Notes under the pieces: generated by a model
The model's input: the letters and a program-made list of their open reading frames with translations, nothing else
Told to the model about the DNA's origin: nothing
The model's database searches: none
Program-made: the position numbers and the translations under genes
In this document: positions 1 through 62,214 of the stretch, piece by piece
Layout of the letters: every line of letters starts with the position of its first letter
How positions within the stretch are numbered: position 1 is the first letter of the stretch
DNA from: Gekko japonicus
Taxonomy: Eukaryota
Assembly (NCBI RefSeq): GCF_001447785.1
Contig: NW_015176480.1
Coordinates: 316,724-378,937, forward strand
DNA length: 62,214 bases
Direction of reading: 5' to 3'

Positions 1-354
1 GGGGGCAAAAAATTCTGTTTTGGTCATGGACTCTCCTGAACATTTCGCAGACTCCCAAATCAGTTGGCTCCCTGATCTGTCACTCAGAAGTTGTCCCTAT
101 CCACTGGCTGTGTTGCCTGAGTCTCGCCTCCAATATTCTGAACAGTTTGCTGTTCCTCTCTCCCCAGTAGCCAGTTGGAACACAAAGGTCATTTGCATAT
201 GTGACCTGATTGGCCTTTGCCTCTAACATTCTAAACAGTTTTTTATTGCCGTTGGGAGTCATTGAATGTGTCCTGAGGTAAGTTATCACAATTTTCCCTT
301 AAACGGTCACTGAAGTTGCCAAAATACATATTCCAATCTTCCCTTAAATGGTCA

Positions 355-925
355 CTGGAGTTGTCAGTCTCCTTGTGGTGCCTGGAGATCTCCCAGAAAT
401 CACCGTGTTCCTCAGCCACAGCACATTATTTCCCCTATAGAAAATTTCCTAGCTATCACAATGGCTGCTTTGAGCAGTGGACTCTATGGCATTATACCCT
501 GCTGAGGTCCCTCCGCACCCCAAACTCTGCCCTCCCCAGGCTCTACCCCTCAAATCTCTGGCCCTTCCCTTAGTATTGCCCACCTCCAGGCAGCACCTGG
601 AGATCTCCAAGATCAGTTCTCCTGGAGAAAATGGCTGCTTTGGGCAATGGACTCTATGGAATTATACCATGCTGAGGTCCCTCTTCATCCCAAACCCTGC
701 CCTCCCCAAGTTCTACCCCTCAAATCTCTGGCCCTTCCCTTAGTATTGCCCACCTCCAGGCAGCACCTGGAGATCTCCAAGATCAGTTCTCCTGGAGAAA
801 ATGGCTGCTTTGGGCAATGGACTCTATGGAATTATACCCTGCTGAGGGTATACCTCAAACCCTGCCCTCCGCAGGCTCTACCCCTCAAATCTACAGGTAT
901 TTCCCAACCCAGAGTTGGCAACCCT
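355..925 (+). mobile_element. hAT-type MITE (TAGGGTTGCCA/TGGCAACCCT family) with internal ~170-bp tandem amplification
   Basis: Three near-identical units (ORF starts 477, 647 and 817 are 170 bp apart) ending in ..gagttggcaaccct. The same core occurs at 16565, 28942, 31691 and 52990. Confidence 0.8.
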
Positions 926-3900
926 GTAACTGGCTATTGAACCGCTTTCCAGACCCTTGGAACCCAGAAGACATGGCACAGGAGGAGATGCTTTTCTATC
1001 TTAGCTGCCACTGCATAATACCCAAGTCAGGGGTGGAGGGAACCATACCTGTCCTCCCATACTACCCACTTGGGGCAGCAAAATGCCTTGAGACAGCCCT
1101 GCCTTAAAGCTAAGCAGAAGGAAATAAACATGGCTTGCCTCCCTCTATTTTCCCCTTCCCTCTGCCGCCCCACCAGCCACAGCTGGGACACTCACCTGGA
1201 GCTTCCTTCTAGAGCTCGTTGTATTTCTTCCCACAATGGACCTTACTCCTAGTAATACTATAACTTGCAGTTGATGAGTGAAGTTGATGGGTAGTAGATT
1301 CAGGCTGGGTTTTGTGGCAACCTCAGTTCTATCACATTAAAGTCTGTTTTGCTTTTTTTTTGGGGGGGGGAATACAGAATTTATGCAGGTGATCATATGA
1401 AGGCAAACTGCACCACTTAGCACAGACAAAAAATGAAAGAAAGGATGTGATTCATTTATGTCCCCTATATCCCATGTGCACGAATTATTAGGGAGAAAAC
1501 ACATAGGAAGGCTAATGACTACAGTAAGTGTCTCCAAAGCTTGGAACTGGCTTCAAAATGTTATCATCTATCATCCTAATAAGCACTTAAGAAAGTAAAT
1601 CAAATACTATTAAAACACTTTTGACATGAAACTCGCATCCCAGAGTAATGCACAAACTCTTGCAATTTATAGTCTGTGCACGAGGACTGTGGGATAGAAT
1701 TGGTAGAAAATATACTGTGTTTTTACACAAAATATGTCACCTCTGCTGTTGTTTTCCATGTCTGTAAATGAAATGTGGCGCACTATGCTCTTTTTCTCCC
1801 CCTCCATATAAAAATATTGAACACACAAATAAGAAGTAATGTATCAGGATAGGTTCCTTTTCAAAATAAGTAATTAGTATATTTGTAAAATATTGTAAGA
1901 AGATTATTAAAAAGTAAATTAATATTCTGCAAAACTAATACTGTCTGTACAACAAGGCTGCTTTGTAACAATAGACAGTTATAGAAGAGTAGTCAGTAGC
2001 ACGAGATATTGATCCACTCATTCCGGGTTTGTTTGTTTTTCAAGTTTACTGTTAATTTTCTAAGGCAAGGTCAGTTACTTTAAAACTTTACACTCTTCTA
2101 AAGTCTGTACATGATGTAAGGTATTAATTGATGCTATGATTTATTTCCCAAAGTAGAAAGGGAAGAAATGTGCCCTGTAACTCCATATAAACTCTTGGGA
2201 AGGGAAAGCTATAATAATGCTAGTTAGTGCAGAGTTGGTGGCATTTGTGACCTGTTGAGCTAACCCAGTAAACAGATGCAGTGATGAAAAAAATCTACTC
2301 ACTGATAGAATGTTTGGGTGTTGCCTTTGACATGAGAAAACTAAATTGATAGAAATAAAATTATTCCCAATGAGTGAAAGATGTATACTCCTACATAAGA
2401 CTTATTCAAAGAAGAGAGCCACTTTAGGAGTTGGGTCTTACTACTTCAATCCCTGAAAAGGAAGTGAGGTTCTTTTCATCTGGATTTCCCCCTGGATTTT
2501 GGCATTCCAAATTTCCTGGTTACTCACAAAGTAGGAAAAATACGTTAGAAAATGGTGTCTCTCTCTCTGTGTGTGTGTTCCTTCAAGACCAAGTAAAGGA
2601 GAACAAGCCCATGGAACAGTGGCTCACTGTTTGCTGCACAGGGAGGCACAGTGAGATGCTGTCATATTACACATTTCATTTTTGCACCTTGAAGAGAAAC
2701 TAGACATAGCATCAATCTCCACCCAACCTCCGGTGGCAACTCTGTGTTTTGAGTAACATTCATTTCTGCCCTTAATTCGAACTTTTAAATTGCTATTTCT
2801 ATTAAACTATCCAGACAGATAAAGACTATGGTGCACACAGCATAGTGAAGTGAGTTGGTTTTGTGGAGATTACCATTTCTTTGTTCAAGTAAACATTTCA
2901 AGATTGCTACACTTTCTAATTGTGGGATGACACCTGAGGTGTACAAAACAAATTGGTACCTGAGTACTTCGATTTCTGTCTTGTAAAAACACTGCATACA
3001 TATTACATAATTTATAAGAGCCCCAGAATATTTGAGAGTAATTTTTTTTAAAAAAACAAAAAACCCTAAATTGCCATTTCATGGAATTCCCTCCAATTAT
3101 ACTGTGGTTTTGAGTGCTTCGGGTTTGGCAACGCTGTTGTTCTTTCATTGCCTGATTTAGCCTAAAGTAATTTTTATAGCAGAAGAAAATATCAACCAAA
3201 CTGCTGTGAAATGGGTCGTGAGTGATTATCCTGCCACTCTTCTGCTCCTGTACTGCACTGTAGCAAAGCCTGATGGAAGGGGCAAACTGATATTACTGTC
3301 TGTTCAGACTACAGAAGGGTTTTTTTAGTAATTAAAAAACTGACATCTCTATCCAGCTCTTAACTGAGTCTCCAAGTGCCCCCCACATGTGTCACAAGTT
3401 GAAATGGACACAATCCTCAGCTGCCAGTTTGACAAATTTTTGAGTGACATGGTCATAGGGAAACAGGGAAAGGAATTTGCTGCAAGAGAAGATGTTTATG
3501 AAGACTGACTGGACCAAAAGTATTCTATACTTCATCCCCACCCCTGAGAACAGAATGAAGAGCGGGGAAAGCATGAAGGAAGTGGGAGATTAGTGGAACA
3601 GATGAATGTGCAGGTGGGCTTCTCCAATTAGGGGGCAGAATGGTTGGGCATTGCCCCTTTAAAGACTTTGCTGGGCCTCAAATTATGGTTGTTCTCACAC
3701 AGCAGCAACTCTCCTTGCAGTTCTCATTGCTGCTGTAAATGCACAGACATTTACAGCAGCAACAGAGCATCCAAATCATGGTTTTCCCCACACTTTGCTT
3801 GACAGGAAGCCCCCTACATCCACCCCATGACACCAGAGGGATTTTCCTGGTTTTTTGCTGTTTTTTTTTTTAAATGGTAACTGACATATTGCTATAGTTT

Positions 3901-3940
3901 TACAGGACAGTAATATATAAATTACCATTTTTAAGCCATA

Positions 3941-4289
3941 GTAAAGGTAAAGGTTCCCTTGCTCGAAAGCCAGTCGAGTCGAACTCTAGGGGTGCGGTGC
4001 TCATCTCCGTTTCAAAGCCGAAGAGCCAGCGCTGTCCGAAGACGTTTCCATGGTCATGTGGCCGGCATGACTAAACACCAAGGAGCACGGAACGCTGTTA
4101 CCTTCCCACCGAAGTGGTCCCTATTTATGTACTTGCAGTTTCTTGCTTTCGAACTGCTAGGTTGGCAGGAGCTGGAACTAGAGACAGGAGCTCACCCTGT
4201 CTTGCGGCACCCGGGTCTTGAACCGCTGAACTACTGACCTTCCACAGCCTGCAGTTCAGCGTCTTAACCACTTGAGCCACCGCAGCTCC
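3941..4289 (-). mobile_element. Sauria SINE, full length
   Basis: (ACCTTT)n tail seen as gtaaaggtaaaggttccc, characteristic body ggtcatgtggccggcatgact, and a tRNA-derived head at the right end. Near-identical to 16047-16394. Confidence 0.88.
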
Positions 4290-6564
4290 TTACTGGTTTG
4301 CCGTAAAAACCTAGAACAGCCCTCCAGATACATGGGGTAGAATAGCAACCATGATGGCCTGAAGCAAGGGGAATGGTACTGATGTGGGTGGGATCTGCAA
4401 AAATGTGCACCTTCCCATCCACATGGCATACAAACACACTTAGGCCGTCATCACACGGGCGGTTTGGCCTGACACAGCCACTCCTCCCCTCTGGATCAAA
4501 TGGGTGCAGTCAGACAGCCACATCTGTCAAGCATTCCCCAGCCATACGTATCCCATCATAGGATGCTTTGGAGCCAGGTTAAAAAGGCACCACATTTTCT
4601 AAGACTTAATGTCTATGTGTTTTATAGTTATATTTCTTATCTTTCAAAAACAAAGGTTTTTTTTGAATACTTGTTTATCATATCAGATTGATGTACATAT
4701 CAAGATGTTACTGATACTTAAAAAATTTCTGTCAATACTGAAGTGATTATTTTTGGTGTTAATATCTGTTTGTACTATTAAAACTTCAATAAAAATTGTT
4801 AATTAAAAAAAAAAAAAGGCACCACATCACAAGTGGTGTTTTTGGTTCCCTGCACAGTCATTGTACATGGCCAGATGTCTGAACGCAGGGGAGCGCACAC
4901 AGAACGGATTTGGCAGTCTGAACCTGCAGATCTGTTCTGCCACTAGGGAGGGATTTTTTTTTTTAATTGCCTATATGTGCATGCATATGCACATGTGCGC
5001 ACACGCACACTTATTTGTGCTCATGAAATTTGAATTTTTTGGCAGTGCGCTCCATGGCTGGGGTGCTGCAATAATGTGGCTGCTTTACCACAGGATATCT
5101 CCATAGGTAACCAACAGCAGGGTGTGCTGTGTGGCTGATATGCCCCGCAACACTTTCAACCAGTTCAATTAGAGGTGGCACCATATCGTGCCAAGCCGGC
5201 AGTGTGACCATAGCCTTAGACTGTGATATTTTCCAAAAAATGTGCCAAACCAAGTTTGGTAAAGATTGGAGCAAGTGAGGGTGGAGGGCCTAGAGAGTGA
5301 ACCATTAGGAGATGGCGTCATGTGGATTTCAAAAGAAAGCTCAAGTTTTGGTGCTAAACAGGAAAAGAACTGTGTGGAAGCAACCTATAAAAGACAATTG
5401 GAGGGAAAACCCTTTTTTCATCAGATCTGCTGTTTCTGGATCACAAATGTATGCACATAAATGTTGTATGAGTGTGTGTGTGTGTTTTCCATTTTATGCA
5501 TAGTATCTTTGTACACCCTACCTGTGTGTCTCTTACCAAATCTTTAAAAGAGGTGACATAAAATATATCTGTCACAGTACACTTGGGCTTCACAGCTGGA
5601 ACACACACTGACCTGACAGCCTCATGATGATGTATTATGTATCATGTACCTTCTACATCTGGGCGATCTGAGCAGCAAAATGTGTAACAAACATGAAACC
5701 CAGCTTTGGCTAATGATCCCCACTTCCCCTGAAGCACAAAAGTGTACTGAAGGCCTACTGTTCATAAACAGATGCTTCAAGGTTCTTCTCTAGTCTGATG
5801 CCCTGAAAAGGTCTGTATGATGAACCTTTTACAAGGATGCTGGATGGTGCTCCTACTTTGTATTGATGGGTTCCTAGGGTTTATAAAGCTCCTGCCGAGA
5901 AAACATTTTATGACCTGAGTCGACTGAAGACTGGCAGAGCCCCTTCCATGTGCCTAGATATCCCATTAACATTGAGAGCTTAACCTGATTCATCATGTTT
6001 TCATTATTGTTACTACCATTATTTCACTCTTTCCTATGATAGGGGATTTCTTCACTAGTGCATGAACTAAGTAAAGGGAGACAAATCACTGTGACTGTCA
6101 CCTTATTGCAAGGTTGTGGTGATGGGGATAGAACTATCTGTATATGCTTATATAAAAGACCGGCATAATGGCCAATGCGTCCTCTAACAGGAGACTGTTT
6201 TCCTGTAAGATGAACCTTGTAGCATCATTTATCTTCTTTGACTCTGACAGCTATCAGCTGTGAAATGTGGATTTCCATCATTGTCATATTTTGGACAATT
6301 TATTAACAAAAAACAGTCCCAGAGATGAAGGATTAGCTTCTTGTCAAGCCAGGCTCTGGCCTAGAATTTGTGGATCCTGTGGCCAACTCCCTTGCCTTCT
6401 CCGATGAAATGACTTGTAGCCTCTGTTTTCCAGCAACCCTTCCTTTTCTAACTTGCCCATGAGGATACTGGACCTGGTGGTGCCTTGTGGGGGATTGTGA
6501 AATATTTATGGTGGAATATTTATGGTATATTTAAAATGGGACAGTTGTATAGTTGGTAGTCAAT

Positions 6565-6772
6565 AGTGCTGTCAAGTCGCAGCCGACTTACAGCAACCCT
6601 GTAGGGATTTCAGCACAAGATACATTCAGAAGTGGTTTGCCATTGCCTGCCTCTCTCCATAGCTACCCTGGACTTCCTAGGTGGTCTCTCATCCAAGTAC
6701 CAACCAGGCCACCTCTGCTTAGCTTCCAAGATCTGATGGGATCAGGCTAGCCTGGGCCATCCAGGTCAGGGC
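6565..6772 (-). mobile_element. 5S rRNA-derived SINE with RTE-like 3' tail
   Basis: The reverse complement contains gcctgatcccatcagatcttggaagctaagcag..ggtacttggatgagagacc (5S internal promoter region) and ends in taagtcggctgcgacttgacagca. Other copies at 26643 and 60602. Confidence 0.75.
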
Positions 6773-6847
6773 AGCTGTATAGTTAGATAGCCAAAATACT
6801 AACAACAATTTCAGAGCCAAAATGTGTCCTTTTGCCTCTTGAAAACA

Positions 6848-7100
6848 GGAGGAGGAGGAGGATTTATACCCCGCCCTTCACTTGGAGTCTCAGAGTGGCT
6901 TACAATCTCCTTCATTTCCTCTCCACTATGACAGACACCCTGTGAGGTAGGTGGGGCTGAGAGAGCTCTGAAAGAACTGCTCTTAAGAGGAAAGCTCTGA
7001 GAGAGCTGTGACTGACTCAAGGTCTCCCAGCTGACTGCATATGGACAAGTGGGGAATCAAACCCAGTTCTCCAGATTAGAATCTGCCACTCTTAACCACT
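6848..7100 (-). mobile_element. tRNA/CORE-type SINE (Squam3-like)
   Basis: tRNA-like head (agtggttaagagtggcagattctaatctggagaactgggtttgattcccc), CORE-like gaccttg segment and (CTC)n tail. Five copies in the window. Confidence 0.75.
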
Positions 7101-8187
7101 GTCATAAGAATTGTAACATGCAAGGGAATCATCACTTCCCACTGATTCCCTTGACCACCAGTTTTTAGTTAGAATACTTTCAAAGAACAAGAATCCCATA
7201 GTTTCACTGATCAATCTGTTTAACTGTCCAAGTGATACTTACTAAGCATCCCCGTGAGATCAGCCTCATTCTGTTTTGTTCTTTGGCCCTACCCATATCA
7301 CCTGGATAAAACAGTTCCTTTTATTCACCCTGGATTAAATGGTTCCTTTTAATGGTAGTGTTTTAGGGAAATTGCAATGTTATAAGTCAATATGTTCCTG
7401 CTGCCTGTCTTGAATTCCAAATTCTTCATAATCCTTGCTGCTCTTAGAAAAGGTAACAAGCACACCATTGGAGCCAGTATAAAACCCACCATATTGAGCT
7501 AAACTGAATAGTGGAACCGGGAAACTAAATAAGCTCCAATATGGATGAGAGTTTTATGTACACAGAACTTTTCCCTGGCTACAACCAAGTTGTTCTATCA
7601 CACCTCCAAATCATACATGACTTAGTGAAATGTCACATAAATAAGTGATTCAGGCATGTGATACAAAAATAAAATGATTCATAGTATTCCCTCTATATAT
7701 AAGGCCTCAGACTTTTGTTGATTACTAGTTTTGTGACATTTCAAGTAGTGAAAAGTTTTTTTTTTAAAAAAAGGTCATTTGACCTCGATTACCATTAAAA
7801 GTTTGCAAACAAAAATCTATACAATTTTGCTTCCCATTTCACTCTGTCAGGGTCATTGAATATGAAATTTTCCTCAAACACTGGCTTGAGTGCTACTTAT
7901 AAATTTTGCACATTTTCGGTTCCATTAAAGTGCTTGCCAAGATCAAATCTAAAAATACACACATGCATAACCATCTAAGTTTATGCCAGAATATGTGCAC
8001 ATAAAAGACAATTCAGGGGAAAGTATGTTTTATATTCTGTGAGACCAATGGGGGGAGGGGGTCAATTAAATACTATATGGATTTCAGCTACATTTAGATG
8101 TGCTTAAATCTCTTGACTGCACCCCATAGGGTATATGTTGGAGCGCCAAATGCACACATAGAAGTCGATACTGTCCCATTCTAAAGC

Positions 8188-8779
8188 AGGGACGTAGCTA
8201 CAGTGGGTTCTCTCGGGGTCAGCCCCCTGAGTTGCCACCAAGGCCCCACAACTTCCTATCCAGCCAAGGCCCCCAACTTTCTTTTTTTTTAATTTATGGT
8301 GCCCATTGTTGGTTCTGGCGGCTTCCTCTTGCTGGTTGCGACCGCTGTCTCTTGTCAGCTGGGCTTGCTGCTGGCTGCAGCCACAGTCTCTTGTTGGCTG
8401 GGCTCCCCTCCCCTGCATGCTTGGTGTCCAGGCTTGCTGTGCCAGTGGGAAGATGGCGACAGATTAAGCAAGTCGGAAGCCTGGCTCCAGCCGCCGGGGA
8501 ATCCAACGGCAGCAGTAGGCGAAGGATGCAGGGCTGGGGTGCAAGTGAATGATGCCCAGATGCCCAGGGGGCAATGGGCTGGATGTGTTGGCACAAGAGG
8601 GAAAGAGGAGGCAGTGGCTCCCACTGTCAGGGCTGGAGAGGGCCTGGCAGCATGTGTGTCTGGACTGCAGACTGCTGGCTTTCCCCCCAGGAGGTGGGTC
8701 ACTAGGGGGTGTGTGCGGGGTTCCCCCCCTGATTATTTAAAGGCCCCCTGAATTTAAAAAAATTCTGGCTACAGGCCTT
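8188..8779. mobile_element. Probable hAT-type non-autonomous element, GC-rich interior
   Basis: Degenerate inverted termini cagggacgtagc ... gctacaggcct bound a GC-rich block inside AT-rich DNA. No clean TSD. Confidence 0.4.
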
Positions 8780-9941
8780 AAGTGAACATAATAGGGAGTT
8801 CCCCTTCAGAACTTCATACATGAATAGGAACATCTTGGAATTTTTAATTATGTTTCCAGTCTATCTTTGAATGCAGTAATGCAGGTAGTGATATGTGCTT
8901 AACTGACATGGCAACATACATGAAATTAACAACAGGGCTGAATTTAAGTAAGTAAAGGTGTTTTTAGATGCTCTACACAAGTTCAGTGGTCATGTGATAT
9001 TTCATGGGGCTCCACTTCAAACATGGAGCTCACAGAAGTAGTGGTTTGCACACTCTTATACGTCAAGGAATGTTTCAAAGCACAATCATTCTATAGCAAC
9101 AAGAAGGCCCTGATCAGGCTAAATTTCTAATTAATGTAGACAGCCAAACTTCTGCTTTTCCATATGGGGCCCTGACAGATATTGGTGGTTTGGTGGACAA
9201 AGGATAGCATAATGCAAGTGTGGAGAATGAATTGTGTATGCCTGTAACTCAAACACACAGGGGCATGAATCATATATAATAGCACTGTATAAATCAGTCA
9301 GAGGATCTTTAGTTCCTTCCCTTAAACAGTTCCTGTCCTTAGTATACCTACGTCCTTCACACCACCACAACCTTGCTCACCCTCTTTCCTGGGGAAAGGT
9401 GAGATAATGACAAAGCAAGCAGGCAGTGGTGGCTATTGCTCCTCCTTTGTGCAGCCATCACAGCCCTCAGGTGAAGATTTGAGAGGCAGCATAAGAAAGA
9501 GACATCAGCAACTGTTCCTGATCTTCACCACCATCCACTGGACACCCCCCCCCACTATCCACTAGTGTAAGAGAATCAATGGTAAATGACAGTAGTGTCC
9601 GCCATAGCCCCATATAACTGAAATACACACATATACACTATTTCCTCTTTCCTTCTTTCTGGCAACGTCTATATCCTACTCCATTTCCCAGCACCCTTCC
9701 CTCCTTCCCACTCACCAACCAACCTTACTTTATGTCCCTCCAACTTCAGCTTATTTATTTATAACTCAAAGCAGCTAATATCATTCTCCTCTCATCCATT
9801 TTTTCTTCATGACAACCCAGTGAGGTAGATTAGCTTGACCCAGAATGACAGGGCCCAAGGTCATCCAACATCCACAAGCACTTGCAGAGGCATCTTATGT
9901 TCCCCTCCCCCACTGTTTCCTCTTTGCCTTTTCTGAAAGCC

Positions 9942-10302
9942 TTAGGTTTGCCATTTGCCTGATGGGGGTGGGGGAATCCCCTGATTTTGTGGGCTCCTTC
10001 TCGCTGCCGGTTGACATTGCACACAACGTGCCTGTGTCACCCAGAAGTGATATCAGCATGTCAGCAACGGGGGTGGGGTGGGGTGATGCTCTGGATTTTG
10101 GGCAAAACTCTATGGTTTGATGCCGATTTTACCATAGAGTTTTGCCCAACATCCAGAGTGTCACCCCCAACGTCACTTTCGGGTAACACAGGCACATCAT
10201 GCATGATGTCACTGTTTCGGGGAGAATGGGGGGCAATGTCACTTCCCACTCCGAGAACATCCCCCACCCCCTGTCAGTGGGCAAAAGGGAAATGGCAACC
10301 CT
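9942..10302. mobile_element. hAT-type MITE with palindromic core
   Basis: Termini taggtttgccattt ... aaatggcaaccct. Internal inverted repeat ttgggcaaaactctatggt..accatagagttttgcccaa. Confidence 0.65.
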
Positions 10303-11239
10303 CGAAAGCCTCCACAGTCTCTCCCCTTTTCTTCCTTCTTTTGCTCCTTCCACTCACCACCAAACCGACCTTTATCTGCCCCCTATCTTCAGCTTTCCCT
10401 CTGTCAGGCTCCAACTCCTTTGGGCCAGAGTCCCGGGTATGTGTGCCCTCCAATGTCCTTTCTTCAAAAGGCTTCAGTTTGGGGAGAGGTGGGGGAGTCA
10501 CTGCACACTGAGCCCTCACTCTCTGGCATTGTACCAATCCTTTAGGCTGCAAGGGTGTTGACTGGTCCTTCCTCATTGGCTTTCTCAGGCCAGCCTAATG
10601 GAGGAATGTGAGGGCGCAAGCTGACCCTGGACTCCTTCAATATCCTCTCTTCAGGGGCAGGACCACAGTGACTGAAGGATATCTGGATCACTGGCCTCTC
10701 CTGAACTGTCCTCCCCTGAGCGTTTAAGAGGCTGCACAGGTCCCATGAAGCTGTTGTTGGCTTCCTTCTCTGGCCTGATCAACAGGTGCAGGTTGCTGCC
10801 GGAGCCCTTCCTCCTGGCTGAGGCATGCACCAGGCCTTCTGGAGTCTGAGGCTGCTGCTGGCACATTCCTAGGCATACCCTCATCCCACAGCCCCAGTCA
10901 GGTGCCTGACTCAGTGGTGCCTGGACAAGGTTATCCCTCTCCAAAGTTCCCTTTGAAATAGGTGAGTATGGGGCTGCCATCCTTGCAAATGCTCTTTCCT
11001 TTCACCTCACAGTCTCTCCTGGGGAAATTTCTGTGGTGCCAGCCACCAGGCGTGGTCCAGTTGCACAGTAGGAAACCCACAATGACCTGTAAGGGGCATA
11101 TAATTTCCCCTTGTATCCCCCCGCTATTTCTTCTTTCCCTTTCCATGGCAACTCCCATATCTTCATTTTATCTACTTACTTCTCTCTTTCCAACCCAACC
11201 AGCAGTCTGCCTTTTAACTGCCTCCCCAGCTCAGCTATA

Positions 11240-11465
11240 TTTATTATTTACTTCATGTATACTCTTCCATTGTCCACAATGGGAACTCAAAGCAGCTTAC
11301 ATCCTCTCCTTCATTTTATCCTCACAACAACCCTGTGAAGTAAGTTAGACTGAGGATGTATAACTGGCCCAAGGTTACCCAATAAGCCTCCACAGCAAAA
11401 TGATGATTCAGACCTGGATCTCCCAAATCTTAGCTGGAAACTCTAACTACTACACCACACTGGAT
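11240..11465 (-). mobile_element. Older CORE/MIR-like SINE fragment
   Basis: atcctcacaacaaccctgtgaagtaag..cccaaggttaccc..gattcagacctggatctcccaaatc..ctaactactacaccacactgg. Similar fragments occur near 9750, 18110 and 39110. Confidence 0.55.
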
Positions 11466-12389
11466 TCTGTGGGAGGGGGGCTACTGTTGAATACTGTAAG
11501 CAATCAGGCCCAAGTGCCAGATAAGTCATGAGCTATCAAGTCGCCTGGTGTCTGCTGCTGGCCCTGGCCCCAATGAGTCCTCCTTCAAAGGCCAAAACAG
11601 TCCTGGAAAAGGCCATGCCCCTTTCCCCTGCAACAGAAACTATGGCTTGAAGGCTGGCAGTACTGTGTGGTTGCCTAACAACAGCCACCGATGGCATTCA
11701 TCAGGTGCTGCTTCTAGTATTTTAGAAGGAGTTAACCCCTTGCTGTTTTGGGTTTTTTAAAAAAAATTCAGATGTTTCTACAAATCTGGGGCCTTTTTCA
11801 GGTTTGTAGAGAGATTTGTCTTGTCTGTTCATGGCTCCAGCCTCTGGTTTTAAGTATGCACAGATTTAGCCACATAGATGATTAGCTATATTGATAGACT
11901 GATGATCAAACTATCCAGAGGATGTGAGAGAGTTCTAAAGCCAACTCTACCCATTATGATAGCTACGCAAATATAAACTGAAAACAGACATGAGTCTCCC
12001 AGTTATTAGGCCCTTTTAGAGAGAACTGACAAACTTAAAAAAAAAACACGTTATATAACTGAGACAACCCAGCATCCCAGATCTGTAATTTACAGTATAT
12101 GACTAATAAATGTCAGTATTAATATTTATACTTCTGATTTATATGCTAACTTTTCTGCTGCAAATGGATCAAGGTTCCCTTGATTTGCATGGCAGTTCTA
12201 CTACATTTCATGACTGGATGCAAGAGAAAATGCACTTTTAATGTGTGTGTAATAAATTTGCATTCTCATTAACATGGAATATATTATAAGAGCCAGCTAA
12301 CCAATGGAGGAATGTACTAAGCCCAATTCAGAATTAAGATTAGTTCAATGGAATTTGTATCTGATTTTGGCACACATGTACTAGATAGA

Positions 12390-12658
12390 GAGAGATTGAA
12401 TTTATTCACCGCCCTTCACTACCTAAAGGAGTCTCAGAGCGAGACTCCCTTTTCCTTCCCCTCCCCACAACACACACCCTGTGAGGTAGGTGGGGCTGAG
12501 AGATCTCTCTCGAGAACTGCCCTTGAGAGGGCAGCTCTGAAAGAACTTGTGACTAACCCAACGTCACAACAGCAGCTGCATGTGGAGAAGTGGGGAATCA
12601 AAACCAGTTCTCCTAGATTAGAGTCCAATCTCCTAACCTCTACACCAAACTGGCTCTC
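12390..12658 (-). mobile_element. tRNA/CORE-type SINE (Squam3-like)
   Basis: Homologous to 6848-7100. The head begins gagagccagtttggtgtagagg on the minus strand. Confidence 0.75.
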
Positions 12659-13419
12659 AATTACTCTCAATTAAAGTAAAATCAGACAAGGCTCCCTTCT
12701 ATTTGTGACAAGAAAAGTACATAATTTACACTGGGCTAAAACAACATTTCTTCAGAAGTAGAAATCAACCTTTAAATCTAGGATGGATTTGACAATATTC
12801 AGGTTTGTTAAATGGATGGTGCAAATAATCTTGTGGTAGACCTCTAAAGCCAGTTCTTTACATTAAGATCACTACAGAAAATCTAATGTTATACTTCTAA
12901 CAGCAATCATACAACATGTAGACCAACATACATACCTAAGTAATGGGCTAGTAAGATTTCTCAGCCATATACATGATATATGAATGCACACTCATGTATT
13001 TAGAGGGTTTGGGTACTGGAAACAGTGTACCAGCATTCTGGAAACTAAAAGAGTCAGTGAATACTCAAGGAAAGTGTACTAGAGTGTTTCGGGAAACACT
13101 GGAACAAAAGCCTCTCTAAAGACTTAAGTAACTGTGAATAGTTTAAGAAACTCTCATTAGCCTGAAAGATAAGAACTAAAGTCTGTGCATGTACTGATTT
13201 TACCTTGGAGTTATCTATACTGAGTTACCACAGAAATGTTCAACCCCTGATTTCACCTGACCTTTCCTTTGTATGTTAAATAAAATAGTTTGTTAATTTT
13301 TAATTTCAAAACACCTCAAGCACCATTTAAGTTGTTTAAGTTAAAGGGGGCTCCTGAGCCTTCCCTCAAGTTCCTGGGCTGAGCCAACAGCCAAAAGATT
13401 GTACTGTGATAGGGTGGGA

Positions 13420-13710
13420 TAGGGTTACCAAGTACTTACCGTAATCCGGCGGGGAAAACATGCTCCCCGGCCGGAACATTTCTCCTTGTAACGCACCATG
13501 CCGTTGCCAGGAAATGACACTGGGTGATGCTCTGGCAATGGGGCTGAAAACTCGATGGTACCATCGAGTTTCTGGCCCCATTGCCAGAGCATCGCCCGGC
13601 GTCACTTCCTGGCGACGGCATGGTGCGGCATGTCTGTTGTCCCCGCAGGAATGATCCTGCGAAGACGTCTTCGTCCCCCGCCAAATCACGGTAAGTACTT
13701 GGGAAGCCTG
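13420..13710. mobile_element. hAT MITE with 8-bp TSD
   Basis: Perfect TSD GGGTGGGA (13412-13419 and 13711-13718). Extended inverted ends ccaagtacttaccgt/acggtaagtacttgg. Central palindrome around aaactcgatggtaccatcgagttt. CpG-rich. Confidence 0.85.
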
Positions 13711-14469
13711 GGGTGGGACAGCCATAATTCTTCAGCAAGGAAGAAAACACATTACTAGGGTGGCTCAGTCAGTAAAGGGAAAGAAAAACAGAGGGAAAAT
13801 CTTGCCTCTGAGGGAGGGAAATGGACAGGGCTGTCATACCTGTTGAGGTATCTGTAGAAAGTTGCATCTGGGGCTAGGACATTGCTGAGATTAGCTGTGG
13901 TTCAGCCTAGCACATTGCTGGTATGAAATAAAGGTTTAGCAGTAAAGGCGGCAGCAGTGGTTTCACCCAGAAATGAGTGACTTATTCCTTGTGCTTTTCT
14001 ATTAGACTTCCTTCTATTTATTTTCCTTGTAAAGTTTTTGGAGGTCTAGGCAGAGAAGCACTGAGTCAATGTGTAAAGCTAAAGCATAAGAATATTAAAA
14101 GGATTTATGCTTCATTTCTGTTCTCATGCCTTTTTTAAAAAATGCAAACGTTATTTTAAATAACAGAGCCTGAGGTATAAAAAAGTTATTTTTCAACAGA
14201 ATGATCTGCTGCAAGACAAAGAATACAATCAAATGAAGGAAAATTCTTATTGAGTTATACAAAACAGGTCTTTTGCCTTCAAGCCACATGCTGAATAATA
14301 TCAGAGAATCTACACAGAGAATTGCCCAATTCCCATTACTAAACGCATTTGCATTGAATATGCACATTCTCTGATCTTTCAGGCTCATGGATAAAATTCT
14401 GATAAATAGATATCACCACCTAAATTGGTATTTCAATTTAGTTTGAAAAACAAAGCTAACTGCTGAACA

Positions 14470-14560
14470 TTCAAAGTTAGAGTCCAGTGGCACCTTTAAG
14501 ACTAACAAAGTTTTATTCAAGGTGTGAGCTTTCATGTGCAAGCACACTTCATTGAACACT
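14470..14560 (-). mobile_element. Penelope-like element terminal fragment with decayed minimal hammerhead motif
   Basis: gagtccagtggcacctttaagactaacaaagttttatt..tgagctttcatgtgcaagcacacttc resembles reptile Penelope termini. Related pieces lie near 23790, 24070, 33250 and 42260. Confidence 0.55.
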
Positions 14561-14754
14561 GAAATGGAATTAGAAATAGCAGTCCTACATATAGCAGGTG
14601 GGTTGTAAATTAGCATGTAAAATAGTAAAGATTTTTTTAAACAGATAAAAAGAATAACAAGCTTGGTTTATGGCTATCATCTGCTTGGGTTCAACTGGGG
14701 GGGGGTAACATACATAATAAATATGTCAGACTTGGAGACTGATGTACCCTGAGG

Positions 14755-14995
14755 GTACGTGGACTCTAATCTGGGAGAACAGGGTTTGATTCCGCACTCC
14801 TCCACTTGCAGCTGCTGGATGACCTTGGGCAAGCCATAGTTCTAGCAGAGCTATTATCTCAAGGACAGTTCTGGAAAGAGCTCTCAGCTCCACCTACCTC
14901 ACAGGGTGTGGGGAGGGGAAGGGAAAGGAGTTTGTAAGCCGCTCTGAGACTCTGAGTGAAGGGCAGGGTATAAATCCAATCTCCTCCTCCTCCTT
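14755..14995 (+). mobile_element. tRNA/CORE-type SINE (Squam3-like)
   Basis: ggactctaatctgggagaacagggtttgattccgcactcctccac ... taaatccaatctcctcctcctcc. Confidence 0.75.
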
Positions 14996-16046
14996 AATGG
15001 TGAGAATCTGTCATTGGATTCCATCCATTTCCTTTCTAGCATGGAGGCAAACTTTACAGCATATTTTTCTTTGAAGTGGGGCATTGGCTGTGTATTTTTC
15101 TCGTCCCTTGAATACTCAGTTTTGTATATCCAGTCGAGGAAGCCACCTTAACAGCTTCAATGAGAACTCAAAAGTATTAAATAGATTTCAACCCTTGTTT
15201 TATTACTTTTGTTCACTAAACTGATTAATCTCTTACTCAAGATTCATTAAACTCAGTCTTATGAATATAGGAAAGGGATTTTAGAAAAACATGGATTGTA
15301 TGGAAGGATTTGCCTGTAGACTTTAAAGAGATGGGAAGTGACGCAGATGACTAAATGTGACACTGTAACTTAGCTGAATTTCACAAGTCCTTCTGTAATT
15401 ACAAAGTGTATCTAAAATGAATGCATACAACTTCCTGTGAGCATAAAAGAGTGAAATTATCCCCATACGTCCATGTATCTTCAAGGGGTAATATGAACAG
15501 CCATCTGCAGAGCTCCCAGCAGTGTGGTAGCTGCAGGGCTCTTTTAGGTCATGCCACAGTTGCCTCTCCCACTGGGAAACATATCTTAAGGCAAAACTAG
15601 GTGTGATGGCTCTTCAAAAGTTATGGGGGGGGAGAAAATAAGATCACCTGTTGCTGTCATGCCATGTTCCCAATCAGGATTGGGCCCTCATGGTGGTTTT
15701 TAAATGGCTAAATTCTCCTCTAAAATGGCGGTGGTGGTCACGTGTTGGCCCTGTGGCAGCTGGCACATCTAGTTTGGCTTTTATGTTCCTTCCTTTGCTG
15801 TGTTCCTTGAGTGCATGGGGTAAGCCCATGTTTGAGCTTAGGATAGTTGCCTATACCCCCAATTAAGGAGCAAGTAAAGAAGCCAAGAATTCCTAGTCAC
15901 ACCATAACCTTAGTGGAGAACAGAAGTGTGCAGAAAACATCGCTGTATTTCATACCTGGGCAGTTCAGGCAACTTCTAGAGTCACCAGATCCTTAGGACA
16001 CGGTGCGTTCTTTAACACTAACGATATGGAAAGCTGTCTTTTTCTA

Positions 16047-16394
16047 AAAGGTAAAGGTTCCCTTGCTCGAAAGCCAGTCGAATCCGACTCTAGGGTTGCG
16101 GTGCTCATCTCCGTTTCAAAGTCAAAGAGCCAGCGCTGTCCGAAGACGTTTCCGTGGTCATGTGGCCGGCATGACTAAACACCAAGGCGCACGAAATGCT
16201 GTTACCTTCCCACTGAAGTGGTACCTATTTATCTACTTGCAATTTCTTGCTTTCAAACTGCTAGGTTGGGAGGAGCTGGAACGAGAGATGGGAGCTCACT
16301 CCGTCATGCGGCACACTCGGGTCTCGAACTGCTGAACTACCGACCTTCCACAGCCTGCAGTTCAGCGTCTTAACCATTTGAGCCACCGCAGTTC
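16047..16394 (-). mobile_element. Sauria SINE, full length
   Basis: Near-identical to 3941-4289; both give the same spurious MLESQS.. ORF. Confidence 0.88.
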
Positions 16395-16564
16395 AAGTTG
16401 TGTAGCTCCTTTTCTACACAACTGTTAAAGGTTGAAGACCTGGTTCTCTTTGCACCTTAACAGTTGCACAAGGCCTACAGTTGCTTGAAGGGTCCACTTA
16501 GCTAAACCCTGGGCATGCCACACACAATCACACTGAAACTGGAAAAAAGTGCCATGGTCATGAA

Positions 16565-16754
16565 CAGGGTTGCCAGCTTCCAGGTGGGGCCTGGAGATTT
16601 CCCACTATTACAAGTGATCTCCAGGCAACAGAGATCGGTTCCCCTGGAGAAAGTGGCTACTCTGGAGGGTGGACTTTAAGGCAGAGGTCCCTGCCCTTTC
16701 CAGGCTCCACCCCCAAAATCTCAGGTATCTCTTAACCCAGAGTGGGCAACTGTA
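16565..16754 (+). mobile_element. hAT-type MITE (AGGGTTGCCA family)
   Basis: cagggttgccagcttccaggtggggcctggag ... gtgggcaactgta. Same core as 355-925. Confidence 0.75.
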
Positions 16755-16857
16755 ACAAAAGTCCTCTTCTTCAGCCTACAGAGGTGGCTCTAGGAATCAC
16801 TGGAAACTCTGTTTCCTGTAGTTATTAGAGCTACCTACTGACACTCCCTGTTGTGCC

Positions 16858-17414
16858 TAGGGTTGCCAATCCCCAGTTGGGAGCAAGGGATCCCCTGGTT
16901 TGGAGGCCCTCCTCCCACTTCAGGGTTATCAGAAGGGGGTGGGATATCTGCTGGGCACTGCAATATATCCTATGTAGACTGGTCCCCATAGGGTATAATG
17001 GAGAATCAATCCGTGGGTGTCTGGAGCTCTGGGAAGGGCTGTTTTTTGAGGCAGAGGCACCAAATTTTCAACATAGTATCTGGTGCCTCTCCTCAAAAAA
17101 ACATCCCCAAGTTTCAAAAAAGACTGGACCAGGGGGTCCAATTCTTTGAGCCCCAAAAGAAGGTGTCCCCATCCTCCATTATTTCCAATGGGGGCAAGGC
17201 ATTTAAAAGGAATGTGGTCCCTTTAAATGGGACGACCTGGACTCCCTTTGGAGTTCAATTGTGCCTCTTCCCTCCCTCTCCTGGAGGCTCCTGGAAAGTC
17301 CCCCGCCCGCTTCAAAAGTGATGTCACATCTTGGCTTCTGGCTCCGTCCCCAAAGCCCCCTGGCTTCACCCCCAAAGCCCCCAGATATTGCCTGAGTCAG
17401 ACCTGGCAACCATA
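16858..17414. mobile_element. hAT-type non-autonomous element (TAGGGTTGCCA termini, different interior)
   Basis: tagggttgccaatcccc ... acctggcaaccata. The TSD is not preserved. Confidence 0.65.
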
Positions 17415-17419
17415 GTCAT

Positions 17420-17618
17420 GAATCTGCTGCCGCCGCCTTATATTAAATCAGACCCTTGGTCCATTGAGGTCATCATTGTCTACTTAGACTGGCAGAGACT
17501 CACCAGGGTCTTAGGCTGAGGACTTTCACATCACTTATTCCTTGCTCTTTTAAACTGGAGATGGCAGGGACCTTCTGCATGCCAAGCAGATGCTCTACCA
17601 CTGAGCCACAGCCCCTCC
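17420..17618 (-). mobile_element. tRNA-derived SINE (second family)
   Basis: The minus strand starts ggggctgtggctcagtggtagagcatctgcttggcatgcagaaggtccc (tRNA A box; the B box is deleted in this copy but intact at 35307). Homologous to 35307-35495. Confidence 0.7.
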
Positions 17619-18668
17619 CACAATTCCATTCATTGCTTGACTGATGGATTTTTAAAAGGGGTCATTTAATATATACCATGTTCAATGCATTAGGCCTTTC
17701 CAGGAGTACTTTTGAATCCATTTCCCACAAATAGCAGGTTAGGATGTATGAAATTCAAAAAAGCTTCCCCCCCCCTTTGAATCAATTTGTCTCTTGTGTT
17801 TTCTCCTGCTTGGATGCCCTAATTCTCAGCATTAATGTCAGTAAAAGTATACCGGTAAAACAAAGGTTGTGAACTTATTAATGCAGATTAGCAGGTAACA
17901 AAGAATGGAATCCCTTCTGCAAATAACAGGGAACATCAAGGTGACTTATATAAAATAATCAAGGAAGATGAAAATTTCAAATGTCATACAGATGTCACTA
18001 TGTGGGTCCTCTTCCAAAGATTAGAATGCTTTTAAGCAAATGTGGGCCATGAGGATAATGTGAATGGGCCACTTTCTGTATTTTACTTCTGAGTCACAGA
18101 AACAAAGGCAATGTAGTATAGCAGGTAGAGTGCCAGATTAGGATCTCAGAGTCCCAGGTTCAAACTTTGCTGAGTAACACCAGACCAGTCACATAGTCTC
18201 AGTCTTAAGGTTGCTGTGAGAATAAAATGTAGAAAGGAACAATGTTTATAAGCCACTTCAAGTCCCCACTGGGGAGAGAAGTGGGATATAAATTAAATAA
18301 ATAATTCCATTATAACAAATTAAAATAGTGTTAACATAAGAACATAAGAGAAACCAATGCTGTATCAGGCCAATGGCCCATCTAGTCCAACACTCTGTCA
18401 CACAGTGGCCAAAAATACCAGGTGCCATCCAAAAATACCAGGTGTTCTTATACACATAGAGAAATCCCAAGATTCTGACATTCATATTCAATTTTTCATT
18501 TTTATCCCCCCCCCCCCCGAGCTGGATGAAAAATGGTTCAAGACTGAAAAATTGTTCAAGGCCAGCTGAAGATCAGCTCAAATTCTCTGAAGCTCAGAGG
18601 TACAATCATTTCCCAAGAGGAAAAAAGTAAAAATAACAAAAGGTCATTTTGGTGTAGTGGTTAAGTGC

Positions 18669-19384
18669 TGTCATGCCTGCCCCTGATGAAGCACCTGACA
18701 GCCAGGAGCACGTGGAGTTGGCACCACAAGCCCCTGAGGAACATCCAGAAGCAGAGACTTACAGTCAGGAACTGGCTCCTGCAGCAGAAGACTCTCTAAG
18801 TCTTGAGGAGGATAGAGCCTCCCAAGAGACACCTGTGCAGGATCAGGCTCTGCTTAATCCAAGTAATTCGCCACCCGACTCCCCGCCAGCTGTGACCAGG
18901 CTCAGGAGTCAACGAAGACAAGAGCTGAACGAAAGACTCTGGGCTGCACGCATGCGTGCAAGACGTTTGTTCAGCCCTGAGTTTTAGCAGAAGCTTGACC
19001 TTGCTCCCTGCCAGATAACAAGGTAATTAGCCAGCACACTATATCACCAAGCCTGCTGCTGGAAGGAATTTGTGCTGGCAACTTCGCTTGACAGGACCAA
19101 ACGCTCCATTTTTCCTGCTCCAGACTCCGTGAAACCCTTGTCAGTTTGATCCTCGGCTTTTGACCTTTGGCTCCTTGACACTCAGCATTGTTGACCCTGC
19201 TTTTGTCTCTGCGCTTATCTGGCTTCATTGTGATTGATGGACCTTGACTTCTGGTATGTCTGACGCTGGCTTTGGAAACTGATTTGGACTTGTTTAAACT
19301 GTGCTGCTTGATTTGCTCAGCTAAACCTTGGACTGAATTTGGACTTTGCTTGTTTGCCTCACGCTCCCTGGCCCAGCCGTGACA
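18669..19384 (+). mobile_element. Solo LTR (Gypsy/ERV-type), 716 bp
   Basis: TG..CA ends with short inverted repeat TGTCATG..CGTGACA. Perfect 5-bp TSD AGTGC (18664-18668 and 19385-19389). Interrupts a SINE. Confidence 0.88.
18673..18987 (+). other. Intact 104-aa ORF in LTR U3 (acidic body, PDSP, Arg-rich tail)
   Basis: Starts at the ATG within the LTR terminal TGTCATG. Same layout as the ORF at 58058-58411. Expression is unknown. Confidence 0.5.
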
Positions 19385-20642
19385 AGTGCGTGAACTCTAA
19401 TCTTGGGGAACCAGGTTTGATTCCCCACTCCTCCACTTGCACCTGCTGGATGACCTTGGGCAAGCCATAGTCCTGACACAGCTGTTCTTGAAAAAGAGCA
19501 GTCTCTGTCAGAGCTCTCTCAGCCCCAACTACCTCACAGGGTGTTTGTTGTGGGGAGGGGAAGGGAGTTTGTAAGCCGCTCTGAGACTCCCTTGGGTAGT
19601 GAAGGGCGGGGTATAAATCCAATCTCCTCCTCTTCCTCCTCCTCTTCTAATTTAGAATATCTGAAAATTTCAACATCCATCATGCATAAAGAGCAACTTT
19701 GAACATAACCCAGTGGGAACGGAACCTTTCATTTCCTTGGGGCTTAGACAGGAACTTCTCCTGGTGGGCTAAGTCCTTGCTACCAGCCTGCTTTATTTTA
19801 ATTCCTTTCCACTAAATCATGACACACTCCCAAATCAAACTGTTTTAAAATAACAGCAGTACTAAGTGTTAGGAAAGTTTATTTGTAACTGACACTGTAC
19901 GGTGAAGCGATTTGCATACGTTTGTACAACACTGGTTATACCTCATCATTTGAAGGTTTATCACTTTAACTTACCAGCTACATGTGTGGATTGCCGCAGC
20001 TGAAAAGCCAAGTGGCTGAAGTGACATGAGTTAATATGCTCGGTCTGTGTTTGGTCTGCAACGGCTGTTTTGCACAAACAAGCCATCACTTGCATTGTTG
20101 CCATTAAGTAAGGAATATGTATGCATGAACTCAATCTTTGAGGGAAAGTGTACAGGTGAATTTAAGACAGAAGAAGTTCACCCTTTAAAGAGGGAGATAG
20201 ATAGGGTCAAAAATGATGCTACGCTTTCACAGCAGTGCCTCTTAACGTTCGAAAACACATCACAGGTTGGCATTCAAAGCCTTGAAGGATAAGGTTAATC
20301 ACAGTCTTTTAATGTTTGTCTGTGCATAGCACCAGTCACCTTAAAAATGTACAGATGATTCTCTCCCTTCCTCCTTTCCGCTCCCTGCTACCACTGACAA
20401 TTCTCCACAGATATGGTATCTTTTATTCTGACATTTTATTTATCTTAAACTTAAGCTTATCTTTCTTTAGTAGCAAAGGCCACTGTTTTCTCCAGAGTCT
20501 CAAAGCTTAATCCCTTTTGTGATCTTGGAAATATTAAGGAGACCAGTGAGACTTGGAACAAAAAATAAACAAATTTAACTTGACTAATTGTTCTGTACCA
20601 TAGTCTTTTCTATATATACATACATATACATATATATATATA

Positions 20643-21276
20643 CTAGCCATAAAGCCCGTTGAGGAGGAAGACAACGATCCCTAGAAAGGTAGGATGGGTG
20701 GGTGGGCCATGGGTTGGGGGATGGGAAGCCGGCGGACCGTTCGCCGGCCTTGAGTGGGGGCGTGGGGAAGCCGGCGGACAGGGCCTGCAGGCCCCGTTCG
20801 CCAGCCTGGAGTGCCCCGTGTGNNNNNNNNNNNNNNNNNNNNNNNNNNNNNNNNNNNNNNNNNNNNNNNNNNNNNNNNNNNNNNNNNNNNNNNNNNNNNN
20901 NNNNNNNNNNNNNNNNNNNNNNNNNNNNNNNNNNNNNNNNNNNNNNNNNNNNNNNNNNNNNNNNNNNNNNNNNNNNNNNNNNNNNNNNNNNNNNNNNNNN
21001 NNNNNNNNNNNNNNNNNNNNNNNNNNNNNNNNNNNNNNNNNNNNNNNNNNNNNNNNNNNNNNNNNNNNNNNNNNNNNNNNNNNNNNNNNNNNNNNNNNNN
21101 NNNNNNNNNNNNNNNNNNNNNNNNNNNNNNNNNNNNNNNNNNNNNNNNNNNNNNNNNNNNNNNNNNNNNNNNNNNNNNNNNNNNNNNNNNNNNNNNNNNN
21201 NNNNNNNGCGGGGGTGGGGGGAAGCCGCGGGGGGAAGGCGGCGGACGGGGCCTATATGACACGGAATATAGAAGAG
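20643..21276 (-). mobile_element. Helitron-like non-autonomous element containing GC-rich tandem repeats and an assembly gap
   Basis: The minus-strand 3' end is CTAG followed by T, preceded by a cgttg..caacg hairpin. ggggaagccggcggac repeats flank the N run. The 5' boundary is approximate. Confidence 0.55.
20823..21207. other. Assembly gap (N run)
   Basis: 385 Ns. Confidence 0.99.
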
Positions 21277-21480
21277 GGTAAATTTCAACTGAACATTACA
21301 AGAAACCTTCTAATGTAAGAAGAGATCAATGATGGAACTAACTACTGGGGGGAGGTGTTCTTCCCTGATACTAAAGGTCTTCAAGAAGAGGTTGGACAGC
21401 CATCAGGCAGGGATGCTTTAGTTTTGGATGTCACGCACTGAGCAGAAGCTGTACTGGAAGGCCTATAAGGCCCCTTCCAC
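21277..21480 (+). mobile_element. CR1 LINE 3' fragment
   Basis: aacattacaagaaaccttctaatgtaaga..gtcttcaagaagaggttggacagccat..aaggccccttcca, typical of a CR1 ORF2 end and 3' UTR. Confidence 0.6.
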
Positions 21481-23402
21481 TTTTTTTTATATTAGGGCAT
21501 ATGTGCATTCATTTATCATAACTTTTACTCGAAAGTTACAAAGCATGTATGCACAGCATGCCTAGATCATCACTGGCCCACAAAGCATATAGGAAGAAAA
21601 ACTGTCAGAGAAGAGTTAATGACTTTGGCATTTAGGCAAAGGAGCCAGACTCAGGTTGTGTCCAGACAGGCAGGTTGCCACAGCAGTATCCCGCGGAGAG
21701 AAAAGCCGCTGGAGTTAGGTGCGCTTCACAGCATTCACACAGGTCCCACAATGCCAAGTGCATCAGGTAGCGGGCCATTTCACATCACTGTGTGAAGTCA
21801 AGCTGTTTCGGAAGTCTGAACCTTCCCTTCCATTTCTGCCTCCTTTTTGGGGGGGATCAGGTAGCAATGTTTGTATAAGTAAATAATCGCCTCTGATATT
21901 GTCAGTCACTGCAGCCAAGTAGTCATTCTGGATCGGGAGTCCCCAAGGGAGTTTTTTCAAGTGACAAATCCCTCCCCCAACCCCTCTTTCCTGTTTCTGC
22001 ATCAGAGTCTGAGAACATCCCATGTTTGACACAAGGGTAAATACTCTCATGTAAATCTGCACTCCCCCCCCCCCATTCCATGGAAGGGGGGGGAGGGGAA
22101 GGAGGCTGGGAGGGGCCGGAGTACTTGGCAGAGAGATTGTGGAGCTGTCAAAAAGGAGCCAGAGCTTCAGATACATCAGGGTTGCCAATTTCTGGAACAG
22201 AAGCCTTGAACCAAAAAATTTTTTGTGGGATATAACTCTTGTATGAAATAAACAAATAAATATTTTAGCTAAAGATGGGGTGGGGAGCTTCTAACTCTTT
22301 TCAGCCTTCAGGAACAGGATGCCATTCATCAATAAATACGATCACAACACTCATGTGCAGGATAATATGTTCTTTCATTCATTGATATAAGACCTGCTAG
22401 AGCTTAGAACATCAAAGAGTTGTAGAAAGTTCCTTTTTCATTTTATTTTCATGTGTCTGGTATTTTTAATGTACAAGTACTAAGATCTAAACTAATGTCT
22501 CACAGCAAACAGGAACTGCAGCTAGTACCCTACTGTTAAACACTCTTAAGACTTGCCCTTATGTCTTTTTCTTTCTTATCCCAAAGGAACTTTTCAACGT
22601 ATTTACTAGTAACCCAAGGAAAACTTTGCAGAACAGAGATCAGCCATTTGTACAAAGATTCACTCTGCCAGCTCTCATATTCTGTATATCAGAACAAGTA
22701 GAAGAAAGGTATTGCATGCCCTTACTATTCTTTGATCAACATGAGACCCAATTGCACTTAGCACACCTATATATCTAATTCCCAAATGTCCCCCCTATCT
22801 GCGTAATTCTAAATCCACAAACAAGGGGCACACGTATCTCAAACAGGTTTTTCTGCAAAATTGGGTGACCTTCTAAGTTCACTGAAAAATCAGTCAGGGG
22901 AGCCTCAGTGGGCCCACACAGAGCAGCTCTGGGTGAGCCACTGAGAGCCGGGGGGGGGGGCTTGGGCTCACTCAGAGCAACTCTCTGAGCAAGCTGCCAA
23001 GAGTGGCGGGGAGGGGAGTTCAACAGGCCCACCTGGACCTGCTCCAGGCCAGCTGGCTAGGAAGGGGAGGGAAGCTTGTCCACCCTCAACTAGGAGTTTA
23101 CTCATGACCCCTGCCTGGTGGGAGCATGCTTTAAAAAGAAGGTTGTGTGTTTGTAATCCAGCCCTCAATGTTGCTAGCACACACAACACCCTAAAGTCAC
23201 CCAATCCAGCCTGGCCTTTCACTTCCTGGGATGAGGCTGTCTCCACTCCCAAAGGGGAAGGCCCCAACCATCAACTCCTCCTTTATCTTGGAGTTGTTAA
23301 TGCCCACTGCAAGGTGGTAGGTAAACAGGAAGGCTAGGAACTCCCTGATAAGGAGGGGGGAATGATCGCTTGCAAGGACGGACTGTGCAGAAGTGGACTT
23401 TG

Positions 23403-23406
<4 letters not shown>

Positions 23407-23464
<58 letters not shown>

Positions 23465-23490
23465 CCCTCCACACACACACACACACACAC
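23407..23490. repeat. Compound (CT)n-(CA)n microsatellite
   Basis: Direct reading; it explains the ERERER and SLSLSL pseudo-ORFs. Confidence 0.95.
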
Positions 23491-24362
23491 AAAACGACCC
23501 ACTTGAGAGAATAAACAAAGATGCCTCAGTCCCACCCCCCACTCCTGACTCCAGAGAAGGGGAGTCAGAAGGAGAGAAAGCAGGCTTCCTTGCCCTCCAG
23601 TGAAAATTACTAGTCCCAGTTCTGTCTGACCTTTCTCAGGTCCACTCTGCCTAGAGAAAAAGACTGCTTCGTGAATGTTTCAGAATCACAGCCTCATCAG
23701 GGGCTCTGCTGGTTGCAATGGAAGGTTTGTGGCACCCAAACGACTAACACAGTTAAAAACAGACATTCTTTCTTTATTCTTTTGTGAACTAGAGTCCCCA
23801 AATAACCAGGAATCTTGCTGTACCTTAAAGAATAACAATATTTTATTCCAGCATCAATTTATGCTGGAATAACAATAAATTGTGCCACAAGAGCTCTGCT
23901 CATTTTTCCTGCCAGAGATGAAGAAGGACTCACACTCAAGTATGCTTGTATAGGATTGCAGCTATGGGTAGAGTGGCAGACTCTGACCCCTAAAAAGGCT
24001 GAGCAAACCTACCCCCAGCTGTTTTCCCTAGTATCCCAGATCTAAGAAACATGCTCATCTAAATAGATCAAGATGGGTAGCCATGTTAGTCTGTCTGCAG
24101 CAGTAGAAAAAGAGCAAGAGTTCAGTCAGTAGCACCTTGAAGACTAACAAAATTTGTGGCAGGGTATGAGCTTTTGTGCATCCCTGTTCGCATCGGGGGG
24201 GGGGGGCAAAGAGGAGGCAGGAATCTCTGGCATAAGGAATGAGATGGGAAGTGATTCCCAGAAGAGAGGGCATGGAAAGTTCCTTAACCTCCCCCCTTAT
24301 TGCAATGCAAACACAGCTGTGGATGATTTCAAGACCCTCCTCATCTCACCCCATATCAACAA

Positions 24363-25939
24363 CTAGCCTGATACCCGTGCTTTGCTAAGGTATTTAACTT
24401 CGGTTAATCCAGTTATAATACTGATGATGTAAAATTTGAAATGTGTTGTAGGAATTCTAATGAAGAAGATTGTCGTGTAAAAAATGAAGTGAGACATACA
24501 TTCTTTTTTCCTCTCTACTGAAGGACCTCTCTGTAGACTGCTGGGGCGGGTTCCCTCGTGGCTTTAAGCACCCTGCAACCACTGCTGCACCTGACAGAAA
24601 ACCGCCTGTTAGGTGTAGGAGGTGGGGGGGGGGTGTTGGAAGCCATCAGAGAGGCTGGGCCAGCAGCATCACTAAGGCGTCCCTGATGGATTAAAGTACC
24701 CTGGTCCTGCTCCTACACCTGACAGACACCCACCTGTCTGGTGTTGTGTAGGATTATGTTTAAAGGCATCAGAAGGGTTGGCCAGCAGGAGGGCTAAGGC
24801 AATCTTGCTGAGCAAACCTCCCTGGTGGCTGTAAGCATCTACCTGTCCAGTGTAGGAGGAGGAGGGGGAGGAGTATTAGAAGCCACTGTGGGGACAGGGC
24901 CGGCAGGATCACTATGGCATTACTACTGGGGTGGGCTTCCTCGTGGCTTTAAGCACCCTGCAACCGCTGCTGCACCTGACAGACGCCTGTTAGGTGTAGG
25001 AGATGGGGGGGAGTGTGTTGGAAGCCATCAGAGAGGCTGGGCCAGCATTACTGCTAAGGTGATCCTGCTGGGGTGGCGTCCCAGTTGGATTAAAGTACCC
25101 TACTCCTACACCTGACAGACACCTGCCTGTTTGGTGTTCGGGGGGGATCATGTTTAAAGGCATCAGGTAGGCTGGACCAGCAGCAGGACTAAGGCAATCC
25201 TGCTGAGCAAACCTCCCTGGCAGCTGTAAGCATCCCACCTCCTCTCTTACACAGTGTAGGAGGGGGAGGAGTATTAGAAGCTACTATGGAGGCAGGGCTG
25301 GTAGGATCACTAGGGCATGACTGCTGGGGTGGTAACTCCCTCGTGGCTTTAAGCACCCTGCGACTGCTGCTGCATCTGAGAGACAACTGCCTGTCCAGTG
25401 TAGGAGGGGGAGGGGAGGAGTATTAGAAGCTACTATGGAGGCAGGGCTGGTAGGGTCACTAGGGCATTACTACTGGGGTGGTAACTCCCTCATGGCTTTA
25501 AGCACCCTGCGACTGCTGCTGCACCTGACAGACAACTGCCTGTCAGGTGTAGGAGGGCGGAGCATGTTTGAAGCCATAGGAAGGCTGGGCCAGCAGCTTT
25601 GCTTCACCTCACAGGCAGTTGGCCACTCCTGATTTACTCAACTGTCATTAGCTCTCTGTAGTCCCCTGTAACTGGTTTTTTTTTAATCTCAGAACACTGA
25701 ACTCTGCAGCTGACCAATCAGAGAGTGGGGGGTGCAAGGAGGCAGCATAGGAATCAAAGGGGGGAGCACATTTTATCTATTTTGACCCACTTAGGGGTCA
25801 AATTTCTAAAAATCCCTTCTTAGTGAGCACCTATGCCACGGTGGGAGCGCTCTCCCCAAATTTGGTATCTCTAGGTCCAGCAATTTGGCCTGGGTGTTGA
25901 TTTTACGGTGAGGGGACTTTCTTTTATATATATAGAGGA
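24363..25939 (-). mobile_element. Helitron-like non-autonomous element with internal minisatellite array
   Basis: The minus strand runs A|TCCTCTATATATATAAAAG ... agcaaagcacgggtatcaggCTAG|T, giving 5'-TC, 3'-CTAG, an AT target and no TSD. The interior ~24530-25600 has at least four diverged copies of gtggctttaagcaccctgc..gctgctgcacctgacaga..gtgtaggagggggg..gaagc. Confidence 0.7.
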
Positions 25940-26642
25940 TGAGCTGCCAGACTCTGCCTCTGTACAGGTTCCATTCATTTTTTCCCCCTTTGAACGCACA
26001 TTCAGTGATTTTCACATTACTCTCCACACATGTACAGCTGAATATGTGATCTAAATGTCATATTTATCCAGATACTGTTCCCTGGTTTTATTTGTAAAGT
26101 GAACATGCAAACTGGGGGCCGTGGCTTCCCTTACTGAGTCAATCCATCTCATGTTGGGTCTCCCTCTTTTCCTACTGGCATCCACTTTTCCTAGCACTGT
26201 TGTCTTTTCCACTGACTCTTGTCTTCCCTTGCTGTGGCCAAAGTATGATAGCCTCAGTTGAGTTCAGGCCAAAGTTTAGGCTTGCAGTGATAACAGACAT
26301 AAATAAAATGAATAGCATATTTTTAACTGACCCAATTAAGGTTGGCGAAAGAGCATGCCAGCTTCCTCATGTAAAATCTTGTCCTGATCTAATCTTGATT
26401 ATTCATTCAAAAGGGTTTCTGTTTTCTTAAAATTCAGTTACTGCGTACTGGGCAATTATTTACATAAAATGCTATTATAGGTAGAAAAACTATTGAATTT
26501 TTCCCCCCGCAGTAACTTGGAGGAACTTAAACGTTTTTTGGAGGACCTCTGTTAAACCAGCAACTGGTTCATAATTATTCTGAATTTCATAAAGAAATCT
26601 GAAGTGGGGTACCCATATCAACATGAAACGACACTGACCCAG

Positions 26643-26810
26643 GTCCTGACCTGGATAACCCCAGACTAGCCTGATCTTCTCAGATCTCAGAAACTAAGCA
26701 GGCCCAACGTGGAGGCAGGCAATGGCAAACCAGCTCCCAATGTCTCTTGTCTTGAAAACCCTACAGAGTCACCATAAGTCAGCTGTGACTTGACAGCAAA
26801 AAAAAAAAAA
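26643..26810 (+). mobile_element. 5S rRNA-derived SINE with RTE-like tail (internally deleted)
   Basis: cctgacctggataaccccagactagcctgatcttctcagatctcagaaactaagcagg ... ccataagtcagctgtgacttgacagc followed by poly(A). Confidence 0.7.
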
Positions 26811-27900
26811 GAGTGGTGGTGTTAAAAAAATATCTGCCCCAGGTGCCAAAGAGGCTAGGTACACCACTGTTCTAACTTAGCCATGAAGCTCACTAGGTAA
26901 CTTTGTGTCAGTCACAGCCTCGCAACCTAATCTCCTTAGGTAGACAAAATAAATGGGGGGAAATCATGTAGGCTACCCTGAGTTCATTGGAGGAATAGAG
27001 GGGTAAAGAATGTTGTAGACAGAGAGAGACAGAGACTCAGTGACCAGAGGATTCATTGGGGATATATTCTGTATTGAAAAGCCAGACCCCAGTCACAGCT
27101 CTATGTACATATAATTGTATACAAATAGGTTCTGTTCTGAATCTTGAGTCAATGTGTGGAGGTCAGGAATGGAGACTGCCCCCTTTGTATATTGAAATAA
27201 TGTCTGAAAAGAAGTAATGTGGTTTGGAACACTAGCCTTCCCAGAAAAACTAGTGGAGTAGTGTTTGCATTTATGAAGGAAGAAACCTCCAGATTTTCTT
27301 TTTGAATGCTAGATGTTACAGCACAGATGGTAAATTTCTTCTAACCATGGGCAGTGAGGAACAGCGGTAGTTTTATCTGATCTATAAATGATCTGAGACT
27401 GCCTGATGCTGTCACACCACTGAAGCAAAGCTCATGTGGACTTAATGGGAGCCTGGCCAGAAACTGATTGGAAGCTTCACGTAGCCCTGTAAGCTTTCTA
27501 CGCAATGAATGTGATATATATGCTAAATGCATAAATAATGTGGCAAAATGAATGATATTTTCACTGCTGTGCTTCATATGGAAGTAAATTAGTAGTACCT
27601 GGAAAAGGTAGGTGTGAATTTACCACTTTCAAACACTTAAGGAAAACAAATTACAGCAAATCGGAATGAGAGCTATTCAAATTAAGACACACGCGTACGT
27701 TGCAGAGGCAATACACAACATTGTGTTGAAAAGCGGGTCTCAGTGCCACCATCCTTACACATGAACAACACAGGGAGAGCAGCAACTTAGCTGCAAACCT
27801 TCCAGCACAGAGACAATCCAATTAAATCTAATGAAAGGACTGTACCAGAGTGTCCAGTTTTAAGTAAGTTAGTAATTATTAGCTCAATTTATCTACGCAC

Positions 27901-27968
27901 CTCCACAGCGAGCTCTCCGTGATACTCCCCAGGTTGTAGTCGTATAGCTTTGTCAGAATTAAAATCAC
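27901..27968 (-). CDS. SORCS1: Internal coding exon (second coding exon) of sortilin-related VPS10 domain receptor 1
   Basis: The minus strand reads ttttcttcttgtgcctgcAG|GTG ATT TTA ATT CTG ACA AAG CTA TAC GAC TAC AAC CTG GGG AGT ATC ACG GAG AGC TCG CTG TGG AG|GTgcgt. This is VILILTKLYDYNLGSITESSLW(R), 68 nt, phase 0 to phase 2, with canonical AG/GT sites. It matches the SORCS1 VPS10 N-terminal segment as I recall it (SORCS3 has YDFNLGSVTES). The neighbouring exons (..HWSGHNSS and STDYGTTYEK..) were not found in the window. Confidence 0.93.
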
Positions 27969-28941
27969 CTGCAGGCACAAGAAGAAAATCACGGTTAGTC
28001 TCTAACAATTAGAATCTCATAGAACAGATATGACCCAAGGGAGGGCTTAGGCTGCTGCTAATGGGTGCTTAACATAATTAAATGAATTGCTCAGCCATTT
28101 GCTTAAACTGATATGGGAAGTGTCCGCAGAGACCATTCACAGAAATCAGGATTTTCCCTGCCAGTACAGGCTGTTCTATGTGGCATATTCTCCCAGGAGA
28201 AAAGAGGGGGGGGGGGAGAGCAGTTGCTTTACAAGGCAAAGCAAATGAAAAGGGCAAAAGTGCAGCACTGCTGGAAGAATCATAGGATTGTTTCTGGGCC
28301 TTTTCTCGGATTCCATATGGATGAGGCTTGCTTAAAAGGCTGAGGTGCCAGGTCCTTTATCACACATTGTGGCATCCCTAGAAACAACTACTTGATCATT
28401 ATCAGTAGACAGAAAGCACTGGATAGACAGCATAATTCCTCTGTATAGACATAAATATCTATCTCTATTGGTAAATCTACAAAGGTTATCAAGAGCAGAA
28501 GTGTGGAGGTGTCAGATATTTATTTTCAGATCTTTTAACCTGTTTTTCTCAGTTGAAAGGACTCATAGAGGAGTCAAACATCTCAGATCCAGTCTGGGAA
28601 TGGAGAAGAATAGTGAGATTTCTTGTGAAAGTACAAATGGCAAAACTGTAGAGGGGGTAGGGACACAGAGGATGCCCTCAGTGACAGTGTGACATTACTT
28701 CTGGGGGAAATCCAGACGTGACAGCACATCTCTCTAAGAATTACTAGAAATTCTATAGTAAAACCATAGATTTTCTAGTGATTCTTAGAGAGGACTGACA
28801 TCAGTTCCAATTTCCCCAGAAGTGACATTACAGGTGGCTCCTCCAAATTATTTTCTCCCACCAGCTGCAGGAGTGGTAGCAGGAAACAGGGCCTGGGGAC
28901 AGGTCATCTCCCATCCCCAGGGGGACTGGCAGCCATAGAAG

Positions 28942-29153
28942 TAGGCTTGCCAACTCTGGGTTGGGAAATTCTTGTGGAATTGGGTGTGGAGCCTTGGGGA
29001 GGGCAGTGTTTGGGGATGAGAGGGACCTCAGCAGGGTATAATGCCATTGAGCCCCCCCCCCCCAAAGCAGCCATTCTCTCCAAGGGAACTGATCTCTGAA
29101 GCTTGGAGAGCAGTTGAAATTCCAGGAGATCTCCAGGCCCCACCTAGAGGCTA
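28942..29153 (-). mobile_element. hAT-type MITE (AGGGTTGCCA family), reverse orientation
   Basis: Reverse complement of the 16565/31691 core; begins taggcttgccaactctgggttggg. Confidence 0.75.
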
Positions 29154-29915
29154 GGAAGTCCCCTCCTCAAACGCGGCCTTCCCTAGCCCTAATCATGATG
29201 GTCCTTTTCCCCTCTCATCAATGGTACAATGACAGCCCAACAGAGAACAGAACATAGCTTGTAACGAAGTCGGGGGATTTTCACCACACCAGTACAGAAC
29301 AAGAAAGATAGTGCAGCTGAAATTTATTTATTTATTTATTTATTTATTCAGCTTTTATCCCGCCCTTCCCCCGAAGCAGCTCAGGGCGGCTCACCGCATG
29401 AATAAAACCAACGTGCATAATGGAAATGATGGCAGGGCTTTAAATACTCACTTTGTTGGAGGCTTGCTAAACTGCTTTGTAGGTTAACAGGTTTAGCTGC
29501 TGACAGTGCCCTTAATTCCTGCTACAGGTGGATGTGAGACCTGCACACTGCTAGCTTGACTTCATTATTTGGTTCACTGGTCTCTTGTATCAGGAGAGCA
29601 ACTACCAGAAATGCTTTATGTGTGCATGCCCCTCCCTTCCCCATTTTCATAGTAGGGGATTATAGGCCTATTCAGGGAGCAGAGCGACAACGTAATTCTG
29701 TATCTTCAACAAACAGCCCTCCTGCTGCCACTGATAAGCTTTCCTGGGAAGGTGGTGATTGAAATTTAGCTTTTACCAAGCCTTAATTGGCACATGTCTT
29801 TGTGAGGCATATGTACTTGCTGAGGAAATGCCATCTGACAGGGTGGTAGGCAGCCTGACACCTAGCACGAGTTTGGGTTCTCTCTCAAGAACTGAATTTT
29901 TAAAAAAACAATGAG

Positions 29916-30365
29916 GGCCCCAGTCACACGGGAGGATTTGCCATGTGAGAGGGACGGATCGGGGGCGCATCAAGCGGATGCTATCACACCACAACATCTG
30001 GGAAGCGGCACACAGCAGTCCCCGATCCGTCCCTTCCGGGCAAAACTGCGCAACAACAACAAAAAACCCCTAGAAAACACTACTACCTACCTGAAAATCC
30101 GCTGCAGGGACGGCCGTCTGATCGCCGGCACGCCCATCTCTCCCGCAGCATGTGAGGTCCTGCCAAACTGCGCATGCACACGTATGCATAGTGGGCTGGC
30201 CTCGCTCTCCAGTCCGTGGCTTCCTCCCAGCATCTGATCGTGCCGGGGAGGACCTGCACGGCGGCTGGGGGGATCTGTCTGATCCCGCCGCCGCGCATCT
30301 CTTTTGGTGCAGCTCAAAAAAGCCGCACTTTGGCCACACCTATTTCCCCCAGTGTGACCGGGGCC
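29916..30365. mobile_element. PIF/Harbinger-type MITE
   Basis: TIRs ggccccagtcacac / gtgtgaccggggcc with a CpG-rich interior. Confidence 0.65.
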
Positions 30366-31690
30366 GACAATTATTAATTTATCTGACCTGAGTTTGGAAA
30401 AAGAGAAACAAAACAAACAGGAGTTTTCCACTGCCATTAATAGTTAATATCTGTGAGACGCTACCACATTGTTTGTCCTTGTGGTTTGGTCCATGTTTGA
30501 CCCATCTGTTTTCAGCTGCCATTTTGCCAATAAGCCCATAGCAACACGTATTTGAATGTTGCTATTGGTAACCTGCAATTTACTTGTTCTCTTACTATTC
30601 TTAAGACAAAACCAACCACATCAGGCATCTTTTGGCAGGACTAGATACTTGGGGTTTTTATTTTATCTGTAATGTTTTAATTATTTTCTGTAAACCTCCT
30701 TTGGCCAAGAAGAAAGGGCGGGGGATGAATATTTTAATTAATAACTAAACATCTCTCTTTTTTATTGGAAGAAGTCTGTTTCACACCTTATAACAATAGT
30801 TTAAAAGAATATGGGATATTCTTGTCTGGATTATTATTGTCAAAAATCCACAATCTTGTCAAAATAATTATTTCCAAACTCAACTTTGTAAGTGTTCAAA
30901 GGAAAATAATGTGCCCTTTTAGAACTTGTCTTTTTTCTGCTTTAACACGTTAACAACATTGGTTTCAATTCACAAAACTGAGTGGTGTTTGAAGGGTAAA
31001 ATGTCCAGTTCCCTTTCCTCATAATCACTGTAGATAACTATTAGGTAACCCTTTACCTTCCTCTGTAAAGCACTACTTTTATTTCAGGATGCTCCCTTTA
31101 GTTTGTTTATTATTATTGTGCTGTAACCTCTCTTTTCCAATTACTTTTTCTCAAACACAAAGAACATATTTTTGACACCAAGACAAACATACAAAGGAGG
31201 TAGCAAATTGCATGTTTGTGTTGAGAGATTCCAGCTTTGTGTGCATTGTTTTAAAAATCTATGCAAGCCTATTTTCTTTAACATTTATTCCATTCTCTAT
31301 TTTTGTTTTCTATTCTTTGTCGTTTAGCCTGTAAAAGGTTACTTTACATTTAATATTCTATCCCCCCCCCCCATTGTCACTAGCTGGATCTGAAGGCCCT
31401 AACGAACAAAGACATGCATTTTATGCTGTTCTAAATGTCACCACATGGGCTGTGAAGGAATGCTGTAATGCTCTTTGTTTTCATTTCGCTTGCCTCTTCC
31501 CAACCAGAGTCATTTAACCAATCAATAAAAACTAACAAAAGGATGATGAAAATATTAGGAGAGAGAGCAATAAAGGATGTTAAAATCAGATTTCACATAG
31601 CAGATTTTCTTCCATACATTACAGACAATTCAAATATTTTCCAGGACTTTTCCAGAACTGCCAAACTGGCTACTTCAGCATGGCTTACAC

Positions 31691-31906
31691 CTAGGCTTGC
31701 CAACATCCAGGTGGTGCCTGCAGATCTCCCAAATCACAACTGGTCTCCAGACTACAGAGATCAGTTCCCTTGGAGAAAACAGTGGCTTTGGAGGGTGGAT
31801 GCTATGACATTATACCCAGTCGAGGTCTTTCCCATACCCAAACCCTGCCCCCCAGGATCCACTCCCCAAATCACCAGGAATTTACTAACCCAGAGGTGGC
31901 AGCCTT
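31691..31906 (+). mobile_element. hAT-type MITE (AGGGTTGCCA family)
   Basis: taggcttgccaacatccagg ... cagaggtggcagcctta. Confidence 0.75.
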
Positions 31907-32478
31907 ACTTTAAAAGGAGCATTCCTTCCTGCTTTTAATTTTCTTTTTTCTTTTTCTTTTACTAAAAGCGGCTGGAACTGCCCCAAGCAGCCTGGCCAGC
32001 CTCTGCCACTGATGTGGAGCGTGCCACAGCTGTCAGCATCCCCAGTGCGTTCCCTGAGAAAATGCCAACGCCACTGCCGCCAATAAGCCGCCACCAAGAG
32101 CCTCTTCAGGGTGTCATCCCCGTCACTGCGCTCGTCCCGACGCCGGTGAGATCCACCTCCCAGGCCCCAAGCCTACAAAGGCTCCCTAACTGCCTTGTGC
32201 TCCTTCCTCTCCAAGCACTAGGCGAGCAACTGCCAGGGGTAGAGCGGAGCCAGCCTTTTAGAACTGCGCTGGCTCTGCTCCCCCTTTAGGTGCTGAGGCT
32301 GCACCACAGCCCTTCCTCCATTCCTCCTCACGAGGAGGCAAAGGCGGCCCCCAGGAGGCATGCCGTTGGCTGCCTCCTGTGGGGCCGGAATCCCCACAGC
32401 TTGAAGGATGTTTTTGTGTTCACAAGACAAGTAGTCTACAACATGCAACACATTAAAAACATACCACAAGGTTGACAA

Positions 32479-33221
32479 TAGGGATCGACATGAACTGAGA
32501 AAATGGTGGTTCATGATTTGTGTGATTACACAAACTTTCATGAATATTTCTGTTTCCCGAACCAGTTTATGGTTTGTTCCGTTTGTGAGTTCAAAAGGTG
32601 GTAGAAGAGCCTCCTCATGATTTAGGGATGCCAAACTTACAGGAAATCTTCAGCAGGCTCTCCTCCACCTGCCTTCAAAGATTGGATTTGGGATGTCTGA
32701 AGTATAGCTCCCCCAAAGCAGGTGCCCCCAAGAAAGCTTAGGTCTAGCCTACCCTTAAATCAGCCACTCAGCAAGCAATTTTTCCTAACTTGCTATCACC
32801 GAACTAACTCCTCTCTCTTCCCAATGCAAAGTGAAAGCAGCTGAGTCAGGGTGTGGTTTGTGTATGTGTGTGTGTATATATGTGTGTGTACACACACACA
32901 CAATCTGCTCCCATAGAGCAGAATGGGAGCTCCATGGTTGGCTCCCAGAGCTGCCTATCAAGTTATGGACAACTGCTATGGGTGTTTCTAGAGCTCGTCA
33001 CATGTCTACCCCTAGCATTACCTAGGAATTGATTGAATTGGCACCAGGCTGTCTGGAGAACAAACCGCTCTAATTAAACAAATGAACCTCCATGGAAAAA
33101 CAGGTGGTTCGTTGTTGGATTTGGGAATGATGCAGCCAAATGAACCGGTTTGAAATGAACCAAGAACCAGACTGGTTCATGCTCAAACCGTGGTTCGTTT
33201 CTTGGTTCGTGCATATTCCTA
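32479..33221. mobile_element. Decayed hAT-Ac-like non-autonomous element
   Basis: Degenerate ends tagggatcgacatgaac / gttcgtgcatattccta with subterminal gaacc/ggttc repeats. Related to 54137-54742. Confidence 0.5.
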
Positions 33222-33571
33222 CTCTCTGCTATTTGAATGTAATACTTCATACAGCTAATGAAGTGGAGTCTGGTTCATAAAATTTAAGCCAAAATACACC
33301 TGTTTTTAACATGCCATGGGACTCTTTTGTTATTTATGCAGCCAACAGAAATTGTTGACATTTGGTGATTTCTTCTCCAGTGGTGGACTTAGTTGTATTC
33401 TCCATTCAGCTAATCTGAAATAAATAACTGTTTAAACTTTAATTCTAAGTGATAAGGGCACACCACACAAAGTATAGAATAGACTTTCTTTATTTAGGAT
33501 ACTTTTAACCCACTTTTCTCCATACAATATGGATCCAAAATGGCTTAAAAGTTACAAAATGGCTTCAAATG

Positions 33572-34600
33572 GCTCTATGGGATCCGAAGCCCCCGGCGGC
33601 TCGTTGGATGAGCTTGTGGAGGACTGGCATAGCCGACTCTCTACAGCCATCAACAAGATCGCTCCCCAGCACCCTCTGCACTCCCGCTCTAGACTGGCTC
33701 CCTGGTACACCCAGGAGCTGCAGCTTATGAAGTGAGAGCTGAGACGGCTAGAGAGATGGTAGTGCCATGCTTGTGACGAGGCAACAAGAACATCTTATAG
33801 GACATTTATGAGATCCTATGAGATGGCAGTCAAGGCCGCTAAGAGAGAGTTCTATGTGGCTTCGATTGCGTCTGCTCGCTCACGCCCAGCCCAATTGTTT
33901 AGAACAATTCAGTTGTTAACAGCTCTGCCATAGGGCAGACAAAATGTTAGGGAATTGGATATTGCCTGTGAGGCATTTGCGAGCTATTTTGCGGATAAAG
34001 TCTTGGAGCTCCGCCATGACCTCCCCACCACAGTTGATACAGTGAGTGAACTTGAGGCCCCGGGCTTGCACATCTTCGACACCGGGTTTGGACAGCGTCA
34101 GCCCGCTCAGCCTGGAGGAAGTCAACAGTTTGCTCGAGTCTGTATGCCCAACCACATGCAGCCTTGATCCGTGCCCTTCCTGGCTCATTAAAGCAGGCCA
34201 CGATGGGTTTCGAGGTGCCCTAAGGGAGATTGTCAACAAGTCCCTCTCTGAGGGGCAGTTCTCAGGGGCACTCAAGGAAGTGATGGTCCATCCCCTCTTG
34301 AAAAGACCAACTCTGGATCCGGCCGAATTGGCCAACTATTAGCCAGTTTCCAATTTGCCCTATTTGGGCAAATTAATTGAGAGGGCGGTGGCGATACAGT
34401 TGCAGGGCTTCCTGGATGACGCTTCCATCCTAGACCCTTTCCAGTCCGGCTTTCACTCGGGACACGGGGAGGAGACAGCACTGGTCACCCTTATGGATGA
34501 CCTCCAGAGGCATCTGGATTGGGGCGGTTCGGCGGCACTGTTGTTGTTAGACCTGTTGGCAGCGTTCAACACGGTCGACCACCAACTGCTGACCCACTCA
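33572..34600 (+). mobile_element. L2-clade LINE ORF2 fragment (pre-RT and RT N-terminus), disrupted
   Basis: Translated motifs APWYTQEL, TTCSLDPCPSWLIK, LDPAELANY*PVSNLP, DPFQSGF..GEETALV and LLLDLLAAFNTVDH, with stops and frameshifts. Confidence 0.9.
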
Positions 34601-35306
34601 CTTCATCCCAAAGTCTCAGTAAAGGTCACAAAAAATAAAACAACAGAATATAAACCAACAGAAGCATTTAAAACTAGAACCTCAGCCCCTTGGAGGCATA
34701 ATTGGAGATAAGAAGGTCTTGTATATCTCATATAATATGTATAAGCTACTTAGGGTCTTGTAACTCAAAATCAATATCATGACTTCTACCTAACAGGATA
34801 CTGAAAGGAACAGAGCAGATGTTGGTACAATAGTGCAAGGTGCTCGTAATGAACCAGTCCATTAAGAGGAGTTCTGTAAAGCTCTACACATGACATTTCC
34901 TATCAGATCTTTGCATTAGACTTAGCAGAAATATTCTGCTAAGTGGGATTCACTCTGGGGGAAAAAAATATTTGCATACTTCTCACCAGTTCAAAGAGAG
35001 CCACCATAGGAACTTCTTGATCCAAGTACAGGAACTGATCTATGACTGTCATAGCTGCGTGCACATCCACGATCAACTTGATATTTGACTAGTTGCCAAG
35101 GTATCAAGAAAAAAATGGTTGTTTGCACAAGCCTCCAGAGTCAGCTCAATTAATTTTTTCCCACTGGAGGCACAGAAGAATGCAAATTTCTGCCTTTGGA
35201 AGGTAACTGTTTACCCACAACTCTGTCATTTTTAGTTCCTAATTCCACATCAAATCAAACAGATGTCGCACTGCACAAGTGTGTCTGTGTATATATGTGT
35301 ATGGGG

Positions 35307-35495
35307 TGGGGCTGTGGCTTAGTGGTAGAGCCTCTGCTTGGTATGCAGAAGGTCCCATGTTCAATCCCTGGTATCTCCAGTTAAAAGACTTGGAAGACCT
35401 CTGCCTGAGACCCTGGAGAGCTGCTGCCAGTCTGGTTAGACAAATACTGACTTTGATGGACCAAGGGTCTGATTCAATATAAGGCAGTTTCATGT
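35307..35495 (+). mobile_element. tRNA-derived SINE (second family)
   Basis: ggggctgtggcttagtggtagagcctctgcttggtatgcagaaggtcccatgttcaatccctgg. Confidence 0.7.
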
Positions 35496-37079
35496 GTCTG
35501 TGTGCACTGAAGATCTTATATGTTGAAACACTTCAGAATAATAGATCTGGAATCAGTTTCATATATTAATAGATCCAGGACTGCCAAAATAGTCTAGCTT
35601 CCCAGTCTGGGAATACATTATGGTTATTGGGGTACCAGTCATCTTCTATAAGCCACACATGCACAAACACTCCACAACCACTGTGTTTACCACAATTCAT
35701 TGGACTGGACTGCACATCTGTCACATTCTTAATTAGTCTTATTTTAGAACATCTCTAATAAAAGAAATTCAACAATCACATTATGATGACATGGGGAAAA
35801 AATCCTGTTCCTAGGAGTTCCTAGAAGGCTTATATGCAAGTGTGCAGGGAATAACAACACTTTCAGGAACCTGGATAGCTTATCAAGCCATTAACATGTT
35901 ACTGTATTGAATGAAATACTTAATAGCTTGGCTTAGCTTCCCTGACGCTAATGCTCTTTTCCCCTCGGAGCTATACTGACTGTTTTTACAAACTTGACGT
36001 TTATCTAGAAAGATTAGTCTCAATCACCCAATTCATTTTCTCCATGGTTCTGTTGAGAAAGATGCCAGGCAACAATTGGGTGAAGTGTGGTGGGAATCAC
36101 TTCTAGCAAGAAATACAGACGGCCCACAAACATATTCGTGATCTGAGTTCTTGCAAAGTGGGTTGAGTTCTAAATAACTAGGCAAAGAGCACCCAAAAAA
36201 CTTCTCAGCCAAGTATGTATTTGAAGTGGACCAGCCTGTTGCTAATCCAGCATGCTAACCAACAATTTACTTGTCCATGTTCTTGAAATGTTCCAAAATT
36301 AGTCAATAGTTTTGTCCCCGGATGGTCACACCTTGTGGTGTAAAACCAAAAGCCAGTACTGAGGGAAATGCTTGCTCCAAAATACATTCAGTTAGAGACT
36401 GTATTTCAGCGCACAGAGATAGGTGTTTACTCATTTTGTTTTCTTTTCTAAATAGATTCTAGGAGGAACGTGCTGATTACACAAACTATTTCAAATATCC
36501 TAATGCCAAATAAAATAATCACTGCACACTCACAATCAACCTTTCTGTCTGCAGAAATAACAGAATCTCTTCATGCAAAAAATATTGTCACTGGATTCTT
36601 CTCCCCTATCTACAAATTCTTCCCACACCCCTGGACCCTTACAATAAGATGATGATGAAAAGTAAACATTTGTCACTGCCTCCGAGGATAATGCATTCTT
36701 CCAAGAGAAGCAAATAAAAATTATTCCACTAAAAAGGAGCAAAGACACACCAAACCAATGGACTAGATATGTGAAGGGCTGCTATAGACTGCCGTGCACT
36801 CTGGAACTGGCACTGTACTATACTCTGCAGTTGACGTTTGGCCCACTTGTCATAAGGCTTGGCCACCACAACTTTAAGGTTTAAAGGCTGTTAAAAGGCC
36901 TTTATGACAGGAGACTGTTTAAAGGCCTTTATTAGGGAAAAAATTCCTTTCTTTGGGCCAGAGGATCTAAATAATTATTCACCAATTTTAAATCCTGAGC
37001 AAAATACATGAAAAGTTAGCAGCGCCTCAATAACTATTTGTTTCTGGGTGACACTGATTGACCCTTTTAAATCTGTCTT

Positions 37080-37360
37080 TCAAATTTGTCTTTCAACTCA
37101 GATATGGAATAGAAAAATGCCTTGATCACCTTGACTCATGACCTATGCCAGTCAGTTGATGTGTGAGTTCATCTCTACTGGTTCTTCTGACCCTCCCAGC
37201 AATATTTGATACGATCAACCATAGTACCCTCTGGGTGACCTAGCTGAGGTAGCTATGAGAGGCACTGTTTTACAGAGGCTCCAATCCTTCCTGAAGAGGA
37301 GGTCCCAGAAAGGAAGTTTGGGAAAGCTACTTTTCTACTTGTTGGACTTTGGCATGTCCC
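37080..37360 (+). mobile_element. Highly decayed L2 RT fragment
   Basis: Remnants of FQ..ETAL..LLVLLD..FDTINH..GTVLQ.LQSFL in the nucleotide sequence. Confidence 0.5.
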
Positions 37361-38198
37361 CCAAGCTATTTTACATTTTCAGAAAATATCAGAGAATATA
37401 AGAGATTCAAAGTGTCAGTGGTGTGCAGGGGTAGACTGAGAGGCCAAAACAATCCTGAAAAAGTGATGCACACTCACTTGCTGCCATGCCCCCAACCTCA
37501 TGGAGGACCTAAGAGGCACCTGTAGTTGCACCTTGCTCAAACCAGTAGGCTAAAGTTGAGCACTTCCATGCTTCACCTCTCTAGACACAAATTACCGCAG
37601 CTGGCACAGAGTGAAGCCAGGTAGTTCTCTGCCTTCTTTGGGAATAGTGGGGTTGACTATGTTCCTCCTTGCTGGCCACACCCCAATCATGTCAAAAGGG
37701 CAAAGCCAGACACTGCTGTGCCTGTGCTTTTTCACTAGATGCACCATGCCAGTACAGGGTGAAGTCAGGCACCCCTGTACCTGTGCTCCTCTTTGCTGGA
37801 CTGGGTGCCGCAGAGCCAGCAAGGAGGAATATGGCTGCTACTAGCATAAGGCAAAAATGACCACTGCAGGATGGATCCTGCGAAGAGGAGTACAGGTGTC
37901 ACTGACCTGGGTAAAGAGGAGTACAGGAACTGACTTCGCTCAGTGCCAGCTGCACCCGTACTCACCACTCCCAGGTGGGGATGGATGTGCATAATTTAGG
38001 ACAAAGGCCCAATGAGATTTCCTCCATGAAATGACCAATCTTCTCCTGTTAGTATGATACCTGATTTTCTTTTCTATCACATTCTAGGAAGGTAGAAAAA
38101 CTTCAAATTAGTCCCTTGAGATAGTTAAGGGGTGGGTGTGGCCAAACATCTAAAACATAAGCCAGACAAGGCAAAAGTACTGTTGACTGGACAGAAGG

Positions 38199-38541
38199 CT
38201 AATTTAAGAATAGATGAACAAGTATGGTGTGTATAGTGGATTCTATATCCTTTAGAGAGCAAGGACAAAGTCTGTCTACATATGATATCTGGCGGTAGCT
38301 CCTTAAAAGCACCTCTGATGGCAGAACATTAAAGCGTGCAAGCATGTATGCTCTGTGATGATGTGGGGCTGTTGACAGATACTTCGCAGTAGAGCCCATG
38401 TTAAAAGTCCCCAACCTGCTTGGGGAGCATCTGCTGGCTGCACGTTCCCTAAATTCTTGCCTTTCGATGTCAAGAAATCTTTGTTTAATAATAGCATAGG
38501 CTTGTTTATTTGAAAAGGGGGCTAAATAATCTGGGGATGTG
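38199..38541 (-). mobile_element. Non-LTR retrotransposon ORF2 C-terminal fragment (clade uncertain)
   Basis: RAYMLARFNVLPS..RLCPC..IESTIHTIL, a Cys/His zinc-knuckle-like LINE terminus. Runs into the assembly gap. Confidence 0.6.
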
Positions 38542-38678
38542 NNNNNNNNNNNNNNNNNNNNNNNNNNNNNNNNNNNNNNNNNNNNNNNNNNNNNNNNNNN
38601 NNNNNNNNNNNNNNNNNNNNNNNNNNNNNNNNNNNNNNNNNNNNNNNNNNNNNNNNNNNNNNNNNNNNNNNNNNNNNN
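38542..38678. other. Assembly gap (N run)
   Basis: 137 Ns. Confidence 0.99.
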
Positions 38679-38799
38679 GAGGACGACCATCCCAGATAGA
38701 AGGAGTGTACCATTCTTCTGTCAAGGGTACACGATAGCTGTGCTCCCCTGCTAGAACCTCCAAACAAATGTTACATCAGTTTTTTTTAAAAAAAAAAAG

Positions 38800-39105
38800 G
38801 TTCAAGGGGATCCAGGAAGTTGCAGGTCAGCTAGTTTAACATCTGTTACTGTTATTAAAGATCCATAGCACATAAAAACACATGCAAACATGTAAGCACA
38901 TAAAAACAAAGCCTTTTGAGGAGAAATCAACATGGCTTTTACAAAGGGAAGTCCTATCTCACTGAGAGGTTAGAGTTCTTTGAGAAGATTAACAAGCATA
39001 TGGATAAGGATGATCCAGTAGACATTATATACTTGGACTTTCAAAAGGCTTTTGACAATAAAAGACTCCTGAATAAGCTTTGCCATCGTGGAATAAGAGG
39101 ACAGG
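38800..39105 (+). mobile_element. CR1 LINE reverse transcriptase fragment
   Basis: RRNQHGFYKGKSYLT..EFFEKI..VDIIYLDFQKAFD..GIRG. Confidence 0.88.
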
Positions 39106-40541
39106 TCTTTTCTCCCCAATGGAGATGTAAGCAGCTTACAACTTTACATTGTTCTCCTCTTTTCCACTGTATCCTCACAACAATCCTGTGAGGGAGATTA
39201 GATGGAGACTGTCCCAAGGTCACCCAGTAAGCTTCCATGGCAGAGGGTGATTTTGAACCTGGGTCTTTCAGATCCTAGTCTGACACTCTAACTATGAGAA
39301 TCATGAACACCTAATAATCTGCTTATTTTAAGACACCTCCAAGTCAGACATTAGCATGCAATGCATAATTAATGTTGTGCTTTTCCGATCTTTCAACAGA
39401 CAACTTTCATGAAAGGGATGTTTATTCAAGCAATAAATCACTGTTTAGTTCTCTGTCATGAGGTGGAAAAATACCCTTGATAGATTTATTGCATGGAAAT
39501 GTGTGGTCATGTGGCAAATATAAGCCAGATAAGGAGATTGGGATGTCCTAAAGCAATTGAAATTCACCAGGGTTAGAGGGGAAGGCACTGTTGCCTTTTT
39601 TAAAAAAAACTGATCCAAAATGTTTGTGCTGGTATAACTGGCTACTATCTAGTTATACTCCACTCATCCTCAAAAAAGAAAAAAAGAAAAAAGAAAGCCC
39701 TTAAAATCTAAATTAGGTTTTCCTCCCTGTTAAGGAGAAAAATCCACTCTGAAAACCCCTAGGAGGAAGCTAGCCAACAGTAGTCTCATCCTTTTTTTTC
39801 CAATATCAAGCTGGCATCTGGCCTTTAATGTCTCTACTGGCAACAATCAATCCGTTTCTCTTCGTCTTTATGGTATACCGGTATATCATAGAATCTCCTT
39901 GATAAACCATAAGAGAAGAGGAAGTCCTTGTGCTTTTTCCCTGTGCAGCTACTCTAGGACTTCCTTTTCATCTAGAGGTCCAGGGCCACTGAGGGGGGAG
40001 GGGACTCGGGGTACAAAACTATGCAGGCCCAAGTCAGCCTGAGGGTCCACTGAAGGTAGAATCATCCTGCATTCAACCAATTAATTCAACCAATTAATTT
40101 ATTTTAGTGCAGTTCTACATGGCAGCCACTAGAGGCACATGCAAGGCAAAGTAAAGCTAACAGACAGATGCTCTTCCTAGTTGGTGTTGTTTCCTGTCAT
40201 TTCTTCACACAGATTTTTAAAGAACGCTCTCCATCGCTGCAAACTTCTTTAACTAAAAAGCTGAGGAAAACATTTTCCTATCAATCCCATCAATCAATCT
40301 GGTATCCCCCACCATCTAATTATTCTGTGCTTGTTCTCCCAATACTACCTCATTCCTTCTCATCCCTACTCGGTCTGGGGGGTTAGGGGGGTTAGGGGGG
40401 TTACAGCATACTTAATAGTAGAACAAAATACCTTCTATGTCAAGTTAATATTTCCCAACAATCTTTCAAACGTGGTGAAAGTGTGATTCCCCCTCCCCAA
40501 TATACAATGTGATCTCTATTAATCTGTATTATAGGTTATAA

Positions 40542-41060
40542 GGTCGTGGTCACACACGCAAGATAACACGGGGGGGAAGCGAGGCTATTTTCTCGCAAAA
40601 ATTTGACCTGCATTTGTGGGGGGCAGCCCGCCACTGCATGGTCAGACGCAAGCACGGGTGAATCGGGATGTTTCCTTTGCCATGTGTTTCCAGTGCGCTT
40701 CAACGAGGGATCGATGATTCGCATCTCTGCACTGAGTGTTTCCTATGGAGCATGTGATGATGTGCATACTGAAATGGGGGAAGAAACAGCAGCATGGAGT
40801 CGGGATGGCCTGATCAGACCATCCTGATGCCATGGGAACACACTGGAGCGATCACACAGGGGAAATTCTGTTCCTCGCCTGTAGCAACCCATTTGCTACC
40901 GGACTTTTCCTAGTGTCTTTTTACCCTGCTTCTGCGGTGGAGCAAAACAGGTTGCCGATGGGTGCGGGACACTTGGCAGATGTTCTCGTGTGATCGGGCC
41001 CTTAAAATCTGCCCAGCAATTGCACCTATGGCACGGCTAATTCTGCGTATGATCGTGACC
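40542..41060. mobile_element. PIF/Harbinger-type MITE
   Basis: 3-bp TSD TAA on both sides. Imperfect TIRs ggtcgtggtcacacacgca / tgcgtatgatcgtgacc. Confidence 0.7.
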
Positions 41061-41164
41061 TAAATGTGGAATAATGGATGTTTTAGGTGAATGCCATAGT
41101 TTCAGTTTATAGCACATGCTGCTGCATAATTAATTCCATGAATAAACTACTATGAGGTGACAAC

Positions 41165-41728
41165 TAGGGGTGTGCAATGTTTTAAACTGGTATTTTTTGG
41201 TTTGGGAAATCCCTAATTTTTGGGGGGTCCACTAGACCTGAAAAGAAAAATACCATTTTTTTTAAAAAGCCAGATAGACCCTGGGGCTGGCTTGGCTTCT
41301 CCTACAGACTGGTTTAAATGTGGCTACAGGAGAATCCAGTCCCAGGGTCTGCTGTGCCATGGGGAGACTGCTCCCCACAGCACAGCAGATCCTGGGGTTG
41401 GCTTCTCCTGAAGCCTGAGCTGCACGAGAAGCCAGCCCCAAGCAGAGCCAGCAGGAACAGTCTGCTCCCCCCAACACATCTGATCCTCAGGCTGTCTTCT
41501 GCAGTCCCTTTAAACTTTAAAAGGACTGCAGAAGAAGCCCAACAAACAGCTGAGAAGTGAGAGCAATCTGCAACTGCCTCTTCACTGTTTTCAGATCTAC
41601 CCGGTAATTCCAGGTATATATCCAGGATTTTTTCAGGATTTTTTTGTTGTTGTTGTTTTCCTGAGAAAACCTGGATACATTTTTTGGGTATATTTTCAGC
41701 TTGAGTAGATCTGAACACACATTCCTAG
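41165..41728. mobile_element. hAT-Ac-like non-autonomous element nested in a CR1 3' end
   Basis: taggggtgtgca ... cacacattccta ends, with gtgacaac duplicated on both sides (41157-41164 and 41729-41736). CR1 3' sequence continues to ~41995. Confidence 0.65.
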
Positions 41729-42908
41729 TGACAACTACTGATCTAGAAGACTTTAAAAGGGAATTAGGCAGATTCATGGAGATGGACAGGTCCACGAGTG
41801 GCCATTAGCCATGATGACCAAATAGGACCTTCATCTTCAATGTCAGTTTTGGGGGACAACTGTTTGGGGTGGCTGTTGCCTTTATTCCCTGCTGATGGGA
41901 TTCCCAGAAGCATCTGGTTGGCCAGAGTAGGAAATAGGACACTGGACTACAGAAAGTTCTGGTGTGATCCAACAAGCCTCTTCTTTTATTCTTATGCAAG
42001 GTATAAGGCACGTAGCTATCCTATTCTCATTTTACAGAGGGTTTTAAAAATATTATTCTCTGATCTGACTGCTTCCTCTGCATCTTTAAGTAAACTACTG
42101 AATTATAAAAGTGTACGGGAAGAAAGGAGACAGCAGGGGGATTTTAATGTTGGGGGAAATGCATTCTGTGCATGCCCAGAAGCTAGTGCTGGAAGCAAAT
42201 TCCTAAACTAAATCCTAGTGAGATCTTTGCACAAACTGAGTAACTAGGAAAGACAAATTCTAGTTGGGTAGCCATGTGAGTCTGTTGCGGCAAAACTGAA
42301 AAGGAATCTTATACCACCATTAAAAACATTTCTTGTAGTTCCAGCTTTTATGGTTATAATCTATTCCCTCAGAGGCATGGAGTGAATTCTCAGTCTGCAG
42401 ATATTGCTATACCCATGGGAGAAAATGTTTGTTAGTAAAGAGGAAAAGTAGTTGTAATTCCCATTAAAATGCAGCCTATGTAACTATGATACCTTGCAAT
42501 TAATTAATATTATATGTTACATTTTTAAAAGCTCACATGCAAGGTAAATATAAAACTGGGGATAAAATGGAATTTACCCCTAAGGATACCTGCATAGGAT
42601 TATTCCCCAAAGATTTAGTCAATTATGTACCCTTTGGTCTACTAAGGGTCAACTTGATGAGGAACATGGATTGGGCCACTCTGGCAAATAATTCCAGGGT
42701 AATTTCAGTTCCCCAGTCTGCCCCTGCTCTCCCACTTTTTTTTTAACACTTTAAGGAGGCGGCAGCAAGAGAGGTTAAGATGGAATGGGAAGAGAAAGCT
42801 GAAGCTAGCTGGATTTCGACACCTGGGGACTAGAATCACTCTCTAAAGTTTGTGCAGGTACAGGAAGACACCACCATCTGGAGATTTGGCTCACCTGCCA
42901 AACAACCA

Positions 42909-43183
42909 CCAATTTGGTGTAGTGGTTAAGACTGGCAGAGTCTAATCTGGAGAACTGGGTTTGATTCCCCACTCCTCCACATGCAGCCAGTTTGGTGACC
43001 TTGGGCCAGTCATAGTTCTCTCTGAGCTGTTATCTCAAGAGCAGTTGTCTCAGAGCTCTCTCAGCCCCACCTACCTCACAGTTGTCTGTTGAGGGGAGAG
43101 GAAGGGAAGGTGATTGTAAGCCATTCTGACATTCTGAGTGAAGGGTGGGTATAAATCCAATTCTCCTCCTCCTCCTCCTCTTC
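42909..43183 (+). mobile_element. tRNA/CORE-type SINE (Squam3-like)
   Basis: tttggtgtagtggttaagactggcagagtctaatctggagaactgggtttgattcccc ... (CTC)n tail. Confidence 0.78.
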
Positions 43184-43841
43184 CAGGGTGATAAAACTTG
43201 ACTTGTCACATCTCCCCAGTTTTCCTTCCCTTATTAAGCATCCTGTCAGTATGTTTGTGGTTTTCTTTGTTCAGGTTAGTAGAAATAGTTTAAAGGGTTT
43301 TTTTATAGTTAGTACTGTTTGAGAAAGACTGATGTCTCACTAATGTCTCAATTCAATGGGGTTTATTCTCAGGTAGCAATTATTATTTTCTGCACAGTAG
43401 CAGAAATCCATGTGATTTGTTTTGTTATATAATTTGTTTTGAAAACAGGTAGGGGTGGGGAGATGGAATTCTTGTCCAGGAACTCTTGATGGGTCTCGGC
43501 ATCCTTAAGAACATAAGAATATAAGAGATGCCAATGTTGGATCAGGCCAAAGGCCCATCCAGTCCAACACTCTGTATCCCACAGTGGCCAGAAATACCAG
43601 TGCCATCAGGAGGTCCACCAGTGGGGCCAGGACATTAGAAGCCCTCCCATCCTTGTAGAGGTCTGCCCTCCAAAGCGCCATTTCCCCTAGGTGAACTGAT
43701 CTCTGTAGCCTGCTTCAAGTGATAGAAGAGTTACCACAGATCCCCAAATAAAGATTGTCTCTGGGCTCCCTCTCATACCACTCAGACACAAACCAATCTT
43801 TATATGAAAACCACACGCTCAACTAATATTTGGTTATATGT

Positions 43842-44139
43842 TAGGGCTGCCAAATCCCCCCGCTTTGGAGGCCCGATTTCCGCCCCCACACAATCAGGCC
43901 CCGGGGGAAAACCCACCCCCGCATGCACGTCACCCAGATGTGACGTCGCACGCTGGGGGCGGGGCCACAGCCATTTGAGGGGAAAACATAGAGTTTCCCC
44001 CTCAAATGGCTGTGGCCCTGCCCCCAGCGTGCCTGGCGTCATGACGTCACATCCGGGTGACGTAGATGCGGTGCGCGCACACACCGGGAGCTGCCCAGGA
44101 GTCCCCCGCCAAGGAGGTGAGTGCCATTTGGCAACCCTA
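43842..44139. mobile_element. hAT MITE with 8-bp TSD
   Basis: TIR tagggctgcca / tggcaacccta. Perfect TSD TTATATGT (43834-43841 and 44140-44147). Central palindrome gccacagccatttgaggggaaa..tttcccctcaaatggctgtggc. CpG-rich. Confidence 0.88.
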
Positions 44140-44449
44140 TTATATGTGCACCATATATTTTTCTCCATTGCATCCTTCTCATTCATAATGCACTCTTCTT
44201 CCAAAGAGTTCAGGGCAGTGAACTACATTTTTATCACATTTCATCCTCACAACTACCTTGTGAGGTATGTTAGGTTGAGAAATCAAACCTTCCCCTTTCC
44301 CTAACTTTCTATAAAAGATAAACTGAATTTATAACCACATCCCAGCACTGCTTTGCTCAGCTAGCCCATGGTGACCAAGCCCCCTGGAATTCAGACCCTT
44401 CCCCTCTCTAGCAACCCTGGAGAGGTGTAGAATTTGGAAGACAGAAATG

Positions 44450-44480
<31 letters not shown>

Positions 44481-45245
44481 TTAAATTAGATTTTTAGGTT
44501 GCCCTTCCCTGCAAACAGGGCACAGGGTGGCTAACAACAGAAGAGGTATACAATAAATAATTAAAAGTTAAAAACCAACAATAAATGCACAATACATATT
44601 ATACCAATAATAAGATTAAATTGTTCCAAGATGGTGGTTGAATTGTTCCAAGATGGTAAGATTTTTAGTTTTCATATTTTCCTGGACCCCACCTGGGGGG
44701 AGGGCTTGTGGAGACTGGAGGGTATGAGAGTGCCAGAATACATGCGGTACTGTCACAGTCCTCAACAGAACATCTCTGCCTTACATGCCCTGTGGAAAAG
44801 TAACAAATCCCACACGGCAACAGATGTTCTCTGGCAGAGAGTTCCACTAGGTAGGGGCCAGGGCCGAAAATGCCCTGGCCCTGGTTGAAGACAGCTGGAT
44901 CTCTCTCAGGCCAGGAGGTTCTTGCTTTTCAAGTGCAGTGCTCTTCTTGGGGCATACTGAGAGAGGTGGTACCCATGGTGTGGCTGAAGGTATGAGGGTC
45001 CCTGATTGCTGAGGGCCTTAAAGGTCAAAAACAACACCTTGAACCTAATCTGTTTTCCACCGGAAGCCAGAGCAGCTCACACAGCACAGGTTGGATATGT
45101 GCCATATGGAGGATCCCTGTATGGACCCGCACAGCTGCATTCTGGATCAGTTGCAGCTTCTGGATCAGTCTCAGAGGTAGGCCCATGTACAGTGAGTTAC
45201 AGTAGTCTATCCTGGAGATGACTGTAGTATGGATTACTGTGGCTA
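44450..45245 (-). mobile_element. L2 LINE 3' end with (TAAA)n tail
   Basis: SRIDYCNSLYMGLPLRLIQKLQLIQNAA..HIQPVL.ELLWLPV is the L2 ORF2 C-terminus. Microsatellite tail at 44450-44482. Confidence 0.85.
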
Positions 45246-48200
45246 AAATCATTAAACTATCAACACACAGCAACTGATTAGCACTATATGGTCTTTCTTG
45301 GACTAGGGCTGAGGTCACACACACTAAATAATCCACTTCCAGTGCACTTTCCAAATGGATTTTACTGTGTGAACTGGCAAAATCCAGTTGGAAAGTGCAT
45401 TAGAAGTGGAATATAGTGGATTATTTAGTGTGTGTGACTGCAGCCTACATCTACTTTTCTTTAAGTGTGTCTTACCCATGCCATCTCGAAACCAGTACAT
45501 ATGCTTGATCTTCATACTTTCTTGAAACATCAATGTGAAAGTTAAGTTCTGCTCAGACCTTTCCATCTATCTCCAGGTGTAATTTTCTTTCATAGAACTG
45601 TTCTGCACAGATTCCAGTATGCTGATGATATTTTGAGGTATTTGGATTATTGTGTTGTGGTATGTTGTGCTGAGAGAGAACACTCCCGATAGCATGAAAA
45701 AATGTGACTTGCACATGCATAGGTATATGCATTTGCCTACCATAGTAGCACTCATCTAGGAACACCACAGTAAGCCTAGTGCTTGAGCCACAATTTCATA
45801 TGTCATTTTGCAATCAGCACTCACTTTAAATCACCAGATCAAACATTACCACAATGAGATAAAATCTGTTTTTCTTTACATTGATAAGCTTCGCTGAAAA
45901 AAAATATGAAAATGTTTCTTCTGCACCAGTTCTTCTTGCCACCAATGCCATGTTTACAATATTTAAAAACATATACAATAAATAGACCAGATTAGGTGCA
46001 CCTAATGTCATTTGTGGAACTGTCATAATTAAATCTGACAAACCATTATGTCTAAAACTGTTCTAAAACATGGGTAAATAAACTGACTAAACTGGGTCTT
46101 GGCAGCATAGCTGAATTCCTCACAGTTGCCAGTGAGTAGAGTTTAACCCAGCATTCGTATACTATCTCATAATCTGTGACCTTGTGTGGGATGCATACCA
46201 ATGGAGGGATGGAATGTAATGCCATTCATTTCCTAGAAACAATGGCTTCCAATCTACCCACTGTTCTCAGAGGCAGGGGATTAAAAGAAACAGATTTCCC
46301 TTTATTAACACATTTATGAATGCACAGTATCCCCCCTTCCTTTTTGAAAAACTGCTAAGTCAACAAGCTCAAACTAATTAGTTCTATTTATTCCATGACT
46401 GCTAATCAATTGCTGCCAAAAATTTCTAATGACTTCCACCACTCTCTTCTCCTCATCCCAGACTTAAAAAAAAAGAGCCATGCCACCCATAATCCATCAG
46501 GCATTTGACTTTCACTGGCCTGAGAGCTGTGCTTGAGTGTATAATCAAGCTCTTCAGTTCCTTGCATTCTCACACCTACTCGCCTTCATGAAAATAAGTC
46601 TGTGCCAGCTGCTTGAAAATAAGCTCCAAGGCATCTGGAGACCAATTGGAATGCAAAGGTCATATTTTCCAAGCTGTTTATAGATTGTAATTTGTAAGGG
46701 TGTAATGTCACAGGTTGTCAATAATTCAAGGTGGAAAATTACAAGTCGTAATAGGCCATCAATTCTTCATTCTTCCCCACTTAACTCTTTATCCCCAAAG
46801 AGTGGTTAAATTCCTTTTCATCTGAGTTTTTTCTTGAACTTGGATCCTGAGGTTTCATTTGTTTATGGTAAAGACATTTAGGGTGGTAAAATGTAACTAA
46901 TCCCTTAACAAGTCTTCAGGGAACATAGCCAATAAAAAGTGCATGTTTCAGAGTACAGATATGAATTCTTACTAAAGGTCTGTTCCCAAGGGTCCAACAC
47001 AGCGGGCTGGTAGAGTGCTGTCAGCATAATTTTGCTGCTGCTGTTGTTTTTCCCAGAGACTAAAGAAAGGTTGAGATGAAAAGCTGTGGGTGTGAGAGAC
47101 TATTTTAAGCCTTTGGTTTAAGCTCTCTCCCACTCTCTTTTGGGATGCAATCATAAGCCTCAAGGAAGTCAGTGGATCCTACACCCAGATGTCAGGATTG
47201 TACTTTCTGTGTAACAAGGTGGGAAATAAATTTCCTACTTTGTGGCCAAAAAGGGGGCTTTCCCTTTACATTTTAGGAAATGTATTTTATTTATTTATTT
47301 ATTTCATGTAATTTTTATCCTGCCCTCCCTCACAAGTGGGCTCAAGGCAGGTTACAGTAACCAAATAAAACAATAAAAACAATCACTATCTTGTTAAAAA
47401 ATTATTTACATATATTCAGCAGATTAAAGAAAATCAGCTGTATATTTTTTTAAAAAAAATCTGCAACTCTATGTGTGTTCAAAATATTTGGCCTTTCACC
47501 CCTCTCTAGCTTGGAAAAACAGAAGAATCATTAATGCAACACACAATAATTGTGTAGTGATAAAACTGTAAAAAAAGACAGCCTTATTGCCAGCAAATAA
47601 TACTTTAGGATCAGGCACATAACAATGGCTGCACAAGGTTCAGTGCACTGGTGATGTGACCAGGTTCCCTGTCAATGCCATGTTCACACTGGAATTTGGG
47701 TGGGTAACTGCCACACATATGCCCACAGCAGATATCCGGGTGAAATGTGGCATAATAATATTATGCAAAATTGTATTGCCATATGGAAAAATAGTAGAAG
47801 AGCTGCATGGTAGGCTTATGAGGTAATTGACTCAGCTACAGATGGTGTTTAACTGAGAAGAAGAGAGTTTGGTGGACTATATTTGTCATCTACAACTTCT
47901 GACCCTGAAGTCTTTTCCATGCAGTTCCAAAGGTACGGGGTCTAGTTGTATAAAGGAATCTCATTCTATACAGAGTCACTCATCTTTGTCATCACTTCCT
48001 AGGTCCTGAGGTAGGCCTTGATTGTGAAGAAGAAAAAATTCACGCTTAAGCACTCTGGCCCAAGATAAGCCTGGGCTACATGCCAACATGGCTATCTTTA
48101 GCTGACACCAGAATCAACAGTGTTGGTGCACAATACCGGAAAGAAACCTTTCATACTAAAATTATAACTGTCAAACAGAAAAAAACCAGGCAAACATACC

Positions 48201-48473
48201 AAAGAGAGAATATTAGCAACTTGAGATCTCATGACTACTAATGTTACAGTGAACAATGACGGATCCATACATTATGAAGAAAACAGGTTGGGTCCAGGGA
48301 CCCCATCCTGTGTGAAAGTCACACATGAGTTGCAGGTTCTCCTCAGTGCCCTCATATGCAGTGCCCAATTCAGAGCACAACTATGTAATACTTGGAGAAA
48401 GGGCTTCAGCCATCCCCACACCATTTTCCTGAAGTGAAAAAGTTCATTGGTGACCCTACTTACTTGGGAAACC

Positions 48474-49028
48474 CATAAGTCATAGAATGACAGAGTTTGA
48501 AGAGGCCACTAGTCCATCTAGTCCAACTCCCTGCTCAATGCAGGATCAGCCCACGCCATCCCTAACAAGTGTTTGTCCAGCCAGCCACTGCTTAAAGATT
48601 GCCAATAAGGGGGAGCTCACCACCTCCTAGGCAGCTGATTCTGCTGTTGCACAACTCTTACTGTAAAAAAGGTTTTCCTAAGATCCAGCCGGTATCTTCT
48701 CGTCCTTAATTTAACCCCATTATTGTGAGTCCTATCCTCTGCTGCCAACAGGAACAGCTCCCTGCCCCCCTCTAAGTGACAGCCCTTCAAATACTTAAAG
48801 AGAGCAATCATGTCCCCCCTCAACCTCCTCTTCTCCAGATTAAACATTCCCAAGCCCCTCAGCCTTTCCTCATAGGGCTTGGTCTCCTCGTTGCTCTCCT
48901 CTGCCCCCACTCCATTCTGTCCACATCCTTTTTGAAGTAAGGCCTCTAGAACTGCACACAATACTCCAGGTGTGGCCTGACCAATGCAGTGTACAGCAGG
49001 ACTATGGAAGCTTGTGATTTGGATGTTA
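48474..49028 (-). mobile_element. CR1 LINE 3' end
   Basis: [40 protein letters not shown] followed by the CR1 3' UTR and an attctatga-type tail. Confidence 0.9.
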
Positions 49029-50907
49029 TGTGTATAGGTTTCCCCAAAGAGACCAACAGCACAAGCAGTTAGGAAAACAAGCAGTTAGGAAAACAACACA
49101 TAGAGGGAAGGCTTAAGTCCCATCTGCATACATGCAACAATCATAAACCTAAATTGGGCACCACACACACACAGACCCTCACAGATACAAAACTAGTAGT
49201 ATTATATTTTAAATACTTAAATGTCTGTGGTCACTCTGGCAGACACCTCTATGGAAACCAGACCAGTTACCAGACTAGCTGATTTGGCTATCTGGGCAGG
49301 TGTGCACAAAATAGCAGCCACCATTTTATCTCCCGGTGGTTGGCTGTCCCTGTTATTCTGGGAGGGGGAGACCAGACTCCGGCAAGAAAAATCCCACTGG
49401 AAATGGGAGATTGGAAAGGCCAATATTTTTGTGTCTGCAATTATAACCAAATTAAGAGTTAATTTCAAAAGTGTAAAGTTGACCCCCCGAGAATGTGAGT
49501 CCTGGGCCAAATGGCCCTGCTTCCGACCCCTCAGAGGCCTTACACACACAGACACACAGACACAGACACAGAGGGGGGGGGAACTGTAATCACATCTTGT
49601 ACACATTTTTATGGGATCAGGCTGCACTAAGTTAAGTGTGATTAAGCCCATTAAAGTGATTTTAATGGGGTGAAGTGCAATTAACTCTATGGTAGATATG
49701 GGCCAAGAACTGCAACCTGTACTTATCAGGAAAAGTCCCACTGAATTCCTTGGAACATACCTCTGATTGAAAAGGTTTCGGGCGGCCTGAAGGTTCCTCT
49801 GGCCACTTATTCAGGCGTTTACACATAACCAAGGTTGTTCTAATGAAAGTAAGGGAAATTTCTTGTACTCTATCCTCATTGTTAGAGCAATATATTCCTA
49901 AAAATGGTTTTATTAACACAGTCTTTTGCTTCTGTTGAGTATGGTGAACATAAAGAGACAGAGAGTTCTGGTTCTTTCATATTTTAAAAGGAATGTATCA
50001 GTTGAGTTGGAGATAGTGCTATCAATACCAAACATCTAGGAAGCATTGAGCACCATTTCAAGAACTGAGCAGAAATACCGTAATGGAAGCAATCATTCCT
50101 GCCTCTGAATGGAGCCATTTTAGTGTCTTCTAAAAGTGTCAGCTTTCAAGCAAGATATTAGTGGTGGCATTCAAGTTGCTGAAAGTAACGATGTAGTTAT
50201 AATGAAATAACCCCTAAAAATCAAAACAATTCAGAGCAATATTTCCCCTAAGAGGCAAAATATCCCTTTTTAAAGCATCTGTTCTTCCCAATACAGCTTT
50301 AATATGGACAGGCATGCAGGGCAATTAACCAAGATGCAGGAGAGACTACATATAGATCCTTGGAAAAACACTCCAAAGAGGCTTCTTACTCAAGAATATT
50401 TGGGCCAAGGAGTTAAAGGGAGGGGAGTTCCCACACCCCAAAAAAATAAAGGAAAGAAACAAACCTCAATCTCAATTCAAATGGAAAATCTGAAAATAAC
50501 CCCTAATAAATGCTTTATATCGCATTACTTTAGGGTCTGCCTCTGTTTTGTCAAAGGGATTGTCTAATTCACTTCTGTGCTTTTTACCTCTTACATTTTT
50601 TAAATAAGTATAGTAGAATTCAATTAATACAGTCCTGTCAACTGTAGTGGACACGAGAACCCCCTCTAGGGGTGGGAGTCCTGGGGTAGGTCTGTTTTAC
50701 CCAATAACTTCACAGCAGGCAGCACTTCCATTAGTTGGCTTTAATGAGTGAACTCATTTCTATCACCGTATTAATGCTAAGTTGGTGCCCTTAAGCCAAC
50801 CCCTCAGAAAGTCCTTTAATTGAAAGTTCCTCCCATCTCACCCTCTACTTGTCCTCCAGTTTCAGTTGATTGTTTCACCCAGGAGAGATAAAAGCTTGTC
50901 TTTCACT

Positions 50908-51256
50908 CCCATGGGGACCAAGCTAATCAGTTCTGTAAGTGGTTGCTGTATTCCTTATTTATTGCATGATGTAAAGGAACAGGCTAGCAAGCCTTTCCTT
51001 GCCCCTTTTGATTGGATCCCTGGGAGGCCAGGAAAAAACCAAACATGGTTGCCCCAAGTGTGCTGGGGGAAGGGCTGAGGGAAAAGGGCACATTGCCAGT
51101 GAAGACTTGGGGCAACCATGTTTGGTTTTTTCCTGGCCTCCCAGGGATCCAATCAAAAGGGGCAAGGAAAGGCTTGCTAGCCTGTTCCTTTACATCATGC
51201 AATAAATAAGGAATACAGCAACCACTTACAGAACTGATTAGCTTGGTCCCCATGGG
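50908..51256. repeat. Perfect 152-bp inverted repeat with 45-bp spacer
   Basis: 50908-51059 is the exact reverse complement of 51105-51256, read base by base and mirrored by identical peptides on both strands in the ORF track. Confidence 0.95.
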
Positions 51257-51890
51257 TTGACTGGAACTAGTTGGCAGCATCCATAACCACAAGATGTAAT
51301 GAACTCACTTTCTCCATGTCTGATGCACTACAGATAAGGCTGCCAGATGTGTCTTGTTTTAATAGAGTTGGGTAATACAGGGATAATAGTGTAAAACTCA
51401 TGCATATTAACTATCTGAATTTTTACTCTTGTAACAACAAAAGTCCTACTAAGAGTATCAGCCCTTCCCCCAGCACACTTTTCATCCATCAACTCCCTAA
51501 CTCAAATAAGAGGGAAAACAGACAAGTCAAAGAATGTTCAAAAGCAGCACACAACAGGTGATTCTGCATCTAGTATTTGCTCCACATTTTCTCAACTGGG
51601 AGGAAAAAGTGCAGCTCAAAACCACATAAAAATACCTCAGGGCAACAATGTACTGACTGCAAAGTCACCCCTGAATGGCCATAAACTAGCCATAAAACTA
51701 TGCAGAAGGTACAGTAAAATCTGATGATTAAAGAAAGTGAAAGCAGCATGGAATGTGAATCTGATGATCAAAGAAAGTGAAAGCAACATGCGATGCAGAG
51801 GGGACTTTCTGTTCCAGCATGGGTGTCAAGCTCAGGCCTCACTTGCCATAGAAGGCTGTCTAGCCAAACTCATGGTCTGTTGCATTAGGG

Positions 51891-52143
51891 CAGTGGTTCT
51901 CAATCTGTGGGTCGTGACCCCTTTGGGGGTCGAACGACCCTTTCACAGGGGTCGCCTAAGACCATCGGAAAATTTGTAACAATGAAAATACATCCTGCAT
52001 ATCAGATATTTACATTACGATTCATAACAGTAGCAAAATTACAGTTATGAAGTAGCAATGAAAATAATTTTATGGTTGGGGGTCACCACAACATGAGGAA
52101 CTGTATTAAAGGGTCGCGGCATTAGGAAGGTTGAGAACCACTG
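51891..52143 (+). mobile_element. SPIN (Space Invader)/URR1-like non-autonomous hAT-Charlie element
   Basis: TIR cagtggttctcaa / ttgagaaccactg. Perfect TSD CATTAGGG. The body closely matches the rodent URR1/SPIN_NA consensus as recalled (gggtcgaacgaccctttcacaggggtcgcctaagaccatcggaaaa..gtagcaaaattacagttatgaagtagcaa..ggtcaccacaacatgaggaactgtattaaagggtcgc). Confidence 0.9.
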
Positions 52144-52341
52144 CATTAGGGGTTAACTACTTTCTCAAACATGCGTATTCCACTGTTTTCATCTACATGT
52201 ACAGGGCCAAATACTTCACTGCTGTTTATCTTCTCTGCTAGGAAGGGGGAGGGAGTGGATGTGTGTGTGAATGTCTGCTTAAGTTTGATTAGTGCCAGCT
52301 TGTAGCAGTCTGCGAGACCCTGGAAAGTGTATGATCTCAGT

Positions 52342-52385
<44 letters not shown>
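52342..52385. repeat. (GTA)n microsatellite
   Basis: Direct reading; source of the poly-Tyr pseudo-ORF. Confidence 0.95.
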
Positions 52386-52386
<1 letters not shown>

Positions 52387-52989
52387 AAATTTATTGTGTA
52401 GCCATTGTGTAGCCTTGTAAAGGGGGGAGCTTCTAGATAATGTAACCCTTAATTTGCAGGTGCAGGGGGTGACCACAAGGGCCAGCTTGGATCTGAATGA
52501 GAATGAGAATATTGAGTCAGTGGTTGGCATAGGGGGGGATGTCCTGCTTGTAGTATAGGTACTGGCATCTGAAGGCCAGTTCCGACACAGAATCTGTCTA
52601 TGCTTGGAAACTCTCTACCTCTCAATAAAAAAATCTTGCTACTACAAGAGGATTTGACAGTGGGTTTCGTAAAACAACAGAGGGAAAAGCCAATGCAGAA
52701 TCAGCCAACATTTCAGATCTTATTACCCCCTTAATCAGACTCTGTTATCTGAAGGGTAAATTAACTTTTGCCTGTAACCGATAAAGACAAGAGAGTTACT
52801 CTTTCTGGCTGATGATCCTTGTATGAAAATTAACTCTTTGTCCTATAAAATTCACCTTTACGTAGTAATAATACAATACTAAGAACACTTTCCTGGGAAT
52901 AAGCCTCACTGAGTTGGTGTGACCTTTTGGGGAGGGGTGATATGTTCACTCTATATTCCATAATTTCTCCCAAGATATCTGTGGAAAGC

Positions 52990-53195
52990 TGGGTTGCCAA
53001 CCTCCAGGTGGGGCCTGGAGATTTCCTGGACTTACAATTGATCTCTAGACTACATATATCAGTTCTGGAGAAAATGGCAGCTTTGGAGGAAGAACCCTGT
53101 GGCATCACATCCCTGCTGAGTTCCATTCCCACCCCAGTCTCTGCCCCCAGGCTCCAACCTCAAATCTCCAAGACAACACGAAGATGGCAACCTTA
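52990..53195 (+). mobile_element. hAT-type MITE (AGGGTTGCCA family)
   Basis: gggttgccaacctccaggtggggcctggag ... atggcaacctta. Confidence 0.75.
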
Positions 53196-54136
53196 GCAGA
53201 AAGACTCAGAAAATTCAGCTTTGATGTTTCTATACCATTTTTAGTGTCCTGAAGAAAACACATTCTTAATCTATTCTAATTTGTCCTTCTTAGAATTGTT
53301 TACTTGTATTTTTCTTTTATCCCCTCATCAAAGTACAGCTAAATATCCAGAAGTGTTTATTCAAGTCCTTTTAGACTCCATACTAGGAGCTACCATGTTA
53401 AATAAGTTGAAAAACGAACGGGTCCTACAGCATCCTGAGCAGCAGCTGCAATACAAATTTGAGCCCACTACTCTGAGCTTCAAGCCTCCTTGCTACTCTG
53501 AGCTTCAAGCCTCCTTGCTCTCTTCTTCCCAGCAGTTATCAGAAAACTTTCTAGCTACAGTGGAAGGGTTAACCTCACTGCAACTGTGTTAATTTATAAT
53601 GGAACTGAGGGCTTTTGAATTATTTCTCAGGGAAACCTGCCGCCTTGTCACCAGTTCAGTGAGCCATGTACCAGACTAATTTGACTTACACTTATGGTCA
53701 GCTATTTGTCAAAGAGCAGGTATGGAATGGAGCTTTATATCCCATTCCTTTTGACTTATGGCTTACTTTTGACATGTGTGCCTCCAGGGAAGCACATACC
53801 TATTTTTACACCCTTCACTGATGCTTGTTCAGCCTTAGAAAAAACAGAGTTTGGGTGTACATGTGTACTTGCAAGAGAAATGAAAGGCAAATAAAAAGTT
53901 CTCAGCAAATGAAGAATCTAAGTTTTGTGAATGACCACCATCCTTCTTGCTTCCTAACCATGCTTTCCCATTCTTAACACTAGCACTTGAGGCACCCAAT
54001 GAAATTGATTGGCAGTAAGATTCAGGACAAACACAAGGAAGTAGTTCATTTTTGAAGAAGCTGAACTACACATACTTCAACTTACCGCAACATATGGTAA
54101 TAGCCACTAGCTTCCATGGAAAATATGACTACCACC

Positions 54137-54742
54137 TAGGGGTGGGCACGAACCGGCTCATGAACGAAACAAAATTTGTGATGAATTTTGGACGGTTTGT
54201 GGTTTGCTAAGTGAAGTTCATGGCAGGCCAACTGACACAAACTTTCCACAAACTTTCAAGCAGTTCATTGAGGTTTGTTGTGGTTTGTGAATGGATACAT
54301 TTCCAGACAGTCTCCACTCAATCTAAATGTTTTCCAAACTTCAAATCAGTACGGGGCAGAACTTTGAGGGCCTGTAGAAGAGCATTCAGGGGAAGTCCCC
54401 TGTGACTCTGATGTCTCAAACCTGCACAGAATCTGTTCTACATACTCCTGAACCCCTGGAACCAGCACCTGTCATTTCCCCAGAAATCACTTTCCAGGGC
54501 ACCTTCAGGGGGGGCATAATGTGGACCTTGTAAATCCAATCCTCACTAACTTGGAGGGCATGTAGAGAGGAGTCATCTGGAGATCCCCTGTGAGTTTGGT
54601 GTCTCTAGCACACTGGGGGAGCATTCTACCACACCATGAATCTCATGAATTGAACCAGTTTATTTGGCCCCTAAACGTTTGTGGTTCACAAACTGGGTAC
54701 ACCATGAACCAAACTGCATTTCCCTGTTCGTGCCCATCCCTA
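54137..54742. mobile_element. hAT-Ac-like non-autonomous element
   Basis: TIR taggggtgggcacgaac / gttcgtgcccatcccta. TSD CTACCACC/CTACCAAC (7 of 8 match). Confidence 0.8.
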
Positions 54743-54849
54743 CTACCAACAGCTAAAGTAGTAAGCCATAATTATGATAATAAAGGAAGCAAAAACCCGT
54801 TACACTCAGACAAGGTAAGAGTTTTTACAGACTTTGGGAAACAATATAT

Positions 54850-56604
54850 CAGGGGTGGCGAACAAGTTCGACAAAAAGAGCCAAAATTTTAAACTGTGAG
54901 AGTCAGAGAGCCACACCACGCAGTGACCTGCCAAAACAGACAAACACTCACAACTGTACCCCACAGCTGGCAACTGTACCCCACATCCTGGATGCAGCCT
55001 ATCCCTAGGGGGGAAAAAAACCATTTCATCCAGTTCAACAGCGCTTACTTTTCAGAGAAACTACTGGGCAACAGCCCGGTCCTAAGGCTACACTCCTGGA
55101 AACACGCCGCCCCTGATGCAACAATTCAGAAAGTTCCTGCTGGGCTTTTTCTACAAAAAAAGCCCTGGACAGATTCATAGAGATTTATCAGTGACTACTA
55201 GCCATGGTGACTGAGGGGAACTTCCACATTCAGAAGCACCAATCCTCTGAATCCCAGAGCCAGGAGGCAACATCAGGGGAAGGCCTTGGCCTCTCTGCCC
55301 TGTTATTGGACCTCCAGGTGAACTGGTTGGCCACTGTGTGAGAAATTATGCTGGACTAGACAGAATTTTCTATGGAGCCCATGAAAGTTAATTGGCATTC
55401 TTGGTTCCTGTTATATCCAGTGGAGCTTCAGGAATCTCCCGTAGTTGCCAAGGGGCATTCTTGCCATTTGTTTTGACACATCCCTGCAGCCCTACCGCAC
55501 ATCTTTTCCCTGCACTTCAGGAGGGGATGGGCGCGCTCCAGTTTGATGCACACAGGGGGGCGGGGCGGGAAGGAGGTTTCCCATGTTTAGGAGTGCCTGT
55601 CAATCCAAACTACGCGATCCAAACTTTGCAAAACTTACTTGGAAAACTGCTGGGGCAGGCAGCGCCTCCAAGCAAATCCAGCTTCCTCCAGCTCGGAGCA
55701 ACCGCGGGGGGGGGACGACGATGTCGACGCAGGGGCTCCAAGGCCCAGTGGCTTGCCCAGCTGTGTCCGCTTGCAAACAAGAGACGCCGGAGCCGAAGGG
55801 CCGGCCTCGTGGGCGGGCAGCGGCAGCAGCGCTGGGAGATCTGCGTCTCCGAGAGGGATTGGCAAAGCACTTGTGAGCGGGAGGAGAGGGGGCAGCCCGC
55901 CCCTACCCCAGCTCGGAGAGGAGGAGAAAGGAGCCTGGTGGAAAGTCCCCTGGGGCGCACGCCTCAGCCAGACCGCGGCCTGCTGGTTTGGGAAGCGGAG
56001 AGAGAAAGGGGGGAAAACAGACAAAGGGATTAAAGAGAGGAGAAAGAGAGAAAACAGGAAAGGGGGAAGAAAGTGAGAGAAGGGGAGGGAGGAGAGAGAA
56101 AAGACAGCGAAAGAAAGAAAAACAAAAAGGGAAGGGAGGGAGGGAGACAGTGATAGAGAGAAAACAGATAGGAAAAGGAAAAGTGAGAGAAAGAGGAAGG
56201 AAGGAGAGGAAACAGAGAAAGGGGAGGCCAGCGGCATTCAAAAATCCCCACGGTAGCCCGCCCTTTCCACCCCTCACGCGCCCGAAGACCCCCTCGCCGG
56301 CTTCCTCAGCTAGGGAAAGCGCCTGGGGCCAGGCCTGTTTTCAGCGGCCGCTCAGAGCTGCCGCCGCTGCCGCTCTTCCACCCCACGGCTTGAAAGGAGA
56401 CCGTTAGAAGCAGCACGGATCGACGCGCGCGCGCGCGCGCACTCACTCACACAGTCAGTTTCACCAGCGCGAGCCCCGGCAGCCCGCCCCCTCCTCTCTC
56501 GCCCAGCTCGGCTCGGGCATGGATATCGCTGGCAGGCCCCGGAGCCGCATGCATTTTGGCCGGGAGCCGCATGCGGCTCTAGAGCCGCGTATTCGCCACC
56601 CCTG
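54850..56604. mobile_element. hAT-Charlie-type non-autonomous element carrying captured genomic DNA (Pack-hAT)
   Basis: 13-bp TIR CAGGGGTGGCGAA / TTCGCCACCCCTG. Perfect TSD CAATATAT (54842-54849 and 56605-56612). Subterminal gcggctctagagccgc. Abuts an L1-like ORF2 remnant. Confidence 0.88.
55550..56517 (-). promoter_or_regulatory. CpG-island-like segment with GC boxes, canonical NF-kB site and 5'-UTR-like exons, inside the Pack-hAT
   Basis: High CpG density. GGGGACTTTCC on the minus strand at 55940-55950. GC boxes near 55557, 55897 and 56484. (CG)n at ~56425. Minus-strand donors GTGAGG (56277) and GTAAGT (55638), and acceptor CAGCAG after a ~220-nt pyrimidine tract. Confidence 0.55.
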
Positions 56605-56612
56605 CAATATAT

Positions 56613-57135
56613 AAATTATCTAAAAAACACTCATGAGATGGTACCTAACACCAGGGAAAATACATCATATAAATCCTAATCAACAACAAACCTGCTGGAA
56701 ATAGTATGGGGATCAAGGATCTTACTTTCACACTTGGTGCTCTTGTAAACATATTCAATCATTTTGGTGAATAATCCAAGCCCAAATATATATTATCGCA
56801 AACTATTTAATTCCCCTGAAACTGTTAGTAATGCTGCTAAATCTATTTCAAAATACAAACATTCCCCTAATAAGATGAGACTCAATGGCATTATTATGTG
56901 CTTCAGCCCGCATAGTTATTGCAGCAGCTTGGGAAAGCAGTAAACTCCCTTTGTTATCACATTGGTACAAGAAGGATATAGTTTTAATGGTAAAAGTTTT
57001 GGACCAACAGATGCAGATTGAATTAAATCAATATATCTCTAATTTTGTTGAACTGTGGTCCCCTATAATTGAATTTATAGCAAATAATGATTCTGTATTT
57101 CATTTCACCCACCCCAAGAAGTTCTTAGTTTTGTA
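56613..57135 (+). mobile_element. L1/Tx1-type ORF2 C-terminal fragment
   Basis: MRWYLTPGKIHHINP..TCWK*YGDQGSYFHTWCSC..; ARIVIAAAW. Confidence 0.75.
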
Positions 57136-58053
57136 ATACAGATACGTAGTTTTGTAATACAGATACGTAGTTAGTTATAGCTCTAAATACAATCATAAAT
57201 AAGTTTAGTAGTTTTGTTGTAGTTTCTTTTTAACTTAGCTATTTAGCTAGTGTTTATTTAAACTGGAAATATTATAACTGTCAAATTTATTATATTTGGT
57301 GTACTTTCTATATCACTGGTCTACATTTATATGTAAAATGGGGGGAAAGCCAGAATGGTGAACCCACTCAAGCACTCAGATATATAAGCAAATACAGTCA
57401 ATTTTATACTCAGGGACTGTATCCAAAAATATACAAAAATACATACAAGGCAAATAGCCAGAACCATACAATATCTCAGTGATAGAATAGTAGAACAATA
57501 CAAGATATAATGCTAATATAGCAGTGGACAATCATTCATTATAAAGCTTTCGCTTAATTTCGTATCAAGACTCCATCAGAAGCAAATCAACTTACACTGT
57601 GTTGTGATTTTTCTTGGTTTGTAATTGCACCTTTCTAATTTCTAAAAGCACCTCTTCTCAAGGGTTGCTAAAGTCAATGGCGGGACTAGCCCTCATAATG
57701 AGAAATCTTCAAATTACAACTTTTAACTGCTTCAATAAAGTTCTTAAGAGAAAAAGAATCTAAGAAAAAAATAAGGGCAAAAACTCTCAAAATGGCTTGA
57801 TGACATCTGTATACTATCTAGGAATAAGAAATATTGACAGAGTTGAAAACTGGTTGAAGCCTTTCCTCCCCTCCCCATTTGATCAAAATTTTACTAGATG
57901 ACATAAAACTGCACTTCTGGTTGTATAATGATTATTAGGAGTTAAGCTATTTCTCTTATTTTTTTTCTTATTTGGACTCTTTAATACCAGTTATAAACAG
58001 GTTTTATATAAGGACTTATGATTACATTTATTTTCATTATAACTGATATATGC

Positions 58054-58656
58054 TGTCATGGGTCCTGGCTCAGTCCAGTCTGACTATTCATCACATAAGG
58101 GAGAGGCACAGAACAACCCAGCCTCTTCTGGAGTCAGCCCAGAAGAGGAACCTTTGCCAGCACTTGAGAGAGAAGAGGCTCCAGCATCTGCACAGGAGGT
58201 GCAGCAAGGCAAAGAGCCTGAGGTACAGTTGGAGGAAGAGCCTGGTCCAGAGCCTGGCCCAGCATCCCCAGTTGGAGACACCTTGAGGCCAGATTCCCCA
58301 CTTAGCTCACTTGAATGTCCCAGACACAGGGCATTCCAACATCTGGATGTGCAGGTGAGAAGGAGGAGTGCCAGACTTCAGCTGTTGCAAAGGCAACATG
58401 AGGGGCTGTGAGTCTTTCCAGGTTGCCTCCCAGGGAAGGGAGGGTCCAGTTATAAGCAGCCATGTTCATCTGCCTTGGTGCGGAAGCAACCGTGCAATCT
58501 TGGACCTTGTTCTGGCTGCCAGCCTCTGCTCATCGCTCCTGAGAACTCTGATTGATCTCCCGGCTTTCTGACCCCTGGCACTGTTTCTCGGCTTGGTTGG
58601 GACTTTGCACCTAGCTTGGTATATTGTATTCATGGCAACTGGCCAAAGCCAGCACA
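58054..58656 (+). mobile_element. Probable solo LTR (~600 bp)
   Basis: Starts TGTCATG like 18669 and forms a GC-richer block in AT-rich DNA. TATAAG at 58451 downstream of the ORF. Ends ..cagcaCA. The TSD is only partial (TATGC/TATAT), so the right boundary is approximate. Confidence 0.62.
58058..58411 (+). other. Intact 117-aa ORF in LTR U3 (acidic body, PDSP, RRRSARL)
   Basis: Starts at the ATG of the terminal TGTCATG. Same layout as 18673-18987. Confidence 0.5.
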
Positions 58657-58859
58657 TATATTAAGTTTTGGTTACTCTAATAGAATGAAGTCTGGAACAC
58701 ATTAAAAAGATAAGAAGAAAGGAAAAGATGAAGATCAGGGCATTGTATAGGTTATGAAGGGAATATCATGCAGTGGCAATTCAAGTGCAACAATCTGAGG
58801 AAAGAACTCAGAGCAGCATTAAAAAATCTGAGGAAAGAACCTTCACAACCAAGCTTAAT

Positions 58860-59720
58860 TTCAGTAGATAAAATTCTTAGATATGAAGATCTTTTAGATG
58901 ATAATGGATTTCTAAAAATAAAGGAAGATTTAACAAAGTAAGGTGTTAATTTAGATTGGTGAACAAGGGTTCAAATTGAATCTAGATATATTAAAGATAG
59001 AAAATCTGGTTTTTATTTAGAACAATGTGCATTTGAAAAATTGTTATGTACATGTAATGATAACTTGATTAAGAAAATGTATGTATTTTAATGCAAGTGA
59101 AAATGGAGGATGAAGTGGTTAAAGAGTGTGTGATTAAATGGATTCAAAATCTAGGTTATAATATTGATCTTGCACAGTGGAGTAAACTGTGGAAAGTGAA
59201 TGTGAAAATGACCAAATTGGTTGCATTTAAAGAGAATCTGTATAAGGTGTTCTATAGATGGTATTTAACACCAGATAGATTAGCTAAAATGTACAAAAAT
59301 ATGTCTAATAGTTGCTGGAAGTGTAGAAAACATGTAGGTATGTTTTACCATATGTGGTGGACATGCGAAATTGTATGTAAATTCTGGGTTATGGTGCATA
59401 CATTTATACAGACAGTTCTGTAGACTTCAATACCTTGTCAATCAGAAAAGTTTTTATTGAATTGTATACCAGATGATTTTGACAAAAATAAAAGATATTT
59501 TATAATTCATGTAGTAACAGCAGCTATAATTTTATTTGCAACTTTTTGGAAACTTCCAACAATACCCTCTGAATAAGACCTAATAATGAAGACCACGGAA
59601 AGTGCAGAAATGTACAAACTTACTTTGATCTTAAAGGGCAAATGGAAGAAGATTTTGTTGGACTATGGACTCCTTTTTATGATTGGATAAGAAAGAAATA
59701 CAAAGATATGAACTTTTTGA
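58860..59720 (+). mobile_element. L1-clade LINE ORF2 C-terminal region
   Basis: KENLYKVFYRWYLTPDRLAKMYKNMSNSCWKCRKHVGMFYHMWWTC..FW (L1 C-terminal Cys-rich zinc knuckle). Confidence 0.88.
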
Positions 59721-59899
59721 TAATATAATATGAAGAAGCCTTTATGGACTTTTAAAATTTCACAGTCTATCTTTTGTACTGTGAAATGATATGTGGAGAA
59801 GAGTTATATGCAGAAGACTTTCCCTTTCTCCCCTTACCCCTGTATATCCTAAAAATCTAGTAAAGTGTATTTTTAAAAAATCTTTAAAAAGAACCCAGA

Positions 59900-61492
59900 G
59901 AAGTACTCAAGAAGCACGGCAAGAATTATTGGCTGGATTATCAGAAATAAATAAAAAATTACAAGCACAAGAAATTGTAAGGCAAAGCAAAAAGATAACA
60001 ATATGCAATTAGAAAGGCAAGATTGTTGGATTGAGAAAGTTGACAAAAAATTGAAATCTTGGAAACTTGATGTAGATCTAATAATCTGTGTTTCAGGGGC
60101 ATCTCAGAAGATTCTGAGAGGTCAATTTTGGAAGAGAGCTCCCATGGTCTACTTCAGGACTATTTAAAGATTCAAGGAGACTTCCCCCAATATAGACCAG
60201 ATATTCAGAGTAAATTCAAGATTTGGATCTAAGAACAAGTTACACCGAGCCATACTGGTCTGTTTCACTCACAAGAAAACATGAGATGCAATATTAAAGA
60301 AAAAAGAGAGAATCTCTACATAAAGTAGTTGAAAAAGAAGTGCAGATTTTTCAGGATCTATCAACAAGTGTGTTAAGGAAAAGAAAATATTCTGACTTTC
60401 TGAGACAGATCCTACAAAAGAAAGAAACAAAATATCAGTCAAAGATATTTACAGACCAAAATCCTATAAAAGCAATCTGGCAATGGAATAGAAAAATAAC
60501 AGGAAGATGGAGATTGAATGATGCTCTTTTTCTACTGCAAGAAGACATAGTAAGGAAGTGCAAAAAGGACCTGGGAGAGTTTTTCAAAAGAAATAACATG
60601 GGCCCTGACCTGGATAGCTCAGGAAAGCCTGATCTCGTCAGATCTCGGAAGCTAAGCAGGGCCAACCCTGGCAAGCAATTGGAAGGGAGACCTCCAAGAA
60701 ATACCAAGGTTTGGGACGCAGAGGCAGTCTATCAAGCCACCTCTCTGAAAAATGTCCAATCCCCCAGGAGGGGTTGCCAGATGTCACCATGACTTCCAGA
60801 CATGCAAGCACATACACACACACAAATACCCACAAATAAATAAATAACACAAAAGGAATGTCCTCAGCTACAATTTGGGAAGCAAGTAAGACCCTTATTA
60901 GAGGAATCTTACTAGCTGTTTCCACCAAAAAAGAAATTAGAAAAATCAGAACAAAGAAAGATGATAGTAGAAAAAACCTAGAGGCTGGAACAGGAGCACA
61001 AAAATAATCTTAACAAAGAGACACTAGCAAAGATTAGACAACTAAAACACCAATTAGACATGCCAGAAGTAGATTAAAATTCCCAGAACAAATTAAATTT
61101 CCCAGAACAAAATCATTTTGAATATACGAACAAACCAGGCTGATATTTGGCATTCTGTCTCAGGAAGGAGAAAGAAAAAAAGTCATAGCAGCTGTAAAGA
61201 AAGGAGATCAAATCACTTATGTAAAAAGAGAAATGCAGAAGCACTTTAGCAATGTTTTTTCCAGGATTATACAAAAAGAAGACTGTTCCAGAAGAAGGAT
61301 TAAGAGAATATCTAAAAGATATTCTGATCATAAAGTTTATATCAGAACACAGAACATTTCTGAATAAAACAATAGCGATTCAAGAAATCTCTCTGGCAAT
61401 AAAGAATATGAAAAAGGATAAGGCACCAGGCCCAGATGAGTCGACAGCAATGTATTACAAACACTTTGAAGAAGTTTTAATGATACTGTTAC
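59900..61492 (+). mobile_element. Decayed L1-clade LINE (ORF1 remnant and ORF2 EN-RT linker)
   Basis: ORF1-like IDQIFRVNSRF and QIFQDLSTSVLRKRK. ORF2-like WRLNDALF, IWEASKTLIRG, FEYTNKPG, and EISLAIKNMKKDKAPGPD..YYKHF. Interrupted by a 5S SINE and truncated by an LTR. Confidence 0.8.
60602..60810 (+). mobile_element. 5S rRNA-derived SINE
   Basis: gcctgatctcgtcagatctcggaagctaagcagggccaaccctggcaagcaattggaagggagacc matches the 5S rRNA internal region. Confidence 0.75.
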
Positions 61493-62214
61493 TGAAGCAC
61501 GGGAGATAAGAGTTTTGCCCAGAGATTAAGACCACACCAGATTCTTTAACAAGAGGAGAGCTTTATTAAGGCACCTGAGTCTAGCTATCACCAAAGTGAT
61601 ATCCAAAATGCTAGCCCCTCAACTCTGCAGTCTCTCACATTTTATACTATAAGCTTTTAATCACGTCACAAGCCTTAAACAATGAAAAGTTGTTCTTCAT
61701 ATAGCAACACTATCAGAAGGAAACATCTTGAGTATGTATGTATTGTCTTCTTGAGGTTACATTACCTATGTCAGCTTAAATCACATACACAAATAGTAGA
61801 TAACAACATATGTCTTGCAAAGGAAGCTATAAAATATTTATGTTCACATCCGTGAAGACAGACACCTAGCAGGAGAAAGATTACATTGTTAGCTAAAATA
61901 GATCAGATTTTAAGAGGAAATAGCTTCCAGAGGAAGCTCCAAATCACGTCTCTAGTTTCAGGAAAACAGGAAACAGAAGTGCAGCCAGAGTCTACAGAGT
62001 CTGCCTAAGCAATTTTGAAAATCTTGTATTAGACATGAGACAGAGGTCACTTAGTATTAAGGTATTATTTTTTAATATTTTGCTTCACTCCCCCCTTTCG
62101 GCCACCTTGATAAGTCATGGAGAGGATGGCCGATCAAAATGGCTATATACTGAGGAGTTCCGAGTCTGACAGGTCATGCAAGGGGCACAGGGAGCTTCTG
62201 TGCTGAATAAAGAG
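61493..62214 (-). mobile_element. 3' LTR (61493-62087), polypurine tract and start of the internal region of an ERV/LTR element running out of the window
   Basis: The LTR has terminal inverted repeat TGAAGCA..TGCTTCA. Minus-strand PPT GAAAGGGGGGAG (62088-62099) immediately precedes it. Minus-strand TATAAA at ~61640 and AATAAA at ~61562 are in the correct U3-R-U5 order. Confidence 0.82.

Follow-up and report, generated by a model that had tools for sequence, protein, structure and literature searches.

A solo LTR with an open frame

The window, that is, the whole stretch of 62,214 nucleotides of Gekko japonicus DNA analysed here, contains a clean solo LTR, as the first-pass annotation had stated: its 5' end reads TGTCA, its 3' end TGACA, and AGTGC stands on both flanks. 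A SINE-like repeat (repeat families D6, D12 and D18) runs rightward from the right target-site duplication. The open frame described in that annotation, starting at a terminal ATG and first acidic, then arginine-rich, is also present (18673-18987, 104 aa, with matching translation): amino acids 1-65 include 17 Asp/Glu and one Lys/Arg, and amino acids 66-104 nine Lys/Arg and four Asp/Glu. A second, dissimilar LTR had been said to share this protein layout, and indeed the LTR at 58054-58656 carries a 117-aa ORF built in the same way (the two families are called 1 and 2 below). All features are on the forward (+) strand:

18664..18668, +, left target-site duplication AGTGC
18669..19384, +, solo LTR from a family of chromodomain Ty3/Gypsy elements (Tf1/sushi type)
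18673..18987, +, 104-codon frame; an integrase C-terminal tail in full-length relatives, here without pol
18673..18867, +, acidic linker of variable length, aa 1-65 (dN/dS 0.46)
18868..18984, +, basic end module, conserved (aa 66-104); a Ser/Pro cap, then a predicted helix at aa 73-99, closing with Ser-Pro-acid-aromatic
18898..18909, +, RLRS of the first-pass annotation (RLR conserved, S not)
19040..19046, +, TATA-like box by sequence, 3' of the ORF stop; putative promoter element
19072..19081, +, 10-mer complementary to the primer-binding site (PBS) of full-length copies; probable 5' end of R and U3/R border
19385..19389, +, right target-site duplication AGTGC
58054..58656, +, second solo LTR, of a different family with the same layout
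58058..58411, +, 117-codon frame of family 2
58361..58378, +, RRSARL, identical to residues 1-6 of the HMGN nucleosome-binding core

The PBS complementarity at 19072-19081 places the whole ORF within U3, upstream of the likely promoter (the transcription start being deduced from the sequence only). Since the ORF lies in the U3 region and ahead of the TATA-like box of its own LTR, this solo copy is most likely inert. A single frame of this kind is weak evidence in itself, because 350 of 20,000 base shuffles (1.75%) also yielded a stop-free frame of the same length; it is the evidence from the family that indicates a non-chance origin. A first look in the same genome gave 1290 candidate relatives of the LTR, of which 40 were scored. 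Among the 30 best LTR matches, the 5-bp target-site duplication was perfect in 17, had one mismatch in five, was worse in two and incomplete in six. At one locus (L025, 88% identical to the window LTR) the LTR proved to be the 5' LTR of an element, with gag and pol downstream.

Two further repeats were noticed in the window: at 50908-51256 an inverted repeat with perfect arms of 152 nt around a 45-nt spacer, which is either a MITE-like element or an assembly artefact, and at 24552-25590 a degenerate tandem array whose units measure some 120-150 nt.

The parent element

Parents were located by a pattern combining the polypurine tract (PPT) with the LTR. Two were found, both decayed chromodomain Ty3/Gypsy elements, and a young subfamily was reached via their 3' end. 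Six young copies were fetched: four have paired LTRs (97.6-99.3%), three a 340-codon gag, and one is mostly N; in two of the six, an unbroken pol of 1304 codons ends exactly at the stop of the LTR ORF. The Pfam domains of this pol follow the order PR-RT-RH-IN-SH3-Chromo (Chromo E 5e-12, aa 1129-1176), its best PDB matches are Ty3 Gag-Pol and HP1 chromodomains, and the three aromatic cage positions are present in the chromodomain. Judged by its sequence, the parent is thus a chromodomain Ty3/Gypsy element, probably of the Tf1/sushi type. The LTRs of the three parents tested, and that of the window, contain a 10-mer, 32 nt past the TATA-like box, that is complementary to the PBS. This complementarity suggests that the parent may be self-priming, with its PBS directed against its own R start.

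Among named relatives, the chromodomain region is closest to elements of frog, gecko, python and fungal origin. In a Python bivittatus gene model, too, a similar chromodomain is followed by an acidic stretch, hinting at a wider spread among squamates. Most of 28 relatives from databases have a pol that stops no more than about 50 residues past the chromodomain, and in 16 of these 28 distant relatives a net basic stretch directly follows the chromodomain, whereas this position is acidic in the present clade, suggesting that a basic function may have moved from the post-chromodomain stretch into the LTR. At one locus (L067:1700-9400) two unrelated chromovirus elements adjoin on opposite strands. 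The one on the minus strand, together with the elements at L242-L249, belongs to a second chromovirus clade whose pol ends before the LTR and lacks the acidic-basic tail; the tail is therefore not needed by all chromoviruses, even in the same genome, and this clade lends itself to comparison with the tail-bearing one.

Pol runs into the 3' LTR

In the young loci, the chromodomain frame is continuous with the frame of the LTR ATG in 21 of 22 cases, and in 29 of 30 in an overlapping young set that includes largely the same loci. These loci are not independent, because the copies are nearly identical, and their sameness may be due to assembly homogenisation. Because pol of the young subfamily runs in frame through the PPT to the ORF stop, the ORF is the C-terminal tail of an integrase, composed of a variable acidic linker and a basic module of 39 residues. 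Of the two routes of translation originally envisaged, that of a Pol/integrase read-through from the 3' LTR is the one borne out by these loci.

The situation is less clear-cut in older elements. In-frame continuity was found in 22 of 41 tail-bearing older parents with a called PPT, 11 and 8 being in the two other frames (one third would be in frame by chance); these 41 were drawn from 60 fetched, the rest having no call, belonging to the tail-less clade or being rearranged. Among the eight parents nearest to the window subfamily, seven had a PPT call, and only one of the seven was in frame; these parents differ in how long the G runs within and ahead of the PPT are. The original idea that pol might pass the PPT in frame with the ATG at 18673 thus holds for the young subfamily, but for only one of the seven called parents closest to the window copy.

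RNA reads cover the young subfamily at L137:2530-7649 in 30, 18 and 30 of 30 bins in three runs, and are deepest at the R/U5 end. On one young copy they span the PPT junction, with no common indel listed there. The libraries were unstranded, and the reads may derive from intronic copies.

The frame has been under selection

The end module is ungapped in 68 of 103 loci, and in 63 of these 68 the stop falls in one and the same alignment column. To measure selection, pairs of real copies and one maximum likelihood tree were used, with 63 distinct sequences over codons 69-104 (three frameshifted rows and duplicates were removed). Close pairs gave a dN/dS of 0.82 or 1.23, and distant, between-subfamily pairs 0.18-0.46; the pair counts share ancestry. 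The other frames gave 1.59, 1.26, 0.81, 0.52 and 1.90, the value of 0.52 belonging to one reverse-strand frame. On the tree, omega was 0.43, with a log-likelihood of -2184.7 against -2215.6 at omega 1 (2dlnL 61.8). When the same 378 pairs of 28 parents were compared throughout, dN/dS was 0.10 for the chromodomain, 0.20 for the module and 0.46 for the linker. Shared alleles are split 41/29/68 between the three codon positions, and singletons 8/10/8. Finally, 10 of 12 shared gaps within the ORF are multiples of three, compared with 5 of 27 past the stop (Fisher p 0.0002, 41 full LTRs).

Taken together, the selection and triplet-gap data imply that replicating lineages kept the protein, while inserted copies, including that of the window, decay neutrally. 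As had been supposed, the frame is coding and not a product of chance: dN/dS between subfamilies is 0.18-0.46 and not about 1, and the stop is fixed in 63 of 68.

A predicted helix and the motif question

The conserved unit consists of a Ser/Pro cap, a predicted helix with fixed Val, Leu and Ala and several Arg, and a Ser-Pro-Glu-aromatic end. The most constant positions, out of 68 sequences, are V74 (67), L77 (67), A92 (64) and R93 (58), to which the Ser-Pro sites can be added (S70 64, S101 66, P102 64). The helix is predicted for residues 8-34 of the 39 (27 residues), with a mean pLDDT of 83 and a core above 90.

The first-pass annotation had singled out RLRS as an arginine anchor resembling that of KSHV LANA. 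We do not think that this identification can be maintained. RLR occurs in 49 of 67 distinct modules and RLRS in only 24; position 79, the S of RLRS, is Ser in 32 of 68, Asn in 17, Asp in 10 and Glu in 9, and the residue before RLR is Thr, Asn, Ala or Ser. Moreover, the module is predicted as a continuous helix, whereas LANA binds as a hairpin (PMC9040877). The suggestion that the Trp codon is a decayed CGG, giving RLRAARM, can be abandoned as well: RLRAARM is absent from the relatives, in which amino acid 89 is Arg in 51 of 68 and amino acid 90 is Lys in 29, Arg in 22, Gln in 11 and Trp in 4.

Searches for known counterparts were negative. Pfam returned no family for either window ORF and only scattered weak matches, none credible, for 40 modules; the best PDB sequence match of the module, to the basic helix of MyoD, was not significant (E 0.76), and family 2 reached E 2.8; and the ESM Atlas gave no usable match for the tail. 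In homolog searches the tail turned up only in hypothetical proteins of Gekko kuhli and in two unnamed records. Three further matches, two fish tandem-repeat proteins and one metagenome protein, look spurious and were set aside.

The second LTR family

The target-site duplication of the second LTR is degraded (TATGC/TATAT), and the LTR is flanked by AT-rich DNA (58657-62214) with ORFs at 59091-59423 and 61252-61509, which we take to be LINE-like ORF2 fragments. Family 2 has 945 candidates by DNA and 1822 by protein. Exact RRSARL is present in 28 of 59 modules and RRSxR in 35 of 59, the columns R-R-S-A-R-L being kept in 52/47/53/54/55/51 of 59; because family 2 is one star-like old family, this count mostly reflects shared descent. 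The modules of families 1 and 2 align weakly in the RRSARL register (hhalign probability 59.5%, 24 columns).

Pattern and protein searches and ten flank fetches yielded no full-length parent of family 2, and a homolog search with the family 2 profile gave no match, which is weak evidence. A third type of tail, in frame with the chromodomain and with an Arg-rich end resembling that of family 2, exists at L231 and L251; this supports the idea that the family 2 ORF is likewise a pol tail.

A second grip on chromatin?

Starting from the observed anatomy of the element, the continuity of its frame and the selection on the protein, we think it somewhat probable that the tail, at the 3' end of pol of a lizard chromovirus, provides the integration complex with a second chromatin or DNA grip beside the chromodomain. 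Because the full-length RNA would start at R in the 5' LTR, only the copy of the frame in the 3' LTR would be translated. In young full-length copies pol continues through the PPT into U3, and integrase gains an acidic linker and an Arg-rich predicted helix. The chromodomain would read a histone tail that is methylated; the basic helix, carried by a flexible leash of about 65 residues, could hold nucleosomal or linker DNA or a histone surface, the two grips together giving the integration complex a higher avidity. In solo LTRs the frame would be a decaying passenger upstream of the LTR's own promoter.

The first alternative retains the same tail and specifies its partner as the H2A-H2B acidic patch, held through an arginine anchor; it lies partly inside the second-grip reading, and we consider it possible but rather doubtful. 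Its best candidate motif is not RLRS but the RRSARL of family 2, with an RR-x-AR counterpart in family 1. HMGN proteins bind the patch by RRSAR (PMC12487698), a word contained in the RRSARL found exactly in 28 of 59 family 2 modules, the two modules align weakly in the register of RRSARL (59.5%), and A92 (64/68) and R93 (58/68) are largely kept in family 1. Against this, RRSxR occurs in only 2 of 67 family 1 modules, the position of the HMGN serine varying there between Ala (36), Glu (17), Asn (8) and Asp (5); the RLRS serine is found in 32 of 68 only, and the parent of family 2 was not found in our searches. The long predicted helix is a further difficulty, as LANA and IE1 bind in the form of hairpin or V-shaped peptides (PMC9040877). 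A complex prediction for the module with the H2A and H2B of the same genome scored 0.02, in a setting in which controls were unfolded and the alignment was unused, so that this score speaks neither for nor against the anchor. A more precise version, in which a methyl-lysine chromodomain and an LTR-coded arginine anchor on the acidic patch form a two-handed reader, with the RRSARL word in one family, is in our opinion doubtful. If it were true, a retrotransposon integrase would for the first time be seen to carry an acidic-patch anchor, and the plant CR motif would have its parallel in a vertebrate; and, the module being coded in U3, families could swap their targeting module by LTR exchange.

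A second alternative, which we regard as unlikely, is that the module chiefly directs integrase or the pre-integration complex into the nucleus, possibly with a Ser-Pro phosphorylation switch. It would account for the Arg-rich C-terminus and for the Ser-Pro conserved at both module ends (S70 in 64, S101 in 66 and P102 in 64 of 68), and there is a precedent in the C-terminal bipartite NLS of Ty1 integrase, where the linker is a targeting domain (PMC7459421, PMC3605345). However, the conserved non-basic positions of the helix and the fixed length of 39 residues exceed what a linear NLS needs, and the module is nearly devoid of lysine.

It is more improbable that the tail is optional, being reached by G-run slippage during translation or reverse transcription, or that a protease frees it as a p12-like peptide. 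This idea could draw on the three frame states seen among parents, one of which ends pol cleanly within the PPT, and on the low in-frame score of the nearest parents (1/7). G runs, however, are unstable both after insertion and in short-read assembly, 21 of 22 young loci have kept the frame, and the RNA reads reveal no common indel at the PPT.

That the ORF encodes a separate accessory protein, translated from the LTR's own ATG, is very improbable. Most of the families examined retain this ATG at position 5 of the LTR, but it is part of the terminal TGTCATG end and lies 5' of the TATA-like box and of the probable R start. Furthermore, no splice joint serving the ORF was found in 3016, 49 and 570 RNA reads from three runs, the only joint being that of the LTR to the internal region. 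A chance or functionless frame, which 1.75% of shuffles also produce and with which the neutral evolution of close copies agrees, has a negligible probability in view of dN/dS, the codon-position bias of shared alleles, the triplet gaps and the fixed stop; absence of function is ruled out for the replicating lineages and holds for the solo copy of the window.

The tail matters because C-terminal extensions of integrase determine the landing sites of LTR elements. In the vertebrate clade there are many natural variants of a selected module of 39 residues, small enough for peptide-nucleosome assays, whereas for the plant CR motif no partner is named in the literature covered. There is also a warning for annotation: in genomes of this kind, thousands of solo LTRs hold a frame beginning with ATG, which gene finders annotate as hypothetical proteins.

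Comparison with known systems

The first-pass annotation presented the frame as its best candidate for an undescribed system. This was too strong, as the arrangement is known in principle from plant CRM pol (PMC3059260). In the literature covered (subscription papers, Repbase and supplements, which may note an overlap, lay outside it) we found no such tail in vertebrate chromoviruses and, within the same limits, no acidic-patch motif in a retrotransposon integrase. What we did not find described there is the combination of a chromodomain and an LTR-coded basic tail in a vertebrate element.

Ty1 integrase (PMC7459421) and the C-terminal chromodomain of Ty3 integrase (bioRxiv 2021.07.27.453949) place import or targeting signals in C-terminal extensions; unlike the present tail, these are not LTR-coded and bind Pol III machinery. 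KSHV LANA 1-23, the PFV Gag CBS and MLV p12 (PMC9040877) are short Arg-bearing segments which, like our module, could tether the genome of the element. They are hairpin or extended peptides located on Gag or on separate proteins (the LANA, IE1 and PFV Gag anchors being described in the same source as non-helical), whereas our module belongs to integrase and is predicted to be helical. With respect to LANA, the place of M6 is taken by a polar residue that varies and the serine is not conserved; family 1 lacks a conserved (M)RLRS(G) motif. The HMGN core RRSARLSA and tardigrade Dsup (PMC12487698) share RRSARL with family 2 (28 of 59 copies), where it lies in an otherwise low-complexity acidic chain, but family 2 lacks the following SA, family 1 lacks RRSxR, and the location here is a retrotransposon tail.

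The Tf1/sushi chromoviruses (sushi-ichi, Amn; PMC6317226) resemble the parent in gag, in a PR-RT-RH-IN-SH3-chromodomain pol and in the 5-bp target-site duplication. The self-priming signature is known for this group (same source), and the Sushi LTR end motif (PMC3601003) matches the TGT..ACA ends of the window family. The difference is that the present pol extends a further 105 codons or so into the 3' LTR, where a conserved basic module closes it. In this respect there is a likeness with plant CRM and some Beta chromoviruses, whose pol enters the 3' LTR and ends in a targeting motif (PMC3059260, PMC3605345, PMC6317226). Pol of CRM group A extends into the 3' LTR as in our young subfamily, but this group lost its chromodomain and gained the CR motif, whereas the present element keeps a cage-type chromodomain in addition to the tail. 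CRM has plant hosts and our element a vertebrate host, and the likeness is one of arrangement.

Follow-up and report, generated by a model that had tools for sequence, protein, structure and literature searches.

The CRM group A retrotransposons of plants encode a CR motif in their 3' LTR (PMC3059260, PMC3605345), and this motif has been described as a tether followed by a basic motif and a helix (PMC11302176; also PMC12786077). For the sushi-type chromoviruses the integrase site has been given as TGTYANR...CNTNACA (PMC3601003, Table 3). Short arginine motifs have been reported as structurally proven chromatin tethers in foamy virus Gag, LANA and IE1 (PMC9040877). In the HMGN2 cryo-EM structure RRSAR was resolved on the acidic patch of the nucleosome, and Dsup (RRSSRLTS) and Dot5 (RRSARIAT) are described as binding the acidic patch without SA (PMC12487698, PMC13347269).

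Here we describe gecko elements in which an LTR-encoded integrase tail is added to an intact chromodomain, which is a variation on the CR-motif design, and in solo LTRs the tail is a neutral remnant. As in CRM group A, Pol passes the polypurine tract and enters the 3' LTR (at 27 of 27 family-C loci and at L267), and behind a tether of low conservation lies a conserved basic motif with its helix, the proposed targeting domain. In the plant elements, however, the CR motif replaces the chromodomain, whereas the gecko elements keep it and carry the tail behind it. The motif is TRARA[RK] in plants and RRSAR or RRxxAR inside a predicted helix in the gecko, and the two are likened by layout. With the sushi-type vertebrate chromoviruses the gecko elements share the domain order, the TGTYANR...CNTNACA ends, the 5-bp duplication and a G-rich tract. 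They differ from them in a tail of about 100 aa, with an acidic linker and a basic helix, for which this genome and gecko-named proteins were the only sources. Most of 15 related Pol-like proteins (11 of them named frog or fish) end at most about 60 residues from the chromodomain core. Among 149 newly listed library proteins 10 had an in-frame GG-x-V junction, and the B-type tail was matched by only one of the 149, from gecko. Like foamy virus Gag, LANA and IE1, these are mobile or viral elements with a short arginine-motif tether (proposed in the gecko), but theirs sits on Gag or viral nuclear proteins and the gecko's putative one is LTR-encoded and part of the integrase. No earlier report of such a tail was found in the open-access literature (repeat databases, supplementary alignments and most subscription journals lay outside the scope of the search).

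The locus lies in a stretch of 62,214 nucleotides from Gekko japonicus (contig NW_015176480.1, positions 316,724 to 378,937 of the forward strand), called the window below. A solo LTR of 603 bp was found at 58054..58656 on the plus strand and assigned to family A, likely a sushi-type chromovirus (Ty3/Gypsy). Its termini are TGTCATG...CAGCACA. In the window copy the 5' integrase site TGTCATG (58054..58060, +) fits the sushi TGTYANR fully and provides an apparent start codon, and the end CAGCACA fits CNTNACA at six of seven positions. Its own target-site duplication is degraded, the left remnant TATGC (58049..58053, +) and the right copy TATAT (58657-58661) matching at 3/5 positions. The family search brought up 946 candidates at first look and scored 40 matches, of which the 39 others were 84-91% identical to the window copy. 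The copies are spread over many contigs of the fragmented assembly. As 42 of the 51 distinct two-ended copies carry a target duplication of 5 bp that matches at 4/5 or 5/5 positions, the copies are solo LTRs. The element with its termini, the size of the family and these duplications bear out the LTR call made in the earlier note. When gag/pol and a partner LTR were looked for about 7 kb either side of 58054-58656, none was found. A TATA-like TATAAG, presumably functional, is located at 58451..58456 (+), 40 nt 3' of the stop of the U3 frame, and R of family A likely starts at 58478..58490 (+), as judged by likeness to a family-B site that pairs with its own primer-binding site. Only 1 of 293 RNA reads over 57300-59300 was at least 99% identical to the window copy and the RNA depth was zero in the flanks (57702-58036 and 58707-58840), giving no sign of transcription of this copy in raw, unstranded reads of one study, whose sampled animals may differ from this genome.

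Tandem or closely duplicated family-A LTRs were also seen at L210/L211 and L133 (476 nt and about 2.2 kb apart), with no gag/pol between them. Elsewhere the window contains a perfect inverted repeat of 152 nt around a spacer of 45 nt (50908-51256), either a young palindrome or an assembly artefact, and an imperfect tandem array with 120-150-nt spacing (24552-25590). A 110-aa frame at 59091-59423, to which RNA reads from other copies map, presumably resembles the Cys-rich end of a LINE ORF2.

The U3 frame of the window copy (58058..58411, +) opens at TGTC-ATG, encodes 117 aa followed by a stop, and is likely the C-terminal tail of a Pol/integrase, a link that for family A is drawn from its relatives. 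Residues 1-87 (58058..58318, +) form an acidic, Pro-rich linker, which is predicted to be disordered, diverges between families and contains PDSP (58289-58300, +); residues 1-85 hold 17 D/E and 14 P and only 4 K/R. Residues 88-115 (58319..58402, +) form a predicted basic helix, the part of the frame that is kept between families. This C-terminal part holds RRRSARLQ, within which RRSARL (aa 102-107, 58361-58378, +) equals six of the eight residues of the HMGN core. When the peptide was shuffled 200,000 times RRSARL turned up in 3 of the shuffles, and the six frames of the window hold a single RRS[AS]R; thus the motif is not a chance effect of composition. The earlier note had described the frame, its acidic E/P body, PDSP, RRSARL and the downstream TATAAG accurately. 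It had also expected frame and motif to recur among the copies of the family, and they do: the ATG is at LTR position 5 in most copies, the frame is open to the family stop in 36 of 61 and RRSARL is exact in 28 of 59. In AlphaFold2 models of the A and B types of tail, both resting on shallow alignments, the motif is enclosed in a 27-28-residue helix that begins right after the SP patch, with a pLDDT of 93 for aa 101-110 of the window frame. The SP motif thus opens the predicted helix, and helix capping would account for it as well as the phospho-switch suggested earlier. Searches with the tail peptides in Pfam (E 0.1), PDB sequences (E 10) and the ESM Atlas gave no match.

Read-through of Pol into the LTR was found in family C, a young sister family detected via the family-B-linked chromodomain, with an LTR about 73% identical to that of family B. 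At all 27 family-C loci the Pol frame leaves the chromodomain, crosses the polypurine tract (GGDS) and enters the LTR as V-M, where it runs on for 107 aa, the M being the ATG of TGTC-ATG. Four other loci beside these (L070, L073, L074 and L075) were out of phase. One full-length copy, with 99.4% identity between its LTRs, encodes a Pol of 1304 aa whose end lies within the 3' LTR. This Pol holds RT, RNase H, integrase, SH3 and chromodomain (PF00385 at Pol 1129-1176), and the order of the element is gag-PR-RT-RH-IN-SH3-chromodomain. In run X8 every bin of the family-C pol-to-U3 region, like the element as a whole, has RNA reads, and in these unstranded data from one study the depth is higher downstream of the stop codon, at the expected beginning of R. 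A very young chromovirus family (L215, L076-L102) has many copies with an open 1304-aa Pol. Among 68 older chromodomain-linked LTRs 54 start with TGTCATG and 14 start otherwise. The common start position of the LTR frames is explained by Pol read-through together with the sushi integrase site TGTYANR. Since this site fits the LTR start and 14/68 LTRs start otherwise, the ATG is an internal residue of Pol and the frame lies upstream of the promoter. The check proposed in the earlier note, continuity of the frame with integrase, was thus positive in sister families, at the 27 family-C loci and, for the A type, at L267.

The companion LTR in the window (18669..19384, +) is a solo LTR of family B, from the sister subclade, and is inserted in a SINE with a perfect AGTGC duplication. 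The search for this family gave 1290 candidates, and its LTR termini fit both sushi sites, TGTYANR and CNTNACA. Its 104-aa U3 frame (18673..18987, +) is a homologous Pol tail of the B type, with RRxxAR, and ends in SPEF. That the two LTR families share a peptide, as had been claimed, holds for homology at the peptide level, but the basic motif of family B is RRxxAR and not RRSARL. A search for G-runs before the family-B LTR start gave two copies joined to gag, protease, RT, RNase H, integrase and chromodomain (L069 and L070), and in both the LTR frame is out of phase with the chromodomain. The primer-binding site of family B (L069:4176-4187) has its complement within its own LTR, about 30 nt past the TATA-like box, an arrangement which we take to resemble that of self-priming elements (Tf1 mechanism). 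A second, different chromodomain Gypsy element on the minus strand of L069 (about 1200-3700) adjoins the family-B element. The B-type tails end in a conserved S-P-[ED]-[YF] just past the basic cluster, a possible kinase site, the conservation being partly circular since these columns were used to pick the copies.

On the basis of homology to the tails of chromodomain-linked relatives, the family-A U3 frame is very probably the leftover C-terminal tail of a chromovirus integrase, with family A itself having had such a layout. LTRs flank a chromodomain-integrase gag-pol in families B and C, and other A-type families are likewise linked. An A-type tail was found behind the chromodomain at 9 of 95 distinct linked loci, and in all nine the Pro/Ser patch, the arginine run, the leucine spacing and an RRS[AT]RL-like end recur. 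At L267 a stop-free frame of 171 aa leads from the end of the chromodomain to the basic motif, and L227 and L228 have chromodomain and motif in one frame, with stops. With an ungapped profile of the nine tails, whose windows were chosen with a motif-like pattern, the two window frames ranked first and second of 1277 six-frame segments and each outscored all of its 1000 shuffles. Without the six motif columns the profile still fitted (P 0.004 for the window copy and 0.0004 for L002). In an HMM search with the same nine tails the window frame was absent from the top 8 window hits. In a tree built from 42 SH3-chromodomain stretches, of which this genome supplied 36 and frog or fish 6 (three chosen loci were dropped for short hits and some A labels were set by eye from partial tails), the tail types fell on two sister branches, with support of 96/89 for A, 88/77 for B and 96/84 for both jointly. 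All chromodomain-linked tails come from one genome.

The internal region of family A was not found in three pattern searches, in 99 LTR-bearing loci or in the extended flanks of 10 copies, and three protein searches from the integrase end were negative in the part of the hits examined. The family-A 5' junction was likewise not found in the pattern searches and LTR-bearing loci. Gypsy pieces beside L008, L014 and L320 were considered as internal region and belong to other elements, and a self-priming pattern mostly matched the reverse strand of the LTR itself. In 68 older linked copies the LTR frame was in phase with the chromodomain in 26 and in the other two phases in 25 and 17 (P 0.23). There is no phase signal in these old copies, and therefore the direct evidence of read-through is limited to family C and a few A-type copies.

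A basic segment of about 28 residues is under codon-level purifying selection between families, and the linker diverges. For the B type the test comprised 34 windows in 21 groups, from which 4 out-of-register loci and the columns used for picking had been removed. Over 27 codons in the 21 groups the identity by codon position was 0.57/0.69/0.40, with pN 0.34 vs pS 0.77, and positions 1-2 exceeded position 3 in 25 of 27 columns. Triplets past the stop gave 0.42/0.40/0.39, with no periodic pattern. Hydrophobic residues of the B type are near-fixed at roughly helical spacing (V 20/21, L 21/21, L/M 21/21, A 18/21). The A type, in five groups including family A, gave 0.51/0.55/0.35, and 0.47/0.51/0.33 without the motif columns. 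The codon-level selection foreseen in the earlier note was thus detected as protein-level purifying selection on the basic segment between families. Within family A, both shared indels inside the ORF were in frame and none of the 6 outside it was (P 0.036), and shared variants were weakly enriched at third positions (14/29, P 0.10). Rare variants, taken as mostly post-insertion, were neutral, with 84 synonymous vs 80.6 expected and 207 missense vs 206.3 expected. Stops numbered 11 vs 15.1 expected (P 0.18), and 5 vs 10.2 expected (P 0.06) in 29 copies picked by DNA. The purifying pattern between families together with the neutral rare variants indicates that the peptide is selected in replicating elements and not in solo copies.

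The likeness to HMGN proteins concerns RRSAR, which is typical of family A, and the presence of an acidic region in the same polypeptide. The acidic region of HMGN proteins is C-terminal. In the family-A tail, by contrast, the acidic part is N-terminal, SA is lacking and there is no Pfam match; its motif lies inside a long predicted helix as part of an integrase, and the serine is missing in the sister subclade. SA never follows RRSARL (0 of 59 family-A copies), and the invariant octapeptide RRSARLSA is accordingly not present. The arginine spacing of RRSxR is found in family A, and the B subclade, which lacks the serine, shows RRxxAR, K, R or Q standing in place of R and mostly E in place of S at the position of RRSAR. 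Common to both subclades are the arginine spacing and the hydrophobic pattern, not RRSAR. As Dsup and Dot5 bind without SA, its absence does not exclude binding. The acidic-patch binders compared here are short hairpin or V-shaped peptides, not a long helix. Judged from its sequence, the tail is not a member of the HMGN family, and by analogy it may work as an HMGN-type anchor in one subclade. The proposal of an HMGN mimic is thereby narrowed: RRSAR(L) is typical of one subclade, but the missing SA, the sister subclade without serine and the long predicted helix speak against the mimic as proposed.

In the mechanism that we propose, the full-length RNA includes the 3' U3, and translation of Pol would yield an integrase whose C-terminal end consists of chromodomain, acidic linker and basic helix. 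The arginine-rich predicted helix would be a second chromatin tether for the integration complex. While the chromodomain reads methyl-lysine, the linker would let this helix contact the nucleosome (DNA, the H2A-H2B acidic patch or both), and RRSAR would be a possible arginine anchor on the acidic patch. That the tail acts as a chromatin tether, with a linker that lets the helix contact the nucleosome beside the chromodomain, is the reading we lean towards. Anchoring on the acidic patch specifically, which is argued by analogy, we regard as rather doubtful.

The main rival, to which we give a clearly smaller but real chance, takes the basic helix of the Pol tail as a nuclear-import signal or an RNA/DNA-binding arginine-rich motif and not as a nucleosome reader. 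The integrases of yeast Ty elements have import signals at the C-terminus, and Rev is an example of a helical arginine-rich motif. A long R-rich predicted helix suits this explanation, as does the finding that the subclades share the arginine spacing and hydrophobic pattern but not RRSAR. Against it, the A-type groups keep RRSAR-like residues even at a DNA identity of only 36-64% over 22-codon windows, which is tighter than a charge patch needs, an argument that is weak since the motif columns were used to pick the A-type copies. Distinctly less probable is a structural role of the helix in oligomerising integrase or in packing against Gag or the chromodomain, where the SP motif would cap the helix. 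The near-fixed B-type hydrophobics at roughly helical spacing would fit such a role, but the helix is strongly basic, and most of the 15 related Pol-like proteins end near the chromodomain core, so that the tail is dispensable for the core fold.

A stand-alone HMGN-mimic peptide translated from the LTR's own ATG is highly improbable. The ATG is at LTR position 5 in most copies, 36/61 frames are still open and stops are slightly under expectation (P 0.18; P 0.06 in the 29 copies). However, the frame lies upstream of the TATA box, its ATG belongs to the integrase site and is missing in some linked LTRs, rare variants are neutral, and the window copy had 1/293 reads at 99% identity or more and no depth in its flanks (57702-58036 and 58707-58840). 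On the sequence, the solo-LTR frame most likely makes no protein, being upstream of that TATA box. The independent LTR-encoded peptide put forward in the earlier note is not supported, its start being explained by Pol read-through and the integrase site and the solo copies decaying neutrally. Equally improbable and largely refuted is an origin of the frame by chance or as a side effect of constraint acting on U3 promoter elements at the DNA level: U3 carries promoter elements and its purine-rich DNA has few stops, but conservation is three-base periodic in the Pol frame with saturated synonymous sites, and past the stop there is none.

The identification of these frames as integrase tails also explains a recurring false signal, as thousands of solo LTRs with a ready ATG and a frame of about 110 codons can enter gene models. 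In a predicted Gekko japonicus KIAA1468 protein (P0003) the first approximately 61 residues are 67% identical to the family-A LTR frame; this protein start is either a gene-model artefact or an exonised LTR start. The gecko tail provides, in two sequence variants, an animal counterpart to the plant CR motif, and bears on how LTR elements choose insertion sites and on what that motif binds. If the proposed mechanism is true, a patch-binding tail together with the chromodomain would make a two-point chromatin reader, and the sister subclades with RRSAR and RRxxAR would be a natural pair for studying how insertion is steered.
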